From: Saccostrea cucullata
Taxonomy: Eukaryota
DNA length: 64,000 nucleotides
Direction of reading: 5' to 3'
Assembly: GCF_032062105.1 (NCBI RefSeq)
Contig: NW_026918302.1
Span: 62,001 to 126,000 of the forward strand
Shown here: one piece after another, positions 1 to 64,000 of the stretch
How positions within the stretch are numbered: position 1 is the stretch's first letter
How the letters are laid out: each line of letters begins with the position of its first letter
The notes under the pieces: model-generated
Database searches by the model: none
What the model was told of the DNA's origin: nothing
Seen by the model: the letters and a program-made list of their open reading frames with translations, nothing else
Translations under genes and position numbers: made by a program

Positions 1-159
1 GGGGGCTAGGAAGGGGGGGCTTATCCCCCCCTTTTTTGCAAACAAATACATAGTATAGGCATTGAAAATTGGGGTTTACCTTTTTTTGTTGGTTTAGCCC
101 CGCCAACCCCCCCCCCTTTTCAATTTGCTTCCGAAGCCTATGAATAATATAAATGCATC

Positions 160-479
160 TTTTTTCCACAAAAAAGTGGCTAATAAATTTAGATTCTATA
201 CATTTAGTGCATTTGCAAATGCTTCAAAATTATTGACGCAACTAAAGACACTGTGAGCACAGAGTTCGAAAAACGATACTCCTGGCTCCCATTTGATTAT
301 AATGGCAATGTACTTTTTTCTCTAGGAGACTTAGTTTAAGTATCAGATCAAAAAGTATAGAAAGAATTTGTGAAAGTTACATTAAATTTTAATCAGTGGT
401 GCATGTATAGGAGAGGTTGCGGAAAAGAGATGGGTATCCTTCAATATTATACTAGATAGGATGGTTGTTTCCATGTTTT
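160..479. repeat. Diverged direct duplicate of 2063-2403 (C1qDC upstream region); boundary of a ~1.9-kb tandem duplication unit
   Basis: Shared collinear blocks: AAAAAAGTGGC, CAAAATTATTGACG, GATTA.AATGGCAA, AAAGAATTTGTGAA, GTTGCGGA.AAGAGATGGGTA.CCTTCAATATTATA. Confidence 0.8.
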
Positions 480-668
480 ATAAACAAGGCCGGGTCACAT
501 TCTGAGTGGTTTCAAAGCCTTTTAATCTAAATGGAAAGAAAATATAATTTTAATATATTTTTGGGAAATAACATGTAGATGAAGATTCTGAAGTATATTT
601 AAACATTCTTTTTATTATTCTCGTATTGATGAAAACTTTGCAGAAGAAGTCATTGTGGTCAATAAAGT

Positions 669-1805
669 CTAATTTAGTCTCCATCCAGAGAAAGACGTAC
701 GTCCACCAGGCCCACTTTCTATGTTCCCAGAATTGGCCCCGGATTGTGTTCTGATGAAAACCTCATCCCCTTGGTTAACGTGAATGACTACCGTACGACT
801 GACCGTGTGGTCTCCGGTGGGGGCGTAGAGATAGACCACGCCCATAACGTTGTGGTTGTGCACCAGTTCCGCTCGGTGGTAAGAACCGTTGAATAAACGC
901 ATGGACCATGAAAAAACATAAAAGCCAGTTCGGGGAGCGATGAAAACTCCAGTGGTATTGCGATATCCGTTTCCAGCATTGGTGATTATTTTATCAAAGA
1001 TGAGAGTGCGCGAGGCACCAGGGTCAATGCTGTCACCCGTCATATACGCATAAAAAGCTATGACGTCTTTATATATACTTGTAGGAGGTGCATGGGTTGT
1101 AGGAAGTGGTAGCAATAGCCTTTCTGTGGAGAAAAAGTTTCTTTTAAAAGTGATTGCAGCAAACCATTTAATGAAGACCATCAACAACTTTGAATTCAGT
1201 GAAATTTGATTTTATAAATACAGAAAAGTATTATGAAAAAGAGGAGGGGACCCAAATTGCAATTTTCAATGCCTTTATTATTTTGTCTATCTTTTCAAAA
1301 AAGCGGGGGGAGGAGGGGGGGGGGGGCTAAGACCCCCTCGGTTTTGACGCTTATTTTTGAGTAATATGTCAATATTAACTATACCTTTTCTGATTTTTGA
1401 GATACCCTTCCTTTCTGTAGCTTTTGTCGACTCTCTATCTTCTTCCACTTGTTGTAATGAACTCTTCTTAATTTATCCGTTTTCATATTTTAACTTCGAA
1501 TGGTCATCTTTGCGTTGACTACTTTGAAACATTTTCTCAATGTCCGACAAAGCACCAATCAGATATTTATTTTCGTTTTTCAGTTTGATTATTTCCGTCT
1601 TCTGTTGTTGAAAACCAGCTGAGAGTTCAGAAACTTTTCTCATAAGAAAGTCAATTTTTTCTTGCTGAATGTGAAAAAATTTCTCATCGGAACATAACTT
1701 TTTCCCTTCGACATCTGCCGAGTGGATTTCCAATCCCGGGTGACCCAAAACACAGATTACATTAAGGAAACCAAAAAGAATACATAACATGTTACTTGTT
1801 TCCAT
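669..1805 (-). pseudogene. C1q domain-containing (C1qDC) gene: signal peptide + coiled coil + globular C1q; two exons; in-frame premature stop in exon 1
   Basis: Exon 1 runs 1805-1385 (METSNMLCILFGFLNVICVLG signal peptide, then coiled coil; donor AAAAG|GTATAG, phase 1). Exon 2 runs 1123-669 (acceptor CCACAG|; ERLLLP...IAFYAYM...LIFDKIITNAGNGYRNTTGVFIAPRTGFYVFSW...VIHVNQGDEVFIR...TSFSGWRL, a gC1q domain). TAA at 1473-1475 interrupts exon 1, but 29 more sense codons follow and splice in frame to exon 2. Confidence 0.85.
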
Positions 1806-1866
1806 ATTAAGACACCGACCGATTAACAATATATTCTGATGATCTATATTCTTATCAGTTTGATTG

Positions 1867-1990
1867 CACAGGCTCTTGACGTTTTTAACCTTTCTTTTCG
1901 TAAATAAAAATATCTCCTGTACTATATTATTATAGTACAGGGGATATTTTTATTTATGAAGAGAAAGGTTAAAAACGTCAAGCACCTGTG
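1867..1990. mobile_element. 124-bp fold-back (palindromic MITE-like) element about 60 bp upstream of the C1qDC start codon
   Basis: CACAGG..CTTGACGTTTTTAACCTTTC...CCTGTACTATA pairs with TATAGTACAGG...GAAAGGTTAAAAACGTCAAG..CCTGTG; arms about 60 bp, loop a few nt. Confidence 0.75.
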
Positions 1991-2062
1991 TTTAATTGCT
2001 CTAGTCCTAAGATTAAAATACATACATTAGGTATTCCTCAAGAAACAAAATCACATAGATAC

Positions 2063-2403
2063 TTTTTTTCGCAAAAAAGTGGCAAATAGTTTTTACATGA
2101 TATACACTTCGTGCAGTTGCGAATGTTTCAAAATTATTGACGAGACTAGAGACAATGTGAGCATTGAGCTCACAAAACGATACCACATCCCATATGATTA
2201 CAATGGCAAATACTTTTTTTCCTCTGGGAGACTCGAAATAAGTGTCAGATCAGAAAGTAAATAAAACAGGACGTCACAATGGCACTATGTAAGAAAGAAT
2301 TTGTGAATGTCATAAAAAATTTTATTCAGTGGTACAGGAGGAGTTGCGGATAAGAGATGGGTACCCTTCAATATTATAAATAGAATGGTTGTATCCCTGT
2401 TTT
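2063..2403. repeat. Diverged direct duplicate of 160-479
   Basis: Same collinear blocks as 160-479. Confidence 0.8.
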
Positions 2404-2925
2404 GCTATGAAAAACCAAAAAAGAAATATGTGTCAATCTAATAGTAATATATAGGAGGTGCACAATGACACTACAAGTGATTATGGTAGATATGAAATCA
2501 GTGTTTCCAGTATTAATGTCTGATTGACAAAATTTAATATAAACTATAACACAGATCTAACAACTTTGACACATGATGCATATTCTTTACACAGCCCCAT
2601 TTTATGTATTTCACTGACCCTGAATGGATAATTTTGGTTCCAAGGTCATTTATACATAAATGTATGTGTTGCAACAAATCTTACAATTAATTTATGTTTT
2701 GTCATTATTTTTGAGTATCACTTAATGTATTGATTTTTAGAAGTAAGATCACTTCAAACTGGTACTCATATCCTGGTACTGTTTTCTCTAATTAACCTCA
2801 GACTACGACGCAAAGGTTTAAGAGACACATACACATGTTTATTTAATTTTTTAAAGTTTTTTTTCATAACAATGACTTTCAAAATGCCATAAATAATGTA
2901 AATTTTATTAGTTTAAAAAGTGCAG

Positions 2926-5900
2926 TCATTTTGAAGGTTTCCTCATGTTATGCCACCATTTAATTACAGCTTCCCTCTTTTTCCAGATAAGATCCTGTCC
3001 ATATTTCATATACCATCTGAAAAACAAAAGTCGTGAAGTGTCAGTTTTTGTATTTCCTTTTCAGGATTCATGTAAAATCACAAAAAAAAATTATTTAAAA
3101 TACTGAAATTTTATATAGTTCCAAGAAAAATACCTACATGCCAAATAAGGTTCCACCTAAATGTGCAGCATGATCAAAAAATCCCCATCTAAATATAACT
3201 CCCAAGGTATCAAAGGTCACCAATGCTAGTAGACCCTAGGGATGGAAAATACATTTGCAATAATACTGTATTATATTATTCTGATATTCATGGGAAATCA
3301 GAATAGAGAGGCATTTGAATATTTTCTAGTACCGGGTATATAGATCTTTATTTGAAGGATGAATTTAAATGACTCTGTGAATGAGATGCGTTCAACTGAG
3401 AGCAAAGAATGTGCAACACAAGTATACAATAACTATTATTGTTGGTCAGTGTTTCATGTGTAATACTATTACTGGGAAGAAATACTTAATCAGCTGATAT
3501 TATTTTATGTACAACAATGATACAGCTAGAAATGATTCACCTCTAAATCAATCAAGCTAAATTTATCATGTACAAGCAAGAATTTAAAGGAATGAAGTGT
3601 TTGATAAAAAAATACAACTGAATTAATGTCTATATATGTACTCATTGACTGAGCCTTAAATGAGTGTGGGATAATCTGTTCTATAAACGCTATACTGAGT
3701 TGACTATCTGGGTAGATGTAATGTTTATGCTCACTGACTGAGCTGAAAATGAGTGTGGGATAATCTGGTCTATAAACGCTATACTGAGTTGACTATCTGG
3801 GGAGATTTAATGTCTATACTCACTGACTGAGCTGAAAATGAGTGTGGGATAATCTGGTCTATAAACGCTATACTGAGTTGACTATCTGGGTAGATTTAAT
3901 GTCTATACTCACTGACTGAGCTGAAAATGAGTGTGGGATAATCTGGTCTATAAACGCTATACTGAGTTGGCTATCTGGGTAGGTAAGACAGGTGGCTCCA
4001 ATCAAGGCACATATAGCACCTGACTAAACGACAGAAAAAATACCATTCAACAACACAATAAAAGAATGCAGACAATCTGTACTGACCTTAACTGATAATG
4101 CATTCTGGAACTTGAATATTTCAAATTATGATTGTAAGAACTTATTTATAGCAAATTTAATAACTAAAAAATCTGATAGAATCTACAAGACAAAGTATGC
4201 TTTTCTAAAAACGAAAATATGATATGCTAGTAAAGTTTTAGTATCAGCTCACCGCTCCTACAGAAGGGGTTGGAATCTTCCAGGCAACCTTGTTACACAT
4301 GCTCACAAAAGATGAAACAGCAGCTACAAGAAGAACAAAGAAAACAAATTAGATTAGTAAATTAAATAGAAAAAATCTCCTCTAAAAAAAAACTCACTGG
4401 CAAATAAGAGGCACTCATAAACCCTTAAAGCCACAAAGAAGAGGCATTATAATTATTACAGATCTGCCCTTTAAGAATTATACACATAAACATGATAAAG
4501 TATAGTATTTAAAGGACATTATCCTTATTAAGAGTCTTTTTAACAGACTTATGCCCCTATAATGTCATAAAGGTTTATGGTCATTATTTAGCTTCAAATA
4601 TTTCCCACATTAATATTTCTTTTTTTTTCATTTGAAAGTGATTGTCATTACGTTCTACAGAGAGAGATAAAATTGATATTTTTATGCTTTAAAAGGAAAC
4701 AATATTGATTACTAGTAATCAAAGAATGGGCTCCTCTCGTTTAACAAACTGCAGTATATATATATATATATAAATAGACCACTAACCACCACTCAGATAA
4801 ACTCCTAGAAACTGTTCCTTTCCAAACATGCTAAGAGTAACAGTAGAAAAACTCAACAGGACATACATATTACAGAACAGGTGGAGGAAGTTCTCATGGC
4901 TGAAGGCCGCAAAAAAGCTCCCCAGGACGGACTGTTCTGAAAAAGAACAAACAATTAATATTCTTTGACAACAGTGAGAAAATAGCAAGTCTGATTTGAA
5001 TTATAAAAGTTGTAACTTTTGACATCATACAATAGTTAAAATGTAATTTGTTATACTAAAGTACAAGCATTTAATATTTATTGACAATGGTGAGAAAATA
5101 CAGTAAGCATCAATGTTTTACTTTCTATATACCTTTACAAGGAGAGCATAAAAAATATCTCTGCATAAAGGGATAAATCCTGGGAATCTTCCATAAAACG
5201 TAAACAAAAGCATTGATCACAACAATGCCACTCACTAGGTTTGTCTGCAAGTAAAATTTAAAAAATAAATCTTGTCGTGGAAGAAAATATAAATTGCTTT
5301 ATTCATTTACATATGATTCAATGTATTTCCTCAAATAAAAATTATTTTAAACAAGAGATGTTTGTAAAACACTTATGCCCCTGTCACCCAAATAATTAGA
5401 ATTTTCTTAGTTGAAGGGGCATAACTCTGTCCAAAATGGTCCAATCTTACCCAAAACAAAACTTGATCTTGATATTCTAACGATAAATCTGTATACGAAA
5501 TTTCATTTCAATATGTGCAACCTCTGTAAAGAAAATGAACGGAAACTGGTGGTGGACCCACAGACAAACTGACAGATCGACCAACTGACAGACAGCAGCA
5601 AAGCATTTGCCCTCCCTTCTTCTAAGGGGGCATGAAAAATATTCCATTATACTTCTATTCAAAAAGTTACCAGTGTATTTTTTTCTAACTTGTATAAGTA
5701 AAGCATACCGGTATTACATCACATAACACATACCCTCAGCTGGTATATTGATTTATTACTGCTACTTACAACTTCTATGAAGTGATTTTTGAATGCTCCA
5801 TGGTTGAAGTACAATTGTTGCTTCATTGCTTGAATTTTTTTCTTTATGTTTTCATACTCCCAAATCATGGCACCTGTGAAACTGCACCCACATACCTACA

Positions 5901-7957
5901 TTAAATGTACGAAAAAATTATTTGAAGATATGAAAAATTTAGAAAATGAAATGAAACAAAGACAATTTTCACAGAAGAGGAGAAAGAGGAGAAAATGTAA
6001 TTGAACTAATGATATCCTATTGTCAATATGTATAGCACCAGCAACTAGCAAGTCTTATATAATAAATTTAATTTGATAATTCAACTGATTCAGGAATTGA
6101 AAAATATTAAATAAGACCGCGGAACATTAACTGGCAAAATTGGAAATATACAGCTTACGTCATTTCTATCTGTTACAATCAAAACATTCAGTGATAGATA
6201 ACGAAATGGGCGGGTACAATTCGACGCGGACGTTTGGAAAACATCGGATTGAAATTGCAGATCGAAATTCATTTTCAATCCACCTGAGATGTTTTGAAAG
6301 CAAAGAGTGAATGTATGATCCAAAAATCAACTATATCTCAACTCCCAAATACATATTGTTGTTATAATTTTAAGAACGAGAAAGGTCATACAAGACAAAG
6401 ATTGTTTTTCAGGAGATATTTGATTCTAGAAGGGGGGGGGGGGGGGGGGGGGTAAAAATTGTCGAGTCAGGTCATGGCTTAATTAACATGACAATATATT
6501 TTATTTCTAGGATTATAAGAGTGCATGAGTTTTATACTTATTTTCGCTGAAAACTGTTGGACAACTTTATTAAAAAATCGTTCACCCCCCCCCCCCCCAC
6601 CACCACCACCATCACCAACACTAAGATATACATGTATATACCGAACAGAAATGAAATATTTGTCCCTTAAATAGTTATTCATTTAAAACACTAGACAAAA
6701 AAATTCAAACTGTACCAAAATTGAAATTATTTGTCTTCTGGGTCAATCAGTAATAATGTGCCTTCTAGCGTAGCTGAGGTGGATTGAAAATGAATCCGAT
6801 GTTTTCCAAACGTCCGCGTCGAATTGTACCTGCCCATTACATTGTCTATCACTGAATGTTTTGATTGTAACAGATAGAAATGACGTAAGCTGTATATTTC
6901 CAATTTTGCCAGTTAATGTTCCGCGGTCTTAACATTAGATTAAATAGAAACAAAAAGGAAAGAATGAACATTGCTTATCATGCTTATGATATGAACACTG
7001 AAGAAAGATCATAAATTATCTGTTCCTTTCTTCTTTAATTGTCTGTCTGTAGAATATGCCATTAAATCTACAATTTTAATTAAGCCTTACTGTGACAGTT
7101 AATAGGAAATGCTTCATGAGAAGAGAACTGTCACTCTCAAAAGGTTGATGTGGACCAAGTTTTGTGCCCCGAGCCCCTCTGATAAACTGTTTGTGCGTAA
7201 AAGAACAGTTGTTTCCCTTTGGCAGGAGAAGTCTTCCTTGACAAGCTTCATTGAAAACATGACTGTGTTTGCATAAAGATGTTAAACTGAAACATAAAAT
7301 ATAGCATGAATTTACCATGTTTACAATAATGCTGCAACCAAATAACTTGAATTACTTCAGAGACAAAAATAGCAATAATTTATTGAAAAATTCTTTTTAG
7401 AGTTCATAAGTGCATGCACTGTGCACAACATTCAATTACACACATTACATAAATGTATAATGACAGAATGGATTAATTGGAATATTTTATGAGTGAAGTT
7501 GACGCCAATTATTTTTTTAAAAATTTGATTCAATGTCCAAGGTCGAATAATTTCTTGTAAAGTTTTTTTTCCATTTCTCAGCAGATTGACTAAAAATGGC
7601 CCAACTCAAAAAGTTTCGTCTAAACTTATCAAAAGAAATCATTCTGGAATTTTCTCATGCCAGTAGCAACTGTTTTAATTTTATATTCACATGATCGTTC
7701 GCCGATTTTGGTGGTAATTTAATATTTCTTGTTTTTAATGGCATGAAGAGATTGGTCCACAAATTCATTCCCATTACAAGTGTAAAAAAGCATACCACAA
7801 CATTGCATAAGGGGTTACAGAAACTGAGGAAATTCGAACTGCAAGAGACAGTGTGACCAAATTAAAAAGAGGATATACATGTCCTCCGTAAAAACTCTCA
7901 CCTTTCCAGTGATCGCTTTGCTGGAAATCTGCATAAAAGTATCAAAGATCCTGGCAT
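2926..7957 (-). CDS. PARL: Presenilin-associated rhomboid-like protease, mitochondrial (9 coding exons)
   Basis: Exons (minus): 7957-7902, 7331-7091, 5895-5770, 5244-5133, 4936-4787, 4323-4253, 4023-3913, 3235-3138, 3016-2926; all GT-AG and phase-compatible. Motifs: GCSFTGAMIWEYE, FSHENFLHLFCNMYVL, GKEQFLGVYLSG, catalytic SVGA|SGA, FFDHAAHLGGTLFG, WYMKYGQDLIWKKRE..WWH. Exon 1 is inferred only from an in-frame ATG and splice phase. Confidence 0.93.
3623..3983 (-). repeat. 89-bp tandem repeat (4 copies) made of the 3' end of PARL exon 7 plus its 5' splice site
   Basis: CTCA(C/T)TGACTGAG recurs at 3641, 3730, 3819 and 3908; the copy at 3908 is the real exon end (TCA|GTGAGT on minus). Confidence 0.95.
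6114..6929. mobile_element. Non-autonomous DNA transposon with long (~150-175 bp) TIRs, TA-flanked, in PARL intron 2
   Basis: TA|AGACCGCGGAACATTAACTGGCAAAATTGG ... CCAATTTTGCCAGTTAATGTTCCGCGGTCT|TA; the inverted match extends inward to about 6285/6778. Confidence 0.9.
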
Positions 7958-8224
7958 TTTGAAGGTTTCATAAGACTACATTCCTGTTTTTCTTTTGAGA
8001 GGTTAATGTTTACGAAGGTTAACTCTCGAAGACACCCGAAAGACACGTGTAGGGATCACCAAAACGTTTTACTCGTACGAAAGTTTAACTTATTTCACTT
8101 GAAGACTGAAATGACTTGAATAGACACATGACAATTCCGACATAGCAGTCAAAATGTAAACAAATTTATTGAGATTTCTGATTCAATATATCATCAAGGA
8201 CGTAGACTTTTGAATTGCAAGAAG
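7958..8224. promoter_or_regulatory. Putative bidirectional promoter/5' UTRs shared by PARL and Rubicon
   Basis: Only 267 bp separate the divergent inferred start codons (7957 on minus, 8225 on plus). No TSS data. Confidence 0.7.
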
Positions 8225-11200
8225 ATGTCAGATGAAGTACACACGGATCATAATTACAGGTTAATTAAAATTCTCTGAGAGATAATCAATGTAAATATTG
8301 AAAATCAACAAAAATATATGATGCGATTGATGGGCGGAGACAACTTTTTATTATTTTGTGTTTCTATAATTTTTGACAATTCAACCATGCTAATTGTAAG
8401 CCAGCCAAGAATACAAAGGTTAAGTCTATAAATTTAAGTAAAATTTTCTCAATTTTTTTTGAAAGGGATAAATCTCCAAAGGTCATTGGAATATTTTTGA
8501 TGTTTCTTAGAATAGGATTACAGAATTACTCAGGTCCAGCACAATCTCTTGATTAAGCTAGATAGCTTTAAAAAGCTATATAGCTTTATTAAGCTATTCA
8601 ATATAGCTTGATAAAGCTATTTATATGCAGTTTTTTTTATATAAACGTTTTTTGAAAGAAAAAAACAAAAAGTCGCAAGTATTTGACTATTCATATATGT
8701 ACTATGGACTATCAAAAATACAACCTAAATCATAGAAAGTTCTTACATTGCTGCTGTTGAATACTTTAAGCAAAATATAAATTTCCATTGTTTGAGTAAC
8801 TGTGTGTGCGGTGAGGCGTGGGTAAGTATGATTGCTTCTCATTGTGCTGAACTGTTACTAATTGATTATCCTGTTGGCCATAACTGGCCTCCTTAATAAT
8901 TTCATTCAAGAAATAACTGTGTGGTCACTCATCAATAGCCCCAAAACTTTTAAAACTTGGAGTACAAAGTCTCTCAAGGAGACACAATGTGGTGAGTGAT
9001 TTTTACATGCATTGTATTCAGAAGAGAACAAAGTTTAATATTTCCACTGCACCTAGGTGCGACTTTTTGCACATGTTGAAAAAATAGCACATTTGAGAAA
9101 AAAGTCTGAGAAAATAGCTTAATCAAGCTATTCCGAATAGCTTAATAAAGCTATATAGCTAAATCAAGCTATATAGCTTAATCAAGAGATTGTGCTGGAC
9201 CTGTTATTATCCCCTCGCGCAACTAGTTGCGGAGGGGATATAGCATCGCGAATGTGCGTATGTGTGTGTGTTAGTGTGTTAGTGTGTGTGTTACACCTTG
9301 TGGGCAAGATTGACAGAAAACCTTTGCATTAACCATTCTCAGCATTTACATACTTGTGTGGCAGTATAAAAGGACGAAGCCTATTCATTTTCAAGTTCAT
9401 TGATGAAATATTTCTTCAGATATCGCATTTTTAATGCCTCGAAACCCTGAAATTTTATGTACGAGTTGACAATAATCATTTGTGGGCAAGATTGACAGAG
9501 AACCTTTGCGTTAACCACTCTCAGCGTTTACATACTTGTGTGACAGTATAAAAAGATGAAGCCTATTAGATTCATTTTCAAGTTCATTGTTGAAATATTT
9601 CTTCATATATGGCATTTTCACTGTCTCGAAACCCTGACATTTTATGTACGAATTGACAATAATCATTTCCGCTAGGGAACCAGTTTAAGAGCCAGTTTTA
9701 AAGTTACGTGAAGCAGATTAGCAACAAGTGTCAAGGAATTTGGAGTGCACGTTATTCCCGAAAGCTGTAATACAATCCACAAGTTCAATTAACCTCTTGA
9801 TGTACATGTACATTATTATTTTTCATTACGAAAAAATACATATTGCCTGGAACTGTGAGATATACTAACATCATGTACATTGTAGGTAGGTAAATAATTA
9901 AAATTACGGAAACTTATTTACATATAGCATACGTGAAAGTTTCTGCTAGGTATAAGGGAAACTGCCCAATTACGTATGCATATTATGCCCCCCCCCCCCC
10001 CTGAAATTATATGCAATTTGATTTTTGATAAAAATAGACATCCTCCACCCCGATAATTTTGTTTAATAAATAAAAAGTGCTGAAAAACAATTTTATATCT
10101 TATATTATACTTTACTGCCCCAAATTAGGTATCCCTGTTATGCCCTCCCTTGACCAAGACGCTATGCATTTTGTATTTTGTAAAAAAAAAATGGATCAAC
10201 ACAATAATTTTGTCAAGAGTAAGGGAGCTGATTGTAATGTTGCGGGTTTAAATCCTTTTGTGGGACCTGGAGACTGGTCCTTCGAATGAGACCTTGTAAA
10301 CCACGGGCCCATGTCCCAATAGATGCTGGCACAAAAAGATCCCTCACTGCTAAATGATCATCAGTGACAGTTCCTATCATAGGAAAGAATGTGTAGCTCT
10401 CTACTTGCAAGCCTTCATATGAGCAAAAAATTCCTGAGAGGGACATTAAACAAAATGCTTTGTACTATCAATCTTTAACATGTTTAACGTTCCTCGAAAG
10501 AATTTCTCTCTTATGAGAGATTGCCATTTCCAGTGAATGTCCAGTCGCGAGGGGTTGCTCCGCTTAGCGGTGCCCTTGTTTTCTGTTCAGTTTGCAAAGA
10601 ATATATGAATAATATAATTTATAGTCTGATCTATATCCTACAAGTATGAATCTTGGTTAACATCCCTACGCTCCTTATATGTCCTCAGTTACACAGCACC
10701 GTCAAAAGAACGTGTATCTTCTTATGAGCCTCTAGCATACTGGAGTGGTCTGATTCCCTCATGCAAGACGAATGCGGGTGGTTTTGCCCTGAATCCTTGT
10801 TCGCTCGGAATGGTTTCGCCCCTTGATTAGCAGACTAATATGAGCAGCTTAATAAAAATTAAAGATGAAAGGCCGCCCTTGTGGGTTTTTTTTTCTATCT
10901 ATACCGATGTTTTATTCGATATACCAAAATTTTTTACAAATATGGCTTCATTTAGAGCTCTGTATCCATTGATGAATCCATTAAGAAAATGTAGGTAAGT
11001 ATTTTTTTTGTTAAACCAAAATATTAAATCTATATATTTATTTATATAGGTCCTATTTATTTGTTTTATTGAAATAAATGAATCGATATATGTTGCATTA
11101 ATTAATTTTAAATTCTTAAAGAATTTCACTCTATATCAGGCATAAAATGATATTCAATGATCTAATTACGTAAAATAAATCACTTAACAGAAGAACATAT

Positions 11201-14200
11201 CTGTAGTTAAATGGGGCAAAACCACTCAGCGTAATACCACTCGGCACGAACATGTAATCGTGGCGATCCCATCCATTTCCTGCAAGACAGGAGATCTATT
11301 TTAGTATTTGGTGTTCAATCTAATAAGTCACAGTGTAATTGGTGCAAAATTGTTGATTTTTGAGTTCTTGTCATAACCACAGAAATAACTTTTTGTGAAC
11401 TTCTAAATGATGGAGGAGCTGATCAAGATGTTATACTTGGTCTTATAAACAAAGGACCAGAGACATTTAAAAATTTATATGTCTCTGTCATTATATAGTA
11501 CTGTAGCATTTACAAAACAAATAAGGAAAGTAAACCCATCTTCGCTAGCCAAGGATCTCTGATACACTACTCTCTTCATAATCATGAGGAGAGTAGTGTA
11601 TCAGAAACCCTTGGCTAGCGAAGATGGAAAACTATGTGTATTTATACTTCAGTGTTTATATTCAAAATTTGTGCATAAATTTCATAATTTGACAGCATGC
11701 ACATTTTAGATTTAGAAAATAAAATCCATATGACATCATATATACATAATAGCCATGCACTACAGTAAAACTCGTTTAGTACGAACACGGATATAACAAA
11801 TTCACGGATATAGCGAAGTTTTTCAGGGTCCCCGGCAAAATTCGTAACAAATCTTTGTAAAATTGTACGGTTATAACGAACTCTGATATAACAAATTTAC
11901 AGATATAGCGAACTGATTTTGAGTCCCGTTAAGGTTAAATATAATGAAATTTACATCTTTTATAGCGAACTTTCCAACATTATAAAAAATTTGAAAATTT
12001 GAATTGATTTAATTTACTTTTAGCATTTGTATATAAAATTCAATTCATAATAAAACCTTAGTTATCGAAGATATGTTTTGTAATATTTGCTTCCCTAACA
12101 TATTTGGTAGTAATACCTGAAGGAAAACACACATATTGCGAATTCGCTGTAATGGTTATACGAATTCGTTATACGGATATAACGAATTATGGATATAGCG
12201 AAGTAAATTCGCTATAACCGAGTTTTACTGTATAACAGTTTGATAGTGTTATTAACAATTCAACATGAAAGAGAAAATTTTGTCTGCGGTATTCCAGATC
12301 AGAACACAAGAGCTTGCTGTTCGGATTGAAGACAGTGACCGAGGGACTGCTGTCTGGACAGAGCAGTAATGTCTGGAACATCCACGGAGGCCTCAACAGG
12401 ATGTGTGCTCAACTGGAGCATATCATGTACCACGGTCTGAAGAGCATTAAGGTAGGTCAGGGCAGCATATCGTACCATGGTCTGAAAAGCATTAAGGTAG
12501 GTCAGGGCAGCATATCGTACTAAGGTCTGAAAAGCATTAAGGTATGTCAGGGCAGCATATCATGTACCACGGTCTGAAAAGCATTAAGGTAGGTCAGGGA
12601 GTATATCATGTACCATGGTCTGAAGAGCAATAAGGTAGGTGAGGGAGTATATCATGTACCAGGGTCTGAAGAGCATTAATTAAGGTAGGTCTAGGAAGTA
12701 TATCATGTCCCAAGGTCTGAAGAGCATTAAGATAGATCAGGGAGTATATCATGTACCACGGTCTGCATGAGCAGCATTAAGGTACATATAGGTCTGAAGA
12801 GCATCAAGGTAGGTCTGGAGAAATGTAAAGAGCATCAAGATCAAAGGAGATTCCCCAAAAAGTTTAATATAGATCTACTTAGGATGTCAATGGAAAAAGG
12901 TTTAAGTTTTAGTTGTAGGTTCTATTTTATCTTGTGTTTCACTGAAAGCATTTTAAAGTAGGCTTCCTTTTCTTTGGTGGTTTTAAAGTATGTTTTTGGT
13001 TTGGAATGCAGATTTTCATGAATTCTTCAAACCAGAAATGATGAATAATATTACAATCAAACATGTTTACAGTGAGCATGCTTGTTAAGTTGTTACGAAC
13101 TGATGCTTACAGCTTAGTGATTTTCTTTTTACTAGGAGCTTTAAAATATGATTTGAACTTAATTTAATGGACTTTGTTTATAATGAAGCAAAATTCTTTT
13201 TCCCTTGCAATTATGGTAATAAGCATGTTTTACTATGATATCCAGTAATAATAAAAATAAAATTCATTTAAACAGGGAGACTTGGGCATACAGCTTGACT
13301 TCTGGCCAATTGTGTACAGTCTGAAGACATTGAACCCTGTCCTGGCCCCCGCACTGGACAAGGTCAATAGATCAGGAGGAAACAAGGGAACCACCTGGCT
13401 TAGAGAGAGCTTAAGGGACCACACCCTATCCTCCCAGTTATCTACCCTTGTGTCCAACAAGGCACTGATGAGCAAGTTTTACTTCGGTAAGTATCAGTGT
13501 GTTAAAATTTATTATTTTTAATAATGTGGTTTTGCTTGTATTGTTTTGAATTGATTAAGATTATTGGAATATCTGGAATTTCAGAGTTTGCTTTCCTTAA
13601 TGATGAGCAGTACTTCAAGGCTTTGTGTGTCTGTCTTAAAGCCATTGAGCTCAATAGAATTTCCATGTTAGCTGAGCTGGATCTAAAATTGGTACAGGAA
13701 ATTTATTTTATAAAGTTTGATCCATATAAGTATAGCTAGTTTTTGCTGTTTTAACTACTGTAGATCACTTAATTTTCGCGACACCTTATTTTCGCGAGAT
13801 AGTCATTGACTCTTTATTAGCGAGACAAAATTTTCACGAATTGTGGTCATTGCTCTATATAATCTTAAGAAATTCTATAATACGCGAGAATGAAATTTTC
13901 GTGAGCATTCCGTCTCGCGTAATTACGCGAAAATAAAGTTCTCGCGAATAAAAAGTGATTTACAGTATTATACACAGAAATTGAATTGATTCCCAGACAA
14001 TATGTAATAGCTAGGTAATTTCTGCAGTTTTATGACATTGGCCAACTTTTGTTAGGAAATGGACAACTTTAGGTTCATTGACCCTCTGATCAATGAAAGA
14101 TAACTCTTACTGTGACCAGTAAATACCGGTATTATTCCTTTATAAAACTATCAAGCTAGATAGCCATTTCTTTCAAATTTAACCCCGCAAGGTATACTTA

Positions 14201-17200
14201 CCGGTACATTATGTGCATTTTAATTATATATTTTTTAAAGTGGAGAGAAATCAAATCAAAGGCAACATTTTTAAGAATGAAGAGAGAGAGATAATGAACT
14301 TTATTACAATGTATATTATTTTCGTGTACATTTGTATCTATTTTGATCCATGAAGAGAAAAAGGCAAAGTACAAACAGATCAACAGTTCATGAATAACTT
14401 TATCAGTTAAATGTATTTCATGATCATTTATAGATTATATTACTCCAGCCTTGTCTTAGCATTTTATTTTAATGAAATTATCTATTTTTAGCTAAGTCAC
14501 GACCACCATGATATCAAGGGAACCAGAAGTAGATCCTGGGCTGTACCAGAAAGAAAGCATCGTAACTCAGTTGGTGATAGGAAGTCAAGTTCCCATGATG
14601 CTATGGCACTTGCACCACCTTTTGCATCTCCAAAACAGGAGAGCATCTTATGCATGTCTGATGAGCATGCTGTTCCCTCCTCCATAAGTATGAAAATATT
14701 ACTCTCATTTACCGGTAGAATATTTAGAGTTGTTTGATTCGTAATAGATGATGTAGATTTTCGACAGCGTGACATATTTGTATTTGCTTTCTAATTCCTT
14801 TATTTGTAATCTTGAATCCTAAAATTACAGGAGTATTATTCATAATTCTATCCCACTGCCCCAGTCAAATATCACTTCAGTGTAATGAACAACATATTAC
14901 CATTATTACCTTATGTCATTTAAAAACACCTGATACTCAGCAGCTAAGTGGTATGTTCATATGTGTAGATCAATTCATATATCGATATACAGGATGTACA
15001 AGCATATGATGACTGAATAATACCTGTATTATATAAATATTGATTTTAATGTAATATTATGGTATTTGTTTATAGGATCAAATTGACTAACATGTTACAT
15101 TTGTAATATAGCACTGTCTAAACTGAAAATATTGATCTCAAAGACAAAACTATATTGACAAATTTTTTGCCACATATGCAAGTCTGTGCTTTGAAGGCTA
15201 AATTGTTTTTCAAATTTGTGTAAGTCTGGGCTTTATATAACAGGAGAAAGCACAAGTCCAGAAGAAACCAAGACCTTGGCGCGGGAATCTTTAAGGACAG
15301 TTCTACGTAAATCTGGTTCCGAGTCTCCAACAAGGGATGCTCCAGATTTTAGTTTCTATGACAATTTAAATAGTGATCCTCTCCTAAATATAGAATTCAG
15401 TGATGAAATGAACCATAGGGATCCCTCCTTAAAGGAAGTGGTGTCCACTCCACAGCTGGTCAATCATAAGTCCAAAAAGGTCATTGTCAGGAGCCAGTCA
15501 GATATGGGAATTTCCAAAACCTCGGCTGTGATTAAAAATATATACAAAGATAATGAGGACTTTAGCCACGAAACACCGGCGTCTGTGAGTAGACTTGAAG
15601 ACATTTTCTCAGACTCTGAATGTCCTCCAAAGGGAGAAGAAAAGGAAAAGGCCAAAGTGAAAGCAAAAGGACATAAGAGGTCAAGGTCAGATCAAGGAGG
15701 GGTCAAGGTGGAGAAAATGACACAAAAGGAGAATAAGGTTTCAGCAGAAGGAAAAGGAGTAGTAATATATGAAAATAAAGGTTTGTAAACTTTTATCCTA
15801 CATATAAATATCAAGGAACATGAACATGTATTATACAGTACATCAATCAACCAACACAAGTTTTATGACAAATGACATTCACTTATGGATATATTATTAA
15901 GTTGCATGTTATGCTGCAAATACAGTACATGTATCCTTTAAAGTTATAAGTAACCCATACAACAAATTGTTGGATATTACATGGAAATGATGTTTCAAAT
16001 ATTGAAATAATTAAATTTTTGAAATGGATATTGAAAAGTCTATGCCTTATTTAAATATCGAATTTTTATACATCATGTGGCTTTTTAATTAAAGATGTAC
16101 CAGGGGAGGGAACATTTAAACAACCGCTACAGGGACAGTCCCTCATTAATTACCTGTCCTCCCAGGATTTCCACACCTGTGCCAATCTAGACAAGGTAAG
16201 AAATTACAGGTACATGTGTATAATGTCATGATTTTAATTGTACAGTGAACAGGTGCTTGAATTTTGACTATTATTTGAATCCTATTTTTTTTAAAAACCT
16301 GTAAAGAGGTAATGGTTGTGAAAAAGATTTTTCATTTTAGAAATTGAAGGTTCATAAGAGAAATTTTTAATTTCTCATATTAAGAATATCAGTTTTCATT
16401 CAAAAGAAAATTAACATGAGGTATATTACAATAAGTTGTGAATCCTTCTTGTTTTACTTTATAATTTACAGGAGAATGCCCATTTTAGTATTTCTGAGGC
16501 CTTAATAGCAGCCATTGAGCAGATGAAGTGGAACCATGTGATAAGTCCCAAAATACGCGAGGATGTGGATGAAGAGGATTCAGACGAGGAAATCAACAAA
16601 CTAAAACAACGAATCCGGATCAGAAAGCAACAAAAACTAAGGGAGGTAAGTCAACAAACTAAACGAATCCGGACCAGAAATCAACAGAAACTATGGGAGG
16701 TAAGTCAACAAACTAAACGAATCCGGACCAGAAATCAACAGAAACTATGGGAGGTAAGTCAACAAACTAAAACAACGAATCCGGATCAGAAAGCAACAGA
16801 AACCAAGGGAGGTAATCAACAAACTAAAAAAAAATTAATCCGGATCAGAAAGCAACAAAAACTCAGGGAGGTAAGTCAACTAACCAAACAACGAATCCAA
16901 ATCAGAAAAACAACAGAAACTTAGGGAGGTACGGAAAAAATCCTAAACAATAAACCTGGATTAGATATCAGTAGAAACTTAGTGAGTAAGAAAAATAAAC
17001 TTCAACATTGAATCTGGATCAAAGACCAATAGAAAGTAAGGGGGGTAAAAAAAAAAAAAGAAATTTAAGGTCCATAAGCAAAAAATTTTTCTACTTTTTC
17101 TCTTTCACAGAGAGCCAAATTTTTCCCTACATCAAGTGATGGACTGACTGAAAGTAAGTAATTCATAATTTCACTTTTTCACAAGAAGTACTCAACTCTC

Positions 17201-19228
17201 ACTTGATTTTTTTTTTTTCATTTTGTTTATTTGCTTCTATGTACACTGATAATTTTTTTGTACTTTGAATTCTAGTCACAAATATAATTTCATATTTGTT
17301 TTTATTTGTATAGTATAGCATACTTTTGTTTTATAAGTACTTTTGGGCTTTTAATATCCACTATATTTTCATTTTATCAGCTGCTACTACTAGCAAGAGT
17401 CCTTCATCAGTTTTAAGTTCATCCTTCCAAAATAATACAGGTGTGCATTGATATTTGTATTCAAATGTTGAAGTTTGAGTGAATTAAGAACTAGTTAACA
17501 TCTTTTAGTTTAATGCATGTAAATACATTTGTTAATCAAATAATCAGATATATTCAGAAATACATACACTGTATTCACTTCGTGACGAAACATACATATG
17601 TACTTTCAATGATTTCTTTCTATGATTATAAAATATCATTATTTCCTGCATATGTTTGTTTAACTTTTCTCTTTTATTTCACTTCTCAGACAGCAGTGAT
17701 TCTGAAGCTGGGGTGGAAGAAATTGAGTTTACAAGTAAGTTGTCTTTCACTTAATGCACCAGTATTTAGAAATTAAAAATCTAGTAAATTACAATAAACT
17801 TTATTCATAAAATGGGTTGTGCAAGGGCTTTTTAAAAAAAACTTCAAATAAAGAGAAGTTATGTAAAATCCAAAGGCACCTTAGGTTGCACACATCTACC
17901 CCATACCAAGCATTACCTGAACACTCAGCACTACAAAATTTAAATCCTGTTACATGTACCATGATGGCATCCCAGATCAGTGCTAATTAACGTCTACATG
18001 TAGCTTCTGTATATATTGTTCAGGGAAAAATAAATCAACACTTTCCATACAGGAGTCTGAAATTTTAATTACTAACAATTCAAGTTGTAATTCTGTATGT
18101 TAAAAATAAAAGACAGACTTGTCAGAATAGCTGTAACATCATGATAAATAGAATACTACATATGGAATACTGATACATTTTTTTCCATTCAGCAAAAAGA
18201 GAAACAAATCTAAAATAAAGCACCATACAAATGGTGTGATGACAGATGATTGTGAAAATGAAAAAAAAATCAGTTTCTGACAATTCACTTTTAATGCAAC
18301 TGAATTATACAGTTTCAGATAATGAACAAGAAAATGAGGAAAATTTGAGTTTACTCAAATCCAAAGGGCTTTCATTATCCCTGGCTTCACTATACTCAGG
18401 TATGCACTTCAGTCCAAACCTTACCTCTGCTTGCTTACTTCGCAAAGTTTTGATTTCGAGTCCAACCAAGACAGAGAATCGATTGAGTCTGTCAAAGTTT
18501 TAAATTTTCTGATAAAAAATTATTTGTCACTTGTCTGTTTATCTGTATCCTTCTCCAAAACAAGAAATGTACATCAGTTGAAAGCAAAAATTTGATGTTA
18601 AACAGTTTATGGAAATCCTAAAAGACCTTATTTATCCCAATTTGTGCTACTCAGGTGAGTGTAGTTGCACATGAGCCTCTTGTTATTTTGATGCACTGAG
18701 CATGTGAAAGATTTCAAGAAAAAATTGCTTTTATTTTGTTTTAAAAAACTTAATTAATGTTAAAATCATTTCCTCCAAATGAAGTCAGAATATTAATCTC
18801 CAGTATATTTGCTTAATTACATTTACTGAATGACCACTTTCTTTTAAAGATGCTGATTTACAAAAGGTTAAACCTGACAGACAAAGGTAAGTTTTATGGT
18901 ATTGAATGTATGATTTTTCGTTACCATTGTGCTATATTGTAACAATAAAGTTAAATTTTTGAAACCATGCACGATGCTAGAGTAAAAATCTGAGTTGAGT
19001 TTGGACACGAGGTCAAAGACTCATTTAAAACAGATGTTTCTAAAGATTTTAAAATCTATAGGTTTATGTCTTTGTTGTGCAGTTCTATGGAGGTTTCAGA
19101 CCAGTCTGGAGTATCAGCAGAATCTGTGGCCATTCTTCTACTGAAGAAATTCTCAGAAAAGCAGCTTCCCAAGGCATCTGATTTAGAGTGGCTTGTTCCA
19201 ATTTCTGAGGCACCGCAGGAGGTGAGAG

Positions 19229-19279
<51 letters not shown>

Positions 19280-22200
19280 ACATTAATGTCAGTGAATGTG
19301 TGGTGTCACGGATTATCCGCGGATTTATGTATCGTACGTAACGTTATTGTTACGTCACAATACTGTACGTTATGTTTCTATAGTTAATAACAGAGTCTAA
19401 AATAAACCACTATACGATCAAGATGCATTTCTATTCTTTCCACAACAATTTTGGTGCCGTGATCGACGGAATGTCTACATAATACGTAAAATGGAAGGAA
19501 GACTGAAAGCCATACGGGCCGGTAACAGATCAGCGGTGACGAAACTTTTCGGACGATTTTTGGACTTGAAAGAAAATACAGCCAGTGAAGTAACGGGGGA
19601 AATCGAAATAATCAGAAAGTCCCTAACGCAAAAAAGACAAACTCTACAAGAACTAAATGAACGCATATTAGACGCATTATCTGAAGAGGACATAGAAGAA
19701 GAAATCACAAACACAGATGAGTATATGTACGAATTAGACTGCAAAATTAAGAAAACAGAAAAATTTACGATAAGGTTTCATGTAAAACTTTGAACGCCAG
19801 TGCTGAGTGTTTTGTACCCGCCTTAGAAATTCATGATAGTAACGTAAACACAGCAGCTGCAATCAACTCAAGTGAAACGGCTTGTGAGAATATTCTAAAC
19901 AATTTTCCTGCCACTGATCTCGATGAACAAAGTAACCACGATTGGCAGAAAAATGTTTTGTCATTACCATCCAACCAGGCCACAAATAATCATCGACTAC
20001 CGAAACTAAATCTTCCACATTTTGACGGGGATATACTAGAATGGAATACATTTTAGGATTCATACGAATCAACAATTCACCGCAACCAAACTTTAACACC
20101 AATTCAGAAGTTTTCGTATCTCAAGGCTCAATTACAGGACGCAGCAGCACAAACCATTGCAGGATTTACTCTCACAAACGCAAATTATGAAACCGCCATA
20201 GACCTGCTCAAGGAACGGTTTGGTCAACCGCAAAAAATTATCAATGCACACATGAGAGCACTTATGGAACTGCATGCCCCGAGAAACGACGCCATAAGTT
20301 TAAGAAATTATGGAGACTGCTTGGAATCTCAGGTCAGGAGTTTAGAGTGTTTAGGACAAAAACAAGAGATGTACGGAGCTTTACTTATTCCAGTCATAAT
20401 CAACAAGCTACCAGCTGAAATCCGGAAAAACATTGCACGTGAGTACGATGGTGACAACATTTCACTACACAATCTTCGTAAAGCTATCAGCAAAGAAGTC
20501 AAAATCCTTGAATCAGGCCAGATTGAAAACAGCGATGAATTCCACGCAACAGCAATGTTTCTTACCGGAGCCTCAAAGAAACAACGCCATGTTCATAATG
20601 GACACAACCAGAAAACAAGAAAGTCAACTCCTTATGTCGAAAGAACAGAGATAAAGAGCCGCCCATGCATTTATTGTTGCACAGAGAATCACTTTCCAGG
20701 GGACTGTAAGAAAGTTACAGAAGTAAGTACAAGATTCGATATCTTAATATGGAAGAAATTATGTTTCAACTGCTTAGGAAACCACCGCGCCACAGATTGT
20801 AAATCCCGCAACAGATGTAAAAAGTGCCAGAAGAAACACCACACAAGTATATGCGACATGAAACTAACGAGGGACAGAGACGAGCCCACCAAATCAACAA
20901 TTGTCAACATTGTAGGAACGAGCAAACCAAAACTCACAGAAATAAACGTTGAACAACGACATAAAAGTGTTTTATGGAAATCAGCTTCCACTTCTGTGAG
21001 TCGGACTGTGGACTCCATTCAAGAACGTAGCAAGCTGACTAACAAGATAAAGCAACTTAAGTCAGAGCTGAAGTCTAAGACAGAAAGGATTAACGCTTTG
21101 GAACGAGAAAATGGTACCCTGCTAGAGAGATTGTTAAATTTTGACCAACAAAGAAATTTTCAGACTATTGAAGGATATGATGGAACAGATAAATAAACTA
21201 GCGTACGAAAACGGGCGTCTGCATAACGAGGTTCATGAATTACAGAATCAAGTTGTTAATATCAAGACCTACAGCACTCACTTGGAGCATTTTCATGCTA
21301 AAAACAGCAATCTTCAGTCACGATATGATTACGCCCAAAGGCAAATAAGTTGTTGTGGAAAGAATAGAAATGCGTCTTGATCATATAGTGGTTTATTTTA
21401 GACTCTGTTATTAACTATAGAAACATAACGTACAGTATTGTGACGTAACAATAACGTTACGTACGATACATAAATCCGCAGATAATCCGTGACATGTGGA
21501 ATCAAAATCTATTTAGTTGAACTTTTTGAAATATTTCTTTTTTGCTTTGCAGTTACTTCCCTTGCCAAAGTCTTATCCAATATCCCCTGATGATGGGGAA
21601 AGTGAAATGGAAGGATTTACAAACTCTGTGATTGGGGTAAGAAACATGGCAACTTAATGGTTGCATAAGATGTATTTATTTACATGTAAAAAAAAAAGTC
21701 TTTCTAAGACTGCCACACTTTTTGGTCTGACATCTTATTGCAGTGCTTTTTTTTCAGGCATTGAGATTGAGGGGAAACAATGAATGGGCCCCTCCCCGAT
21801 CTCAGATAATTTTTGACATTCATCCATATCAGAAGTGAGTGAAACTTGAAATCAAACTAAGAGCATTATTGTCTTATTTTGTGTCAACTGTGAAAAGGAG
21901 AGTTAATTTTAAATACCCCTAATGTACAGTACATTAAAATATAATAGACAAAAGATAAAAGTTTATTTAAATACAAATGTAATTTGATGAATTTTCAGGA
22001 GAGGGGATGTAATGGAAAAACAGAATTTCCGGTGTGCTGGATGTGGAACCAGAGTTGAACCAGGTAAACCGACTGAGAACTGGTTTTAATTAAATTCTTA
22101 GAAAGCAAAATTTTTGTATATTTTATAGACAGTATAAAAATTATTTCCTTTTGATATACACTGTGTATACATATATGCAGTGTTTGTTTTTCTATTTTTT

Positions 22201-34824: not shown

Positions 34825-35135
34825 AGGACCCCCACCCCCCTTTAAATCCTGGAGCTTGTTGGAAATTTTTTTAAACAGATTGCACTATTACATTTATTCA
34901 TCATCTGTACAATAGGAAAAAACCGTCAAAGTCCCAAAAGAATCGCTCCACAAGAAATACTGCACTATACATGTGTACATCTAGTGGAGTATTTTTCGTG
35001 GAGCAATTATTTTTGGGTTTTGACGATTTTCCCTATTGTACAGATGATGAATAAGTGTGATAGCTAGTATAATTTGTGAAAAAAATATCTAACAAGCCAC
35101 AGGGTTGAATATCGGGGGGGGGGGGGTGTTCTTGT
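34825..35135. mobile_element. ~310-bp imperfect fold-back element
   Basis: TTATTCATCATCTGTACAATAGG..AAA.CGTCAAA pairs with TTTGACGATTTTCCCTATTGTACAGATGATGAATAA around a centre near 34975. Confidence 0.75.
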
Positions 35136-37093
35136 CCTGTTCCTGTTTGTTTTGAAACAAATATACTTTCAAAAGGGTTCAGAATGTTTGCACTCTCCTT
35201 CGTATTTCAGTAACTAACCAAGTCATAAGAAGTCACACTACTTTCTATAATTTATATAAATACATATGTATCACACTGAGCATAAAATGCTCTAGTGCAT
35301 GAGCGTATGACCCATGGACCTCCTATGTAAGTATTTTCTATAATAAATGCATTAAAAGTCTGAAATTCTAAAAGAATGAAGCAAAGATTTTGTTTAAAAA
35401 ATTTTGAGGAAAAAACTTGTGTTCCTTGTTCATATGGATGAAAAAACCTTGCATGCACATAACACCACCAGTCATATTCCAAAAGATGACTCGGCCAATG
35501 CTGAAATGTAATGTTGAGGAGTCTGGGGAAGAAAATACTGCACAATACTGCTGTAAAAACAATGTATCATCAATAAAAAATATTTTACCAACTGCACTAA
35601 ATGCTATAAATACTCGGAAAAAGTATAGCTGTCATAACAACAAAGATAGCTTTCTGGATATTTTCTACGCAAACATAAAATAGCTCTCGAAGAGTTGGGA
35701 AAATGCATATTTGATGTAATTGTCAAGATATAAAGAAGACCTTGTGGTCAAATTTGATAGGTTACGTTTGATATGATTCATATGAAACATAACAATGAAT
35801 GTTTTATCTAAAGTCAACGGTCCCTTCAAATGGATGAATAGTCGAAAAATGACCATCAGATGCGGGAAAATCGCGTGCTACCGCTGTTTAAGAAAAAGTT
35901 ACAAAGTACTAAGGCGAAATGGGAATTTTAGTTTTTGTTCAATAAAATATTATCACTGGGTTGATATAAAAATTTAAAAGATAACTTTTTTAGATTGAAC
36001 TTAACAGTTTTTTGGACACAAAAATGGGGGGGGGGGTCTTGGCTCCTCTAAATCCGCCATTGATTTGAGTTGAAACACAATTGGATACACATTCCGGTAT
36101 TGCCCTATTCTCTTGTGCTATTGAATGATCATTACTCTTTCAATCGGTATATAATGCCTATGGCTATTTTACGTATTTGGCCAAATTCAGACATGTGATA
36201 CATGTCATGTGGTTTGAAGAACCAATAGGCTTACTTTAGAATTTTCCCCGCTATTGGTGAACTGCCTTTGTTCATCAAAAAGACAGGTTTCTTTGAGGAA
36301 AGCTCTAATTAGTGTATATGTTCAGCTTACTGTATCTATTATGAAGTCTGTCATATTAGAACCATCCTGACAAACCTGAAACCTGACAGTTTATTGGTAT
36401 GTATGTATATGTATGTATGTATAGTATACCAGACATATTCATGCAGCTTTATTGAGTTTACCTCACAGTGACGGAACAAAAGAATCTTAAGGGGGGGGGG
36501 CAGTTTGGGGTCGGGGTAGGCCACAGCCACAGAAAATCTCATTAATATTTTGGATACAAAGAAGGGGGGCTTGTCCCCCTCTAAATCCGCCAGAGAGACA
36601 GGTGATTATTGGATATTCATGTGAATTATAATGTTTTTATCATATGTAAATGTAATGTGAAACAGTTGCATTGAAATGTGTATATTACGTAATATTATAT
36701 ATGAATAATACTAATTTTCAAAATTAATGTCTTTAAAAAATATACTTTTTGGCAATCAAGGGAAATAAGTTGTAAATTAATTCAAAATGAAAGGAGATAG
36801 CAAGAGCTATCATCCTTGTAATATGCATATTACCTTGTAAGTTTATTGTTAATATTTATGCCCCTGTAATCAAGAAGCAGTGGTATATAGTTTTTGTTCT
36901 ATCCGTCCATTTATCTGTTTGTCTTTGTCGACAAAAACTAACTTTACCCATAATTGTTTATTGGATGGGACTATAAGTTTTTCTTATTTCACAGGTGTAT
37001 TCATTGTATTCCTTGTGACATGACCTTTCCTTGGGTACCACCAAATTCGAACTCTTGATCATGACTATAGATTTTGACCAACTTTAACAAAAA

Positions 37094-37780
37094 AACAAGA
37101 GGCCCATGGGCCACACCGCTCACCTGAGCACTAAGGGTAGGAAAAAGTAGAAAATGGCTTTTTATTGTAAAGTTTAAATCCAAAAGTAGTCCCACGACCA
37201 ATCATTGATTTGCTATTTTTTAGAAAATGATTTTTTAAGAATTTTCCTATATATATCTTTAAAAACTTTGGTCGGCCATTTTGGCCCGGCCCTACCCCTG
37301 GGGGTCATGATTTGAACAAATTTGAATCTACACTACTTGAGCATGCTTCCATATAAATATGATGAATTATGGCTTTGTCATTCTTGAGAAGAAGATTTTT
37401 AAAGAATTTTCCTATATATTTCTATGTAAAAGTTTGGTCGGCCATTTTTGCCCGCCCTACCCCCCGGGGTCATGATTTGAACAAACTTGAATCTACACTA
37501 CCTGAGCATGCTTCCATATAAATATGATGAATTATGGCTTTGTCATTCTTGAGAAGAAGATTTTTAAAGAATTTTCCTATATATTTCTATGTAAAACTTT
37601 GGTCGGCCATTTTGGCCCCGCCCTACCCCGGGGGTCCTGATTTGAACAAACTTGAATCTACACTACCTGAGGATGTTTCCCCATAAGTTTCATCTTTCCT
37701 GGCACAGTGGTTCTTGAGAAGAAGATTTTTAAAATATGCCACTAAATTTTCATTAATTCCCAATTATCTCCCCTTGAATG

Positions 37781-37830
<50 letters not shown>

Positions 37831-37930
37831 ACTTTGTGGCAAGTTTGGTTGAAATTGGCCCAGCGATTCTTGAGAAGAAGTCGAAAATGTGAAAAGTTTA
37901 CAGACAGACAGAGGGGCGGTGGACAAAATG

Positions 37931-37976
<46 letters not shown>
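37094..37976 (-). mobile_element. Helentron-type (HINE) element carrying ~166-bp satellite units, nested in an older HINE (about 36855-39130)
   Basis: AACAAGAGGCCCATGGGCCAC...; 3-4 tandem units (CATGATTTGAACAAACTTGAATCTACACTACCTGAG...TTCTTGAGAAGAAGATTTTT); GACA microsatellite; AGCTCACTTGAGCCTTCGGCTCAGGTGAGCT hairpin end. Confidence 0.88.
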
Positions 37977-37977
<1 letters not shown>

Positions 37978-38232
37978 CTTTAACCTTGGTCATATCTTAT
38001 GAGCAATTGGTGCTTAGGCTTTCATACTTCATATAATTTTATTCATAGTGATTAGATTCTCAACAGGTATAAAAGTATTTGACCTTTTGACCTTGACCTT
38101 AAAGTTTGGCCCACTTTGTAAAAAAACCTTTAACCTTGGCCATAACATACAAACTGTAAATTCTACAGCTTTCATATTTCACAGGAGCTGCCTCGTGTTT
38201 TCCTTTCATTGGATATAAAGAACTTTGACCCT

Positions 38233-38264
<32 letters not shown>

Positions 38265-40461
38265 GTTTAACCTTGGCTATAACTTTTGAACGGTTCAGGC
38301 AAGGCTTTCATACTTCACATATGTAATACTTGTGGCAAGATCTTTCTTAAGAAACTACCAATATATATATATATATAATTTAATTTGCATTTAAGAAAAG
38401 TTGAATCTTCGATCGCTATTTTGCCATATAGGGTCATCAGGTTCACTTCCTTTTAACATTTGATTAAGAAGAGATGGGGCTTTCATATCTGACATGTGCA
38501 TTACCTATGACAAGATTTGCCACAATATGTCATAACAAATGACATCCCACCCTCAAAGACACCGAAAGCGGGGGACCACAATTCTTTGAATTTGCTTGTT
38601 TGTTTGTTTTACAGTTAAAAAAGTGATACTTTGAAGGCTTGTTCCCTATTCACACATTAATAAATCCTGAAATTTTTAAAATTTAAGTTTTCGTATGATA
38701 AAAAGCAGAGAAAAAGTCAATTTGCCTATAAATCAGGTGTATTTTATCGAAATTTTGGAAAAAGAGTTAATGTTCAATTGCAAGACCTGGATTTAAGGAA
38801 TATCAAGCCCCGAGTTGGTGCTAGGTTAACATGTGTATTAATTAATATTTGACTAAACCTTCAATGGGTATAGATATTTTTGACTTTGACCTAAGAGTTT
38901 GACCTTGAGTTTTGAAAACTTTAACCTTGGTCATAACTTTTGAACAGTTAGCACTTATGGCTTTCATATTTCACAGGTATGTTCTAAGTGACAAGACCTC
39001 CATTTGGATATTAACAATTTTAATCTTTTGACCTTGGCCTATGGAGTTTGACTTGCATCTGAGAAACATCAATCCTCACCATTATCTATTACGTGGGAGC
39101 ATCAGTTGTTTCACAAACACATCTTGTTTATGCCTAATATTGTTTATTCCTATTATAGGGTTATTGTGACCACTACATCTGAATCCACCCATATCAACAC
39201 TGCAATGGACCCATTATTATGCATGTATTATATTCTTCACACAAGACCACTACTACATTTGGTGCTCTAGTTGGTTGCTGATGATGGATGGTGCCTTAAC
39301 ACAGGATAAAGCAGTTAGCTGACGAATGATGGTCAACCTCTACCTTCCTCCTTGTGAGAGCTACAATATGTTTTAACTGTCAACAGTGAGAGTTTTGTGC
39401 TGGCTGACCTTAGCCTAAGTACAATAGTGATCAACACTGTGAACTGTGATTTTTATATTGTGATTTCTCTGTGCATTGACTCTGTTGTGATTCAATCGGA
39501 ATTATTCCACCAGTGATTGGTAAGAAAGTCTACCATACAACACTTGTTTACTTAAGCAGTATATAGTTAAGAATTTTATGCCCCTGCCTGACAAGTGGGA
39601 GGGTATATATTGCTATGGCAATTTGGATATGCCTGTTTGTACATTCGTCTATCTGTCGGTTTTGTATTATCTTCTTTATACAGAGTGACCAACATGTTAA
39701 TTGAAAACAAAACATTTGTGCCCTGTCCTTATGGTATTGGTAATTGATATACAGGTATAGTTTTATAAATTTCAGATTCTTATACTAACACCTTTGCACT
39801 GCACTGCATGATACATATGTATATTATTTGACAACTGCTGACTGGACTGAACAGATGTTGACAGAGCTGTGGTAGCTGTGGGAGAATGTACATAATAGGT
39901 ACAGGTAATGTCCCCCCACCCCACCCCCCTTGCCCTACTTAGTCACATGTATATTCACATGTATTATGATAGGTCTTAAGATATGTTTGCATGTTGATCA
40001 AGTGAAATAAAGTAGGTGTGTGACAACAGTAAGGGTATATATAGATTACATGTGTCTGTCTGTCTGTCATTAGTTTATATTTGCAGTGAATATCAAAGTA
40101 CATGTATACTGAAATTTTTGGCACTGAGTAGAGAATATCTCCCTTATACCTGCTCACTATATAGAGAGTAGATTTGAATAAGACTGCCAATATTTTATTA
40201 TTTCATCTGCTCATATTTAATTTTCATTTCACTCACTGTATTTAATTTTATTGTGTATGTTACATTCATTTTGTTGCCATTGCCTTTTGAACATCTTTCA
40301 ATTGTTGTTTCTCTCAATTGTGTATCCAAAATTTAGACCAAATTGAAGTGAACTAGAGTTATTGCCCTTTTCAGAGTAAGTTATTAAGGAAGAATGTCAC
40401 TTTACACATCTCAGAGTCATCCTAGTTTTTAAACAATGATTTCAACATTGAAAGACCAATA

Positions 40462-40963
40462 CAGTAAAACTCGTTTAGTACGAACACGGATATAGCGAAT
40501 TCACGGATATAGCGAAGTTTTTTGGGTCCCCGGCAAAATTCTTAACAAATCTTTGTAAAATTTTACGGTTATAACGAACTCTGATATAACGAATTTACGG
40601 GTATAGCGAACCGATTTTGAGTCCCCTTGAGGTGAAATATAATAAAATTTACATCTTTTATAACGGACTTTAAAGATTATAAAAAAAATGATAAATTGAA
40701 CTTAAACTTTATTTCCTTTTAGCATTTGTAAATACCATTCAATTCAAAAGAAAACCTTAGTTATCGAAGATATGTTTTGCAATATTTGCTTTCCTAACAT
40801 ATTTGGTAGTAATACTTGAAGGAAAACATGCATATTGCGAATTCGCTATAATGGTTAAACGAATTCGTTATACGGATATAACGAATTATGGATATAACGA
40901 ATTACGGATATAGTGAATTAAATTCACAGGTCCCAAGGACTTCGCTATAACCGAGTATTACTG
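40462..40963. mobile_element. Tc1/mariner-pogo type MITE, TA TSD (copy 2 of the 11763-12230 family)
   Basis: TA|CAGTAAAACTCGTTTAGTACGAACACGG ... CCGAGTATTACTG|TA. Confidence 0.9.
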
Positions 40964-41293
40964 TATTCGCTCTTAATTATTAAATATGATTTTTTTTTTT
41001 GCATTTTTTCAAAGAAAATGAAAGAAAATTATTTATATCCAAATTAGATGCTTTAGACTTACATATGATAAAGCAATCATATTTGATACATAGAATATCC
41101 ATAAATAATTGAATCCCACCTGAAAAACAGGGACCACAATTCTTTGAGTTAATTTGCTTTTTATTATAATATTTTTTCACCTGTGACATTTATTTATATA
41201 ATAGCTTCTCTGAAATTCTATTGCTTACATTGGTGATTTTGATTATTCTGTTCATTAATGGCATAACCGTTCTGCATCTGAATTTCTTTTTAA

Positions 41294-42029
41294 GGGGCTC
41301 GACTGTAGTTTCCATTGCACAATATATGCCGACCTAGTAAATTAAAGCTTGTTAACTGTTTATAAGCAATTTTTTCACTGAATTAAAAAAATGAAAAAAA
41401 TTAAGAAATTATAGGTTAAATTGAAATTTAATTTCAATTTCATTCATCTGACATGTCTGATTTTCAAAATGATTTTCCAACTGATAGGTAGATTGGCGTC
41501 GTTAAATTGTGTTTTCGACGCTACGATAATGTGAAACTCTTAAAAAAGGGGTAATAAAAATGTTATAAAAGAAATAGTAATGAATACATGCTCCTGAAAT
41601 TTAAATCATAGAATTTTGAGAATCTTCCCTTTATTTTTATTATTTTTTTTTTGTATAAATCCTTTGTGTTTGTCATATTTTGTAGTACTCTATAAGAACA
41701 GGAAAATTCCTTGATTTTTGGTATTTTGAGATGTCCCCTCTCTTAACAAATGGTAGAATTTTGTGTTCCTTACATATAATGTAAAACATAATGTTACTCA
41801 TCATATATTATAGTTTGAGCAAAAAAGGCTATTGTAGTACTTGTATAATTTGCTAAAAAGTGCCAAAAAAAATGTACCTGTATTTTGAGACAGTCACTTA
41901 TAAATACCTGGACAGTAGATTTTCCCCAAACTTGGCATGTACACTTTAGTCAATGTAAGTTTTATATAGTATAAAATTAAAGAGTTTCGCTATTGCAGTT
42001 TTCATGCAATAAAACCCCAGTCAGCCCCC
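41294..42029. mobile_element. TTAA-flanked non-autonomous transposon (Kolobok- or Crypton-like)
   Basis: TTAA|GGGGCTCGACTG ... CAGTCAGCCCCC|TTAA. Confidence 0.65.
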
Positions 42030-42540
42030 TTAAGCTCACTGACAGTTTTTTTTTCCAAATGATTCTTCTTCCTCCAAGGGGAGATTATTATGATTTTATG
42101 AAAAGTTAATAGCATCATTTAAAAATCTTTTTCTCAAGAACAGTTGTGCTTGAAAATATGAAACTTATGTGTAATCATTGTCAAGTGTAGATTCAAAATT
42201 TGTTCAAATCATAACCCTAGGGGGTAGGATGGGGCTACAAGGGGGGAACAAAGTTATACATTGAAAACATAACGGAAAAATGTTTAATTTTTTTTTCTCA
42301 AGAACAGCAAAGTCATGATTAGACATACCGATTTGGAAGCATCCTCAGATAGTGTCGATTCAAGTTTTTTTCATTCAAATCATGACCCCCAGGGGTAGAG
42401 TTGTGCACAATTGGGTATCAAAGTACCATAATATAAAAGCAGATGATAATGTTATAGTATTTTAAAATTGCTCAAATCATAACCCTTCGTGAGAATAGAG
42501 AGGCCATACAAGGGGATCATAGTTTTACAAATTAAAGGAA

Positions 42541-43560
42541 TACAAGAAGCCCATGGGCCACATCACTCACCTGAGCACTGTGGCTAGGAAAAAAGAAATA
42601 ATCATTCCAGATTTGAAAAGCTTAAATACATGTGGTCCCAACTTACCCCTTAAAGGCAGAAGGGGAATGATTTGAATTAACTTTAATCTACAAAGAGTGC
42701 TTACTTATTTCTTTGACTTACTGTGGCTTTTTTCCTATAAGTTTGAACTTTTATTTTGGCCCCACCCTACCCTTGGGATTTATGATTTAAACGAATGTGA
42801 ATCTGAAGATACTTATAATTAAATATGACCAATCATGGCTTTGTTGTTCTTGAGAAGAAATTTTTTTTAATGATTTTTCCTCTATGTAAAACTTTGGTCG
42901 TCCATTGTGGCCCCGCCCTACGCCCGGGGGTCATGATTTGAACAAACCTGAATCTACACTACCTGAGGATACTTCCCTATAAACATGCATATAAACCAAT
43001 CATGGCTTTGTTGTTCTTGAGAAGAAAAGTTTAAGGATTTTTTCCTTATATTCCTAAGTAAAACTTTGGTTGTCCATTGCGGCCTCACCCTACACCCAGG
43101 GGCCATGATTTGAACAAACTTGAATCTACACAACCTGAGGATGCTTCTATATAAATCATGATCAATCTTCTTGAGAAGATTTTAAAAGATTTTTCATATA
43201 TATTCCTATGTAAAACTTTGGTCATTCATTGTGACCCTACCTAACCCCAGGGGGTCATAATTCAAATAAACTTGAATTTTCACTACCTGTGGATGCTTCT
43301 ATATAAATATGACCAACCATTGCTTTATTGTTCTGAGAAGAAGATCTTTCAAGATTTTCCCTATATATTCCTATGTAAAACTCACCCCACCCAACCCCCA
43401 GGGGTCATGATTTGAACAAACTTATGAATCTACACTATCTAAGGATGTTTCCAAATTAGTTTCATCTTTCCCTACCCAGTGGTTCTTGAGAATAAGATTT
43501 TTAAAACATGCCACCAAATTTTCACTATTTCTTGATTATCTCACCTTGAATAAAGGTGTA

Positions 43561-43591
<31 letters not shown>

Positions 43592-43746
43592 TACAAAAGA
43601 TTACTTTGTGGCAAGTTTGGTTGAAGTTGGCCCAGTAGTTCTGGAGAAGAAGTCGAAAATGTGAAAGGTTTACAGATGGACTGACAGCTAGACAGAGACA
43701 GACCACCAGAATAGCTCAATTGAGCTTTCAGCTCAGGTGAGCTTAT
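42541..43746 (-). mobile_element. Helentron-type (HINE) element with ~6 diverged ~160-bp satellite units
   Basis: Same termini and core units as 37094-37976; interrupts an oppositely oriented older copy (about 42030-43955). Confidence 0.85.
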
Positions 43747-44727
43747 AAAGGATATATCGATAAAAATTTTCATCTTAAGAACAGCAAAGCAGCAAAGCCA
43801 TCATATTAATTCAAAAGAAGTGGAGATTTTAAGTTTCTTCAAATCATACCTCCCTGAACCACTTTAAATATCTAAACTTTTCATTACTAAACTGATTTCT
43901 GCTTTTTCTTAGCCAAAGTGCTTTGGTGAGCAATGTGGGCACTGGGCCTCTTTTTTTCAAGTATATTTCATTTTGATTTTTTAGATGTTTTTTTTGACAT
44001 TCTAGCAGGTATATTCAAAGCAAACAGTCTATCATATTAAATCAATTACTGTATAAGTGGAAATTTTAGCAAGATACAAATTTAGCGATTTGTTCTTAAA
44101 ATCTGGAAATTTATTTTTAGCGAGATGTTAATTTAGCGATTTTAAAATGCACATCAAAGTAGCTATTTGAAATAAAACGCAATTAATTTTTAGCGATATT
44201 TAATTTTAATTATCTCAGCACCCTCGCTAATAATGCCAAAATAAAATCCTTGCTAAAAATTCTATTTATCCTGTATATGATATTTGTGATGTTAATCAAA
44301 GTGATACAATACATTTTGGGGTGTGAAAAGTAAAGTTCTGAAATCAGTGAAATATCTTGAGTTCAATTCAAATGATACATGTGAGTAAACTATTGACGTA
44401 ATTTACTATATTGGAAATTCAAATTCTGTCTAGAATTGTGTATCCCTGGAAAAGTTCATTATGGAAGATGATATAGAAAAAGAAGCCAAGGACATCAATT
44501 AATTCTTCTAAAGCTTCTATGCATATAAATATTGTTATTCAAGCAAATTGCAAATAGGGAAGCAGTATTTTTGTGATGATTAAATTTATTCCCCTTATAA
44601 TTTAAAAATACATTATTTTTTCCCAAAAATATACAATTCTGCTAAAAGGTAAAACTTGAAGTAAATTGATAAAAATAAAACATTCATAATGATTTCTTGA
44701 TAGTTTTTTTTAAATTAATATTATTTT

Positions 44728-47208
44728 AGATAAGTGAGAGTGGGGAGTAGGGGAGAAAGAATAGGAGAGAGGGAGTGGAGGCAGTGGTAGAGAAAAGGGG
44801 AGTGGGGAGAATGGGAGGGAGATAGAGAGTAGGAGAGAGAGAAGGGGTGGGGAGAGAGGAGAGTGGGAGAGAGAGGGGAGGATAGTGGGGAGAGAGAGGA
44901 GTGGGGTGAGAGAGGAGTGGGGAGAGAGAGGGAGTGAAGTGGGAGAGAAAGGAGTGGGGAGAGTAGGAGAGAGGGAGCGGGGAGCATGGGAAGGAGAGGA
45001 GTGGGGAGAGAGGAGTGGGAGAGGGAGTGGGGAGAGTGGGAGAGAGAGAGAGAGAGAGAGAGAGAGGAGGTGGATGGAGGGAGAGGAAGGGAGTGGGGAG
45101 AGAGAGGGAGAGAGAGAGGAAGTGGGGAGAGAGAGAGAGGGAATGGGGAGAGAGAGGGAGTGAGGAAAGTGGGAGAGACAGGAGAGAGAGGGAGTGGGGA
45201 GAGTGGGAGAGAGAGGAGTGGGAGAGAGGGAGTTGGTAGAGTGGGAGAGAGAGGAGTGGGGAGAGTGGGAGGGAGAAGAGTGGGGAGACTGGAACAGAGA
45301 GGGAATGGGGAGAGGGAGTTGGTAGAGTGGGAGAGAGAGGGAGTGGGGAGAGAGGGAGTGGGGAGAGTGGAAGAGAGGGAATGGGGGGAGAGGGAGTTCG
45401 TGGAGTGGGAGAGAGAGGAGTGGGGAGAGAGAGGAGTGGGAGAAAGGGAGTGGAGAGAGTGGCAGAGAGAGGGAGTGGGGAGAGTCGGAGAGAGGAGTGG
45501 GAGAGAGGGAGTGGGGAGAGTGGAACAGAGGGAATGGGGAGAAAGGGAGTTGGTAGAGTGGGAGAGAGAGGGAGTTGGTAGAGTGGGAGAGAGAGGAGTG
45601 GGGAGAGTGGGAGAGACAGGAGTGGGGAGAGAGAGGGAGTCGGGAGAGTGGGAGAGAGAGGAGTGGGGAGAGTGAGGAGTGGGAGAGAGAGGGAGTGGGC
45701 AGAGAGGAGTGGGAGAGAGAGGGAGTAGGGAGAGTGGGAGAGAGAGGGAATGGGGAGAGAGATGGGAGTGGGGAAAGTGGGAGAGACAGGAGAGAGAGGG
45801 AGTGGGAAGAGTGGGAGAGAGAGGAGTGGGAGAGAGGGAGGGAGAGGGGAGAGTGGGAGAGAGAGTGGGGAGTGAGAAAGGGAGGGAGTGGGGAGAGAGT
45901 GGGTGAGAAAGACGGAGTGGAAGAGAGAGGGAGTGGGGAGAGAGTTGGAGAGTGGGAGAGAGTGGAGTGGGGAGAGAGGGAATGGGGAGAGGGAGTTGGT
46001 AGTGTGGGTGAGAGAGGGAGTGGGGAGAGAGGGAGTGGGGAGAGTGGGAAGAGAGGAGAGAGGAAGAGAGAGGGAGTGGGGAGAGTGGAGAGAGGGGGAG
46101 AGAGAGGAGTGGGGAGAGAGAGTGAGAGAGAAGAGAGGAGAGAGAGAGAGGGAGAGAGAGGGAGAGAGAGAGAGTGGAGAGAGAGTGGGGAGAGAGAGGG
46201 AGTGGGAGAGTGGAACAGAGGGGAGTGGGGAGAAGGGAGATGAGAGAGTGGGGAGAGAGAGGGAGTTGGGAGAGAGGGAGAGAGAGGAGAGAGAGAGAGA
46301 GGGGAGAGAGGAGTGGGGAGAGAGAGGGAGTGGGGAGAGTGGGCGAGAGAGAGAGGGGAGAGTGAGAGTGGGAGAGAGGGAGAGGGAGAGTGGGAGAGAG
46401 AGGGAATGGGAGAGAGAGAGAGGGAGTTTGGAGAGTGGGAGAGAGAGAGGAGTGGGGAGAGAGAGTGGGAGAGAGAGGAGTGGGGAGAGTGGAGAGAGAG
46501 AGAGAGGAGTGGGGAGAGAGTGGGGATGGAGAGAGGGAGTGGGAGAGAGAGTGGGTGAGCGAAAGGGAGTGGGGAGAGAGTGGGGAGAGAGAGGGAGTGG
46601 GGAGAGTGGGAGAGAGAGTGGGAGAGAGAGAGGAGGGAGAGAGAGAGAGAGAGGAGTGGGAGAGAGAGGGGGAGGAGAGGGAGGAGAGGAGGGGAGAGTG
46701 GGAGAGAGGGAGGGGAGAGAGAGTTGGGAGTGGGAGAGAGAGAGGAGAGTAGAGAGAGAGTGGGGGAGAGAGGGAGAGGGGAGAGAGGAGAGAGAGGGAG
46801 TGGGGAGAGAGGGAGGGGAGAGTGAGGAGAGAGAGAGAGGAGAGTGGGAGAGAGAGGGAGGGAGAGGGAGTGGAGAGAGGGAGAGAGAGGAGTGGGAGAG
46901 AGAGGGAGTGGGAGAGAGGGAGTGGGAGAGAGAGAGGGAGAGAGTGGAGAGAGAGAGAGGGAGATTGGGAGAGAGAGTGGGGAGAGGGAGGGAGAGAGTT
47001 GGGAGAGAGGGAGTGGAGAGTGGGAGGGAGTGGGAGAGAATGGGACAGAGTGGAAAAGTGAAGAGAGAGAGAGGAATGAGAGAGAAAGGGAGTGGGGAGA
47101 GTGGAGAGAGAGAGAGAGTGGAAAGAGAGATAGTGGGGAGAATGGGAGAGAGAGATAGTGGGAAGAGATGGAGAGAGAGAATGGGAGAGTGGGAGAGAGA
47201 CGGGAGAT
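44728..47208. repeat. ~2.5-kb degenerate (GA)n/(GGAGTGGGGAGAGA)n purine-rich simple repeat
   Basis: Plus strand almost entirely G/A with periodic T and very few C; the long E/R/G/W ORFs here are by-products. Confidence 0.97.
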
Positions 47209-49335
47209 TGTAATCTAAGTTTTCAGTTTAAACCCTATATTTTAAAAGTAATCCTAGAGTGTGTTGTGATAAAAATTAAACATGTCCTATGTTGCGCATT
47301 GAAAAGTTAAGTTGAAGTCATTGTCGTCGCCTCCAAATGTCTTTTGCTATGTCTCAGCGCTAGTGGATTTCCAAAATACGGACACCGTGTACGAATGCAT
47401 GAACCTGCCCCTCACAGTCCTTCCAGAAGCACTTGGTCTATCATCTGTGTTCCTAGCTGCTTGAAACGTACGTTTGATCGCTGAAAAGACGATTGATGTA
47501 TACCAAATGCAGTTGTGTCTTTCTGTTACGTAGCTCCAACTAGCTCGGTTGCATTCATCTTTGTTTAGGCGTGACATTGCAGCATCAACATTGCAATCAA
47601 ATTTTAAATATGGGTTTAATAGGAATGTTTATTGTTTCTCTAAATCCAAAATATCAATGAAAATAGACCTCCGATTTACAGGAAATCATGTAAAACACTA
47701 TTTTCATAAACATGATCAATCAAGGGAAATACTTAGTAATTAAACTCTTAGGTTTTAAAAGTTGTCCATTAAATAGGTCTCATGTATCCAATGATAAAAA
47801 AGATATAGTTGTTCCATATACTTTTTCAAAATTTCTTTGATGAGTAAAACAATATGCGTTTCTTTTTTTGTTGAGTATATATGTAACAGAAATAAAGAGG
47901 CTATACTGTAATCATTTTTGACATCTTAAGTATCGGTTACTAAATAGACAGTGAAAATACTAAACAAAACCCTGACAAATATGTGTCAAAACACGACAGA
48001 AAAAGCAAGGTCGGTCGTCCGAACGAGACAGCATGTGATTTAAAAAAATGTTTTTATACGGCTAAAACGAAGTCAAAGACAAAATATTTGTTGAGACAAC
48101 TCAAAGTTGTTTGATTAAATTTTGTTTATTGATTTTAGAATTTGGTATATGTGATTTTTCAACGGTGCGTACAAATTCGAAGACACAACAAGGATTTAAA
48201 AACATGGTTCTTTTTAATGAAAATGGATATTTCTATTCATGACGTTCTTATAAATCTAGCGCAATTATATTGATGACGCTTGAAAATCAGTGTGTATTGT
48301 TGTAAATTTTAATAATTAAACAAATTGTAATCTATACTTAAAGATTATTGCTAGCATTTTGCAGTGTGACATAATAAAGAAAAAATAGAGTGTGTCCATG
48401 AACATGTATTAAAAATTTATCTAAATGTTTGACGTTATAATGAAATTAGTGTAACGTCTGACTGGTCCGTGCGCACTATCCGCGGCCTTTCAAGACCCCG
48501 ATTTTTACAAAAATATAAAGTTACATCAATAAAAATAAAATCTACCTGACTTGGATTTTCATGAGATATATTTTGATATATATTAGAGAGATAGAACTAT
48601 TTATTTTAACAAAAACTTAAATGTCCACGAACTTTTTCGACAACCCTCGTATATACAAAATACTAACTGCGTGATGTTGACCTTGAAACTTGCGTAAAAC
48701 TACCTGTAAATAGTACCATTTAACATTAATCTTAAAACAAACCTTGTTCGTTGTTCTTGTTTTGAAGTGGAGGGGCTTTCTTAAAATATACACTACATTT
48801 GGCAAGACGTTATCAAATCTACTGTGATTTTTGACCTCAGCTACGAACTTAACCTTGAAGCTTGAGAAAATCTATATTGTAGAATTTTTTTTACAAGGAG
48901 GACAGGCTTTCATATATTTGTATTATGCATTACCTGTGACAATACTTTTCAAAAAATACCTTAATGATTTTTTACCCCATTACCTTCACGTCAAAAGTTG
49001 ACTTTTAAAAACTTGAATGTTGGTTCCAAATTTTGCTCAAGAAAAAAATATTTTTTAAAAATTATAAGCATGATGGACATCGAATACATGTCAGGCAAGA
49101 CAGTTACAGTCCAGTTTGGGTATAGAACATAGTTATAGAGATAAATAAATATCTCTGAAGCAACAGAAAACGCTTCCTAACCTAACCTTAAGAAATAAAG
49201 AATTCCTTAAAAACACTAACATGTTTAAATATTTATTTACTTCAAGTACATGTATACAAAAAAGTTGTTTTTGCATACCTTCTGTCATATTGTTTGAATA
49301 ATGCTTATAATGGGAAGGGCTATAGCAGAATCAAA

Positions 49336-50622
49336 TTACAAACTGAAATTACAGACGAAAGCTTTCGCCTCTGTCGCTGAAACTGAAAAAAAATATTCAT
49401 GAAGTAAAAGCATGCAATTTAGAAACAATTATCAGATTACAGCTATAATTTCCATTTTCACCAAATATTTCTCTTTGTTATACTACAATAAATATATTAT
49501 AGATTTGAGGAAAAGGAACATTTCAACTTCTAATAAAAAGGCATTGATTGAATACATATCTTACTGAATTCTTTTGACGGCTGTAGTGTGATTGGTCCAG
49601 ATGTTGGGCCACACTCGCCGCACCATCCAGTACACACAAACGATATCTGAGAACCATCTGTTGACCGATCCAAATTTTTCACTTCTGCCCACCAGCCACT
49701 TATTTTACCCCATTTTATCTGTAGATACATTAATTCATAATTATGTTATCTAGGAATTCCTCAATAAGTATATGGTATCTACAGATACATTAATGTACAT
49801 GTAGTTGAAACATTTGAATATGAATTAACAAGTTTCTCGTGATTATACTATATAAAATTATATCTGTGGCGTTGTTTCGCAACATTAATAAAATTAAAAT
49901 TAAAATCAGGTCTTACAGTAGGATCCACGATCAGCCCTGTCCCCATAGAGTTGATGACAGCTTCTGAGAAGCGTGGGCAGGGGTTCCGAAAAGATTCGCC
50001 ATTGCAGTCAGTGCTTTGTCCGTACTCAATCGTGGGTGAACCAGTCACCGAGGTGAATGTGTAATCATTGCAATATATTTCCATATTCTAGATTATCAAT
50101 ATAAATCAAGGTATTGCAATGCATTGACTCCAACATAGTAGAATACAAAGTAAATTTCCATATTATTAAATGAACTAAGCTGAATATTTTTTCCGCTTTT
50201 TTTCAACTCATGCTGTTATTTTTATACATACATAGAAGGGTCTAATAAGAACCGATTGGAGACAAAAACTAATTCCTATGTCATGTTTAGTATTTTTAAA
50301 CATAGCTTTCAATTGTATACTACTTTTGCTGACACTTAAATATATATGTACCTGAATATTTATTTTTACTTTTGAAAAATCGACCCTCTTTAAGGTGGCT
50401 TGATTGTTGATTGGCATTGTATAAACTTCAAATGCCAGTTTGATTGATCATGTTGAATGAAATAGTTTGGATTTTTCAAAGTTATGTATTCAGATGGAAA
50501 TAACTGCACATTGTGGCAATAGATCTTGACTCGTTGTCCATTTAATGCTTCGGGATATATCCAGTATTCCCCATTCTTCTTTAATCCAGAAAAATGGACA
50601 AGATCCAGGCAAGACCTGGGTA
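49336..50622 (-). pseudogene. GON-domain protein (ADAMTS9/gon-1 C-terminal type domain), 3' exons, with a 1-nt frameshift
   Basis: Exons 50622-50352 (PRSCLDL...GEYWIYP..VKIYCHNV..PSEYITL; frame switch near 50392 to KRVDFSKVKINIQ), 50087-49917 (DYTFTS..IEYGQSTDC..AVINSMGTGL), 49718-49565 (FVCTGWCGECGP) and probably 49382-49336. The 5' exons were not found intact. Confidence 0.78.
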
Positions 50623-51899
50623 CTGCAAAAAAAAAAAAAAAAAAATTATATAAACCTTGGGGTAGTGGGAGGGGAAACAATTTTTCCGTCTTTGGAGATC
50701 AATGAGTTATATATCTAAACAAAAATTTATGTAGATATACGTTAACAAGCTATGTTATATGAACTTTAAAAACAATTTTGGGATTTTTCTTTTCTAATAT
50801 GATTTTTGGGGTTTTCTTTTCATTAAGTATTTAGAGGTTTACTATTAAGAAGCGCTTCCAAGGATATCATGGAATAGAAGGTAATGGAGGAAGAAATAGA
50901 CTGAGGAGTTGTTGTATTTCAATGTCCAGTAGGTTAAAATTATTCGGGATCCGACATTCAAATACTACATACAGATTGACTGCTTGGTAAAGAAAGTGTT
51001 GAGCAAGGTCGACACAAGCACAGGGATATATGGCATACATACCTTTGTTGATTTTCATGAAAATTAGTTTGCTACAGGGTCCTCTTTTTAGATTTGATGA
51101 TTAGTGAACATTTTTTATACACGGTATTTTACATTATTTTTTGCTGCTTTACAATGTCCTCAGTATAAAATAGCTGGAATTTATATTTTAGATCTGTGAA
51201 TGACAAATGCAATATTTTGGAAGACTTGATATGTCTAAAGAGTATGCATAATGGTGCTTTTACCATTCTCTCTCTCTCTCTCTCTCGATTGAAACAAAGT
51301 TAAAGCAAACTTCTTACGTTCATAATTTCTGAAGATCTGGAATTGCGAGAAATATACCAATATTATAATTAACAATAAAAGCAATTTTCTTCAATTCGTT
51401 CATCAACTGCGTCAGTCATTTTATATAAAGCCATTTTAATGAAATAGACATTTTATCGCTCCTATTACATCTGTACATGTAAATAAAACCTATACTTATC
51501 TAGGTCTTACCCATATTGTCATTTTATCGTTTTTTACTCCAGGAATGAATTTTGTGTTTCATCCAGACTGCTTTGAAGTGATGTCAGATCATTTGTCAGT
51601 TCATTTGCAGGTGAACATGCAGATTGGTATCAGTGTTCTTTAAATGATACATTAAATGTCATTTATCACAATAAAGATATAGATATCATGGAGTTATTAC
51701 CGTCTTCCTTGGAAGACGGTATTATATAGTTGAAGTTTTTTACAGTCTTCGGACTATGCACTTCCTGTCTTCTGTGATTGGTAGAAATTGCATGATGAGA
51801 AAATTTTCAATTATTTCATTGGTTGAAATGCTGTTCAAGGCAAGGGAGACAACTTTCTGATGGTCTAATTTTCGTACGACTTAACAATTTTTCAATATT

Positions 51900-54822
51900 G
51901 GTTACAGACTACTAATTTTACCCCCATTTCATTGACCACTCAAGTAGTTCCAGTTTAAAAATAGAGGTTTTTTCTTAAAAATTCTTTGGGGTGTTTATGG
52001 GGTGGAATGATGTTATTTTTGGGTATAGATGGAAAGGAGAGGGTTTGACAAAAAATATAAAATTGTTAATATGTGAAATTTTGCACTTGCGCGCGTAGTA
52101 GGAAGGGTGTAAAGAGGCCCATATTTACCCTTTCCCCGAAGAGAAAGTGAAAAAAGCAGGGTAGGGGTTATTTGCGATGCCTTAGCAGGAACTGCATGCG
52201 ATGAATTTTCCTGAGAGTCTGAAAAATGTTTGGACTTGAATTCTTCTTACTCTGTGCCAAGTTTCAGGTAAGTTGAGCTGGTGTAATTTTTTTAATCATT
52301 TTTTATAGTATAAAGGAATGTATAGCAAAATAATTGGTAGTCTGTGTCCTATGAGGTCAAAGGTCAAATCTCACGTTAATCAATTTACTGGCACTTTTTG
52401 GATAATTTGGAACTAATTATGCAAATTGTTGACAAATTTTATGGAAAAATTTGTATTTTGGAGAAGTTAAATGGATTTAAATAATTGAAAAGGGGGAGGG
52501 GGGCACCTGCTCTCAGCTTGTCAAAGGGATGACGTAATGTGTGCAATTGATGTGTGTCAAACATTTATGCAATATGAATTTTGATTCTATATATAATGTT
52601 GTAGGTGACATAAAACCCATTCCTCACCTATCCTTCTATTTTAAATGCCAAATGGAGTTCAAAAACCAAGGTATGTTTTAAACATTTGATAGCTCAGATT
52701 ACACTGTTGTTAATAGGAAAGTAATGCCTAATTTCTCAAAACTTAGGCTACTTGGTGTCTGTAATTATAGTTGACACAGTTACTTATTAATTTGACACAA
52801 TTACTTATTAATTATGAATGTGAACTAAAGTTGAAATTCTTAAAAATTTATTTTTTTTCAGTGGCTCATTTCTAGCTGACTGATGTGGGATTGCAAGCAG
52901 TTATAGCCTGGATGGGTGGCTTCATAAAAAATCAGGCCAGTTGCCAGTCAGAAGTGAACAATTTTGTACCAGTAGCAGAGACAATGACCATTCAGAAAAC
53001 AAGATACAGCTGTCAACAATATTACAGTTCACAACAGCCAAGTTAAAGGTATATAGTCAACTGACTCTTAAGTTTGTATTATTTTTTTTTTGTGTGTGTG
53101 TTTGATTTCTTTTTTACACTGTTTTCATCTGTCATCATCATCTCTTGCCAATCAATGTGTACTCTCTGAAACTTTCTCTTTTTCCTTCTTCTTTTGGAAT
53201 TGAATATCTGCTGTCTGATTGCTGGCACTGATCTGTGATTGTCCAAGACAGGGGAGGTCAGTAAGGTGCTCAACATTTCATATGGGATGTTTGGTCCTAC
53301 TGACTTCTTCTACTCTTGTGGCCTCTTGGACATCATTGTCAGTGGTCGCATATCAGACAAAATCATCATTTTTTGACAAGGACATGTGTTTTCAAGATTT
53401 TGGATAAACACTGTGCAGAAATAGTGATACACAAGACAGACAGAATTTATGTACTCCATTTTAATAGAACCTTCTCTACCCCCCCCCCCCCCCTGTTTTA
53501 GCTTCCAAGCATCTCCAGGAGTGATTATAGGTGACACAGGCATGGTATATTTTCTGTGCTGAACCATTGAAAGTATATAGACATGCTTTTTAATCATTTT
53601 GTTTTTTTTTTGGTACCTTTACAGTGCAGAGTTGCCTCCCCTTTCTCTACAGCAGCCTGAAGAATGTATGTAGGTAAAATGCATATATAAATTCCTTTTC
53701 TTGTAAATTCAGAATTATAAAATCCAAAATTTCACAGAATTTTTGGTATTTATTATCTAATAATGCATATTGTTACAAGAAATACCCATCAAAGAAGTCT
53801 TAATATGACCAGGGATAATCCAATTAGAGTAGTAAGTACCACTTCCTGACAGAGGCTGAATTGACCAGGTTGGATAATCTGCTTATAACAAAGGTATTAA
53901 TCTCTTTCCCTTAACTTTTATACTAATTTTTTATAGCCTATATATTGTAGAATTTTTTAATATTTGTTTTACTAAAATTAAAATGTGCTAAATATTTTTA
54001 TTTTTAATATTTCCAAGAATTTTATGCTTTTTGAAGGTATTTTTTTGAAAAATTGTTTAAAATATTTACTTATGCAATAGGTTAAGTTTTGTTCTTGAAA
54101 TTTGTGTAGGACATATATATCTAGTATACAAAAATATAAGGAAAGAAAATAACTGTCATGCATGTGAGCTGTGAGCATTTCAAATCTGAGAACTGTGTGC
54201 CTAATGCTTATTTTACCCTCTGATTTAAGGTGTTCCAGCACATCAATTAAAGGGCCATAACTCTGCTTAGGAATCATCAATTTCAATGAAACTTCACCGG
54301 CCATTTTGTAGATACAAAAGACTCCAGCATGTCAAATTTCAGCAAAATCAGACAAGGTTTGTGTCCTTATTAGGTTACAGACTACTAATTTTACCCCCAT
54401 TTCATTGACCACTCAAGTAGTTCCAGTTTAAAAATAGAGGTTTTTTCTTAAAAATTCTTTGGGGTGTTTATGGGGTGGACTGATGTTATTTTTGGGTATA
54501 GATGGAAAGGAGAGGGTTTGACAAAAAATATAAAATTGTTAATATGTGAAATTTTGCACTTGCGCGCGTAGTAGGAAGGGTGTAAAGAGGCCCATATTTA
54601 CCCTTTCCCCGAAGAGAAAGTGAAAAAAGCAGGGTAGGGGTTATTTGCGATGCCTTAGCAGGAACTGCATGCGATGAATTTTCCTGAGAGTCTGAAAAAT
54701 TTTTGGACTTGAATTCTTCTTACTCTGTGCCAAGTTTCAGGTAAGTTGAGCCGGTGTAATTTTTTTAATCATTTTTTATAGTATAAAGGAATGTATAGCA
54801 AAATAATTGGTAGTCTGTGTCC
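51900..54822. mobile_element. Composite-like DNA transposon with 450-bp long terminal direct repeats (KolobokP-like), non-autonomous, 4-bp TSD TATT
   Basis: 51900-52349 and 54373-54822 are direct repeats with 3 visible mismatches. Each has its own TIRs (GGTTACAGACTACTAATT / AATTGGTAGTCTGTGTCC). TATT at 51896-51899 and 54823-54826. No transposase ORF in the 2-kb interior. Confidence 0.85.
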
Positions 54823-56182
54823 TATTCCCAATCTTAAAAAAATGACAAAACGAACAGCAAAATCAGCAGTAACTAATTCTAAATAATAATATTTTTAATA
54901 GCAATAACTAAACAGGTCTCTTTATTTTCATCAAGTTGCAAATAAGATTTGAGTTTTATTGCTTGCTGGCTTTACAATTTGCATTTATTCTTTTCCCTTT
55001 ATTTGTTTGAAGAAGGTAACATTTAACGGATCGGCCGGGGTTTGCCGAAGGTCTCAGTCAGTTTACGGAGATGACCGAGCGACAACCGCGGTAGGGCTAA
55101 TACCAGTAAAAATCTAATGTAGAAATACGAGATCAAGAAATTCAAAAGAATTATAAAACTTGAAAGATGTAGATTAGTTAACTGTTTAAGGTTGTTGCTA
55201 AAGACGGTACTAAGCTTTTTTAAAAAGCTTTACTTGTTTTACTTATAATATCATTCAAGCTTAATTAATCAATTTGACAATCTTTTTTTAAAGAGTTGAG
55301 ACATTAAAAGGGATGTAAAAAACTTTTTTTAGTAATAATCTTAATTTGCTGTGATACATGTAAATGAGTTAACTGTAAAATCACATATTTTTGGGGGGGT
55401 CAAATTTTCGTGGTTTGAGAAAAAAAAACTTGGTGCATGGGGATTTGATTTCGTGAGTGGAGAACTTTTTAGTAGTTATGTATGTAACATTTTACATTCC
55501 GTGATGGACATAAAGTGTGGGTCTCTTCATACCTCGAAAGCAACGAAAATTAACCTCCCATACACGAAAATTTGTGGTTTGGTACACAGGGCCAGTAACA
55601 TGCTAAATTTGAATTTTCGTAATGACTATATATACACATCTCTTTTTGTATGTTTAGCCATTACCTAAATTTAAATTTAGCATGTTTCTGACCCCTGTGG
55701 TTTTGTTTTGTTAATTATACTATGTGTTGACATTTTTTGGTTGTTTCTTAATTTTGATGATATTATTAAATATCATAACTGTCATCATGACTGTCCCTCC
55801 CATTTTTCCACACGATTAGTTTAAAATTTCACTGATTTTGTCTTGCTATATTATAATGATAATAAAAATACATGTATTTAAAACTATTTATTAATTGTGA
55901 ATGTACTGAATTATTTATCTTAGTGTAGTCTACTTGATTGCCAAGTTATTTTGAAATCAGACCAAAACTGTAGGAGGAGTAGCATTTTGAAAATTGTTTA
56001 CAGACAGACAGACTGATGGACGGACGACAGGCACCTAACTATCGAATAAGCTCTTCTGGTCTTTGACCAGTAGAGCTAAAAACCATTCAAATATATTAAC
56101 TTTTAAAAATTGACTCTAAGGTAGGCGGGAGAACTATACTATCGTTCGTAGTTCTTTAGTCTAATTCCAAGGTTTTACGTAC

Positions 56183-56590
56183 CCGAAAGTGCTTCCACTT
56201 TCCAGCGTGTAATAACCGACATCTCCAACGCCCACACTTCCATCAGGGTTGTAAATTACGTCAAAAAGTTTACAAGATGCCTCAGTAAAATTGTATAAGA
56301 AGGAAACACAGTTACTGTTCTCAAAACACTGCAGACTACACTCAGCAAGGCTAGAGGAGATTCCAGACCAAACCGACAACGACGTATCAACATGGTCTAT
56401 TTTTATTTTTGTCTTCCTAAAGTACATTTCGTCTTAAAATATTTTTTTTAAAATCACAGTTAAGTTTTGAATAAAGATTTTAATTTTTTGTGCATATAAT
56501 TATTCATATCTAAACTTACTTGCTTAACCATCCGAAATTATCACCAAAGAAAGACATACATGGAAGCCTAATCGAAACATATCCCATCAT
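56183..56590 (-). CDS. PAN/apple-domain protein exons (partial gene)
   Basis: Exon 56416-56183: SSSLAECSLQCFENSNCVSFLYNFTEASCKLF...VGYY (PAN C-x3-C-x5-C-x-S-F-x-Y...C-x-L pattern). Phase-compatible upstream exon about 56590-56520. Downstream exons are unresolved. Confidence 0.65.
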
Positions 56591-56591
56591 A

Positions 56592-56792
56592 TATAATATA
56601 CATGTATATAGGCATCGATCCGACACATCCCTTTATATTTCAACATTTTATTTGAAAAGATGTTGATGAAAAACTGACAACTAGACTTTACTGCCTGAAT
56701 GATAATCATGGTGAATTTAATTTCCTCTCTTCAACTTATGTATAATATAAAGGGATAAGTTGGATCTGTGCCTATATACATGTATATTATAT
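56592..56792. mobile_element. MITE/fold-back directly upstream of the PAN exons
   Basis: TATAATATACATGTATATAGGCA..GATCC.AC..ATCCCTTTATAT pairs with ATATAAAGGGATAAGTTGGATCTGTGCCTATATACATGTATATTATA. Confidence 0.75.
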
Positions 56793-58106
56793 AATATACT
56801 TTGTTTATTCACGTACAGTGGGATTAACAGAATCAATTAAATATGAAGATAACGAATATTAATCATACCCAAAAGTCTTTTTAACAATACAAAACAGGAG
56901 GAGAACAAAGCTCTGAAACATCAGAGGTGGGATCAGCCTAGCGCTTAGAAATTAAAGTAAATGTTGTCTATTGATAAAACGTCGTTTTCCTGTAGGGTGT
57001 GAGGTAAATACGGTATGTTTCAATTGAATACAGAGACAGATTTGCTCATAAAAGGGTCACAATAAGTACCCATGGGAATTCTAACAGATTGTTGGAAAAC
57101 CCCTACTCATGAATATAATTGATTATGATGGGTTTTGATTTGTTATTTTGAAATTCAAACGTAAAAGCAATATATTTGATATTCGCTTCACTTTGTTTAT
57201 CCTTTTAATATAAATATTTGATAACATTTACTGTATAGATTTAATATCTGATACCATGCAGAAAGGATGTTCCCCTGAAAATGGAAATTTAATACATGTT
57301 GATTTCAACATTTTACTTGTGATTTATTTTAATGTACAAATTTTCCAATGAAACTGTTTTAAATAAATAATTTTTTTTTTGAGAAACTGTTTTATCAGTA
57401 ATTCATCATATAAATGATATTACGATGGTTGCAATTTTACTAAAAACAATCAGAGAATGAGACCCTGTGAACAACGGATTCTTGTTAGATGGGGTGAAAT
57501 AATCATTTCAACGATGAAATCAATTGCCATATTGTAATACTCTTGTCTATCATATCGTGTCTGATTATCATTCAAAAGAAGTTTTAGGGTTTTCCACAAA
57601 GTATTCATCATGGCGGGCGCCATGGTTAAATTTATCTGTAACATTGTTAAGCGAGCGGCTCCATTGTCAAATTCGGCAGAAGAGATGACGAAATTTTATC
57701 GCTTATCTAATGACTTGAGTAGTTAATTGTATATATACTACATGGCTTGGAAGCTCCTAAGAGAGAGAGAGAGAGAGTGCAAAATTAGCCCTTACTGTTC
57801 AAAAGTTAATGGCCAAGGTTAAGATTTTTAAAATGTAAAGCAAACTCCAAGATCAAGTTAAAAGAGTCGGAGTTTTTTATTCCAGTGAAAGGTTTTATCA
57901 CAAGGATTAAATATGTGAAGTATGAAAGCCCTAGCCTTAACCTATAAAAATTGATGGTCAAGGCTTGTTTTTTAAAAGTAGGTCAAACTCGAAGGTCAAA
58001 GGGTCAAAGCTTTTGGTAGCCAAAAAAGGTCTTTTCACAAGGATCACAAATGTGAAGTATGAAAGCCGTAGTCTTTACCGTTAAAACGTTTTGGCCAAGG
58101 ATAAAG

Positions 58107-58152
<46 letters not shown>

Positions 58153-58987
58153 CATTTTGTCCGTCGTCCGTCCGTCTGTAAACTTTTCACATTTTCACAT
58201 CAAACTTGGTACAAAGCATCCTTGGGTGAAGGGGAGTTTAAATTGTGAAAATGAAGGGCCAAGTCCCCTTGCAAGGGGAGATAATCAAGAAAAGACAAAA
58301 ATAGAGTGGGGCCATTAAAAAAATCTTCTTCTCAAGAACCACTGATCCTCAAAAGCTGAAACTCATATGGAAGCATCCTTGGGTAGTGTAGATATCAAAT
58401 TGTTAAAATCATGACCCCCAGGGTTTGGACAGGGCCACAATAGGGAATCCAATTTTTACATAGAAATATATAGAACAAATCTTTAAAAATCTTCTTCTCA
58501 AGAACAGCTGAGCTAGGAAAGCTGAAACTTATATGGAAGCATCCTTGGATAGTGTAGATATTAAATTGTAAAAATCATGACCCCCGGATGAAGGGCGGGG
58601 CCACAATAGGGAATCCAAGTTTTACACAGATATATTAAGGAAAAATCTTTAAGAATCTTCTTCTCAAAAACCACTGGGCCAGGAAAGCTGAAACTTATAT
58701 GGAAGCATCCTTGGATAGTGTAGATATTAAATTGTTAAAATCATGACCCCCGGGGGTAGGGCGGGGCCACAATAGGAAATCCAAGTTTTACATAGAAATA
58801 TATAGAACAAATCTTTAAAAATCTTCTTCTCAAGAACCACTGAGACTGGAAAGCTGAATTTAATGTCGTAGCATCCTGGGGTAGTGTAGATTCTAAAGTA
58901 TTAAAATCATAAAAGGGAAGAGGGTAGTGGGGTACGATAGGTATAGCAAGAGGGGAAATCTGGTAAAGAACTGCATCACCCAAGTTA

Positions 58988-59022
<35 letters not shown>
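58107..59022 (+). mobile_element. Helentron-type (HINE) element with ~166-bp satellite units, nested in an older HINE of opposite orientation (about 57780-59360)
   Basis: TTTTTAGCTCACCTGAGCCGAAGGCTCAAGTGAGC 5' hairpin, GTCC microsatellite, about 4 tandem units, 3' CAGGTGAGCGATGTGGCCCATGGGCCTCTTGTT. Confidence 0.9.
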
Positions 59023-59024
<2 letters not shown>

Positions 59025-59424
59025 CATAAGTACAGAAATTACCAAGGTCAAAGTTATTTGTATCCTAGGAGTCTTTCCACAAAAAGTATCTACTGTTCAA
59101 AATTTATGGCCAAAGTGAAACTTTCAAACTTTTTTGTAAAAGTGGGCCAAAAAAGGTCAGGATCAAAAGGTCAAATTTAGTGGTACCCAAAGAAAAGTCT
59201 TGTTACAAGAAATATATATGTGAAATATGAAATTCATAGGTCCACTAAATCAGAAGTTATTGACAAGGTTAAAGTTTTTGTGACGGACGGACAGACTGAC
59301 CGACGGAAAGACGAATTAGATTTAATGTCCCCTCGCTTTCTCAAAAGCGTGGGACAAAAATGACATTTTGACCCCTGATAGTTTTTAAAATCTTTTCACA
59401 GTTCTTGTATATGTTATGTACCAG

Positions 59425-59643
59425 GGGCCCGTTTTACAATAGAACGAACGAATAAGACCAAACCATTAGATTGTTTATAATATTTAACAATATTGATTGT
59501 ATTCTTTTTAAAATTGTTAGCATAAAATATCATTTTCAATTTCTTTCAGGAAGAATAAAACCATTTAGATTAATGTAAGATAAAAAGTTATAAGCAGAAT
59601 TAAATGTTGGTCTTGGGTGTTAGTTCTTTAGTAAAACGGGCCC
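59425..59643. mobile_element. Harbinger-like MITE, CAG TSD (similar class at about 62097-62213)
   Basis: CAG|GGGCCCGTTTTAC ... GTAAAACGGGCCC|CAG. Confidence 0.8.
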
Positions 59644-60076
59644 CAGGTAAAAAGATTTAAAATAGAATGCAGCTTAAGTTGTCTTTGATTGCCAAAGTAT
59701 TATACATGCTATATTTCGTTGATAAAACCAGCTAGAATGATAGAAGAGAGCATATAATTTCAGCTTCATTCCAGAAAATATGGCAATGAAGTTATGATTC
59801 ATCGAGTGAGTTAAAGATATATGATAAGTCCGTGTCCTCTTGTCTATGCGGTGTAATTAAGATTTTTACTCGCACTTTTCAGAGAAAGTTCGGGTATATT
59901 ATTGTTTCCCGGTGTCAAAGATTGATATTTTAAAGTTCCAATTTTTGGACCAATTTTTTTGTTACTTCTTCTTTGCATGCATGATGATTTAAAATAAATA
60001 TGAATACAAATACAAAAGATAAAGCCAACAAAATGATTTTATTAATATACATCTTGTGTAATCATATTTCTACTTT

Positions 60077-62523
60077 TTAACCAGAATCTGCGTTTGTCGA
60101 AACCAAACTTGTATCGAATTCGCAAATAAAATTTCTTTTCAGCGTGCAGTTGTCTGTAGCCCATCGGAAGTCTCTATCGAGTGACAGGTGAATACAATGT
60201 CCATCAGAGATGGGGTACTTAGGTTCATCTGCGAGCCAATTTGTATAATGCCTGCTGTGTTCTAAATCTGTACCACCGAGCCAAAATGTGGCGTTATATG
60301 GATCTATAATATATTAACCATATCATGTAAAATATGCGTATCATTTTATCATATGTTTAGAAACATCAAGTACAAGAACTACTCCAAGATGGGAAGGAAA
60401 ATACCTTTGTTGAATTTCCAATGCGCTTCTGCAGTGTGCCAAGAAGAAATTCCTATGAAGTTAACAGTGTGTGGCTTTGGGTCTGTCCACTTCATAAATT
60501 TGCCATTACCGATTTCTTTACCCTCTCCAGTCTCAATTGTTCCGTTTTCCCAACTCACCCAGAACGGTTTGAATGTATTGCAAGATAGTGGACTGTGGGA
60601 AGCGTTGGCCATTGCTTGTCCTTGTTTGTCTATACGTATGACGGATTGGTTGTTTTTCCAGCCCCCTATTACAATTTCATAGGCGTTTACAGAATCAGTT
60701 CTGCTTTCTGAGAGGATTAAATGTGCGTCGTTACATCCCATTACTTCAAATTTTATGCGTTTTTCTTTTATTATAAAAGAATGAAATGTGAGGTAGTCAT
60801 CTAAGTAATGATATCTGTATTTAGGAGGTAGATTAATGTTCTCGTTGGATCCTGAAGAAGATAAACATCACTCTGTAAAATGCAAGTCTTCACCGACGAC
60901 ATCTTATTATTGAGAAACAGAGAAGAGAATTTTTCGTACCTTTAAAGTGTTCGGAGATGAAATTTTCCAGAATTTGCTGTTTGCCAGCATTGTGTATTGT
61001 AGAAAGTGATCCTCCGATGTCTTGACATTTCTCCTAATTAAAATATATATATATTCCCATCAAACAACAAGGTCAACTTAGGACCCTTTTCAACACTGTT
61101 AATTTGTGAAATATCAAAGATAAATGAAATAAAATTGGAGCCTGTTTTCAGCAATAGTTGAGACGTTGAATGTCACAAAGTCTCAGACAACTCTGCTATA
61201 GGAAAAATGGATATCTACTTTAAACTGCTGTTTGAAGTAGGACAAAATTGGTTGTATATTGTTTTACGCCCCATTCGAGAATTTTCACATATGTACAGAT
61301 ACATGTATCACCGTATAGCTGTGATTGGACATCAATTAGACCTTTACTAGACACTCGGGTCATTGAGCAATGGAGGTTCGGATCAACGCTATCAGTGACA
61401 CAGGGCCGCGGTTTTTAAGGTCTCATCCAAAAGACAATACTCACATCAAAATTACCAAGCGCTTAATTGGGAAAGAATTGGGATGCTCACTCCTCCATGG
61501 CACCTGAGACCACCTTTGATGATGTGGAGGTCCGGGTTTGCTTGTATTGTTTTATGGACTTTTGAATTTGGATATCTTGGATACTGTTCACTATCTTCAT
61601 ATGCTTCATTGGCTATGGAAATGCAGGTCTATTTAAATGAAAGCCCTTTTTTGGAGAGGAAATAATTTAAGAAGACAAGAAAACAAAATTTGGAGAAATT
61701 GTTATTTTAAAAAAGTCACTGAGCCCATAAAACCTACGTATATGGTTTGAATTTCTTTACGTGCATGTTCATAATTCGTTATAGTGGCGCAGTTGTTAGA
61801 GCGTTTGCCCCAGAGTCGCAGTGTAAGCTAGTAGTTTATCCATACGTCGCGGATTAAATCTCTGTGTGATATATATTACGCGAAAACCGTTTTTTCGGAT
61901 GAGACCATATAAACCGAAGTCCTGTTTTGAAGTTGGTGCTTGCAATTACAGTATCTCTCACTGATCAAAACCCCAACGTGCCGAGTACAATTATTAATTT
62001 GCTGCCCTCCATCGGCAAATGGTAGCAATTCAGTATGAGTGAAAAGTTTCTAAAGGTATGTTTCATAGACAGTCAGACCTATGTACATCTGGCCTGGGGG
62101 ACATAAAACTTAGACGAGCTCACTTTTGATCTCAATCTCACTTTTACCAAAAGAATATAAAGCGGGAAAGTGAGACTGAGATCAAAAGTGAGCTGGTCTA
62201 ATTTTATGGCCCCCAGGCCTGAATGAAATTCAGAATGGTTAGCGTACATGAGTAAGTACCCCTGGGTCTCTTATTTAATATTTTGTAATTAATATAAGAA
62301 AAAAAAAGTTTTTAAATTCTTTGAGATAGCATTTAACTCTATTGATTCATAAAGTTTCATTTGCAAACACTATTATTTGAGTACCATGTACTCAAAGCAA
62401 TGTTTTGTGATTTATACCGAAGTGATCTTACCACTGCGTCAGACCAATCCAGACTCTTCTGTTGAGGCAAAGTCAGACATACATTGTGGTACCATAAGAA
62501 ATCATCTGGACAAGCATCACCAC
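60077..62523 (-). CDS. C-type lectin-like domain protein with an inserted FAMeT-like (Methyltransf_FA) domain; 3' exons, 5' end not located
   Basis: Exons 62523-62432 (CPDDFLWYHNVC...LDWSDAV), 61033-60940 (EKCQDIGGSLSTIHN...ILENFI), 60851-60405 (FEVMGCNDAHLILS...YEIVIGGWKNNQSVIR...PLSCNTFKPFWVSWENG.IETGEG...FMKWTD...IGISS...HWKF), 60303-60077 (FWLGGTD..YTNWLADEP..HCIHL..FRWATDNC..KRNFICE, stop). All GT-AG and in phase. Confidence 0.88.
62091..62219. mobile_element. Fold-back MITE in the lectin gene intron
   Basis: GGCCTGGGGG.CATAAAA.TTAGAC.AGCTCACTTTTGATCTCA.TCTCACTTT pairs with AAAGTGAGACTGAGATCAAAAGTGAGCTGGTCTAATTTTATGGCCCCCAGGCC. Confidence 0.85.
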
Positions 62524-64000
62524 CTGTATATAGTAAAGGACTGTTCACTGTAAACAAAAACTGGTTTAAAAACTAGTTTAAGTCACAAAGAAGACTAGAA
62601 AAATTTACTGTCTATACAATCACTACCGTTAAAGTAGTTTTAGGTATTGGGTATATATGTTAGTAAATCTAGAATTGATAAGTATATTTCACTAGGTATC
62701 TATATCTAAGTATGTATACGACCCCACCCTTCAACTCACTATCTTAGCCAGTAAACTGAAAGATTACTATCACGACAACTGCTTTACGAAGATTTTCTTC
62801 GAGTGTTGAATTACTTTTTTTCAACAAAGATATTGCAAAATGTATTTTAATGAAAAATATCTAACATATTTATAGCTTTCATTTTCTATTATTTCTTTTA
62901 TCATTTACAGTCCTAAACATTTAAAATTCATAATATATCGCATTCAGATTTTAAATTGCCATTCCATTTCTTTAGTTTCTTTTTATCATGTTAAGTTACG
63001 CTATTTTGAGAGAATAGACTACGATTTACTACTTGGTCGTAATTAATTAGCGATAATATTTTTTTTGTTCAATTACGAAAGCCCAGAAGGCTCATTCGAG
63101 ATTCGAGGTTCGAAATACGAAATTCGAGTTTCGAGATCCAGATTAACCAATCAAAGGCGGGTTCAACATTTAATTACTCCCCTTTATTATGATTTTAATA
63201 TCAAGAAATCGTTTAATATATTAATAACAAATGAGTCATTTGATTTTAATTACAATGCAAGAAAGAGTGTTATATATATTTAAAGGAAATTTAAATAATC
63301 ATTGGATTTTTGATCAGCAAGATATACTTCAATTTATATTATGGCGTATCAGGAGTATATATATTTTTGTATTGTCTACTTTGTTGACGACATAAAAATA
63401 AAGTTATAAGTAAGTGTCAAGTGTCTAAAATTTAACAATAACCCCACCCCTACCAACCCCATCTGCCTATTTTCCAAACACTGAAAATGTTACTTTGTAA
63501 AACTTGGAAGGCGACGTAGTATTGAAAAACAAAAATCGCGTTCGTTTTCCTGATAGAGGAAATACATAAAAATTAAGTTTTTATCTTCATCTAAGGCTTT
63601 GATTTCTTGAATTAATTAAAAATTATTTATATACAACACAGATTTGCAATATGAATTAAAATAAATTTGGAATTTATTTTATCTTATATCAATAGTAGAT
63701 GAGTTTAAATTAGATGCAGAACTATAGCGTTATGCTTTTAAATTTTAGTCTCTGACCATACCGTTATGACCAAAGACTGAAATATACTTTAACCTTGTAA
63801 CGCTACAGTTCGATTCAGCAGTCAAGTCTCACTGCACAAATGTACCCTTTATAAATGTAATGAAATATATACCCTTCAATTACTGTGCAGTCTGATTCAT
63901 AATACTAGTATTTCATATTTAATTATAATCAAATACAATATTTTCCCTAAGCAATGATCTGATTAAAAAAACATAGTCGGCCTACTTGTTCTGCAAGTTC

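Follow-up and report, generated by a model that had tools for sequence, protein, structure and literature searches.

RESULTS

A broken gag element lies in an intron of a Rubicon-like gene

The window, that is, the whole stretch of DNA analyzed here, comprises 64,000 nucleotides of Saccostrea cucullata (contig NW_026918302.1, positions 62,001 to 126,000 of the forward strand). An element of 2,191 bp, with TGTGG on either side, occupies positions 19304 to 21494. It lies on the same strand as, and in an intron of, a Rubicon-like gene (16442-22833) that was recognized by the Pfam domains RUBC_PIKBD (16442-16921) and RH_dom (22468-22830). The element and its flanks have the following features.

19299..19303, no strand: left target-site duplication, TGTGG (from the sequence)
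19304..19447, + strand: 5' LTR, 144 bp, TG...CA, 94-98% identical to the LTRs of most other copies
19452..19462, + strand: primer-binding-site-like sequence directly 3' of the LTR, recognized by position and by conservation among copies; presumably a match to tRNA-His
19491..20995, + strand: BEL/Pao gag, with the N-terminal helical part, the DUF1759 capsid region, Cys/His knuckles, and the first residues of the protease region
20996..21154, + strand: captured CCDC150 exon 8, in frame with gag, 72% nucleotide identity to the host gene (G000:C22768:200032-200192)
21155..21332, + strand: captured CCDC150 exon 9, 79% nucleotide identity to the host gene (200825-200987); the 603-nt intron to exon 8 is gone
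21333..21350, + strand: first 18 nt of captured CCDC150 exon 10, longer in other copies; the 240-nt intron is gone
21351..21494, - strand: entire LTR, inverted, joined at the exact LTR end, unique to the window insertion
21495..21499, no strand: right target-site duplication, TGTGG (from the sequence)

The two 144-bp LTRs of the window element are inverted relative to each other and have 3 mismatches in 144 positions. The BEL gag domain DUF1759 was matched by Pfam (E = 2e-33) in the open frame 20057-21196, which continues into a helical segment. A second helical segment is encoded in the +1 frame at 21138-21380 and ends at a stop within the right repeat; the last 10 codons of this ORF are a chance reading of the inverted LTR. 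An initial annotation, made from the sequence alone, had described both segments correctly, and it had also rightly placed the end of BEL similarity at a VLLxTA-like motif. This 11-residue motif aligns with NVLLKTAIAPV of a pol-bearing relative, in which the match to the DUF1758 protease begins a few residues later.

The window copy itself is dead. Its gag carries a private 1-nt frameshift near 19770, its tail carries a private 14-nt gap near 21167, and the tail is cut at 21350 by the inverted LTR. A stop at 20054-20056 in gag is absent from the second haplotype.

Three further features of the window were recorded. The inverted LTRs could form a 144-bp stem in the pre-mRNA of the Rubicon-like gene. 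Eight tandem copies, of ~58 nt each, of a Rubicon exon end with its donor site lie at 16566-17044. An extremely G/A-rich stretch at 44500-47500, with a GC skew of 0.96-0.99, is probably a simple repeat.

Hybrid copies outnumber their pol-bearing relatives

A DNA search of the same genome with the window element, in which the best 40 of 115 candidates were scored, returned many copies with 83-96% identity over bases 1-2047. Four places run from the same LTR and gag into pol. Pfam matches in the pol of a relative (DUF1758, Peptidase_A17, integrase, and DUF5641) follow the BEL/Pao order. Pol-bearing copies and one hybrid copy (L004) have bases 1-1701 (94% identity) and the 3' end (96%) in common, and the 650 bp between are not shared. 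The parent has no tail, which rules out the tail as a part of pol or an extra ORF of the parent. An unbroken gag-pol frame was found in none of the four pol-bearing copies of this assembly, so a working helper was not seen.

The family has direct TG...CA LTRs and 5-bp target duplications, as BEL/Pao elements do, with the inverted 3' LTR of the window as a departure; DUF1759 is present in the window and in the hybrid, and pol domains are present in the relative with the same LTR and gag. DUF1759 is the sole domain of the hybrid protein, and the junction precedes the catalytic motif of the protease, so the hybrid does not qualify as an autonomous element.

Copies were counted with the first 361 bp of the tail as the query of a tight search, and all 34 candidates were scored. 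The hybrid junction is present at 27 contig places (~22 loci), versus four places at which the start of pol follows. All junction-bearing copies have the gag-tail fusion. In 6 of 21 loci, counted after five second haplotypes had been dropped, an unbroken frame of 725-750 codons extends from the gag ATG through the tail; the other 15 loci are broken or incomplete. Tail residues 503-682 are unbroken in 13 of 22 loci. The initial annotation had proposed an ancestral protein of Gag plus ~120 residues, later broken by a 1-nt indel. The continuous ORF bears out the ancestral fusion, but the unbroken tail is ~245 codons long, ~190 of them in the CCDC150 frame, and the break in the window is the private 14-nt gap. 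An annotated hybrid, called "uncharacterized protein," was also found (P0003).

Exact 5-bp duplications flank 13 of 15 elements checked (11 of 13 hybrids and both pol-bearing copies), and LTR pairs differ at 0-9 of ~144 sites, with four pairs at 0. Insertion was therefore recent.

Other derivatives accompany the hybrids. Mini-elements of 0.3-1.1 kb (L044:4013-4338, L046:1564-2620, L047:1073-1959, and L049:596-1146) consist of LTRs and fragments of the captured tail and contain hardly any gag or none; they are TRIM-like derivatives of the hybrid. LTR-to-tail joints are present in reads of run X21 too. At one locus (L034:491-3904), recombination has combined gag and a portion of pol with an LTR end, 3' tail sequence, and a 3' end of type B (defined below).

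The tail is derived from a spliced host CCDC150 mRNA

A protein search with hybrid tail residues 503-720, which covered proteins up to 1,309 aa, gave 38 matches among 814 candidates; these were oyster CCDC150 proteins and one annotated hybrid (91%) and nothing else. The best host match was Saccostrea CCDC150 (64% identity; E = 5e-59), and this protein maps at ~100% on G000:C22768. At the DNA level, the tail consists of five host exon pieces with 75-89% nucleotide identity: exons 8, 9, and 10, the last 48 nt of exon 12, and part of exon 13. The GT-AG introns of CCDC150 are missing between the captured exons. Exon 11 and the greater part of exon 12 are missing through an in-frame deletion at a repeated A-rich word, and a 1-nt loss common to the copies shifts the exon 13 part into another frame. 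A protein tree joins the tail to the host CCDC150 protein of this genome. Seven residues are common only to the tail and this protein, and 47 residue changes fall on the tail side versus 2 on the host side. On these grounds, the donor came from this oyster lineage.

Pfam gave only generic coiled-coil matches, below the cut-off, for the window tail and no match at E = 1e-4 for the host protein (P0004). The structure prediction that the initial annotation had recommended, run with AlphaFold2 on a natural unbroken tail copy, gave one long helix (H2-140 and H143-193; mean pLDDT, 89). By this model, the host fold would be retained; a use for the helix does not follow from it.

Hybrids in other organisms were also sought. 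Among the 38 protein matches of near length, only P0003 also had gag. A search of shorter proteins with the tail returned one host fragment (1 of 51 candidates), and among 27 tail matches in a representative library, none joins gag and tail as judged by the matched range, with the same outcome for three that were checked by Pfam. The origin of the tail as captured host CCDC150 mRNA is well supported, and we hold it to be very probable.

The initial annotation had argued for an evolved Gag-only lineage. Pol was indeed replaced, not merely deleted, and in many copies; the new domain, though, is a captured, spliced CCDC150 fragment and did not evolve within the element. As the case that would speak against its reading, the initial annotation had named a locus captured in this copy only. 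The tail is captured, but it is present in all junction-bearing copies.

Both junctions lie in microhomology

The 5' junction directly follows the VLLKTA-like motif, about ten residues before the catalytic motif of the protease. It falls on the first base of CCDC150 exon 8, within the microhomology G-GTRAGTCA, where parent and host agree at 8 of 9 nt. Two types of 3' junction were found. In type B copies, it lies in an 8-nt word of exon 13 that is common to parent and host, GATCGAGT. Type A copies return to the parent earlier, at a 6-nt word, and therefore keep ~290 bp of the pol end and 3' region. The initial annotation had argued that a simple internal deletion would leave pol remnants or a PPT. 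Copies other than that of the window do retain the sequence before the 3' LTR and, in type A, a 3' pol remnant.

As in LTR-mediated retrocopies, host exons are joined without introns, the insert is flanked by discontinuous parts of one LTR element, and microhomology is present at both switch points, of which the 5' point is compatible with splicing too. We conclude, with a probability of roughly 0.8, that the broken element of the window belongs to a BEL/Pao LTR family of many copies whose pol was replaced by a fragment of spliced CCDC150 mRNA, in frame with gag, likely through two template switches of reverse transcriptase (RT), and which likely spread with enzymes from pol-bearing relatives.

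Read-through followed by splicing and then by a template switch is the classical route by which retroviruses captured oncogenes. In the present case, an element lying upstream in CCDC150 might have given a read-through transcript in which a donor at the protease start was joined to the exon 8 acceptor, so that only the 3' junction would stem from a template switch. The position of the 5' junction on the first base of exon 8 fits this route, as does a donor-like CCG/CCT-GTGAGT at the junction point in the four pol-bearing copies. However, the first bases of exon 8 are themselves GTAAGTCA, which lets microhomology account for this junction point too. At the one distinguishing base, 19 of the 20 hybrids listed carry the G of the element, not the A of the host, and no remnant of an element was found within 30 kb of the host CCDC150 locus. 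We consider this route unlikely and prefer two template switches.

The first captured codon is ATG instead of GTG in 18 of the 20 hybrids listed (L003-L029), a change that removed the donor-like GT and placed a Met, in frame, at the beginning of the host-derived part. GTG is kept only at the window site, where the splice-donor-like word at 20996 is likewise retained.

Hybrids have probably recombined repeatedly with pol-bearing copies

The last 80 bp before the junction are 69-83% like the present pol-bearing copies, and the gag upstream of them is 91-98% like these copies. In the gag tree, gags of pol-bearing copies are interleaved with those of hybrids, and a single clade of pol-bearing gags was rejected (AU test, P = 2.6e-5). 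Type A and type B ends are mixed on the tail tree, although no branch of that mixing is starred. From these trees and identities, we infer that the capture is old and that the hybrids have since recombined with the helper time and again, as would be expected from co-packaging.

Part of the gag-tail stretch is contained in 20 public runs from 12 studies and two organisms. The junction is bridged by contigs of runs X13 (organism A) and X3, both of which are only guessed to be RNA runs. In the two runs that are recorded as RNA, the tail is covered but no contig spans the junction: X15 has no cover there, and contigs of X20 start only ~16 nt before it. A 30-nt loose end of host CCDC150 from organism A has four silent differences from this genome, a weak hint that organism A may be another species that shares the hybrid. 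A 9-nt in-frame deletion in the tail (L004:3513), common to three copies here, is also present in contigs of organism A (runs X1 and X15); tail variants are therefore shared between the two organisms.

The inverted 3' LTR is a one-off rearrangement

Among 30 fetched loci, an inverted LTR was present in two, namely that of the window and another contig that represents the same insertion site. The 3' LTR is direct in 22 of the remaining 28 loci, and none was in view in the other six. The run of the tail into an inverted LTR, which the initial annotation had presented as a feature of the element, is thus peculiar to the window insertion, since the other copies have direct LTRs. Both outer ends of the window element are the same LTR end, the target duplication is normal, and the inner joint lies precisely at the opposite end of the LTR. 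The inversion took away the remaining tail and the 3' region of this copy. A one-off replication error, perhaps an aberrant strand transfer or self-integration, would account for this arrangement if normal integration came afterwards. A literature search for inverted LTRs of retrotransposons arising from aberrant strand transfer returned nothing.

In DIRS-like elements, inverted repeats are a family trait that is accompanied by a tyrosine recombinase and the absence of target duplications. The element studied here has its inversion at one site only, an integrase-type pol in its relatives, and a 5-bp duplication, and it does not belong to that group.

The inverted LTR and the fusion together could have been an assembly artifact or an accident of one locus, as the restriction of the inverted LTR to one insertion (two contigs of the same site) might suggest. 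However, five raw reads of run X21, from two start places, carry the inverted joint; X21 may be the assembly's own sample, so these reads exclude misassembly only. The fusion itself was found at 27 contig places, which refutes an assembly artifact as its source, and in contigs of two public runs. We regard this explanation as having practically no chance of being correct.

Other rearrangements of LTRs were seen at four loci, namely an insertion nested in opposite orientation (L011:1046-4650), an additional LTR in tandem (L007:3878-4184), LTR pieces in scrambled order (L013:671-1006), and a copy arranged head to head (L037). Judging by these cases, LTR rearrangements are frequent in the hybrid family.

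The capsid is strongly constrained and the tail weakly

Omega was estimated from unbroken stretches only. Among copies, it was 0.16 for the capsid region (11 copies; P = 3e-19) and 0.75 for the tail (13 copies; P = 0.04 against 1; range, 0.67-0.77). On internal branches, the tail value was 0.67, no different from 1 (P = 0.26), and the linker region (0.61) was similar to the tail. Judged from these codon comparisons, the capsid domain is strongly constrained among present copies and the tail weakly. The dN/dS analysis across copies proposed in the initial annotation thus gave the constraint in the capsid but little of it in the coiled-coil part. The low value for gag could have been imported from helpers by recombination.

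The tail differs from the host at 15-16% of 0-fold sites versus 46-49% of 4-fold sites, a ratio of 0.21-0.25; assigning half of the silent change to the host branch raises it to 0.42-0.51. A pairwise codon model of tail versus host gave an omega of 0.10-0.15, a value that we do not rely on for the tail by itself, since the host branch and a shift in composition enter into it. At stop/missense ratios of 0.07-0.09, the 47 or more changes should have brought 3-6 stops into the tail; none is common to the copies. The single tail indel that several copies have in common is in frame, and frameshifts are private. The out-of-frame exon 13 part also has an excess of third-position differences in the host frame (14-16 of 47 versus 5-8 of 46 in three type B copies; L016, with 12 codons, was too short and was left out). 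The low tail-versus-host ratio may therefore partly stem from the host side or predate the frameshift. Constraint on the tail was likely stronger after capture, at about 0.2-0.5. On the best reading of the codon data, the frame has stayed open, probably under constraint early on, and its residues matter little now.

These data bear on the possibility that selection maintains the captured helix for its work in the hybrid Gag, where it would oligomerize or localize Gag and confer an edge over the helper in particle assembly or packaging. Such a role would account for ~190 codons without a stop and with in-frame indels only, despite ~25% nucleotide divergence; for the low ratio to the host, at most about 0.5 even when half of the silent change is assigned to the host; for the long predicted helix; and for the ~5-to-1 excess of hybrids over pol-bearing copies. 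However, the present omega of the tail resembles that of the linker and is unlike that of the capsid, hydrophobic positions are not kept better than others (11 of 37 versus 47 of 144), the advantage in copy number is explicable by shorter length alone, and mini-derivatives without gag exist. We therefore treat this role as a tentative possibility; that the tail is a passenger with a kept frame is more likely than that it is an adopted part.

Ty1 p22 is a truncated Gag made by the element, and Fv1 is a single fixed host gene. The hybrid resembles both in being derived from Gag and lacking pol, and it differs from them in having a full Gag with an added tail and in forming a mobile multi-copy family. 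The initial annotation had suggested that a Gag-only product may serve either in host restriction of the parent, as these proteins do, or as a parasite's own capsid. Constraint on gag is compatible with restriction, and the four pol-bearing copies are all broken and fewer than the hybrids. Against restriction, the copies are dispersed, LTR-flanked, and recent, each with its own target duplication, no single conserved host locus was found, and 15 of 21 loci are broken or incomplete. An Fv1-like gene would be a single fixed locus, without LTRs or immobile, whereas ~22 dispersed LTR-flanked insertions were found here. Restriction is quite improbable, and the parasite's own capsid was the better of the two suggestions. 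The pattern of copies is that of a selfish element, and any interference would be a side effect.

DISCUSSION

The events that produced the hybrid may have run as follows. Element RNA and CCDC150 mRNA would have been co-packaged, and RT would have switched to the mRNA within exon 13 and returned to the element RNA where exon 8 begins. The in-frame deletion of exon 11 and most of exon 12, the 1-nt loss, and a second exchange with the parent, which gave the type A 3' ends, can be read from the copies as the next steps. Hybrids would then supply Gag themselves, package their RNA with it, and depend on the helper for protease, RT, and integrase, recombining with this helper. The tail may be a tolerated helical C-terminal extension, with a frame kept open (translation to near the 3' end) and weak current constraint on its residues.

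In defective gag-onc transducing retroviruses, host cDNA replaces pol in frame with gag, and the viruses are spread by a helper. The oyster hybrid shares the replacement of pol by host cDNA, the in-frame fusion to gag, and, probably, the helper-dependent spread. Unlike these viruses, it has no envelope, spreads in the germ line, carries a non-enzymatic helical fragment, and gives no sign of an effect on the host. The plant TR-GAG elements are gag-only, non-autonomous, helper-dependent LTR elements that are not known to have a captured host coding tail. The hybrid is similar to them in its LTRs, gag, lack of pol, and probable dependence on a helper and differs in its captured tail.

LTR-mediated retrocopies (Tan et al. 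2016, PMC5131818) carry a portion of a host mRNA, free of introns, between two noncontiguous stretches of an LTR element, with microhomology at both switch points and often in frame. The cases described in the passages cited here include a BEL element (mosquito BEL18_AG) and secondary retroposition; most are young (divergence below 1% in Drosophila), and among 21 older cases, 14 are broken. These passages describe no fusion to Gag, and the supplements may hold Gag-fused or multi-copy cases. Relative to the retrocopies of these passages, the insert studied here is ~25% diverged, is in frame with a whole gag, and is present at ~22 loci. The maize LTR element Bs1 has transduced host exons, which are in frame only in part, and was re-amplified, with switch points in common (PMC5131818 and PMC7264820). 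In these respects, it resembles the hybrid. As described in these sources, Bs1 has three donor genes and a copy number of 1-5 (PMC5131818), whereas the hybrid is a mollusc BEL/Pao element with one donor gene that outnumbers its helper and has exchanged gag with it repeatedly. Transduced ORFs in one or few copies are described in PMC7264820, and occasional transduction by LTR elements since the capture of onc genes is described in PMC6431247. Mollusc BEL/Pao clades, including the Sailor lineage (Sparrow/Surcouf/Sinbad) as placed by an RT/RNase H tree, are described in PMC6238403. Literature searches on CCDC150 and on Saccostrea LTR elements gave no report of the hybrid element among the matches listed.

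We conclude that the hybrid is an LTR-mediated capture of host mRNA of the Bs1 or gag-onc type, unusual in its in-frame fusion to Gag, its persistence, and its outnumbering of the helper. Capture of host genes by LTR elements was already known, and in the portions of the literature cited here, the fragments stay at one or few copies and decay. Here the capture is the majority form of the family, and the in-frame fusion to Gag was kept through ~25% divergence. Both junctions, the donor gene, the parent element, and the later recombinants are all readable in one genome. The family also carries a warning for annotation, as hybrid copies get called as genes (P0003). As a natural gag-onc-like case in a mollusc, it allows the question of whether captured fragments are passengers or adopted parts to be tested directly.

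More speculatively, the hybrids and their relatives could constitute a two-part system, in which Gag-CCDC150 elements supply most of the capsid, with the helix as an oligomerizing or localizing stalk, and rare pol-bearing copies supply the enzymes. The pair would have persisted by recombination through 25% divergence and in two oyster species. We think this rather doubtful, but if true, a one-ORF BEL element would have turned into a two-part one, and a fragment of a host coiled-coil protein would serve as a structural part of Gag.

What the first reader, a model, noticed from the sequence alone, without database searches (positions are those of the whole stretch)
19299..21499. BEL/Pao retroelement whose two LTRs are inverted yet which carries a clean 5-bp TSD: candidate undescribed class of mobile element
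Seen: a 144-bp repeat with LTR features (TG...CA ends, AATAAA, tRNA-His PBS 4 nt downstream, BEL gag 30 nt later) is matched at the other end by its exact full-length reverse complement (141/144), not by a direct copy. The unit is flanked by TGTGG on both sides, there is no polypurine tract before the right repeat, and there is no protease/RT/RNase H/integrase. Established: BEL/Pao elements have direct LTRs and typically 5-bp TSDs; strand transfer in LTR replication needs direct R repeats and a PPT; DIRS elements have inverted repeats but use a tyrosine recombinase and make no TSD; Ginger elements have TGT...ACA TIRs but encode an integrase, not Gag. Inference: the unit was probably integrated with two U3-type ends by a DDE integrase supplied in trans, so it is either a retro-derived element moving by a non-canonical route (fold-back reverse transcription, or DNA excision and reinsertion) or a rare one-off product. 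I do not recognise it as a described family, but cannot search to confirm that.
Basis: partly seen in the sequence, partly recalled or inferred. Interest (0 to 1): 0.95.

Follow-up and report, generated by a model that had tools for sequence, protein, structure and literature searches.

The report
One-off inverted-LTR copy of oyster BEL/Pao retrotransposon
The inverted-repeat element is real, but it is a single malformed copy of an ordinary oyster BEL/Pao retrotransposon family whose other copies have normal direct LTRs, so it is a curiosity of failed replication rather than a new class of mobile element.

Summary
A 144-bp LTR (19304-19447) is matched by its reverse complement (21351-21494, 141/144). 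The unit is flanked by TGTGG on both sides, has an 11-nt tRNA-His primer-binding site and a decayed BEL/Pao gag, and encodes no pol.

The "new class" reading does not hold. The genome has more than 30 copies of this family. Fifteen loci examined carry a roughly 2.8-kb gag-only form with direct 145-bp LTRs, and ten of them have matching 5-bp duplications (seven distinct insertions, allowing for likely haplotig pairs). A 5.8-kb autonomous BEL/Pao partner also has direct LTRs.

The inverted junction occurs only at this locus and on its allelic contig. There the exact CA terminus of the LTR's U5 end is joined, upside down, to internal position 2063 of the standard element. The last 578 bp, including the primer tract for the second DNA strand, are missing. 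The three differences between the arms are private CpG-to-TpG changes, so the arms were identical at insertion.

Best reading: integrase joined an LTR end to the element's own cDNA (autointegration). The resulting sub-genomic DNA, bounded by two U3 ends, was then inserted once into a 135-bp intron of a Rubicon-like gene. It shows no sign of further mobility. Interest is modest.

The parts
19299..19303 (.). Left copy of the 5-bp target-site duplication TGTGG
   Evidence: Other family copies have 5-bp duplications of different sequence.
19304..19447 (+). 5' LTR, 144 bp, TGTCAC...CCACAACA, with an AATAAA-type signal at about 19401
   Evidence: 96-98% identical to the LTRs of more than 40 other copies.
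19452..19462 (+). Primer-binding site, 11-nt complement of the tRNA-His(GUG) 3' end plus CCA
   Evidence: tRNA-His gene of this genome at L034:1448-1519(-), ending ...GGTCACGGCA.
19491..21002 (+). Decayed BEL/Pao gag (DUF1759 plus three CCHC-type knuckles), broken by stops at 19791-19793 and 20054-20056
   Evidence: Collinear with positions 189-1699 shared by the gag-only and autonomous subfamilies.
21003..21350 (+). Remnant of the coiled-coil coding extension that replaces pol in the 2.8-kb subfamily; it ends at the break point (canonical position 2063)
   Evidence: weak coiled-coil Pfam hits only.
21350..21351 (.). Aberrant junction: internal ...AATAAGT joined to TGTTGTGG..., the exact CA terminus of U5 in reverse complement
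   Evidence: A 90-mer across the junction occurs only here and on the allelic contig.
21351..21494 (-). Full-length LTR in inverted orientation, with its U3 terminus facing outward
   Evidence: The 3 differences from the left LTR are all private CpG-to-TpG changes.
21495..21499 (.). Right copy of the 5-bp target-site duplication TGTGG
19066..19221 (+). Upstream exon of the host Rubicon-like gene (part of the exon seen as an ORF); the intron starts with GT at 19222
   Evidence: Pfam PF21054 RUBC_PIKBD, E=8.4e-13, profile positions 129-174.
21553..21636 (+). Downstream exon of the same host gene, following the AG at 21551-21552; the 3' end of the exon is approximate
   Evidence: PF21054 profile positions 174-193, contiguous with the upstream exon. 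The intron without the insert is 135 bp.

Best explanation
This is a dead, one-off, malformed retrotransposition product of an ordinary BEL/Pao family of an oyster genome (best protein match Saccostrea cucullata). The family's usual forms are a 5.8-kb autonomous element and a roughly 2.8-kb gag-only derivative. Both have direct 145-bp LTRs, a tRNA-His PBS and 5-bp target duplications. Inferred sequence of events: while the cDNA of a gag-only copy was still extrachromosomal, integrase joined the processed CA-3'OH of the U5 end of the 3' LTR to the opposite strand of the same (or a sibling) cDNA at internal position 2063. This is a half-site autointegration. The plus strand of the 3' LTR starts at the U3 boundary, where it is primed. 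The joined strand therefore reads LTR (plus sense) followed by the minus strand from position 2063 down to the 5' LTR. Copying that strand gives a 2191-bp duplex of 5' LTR, PBS, gag up to 2063, and an inverted LTR. It lacks the last 578 bp of internal sequence and the 3' primer tract, and both termini are U3 ends. Integrase supplied in trans then inserted this duplex through its two identical U3 ends into a 135-bp intron of a Rubicon-like gene, making the TGTGG duplication. The product has no 3' R/U5 in the right orientation and no primer tract, so it cannot be copied again, and it has not spread. Shown: the anatomy, the uniqueness of the junction, the direct LTRs elsewhere, the exact-terminus junction, and the arms being identical at insertion. 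Inferred: the order of events and the role of integrase at the internal junction.
For: (1) Family context. One search finds more than 30 copies matching positions 1-2047 only. Searches show 15 loci with direct LTR pairs about 2.7-2.8 kb apart. Ten of them have matching 5-bp duplications (atgag, ataag, gaact, gtgta, gtagg, tcttt, atgcc, acacc), which make seven distinct insertions if the two likely haplotig pairs are counted once and the two loci sharing tcttt are counted once. Searches show an autonomous 5806-bp copy (C21058:286159-291964) with direct LTRs, TSD gatgg, the DUF1758 peptidase domain and RT motifs. (2) Uniqueness. The junction 90-mer is found only at the window locus and on contig C10864. 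A scan of about 50 LTR termini in 31 loci finds no other U5-to-internal inverted junction. (3) Junction. Canonical copies read ...aataagt GATCTAAAT, while the window reads ...aataagt TGTTGTGGAAAG. This starts at the same CA terminus that abuts host DNA at 3' LTRs with matching duplications. None of the 2-4 spacer bases that separate U5 from the PBS are clearly present, although one T is ambiguous. (4) The three differences between the arms are CpG-to-TpG. Each is derived in one arm only, while 44-47 of 47 other LTRs carry the other arm's state, so the arms were identical when inserted, like the LTRs of one cDNA. (5) The exact full-length termini plus a perfect 5-bp duplication fit a single integrase-mediated insertion of the whole unit. 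(6) The same structure stands on an allelic contig with diverged flanks. (7) Autointegration in the opposite-strand orientation is a documented side reaction of retroviruses and LTR retrotransposons. It yields LTR ends joined to inverted internal sequence (PMC2644782 abstract; PMC7197481, read). (8) The U3 and U5 termini are alike (TGTCACGGA against TGTTGTGGA), so an integrase accepting two U3 ends is plausible. That last point is inference plus my own recollection of in vitro work with two-U3 donor DNAs, not checked here.
Against: Nothing shows directly that integrase rather than reverse transcriptase or end joining made the internal junction, and the junction has a 1-nt ambiguity (a T). I found no described case of an autointegration product that was later integrated into a chromosome. 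The proposed intermediate needs a plus-strand discontinuity at the U3 boundary, which is assumed and not shown for this family. No empty-site allele sequence was recovered, so insertion of the whole unit in a single event rests on the 5-bp duplication alone. Short-read contigs did not span the junctions.
Confidence: 0.55

Rival explanations
1. The outcome is the same (one aberrant cDNA inserted once through two U3 ends), but the internal junction was made without integrase. Either reverse transcriptase switched from position 2063 onto the 3' end of a free plus-strand LTR fragment and copied it to its U3 start, or host end joining ligated an LTR-length duplex to a broken cDNA.
For: All family-level evidence is the same as for the best explanation. 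The single shared T at the junction could be 1-nt microhomology. The break lies just after a purine-rich run (AAAGGCAAATAAG) where synthesis might pause or be primed.
Against: The join falls within 0-1 nt of the integrase-processed CA terminus. An unprocessed cDNA end would carry the 2-4 spacer bases seen between U5 and the PBS. A template switch has no reason to land exactly on that base.
Confidence: 0.2
2. The rearrangement happened in the chromosome after insertion. A canonical 2.8-kb copy inserted with TSD TGTGG. A second copy then inserted upside down at position 2063 and collapsed to a solo LTR. Finally a microhomology-mediated deletion (ACA/ACA) removed everything from the solo LTR's U3 end to the end of the original 3' LTR.
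For: Nested insertions of this family into itself and LTR-in-LTR arrangements exist (L013). Both deletion end points would end in ACA. The internal junction would still be integrase-made, which fits.
Against: It needs three events, and the deletion end points must coincide to the base with two element termini while leaving the duplication intact. The two arms were identical at origin, with only private CpG changes since. That is expected for one cDNA and less so for two separate copies of a family whose LTRs differ by 2-6%. No trace of the nested copy's own 5-bp duplication remains.
Confidence: 0.15
3. One reading: a new kind of mobile element with inverted LTR-derived ends that moves by a non-canonical route, such as integrase-driven DNA transposition.
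For: The unit has perfect full-length inverted termini that an integrase could recognise, together with a clean 5-bp duplication.
Against: It occupies one locus only, plus its allele. All other inverted LTR pairs found are something else: a palindrome that includes host flanks at C21470, and nested or complex arrays at C6183 and C15359. The copy is decayed, with stops in gag.
Confidence: 0.03
4. Assembly artefact: the right LTR was wrongly oriented or a chimeric read was used.
For: This is a repeat-rich family and a fragmented assembly of 23,869 contigs. One clear fold-back palindrome was seen elsewhere (C21470). No read-level confirmation was obtained.
Against: Two contigs assembled from different haplotypes carry the identical architecture, junction and duplication. 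Their flanks are only about 92-97% identical and the elements differ at 10 sites. The flanks here are not inverted, unlike those at C21470.
Confidence: 0.04

Closest known systems
BEL/Pao (Belpaoviridae) LTR retrotransposons of bivalves
   Same: Gag carries DUF1759 and CCHC knuckles. Sister copies carry the DUF1758 peptidase domain. Homologues from other bivalves carry the DUF1758/Peptidase_A17 protease, RT and integrase domains. The LTRs are short and end TG..CA, the PBS matches a tRNA 3' end, and target duplications are 5 bp.
   Different: This copy has no pol, lacks the 3' primer tract, and has its second LTR inverted. The family as a whole is ordinary.
Non-autonomous LTR derivatives (gag-only / LARD- or TRIM-like elements mobilised in trans)
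   Same: The 2.8-kb subfamily keeps the LTRs, PBS, gag and the last ~290 bp of internal sequence (with the 3' LTR, the terminal 436 bp) of the autonomous element. It has many copies with TSDs, so it was mobilised in trans.
   Different: Pol is replaced by a roughly 280-aa coiled-coil extension in frame with gag, giving a 748-aa ORF in one copy. The window copy is in addition truncated and rearranged.
Autointegration ('suicide') products of retroviruses, Ty1 and Arabidopsis SISYPHUS (inversion and deletion circles)
   Same: An exact LTR terminus is joined to an internal site of the element's own DNA in inverted orientation (PMC2644782; PMC7197481).
   Different: Described products are extrachromosomal dead-end circles. 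This one is linear, bounded by two U3 ends, and sits in a chromosome with a target duplication.
DIRS retrotransposons
   Same: They have inverted terminal repeats and a gag-like ORF.
   Different: DIRS elements encode RT and a tyrosine recombinase, have an internal complementary region and make no TSD. Here there is a 5-bp TSD, TG..CA LTR ends, a tRNA PBS and BEL/Pao gag, and no recombinase.
Ginger / Polinton-type DNA transposons with retroviral-like integrase
   Same: They have TG..CA-type inverted termini and short TSDs made by a DDE integrase.
   Different: Those elements encode their own integrase and exist as multi-copy TIR families. This unit encodes only a decayed gag and is single-copy.

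Membership tests
BEL/Pao LTR retrotransposon family | BEL/Pao-type Gag (Pfam DUF1759) | tested here: met
   window ORF E=1.9e-7; sister copy L004 E=9.6e-37; homologues carry PF03564.
BEL/Pao LTR retrotransposon family | Pol with Pao-type aspartic protease, RT, RNase H and integrase, in an autonomous member sharing the LTRs | tested here: inconclusive
   DUF1758 peptidase (E=1.1e-6) and RT motifs were read in the frame downstream of gag in L023/L025/L026. Homologous proteins carry PF05380, PF00078, PF00665 and PF17921. The integrase of this particular family copy was not itself scanned. The window copy has no pol.
BEL/Pao LTR retrotransposon family | Direct LTRs ending TG..CA | tested here: not met
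   Not met by the window copy, whose second LTR is inverted. Met by 15 loci with direct LTR pairs and by the autonomous copy.
BEL/Pao LTR retrotransposon family | PBS complementary to a host tRNA 3' end next to the 5' LTR | tested here: met
   An 11-nt match to this genome's tRNA-His(GUG) plus CCA.
BEL/Pao LTR retrotransposon family | Target-site duplication of fixed short length (5 bp here) | tested here: met
   TGTGG at the window copy. Ten further loci with matching 5-bp duplications (seven distinct insertions), plus the autonomous copy.
   The junction 90-mer occurs only at the window locus and its allele. No other such pair appears among the scored LTR hits. Only the best 40 of about 115 candidates are scored per search, but full-length junction matches would rank first.
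DIRS | Tyrosine recombinase and RT encoded; no TSD | tested here: not met
   No such ORFs or Pfam hits. A TSD is present.
Ginger-type DNA transposon | Element-encoded DDE integrase between the TIRs | tested here: not met
   Only gag and a coiled-coil remnant lie between the arms.
Autointegration product | Processed LTR terminus (CA) joined directly to an internal site of the element | tested here: met
   the U5 CA terminus abuts canonical position 2063 in reverse orientation, with a 1-nt ambiguity.
Autointegration product | Made by integrase on extrachromosomal cDNA | not testable with these tools
   This needs sequencing of particle or extrachromosomal DNA, or biochemistry.

The most novel reading that the evidence does not exclude
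The locus is a chromosomal fossil showing that a BEL/Pao integrase can insert, in vivo, a sub-genomic autointegration by-product bounded by two U3 ends. Together with the second exact-terminus inverted junction at C15359, it would mean this family recurrently produces integration-competent DNAs with inverted LTR ends. That would be a natural example of the step from an LTR retroelement to a TIR-bounded, integrase-mobilised DNA unit.
Probability: 0.08. Interest if true: 0.65.

Novelty: new member of a known kind. Interest (0 to 1): 0.27.

Why it matters
The finding closes a high-scoring lead: there is no new class of mobile element here. What remains is a neat natural specimen. Autointegration is normally seen only as dead-end circles in particles or infected cells, and here a product of that type appears to have been integrated into a germline chromosome through two U3 ends. 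That is of some interest to people who study integrase end recognition and the decay routes of LTR elements, but it is a single event. The work also documents an oyster BEL/Pao family with a gag-plus-coiled-coil non-autonomous derivative, and an intronic insertion in a Rubicon-like gene that may still be polymorphic.

Tried and rejected
I worked from 1.5-kb flanks plus three small fetches. L031 proved uninformative.

2. The head-to-head pair at C21470 looked like a second two-U3 structure. Its host flanks are themselves reverse complements, so it is a large palindrome or assembly fold-back and not an integration through two U3 ends.

3. Public reads gave only short Logan contigs that break at repeats. 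None listed spans either junction, so the reads give neither support nor contradiction. Two contigs (X3 record 15, X7 record 26) start matching exactly at 21495 and carry 40 and 103 further letters that do not lie on the LTR. The tool also dropped one joint in X7 at the adjacent (GA)n. This is compatible with empty-site alleles, but the letters were not shown, so it is unproven.

4. A 15-nt extension of the PBS complement finds no tRNA gene. Only 11 nt pair with tRNA-His.

5. Literature searches for integrated elements with inverted LTRs found only DIRS papers and autointegration circles. "Internal inversion" is a routine category of defective HIV proviruses, but those keep direct LTRs. Garfinkel et al. 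2006 was not held. Repbase and Dfam could not be queried.

6. Simple fold-back reverse transcription is rejected, because the internal region is not present twice in inverted form.

7. A search of the scan's earlier notes near this place found nothing.

Copies were only compared.

Full report
**1. What is in the sequence**

- **Repeat.** The repeat finder reports inverted arms at 19304-19458 / 21340-21494. Base-by-base comparison limits the true repeat to a 144-bp LTR at 19304-19447 and its reverse complement at 21351-21494, with 3 differences.
- **Ends and duplication.** The LTR begins TGTCAC and ends CCACAACA. TGTGG flanks the unit at 19299-19303 and 21495-21499.
- **Primer-binding site.** Four bases after the left LTR lies TGGTGCCGTGA. 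I fetched a tRNA-His(GUG) gene from this genome (L034:1448-1519, minus strand). It ends ...GGTCACGGCA, so with CCA added the match is 11 nt. A longer 15-nt match does not exist.
- **Coding content.** The ORF pieces between the arms are a decayed BEL/Pao gag (DUF1759, E=1.9e-7) with three CCHC-type knuckles, followed by a coiled-coil stretch. There is no pol.
- **Host context.** The unit sits in an intron between two consecutive exons of a Rubicon-like gene. Pfam RUBC_PIKBD profile positions 129-174 lie in the upstream exon and 174-193 in the downstream exon. Without the insert the intron would be 135 bp.

**2. The family**

A search of the window's own genome (1.17 Gb, 23,869 contigs) finds more than 30 related copies.

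- **Copies matching the whole unit.** Only one other place matches all 2191 bp: contig C10864. It is the other haplotype of the same locus. It has the same flanks, orientation-reversed, at about 92-97% identity with many indels, and it differs from the window element at 10 of 2191 positions.
- **Gag-only form.** Most other full-length copies match positions 1-2047 of the unit and then continue for about 580 bp into a direct 3' LTR. Fifteen loci have direct LTR pairs, giving elements of about 2.7-2.8 kb. Ten of them carry matching 5-bp duplications (atgag, ataag, gaact, gtgta, gtagg, tcttt, atgcc, acacc). These make seven distinct insertions if likely haplotig pairs, and the two loci sharing tcttt, are counted once. 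The other five are tandem or rearranged. One such copy has an uninterrupted 748-aa frame: gag (DUF1759, E=9.6e-37), knuckles, and a coiled-coil tail of about 280 aa.
- **Autonomous form.** A second subfamily (L023, L025, L026, L027) shares positions 1-1699. It then runs into a frame with the Pao-type peptidase domain DUF1758 and recognisable RT motifs. The copy at C21058:286159-291964 is 5806 bp, has direct LTRs and the duplication gatgg, and shares its last ~290 bp of internal sequence plus the 3' LTR (436 bp in all) with the gag-only form.
- **Host species.** The closest database protein (94% identity over the full length) is an uncharacterised protein of the oyster Saccostrea cucullata. More distant relatives from Mytilus, Mercenaria, Ruditapes and Dreissena carry DUF1759, DUF1758, Peptidase_A17, RT and integrase domains.

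The family is therefore an ordinary bivalve BEL/Pao lineage with an abundant non-autonomous gag-only derivative.

**3. What is special about the window copy**

- **The junction.** Canonical copies read ...aataagt GATCTAAAT at position 2063. The window reads ...aataagt TGTTGTGGAAAG. The inverted LTR thus starts exactly at the CA terminus of U5, the same base that abuts host DNA at the 3' LTRs with matching duplications. The 2-4 spacer bases that lie between U5 and the PBS are not carried along, although one T is ambiguous.
- **What is missing.** The last 578 bp of internal sequence, including the tract before the 3' LTR, are absent.
- **Uniqueness.** A 90-mer across the junction occurs only at this locus and its allele. 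I checked what abuts each end of about 50 LTRs in 31 loci. All are canonical except five kinds of case: this locus, a complex array at C15359, an LTR nested in an LTR at C6183, tandem LTRs in L007 and L009, and a short partial LTR duplication in L017.
- **State of the arms at insertion.** The three differences between the arms are all CpG-to-TpG. In each case one arm keeps the state found in 44-47 of 47 other LTRs. The arms were therefore identical when the unit was inserted, as the two LTRs of one cDNA are.

**4. How it most likely arose**

An exact LTR terminus joined to an internal site in inverted orientation is the signature of integrase-catalysed strand transfer into the element's own DNA. 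This is autointegration, a documented side reaction of retroviruses, Ty1 and plant elements (PMC2644782; PMC7197481, read).

A half-site event accounts for every feature:

1. The CA-3'OH of the plus strand of the 3' LTR attacks the minus strand at position 2063.
2. That plus strand begins at the U3 boundary, so the joined strand is LTR (plus sense) followed by the minus strand from 2063 back through the 5' LTR.
3. Its complement is 5' LTR, PBS, gag to 2063, inverted LTR.
4. The duplex ends in two identical U3 termini, which integrase supplied in trans could insert with the family's usual 5-bp duplication.

The steps after the junction are inference. That integrases can use two U3 ends is my recollection of in vitro work and was not checked here. 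The two natural termini are in any case similar (TGTCACGGA against TGTTGTGGA).

The rivals are:

- The same cDNA-level product, but with the junction made by a template switch or by end joining.
- A chromosomal history of nested inverted insertion, solo-LTR formation and a base-perfect deletion.
- A mobile new class of element.
- Misassembly.

The first rival cannot be excluded. The second needs three events and two exact coincidences, and it fits less well with arms that were identical at origin. The third fails its own test. The fourth is unlikely because two haplotype contigs agree.

**5. Limits**

- I could not obtain spanning reads. Logan contigs break at the repeat.
- Two contigs from two runs begin matching exactly at 21495 and continue with letters that are not the LTR, which would fit empty-site alleles, but their letters were not shown.
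- Repbase and Dfam were not available.
- Genome searches score only the best 40 of about 115 candidates, so copy counts are lower bounds.

**6. Verdict**

It is a tidy fossil of an aberrant replication product and of modest interest.

Noticed in passing
L011 = G000:C15359:1-5024 (structure at 1046-4650): A complex array of the same family is flanked by the 5-bp repeat CAACT. Both outer LTRs are on the minus strand. The exact U3 terminus of the left one abuts plus-oriented internal positions ~2371-2641. A full plus-strand unit follows, then 7 nt of PBS, then inverted positions 421-146. This is a second exact-terminus-to-internal inverted junction in the family. It could be an aberrant cDNA, a later rearrangement, or a misassembled stretch at the start of the contig.
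   Followed up: partly
window 19304-21494 against G000:C10864:118885-121075 and flanks: The two allelic contigs differ at only 10 of 2191 positions inside the element (0.46%), but far more in the immediate flanks (right flank of 306 bp is 92% identical, with many indels). Recombination or conversion close to the insert, or polishing effects, might explain this. Unexplained.
   Followed up: partly
L004:1689-3935 (G000:C12298) and P0001: The 2.8-kb subfamily encodes gag fused in frame to a coiled-coil tail of about 280 aa that replaces pol. The frame is uninterrupted in at least one copy. A 94%-identical 747-aa protein is annotated as uncharacterised in Saccostrea cucullata. The origin of the coiled-coil part (a captured host sequence?) was not traced.
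   Followed up: partly
window 19066-19221 and 21553 onward; (GA)n at 19224-19276: The host gene is Rubicon-like (PF21054 PI3K-binding domain, contiguous across the two exons). The insertion lies 23 bp after a long (GA)n microsatellite, in what would otherwise be a 135-bp intron, on the same strand as the gene. The 144-bp inverted arms could pair in the pre-mRNA. Any effect on splicing is unknown.
   Followed up: no
window 21495 (runs X3 and X7): Contigs from two public runs begin matching exactly at the right duplication and carry 40 and 103 more letters that do not lie on the LTR. One joint in X7 was dropped by the tool at the neighbouring microsatellite. This is possibly an empty-site allele, meaning the insertion may be polymorphic.
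   Followed up: partly
L032 = G000:C21470:46200-51200: Two 5' portions (positions 1-503) of the family face each other, and the host flanks are also exact reverse complements. This is a large palindrome or an assembly fold-back, not an element with inverted LTRs.
   Followed up: yes
L013 (G000:C6183), L007/L009 (C16189/C21858), and C17664, C15312, C15267, C12367: An LTR is nested upside down inside another LTR of the family at C6183. In L007/L009 two LTRs stand in tandem 19 bp apart. On C17664, C15312, C15267 and C12367 two same-strand LTRs lie 10-165 bp apart. These suggest self-targeting or local rearrangements in this family.
   Followed up: no
run X6, contig record 20: A related organism's run holds a 2.1-kb contig about 95% identical to window 19339-20925 that then diverges. 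The family is therefore shared with at least one other sampled taxon or population.
   Followed up: no
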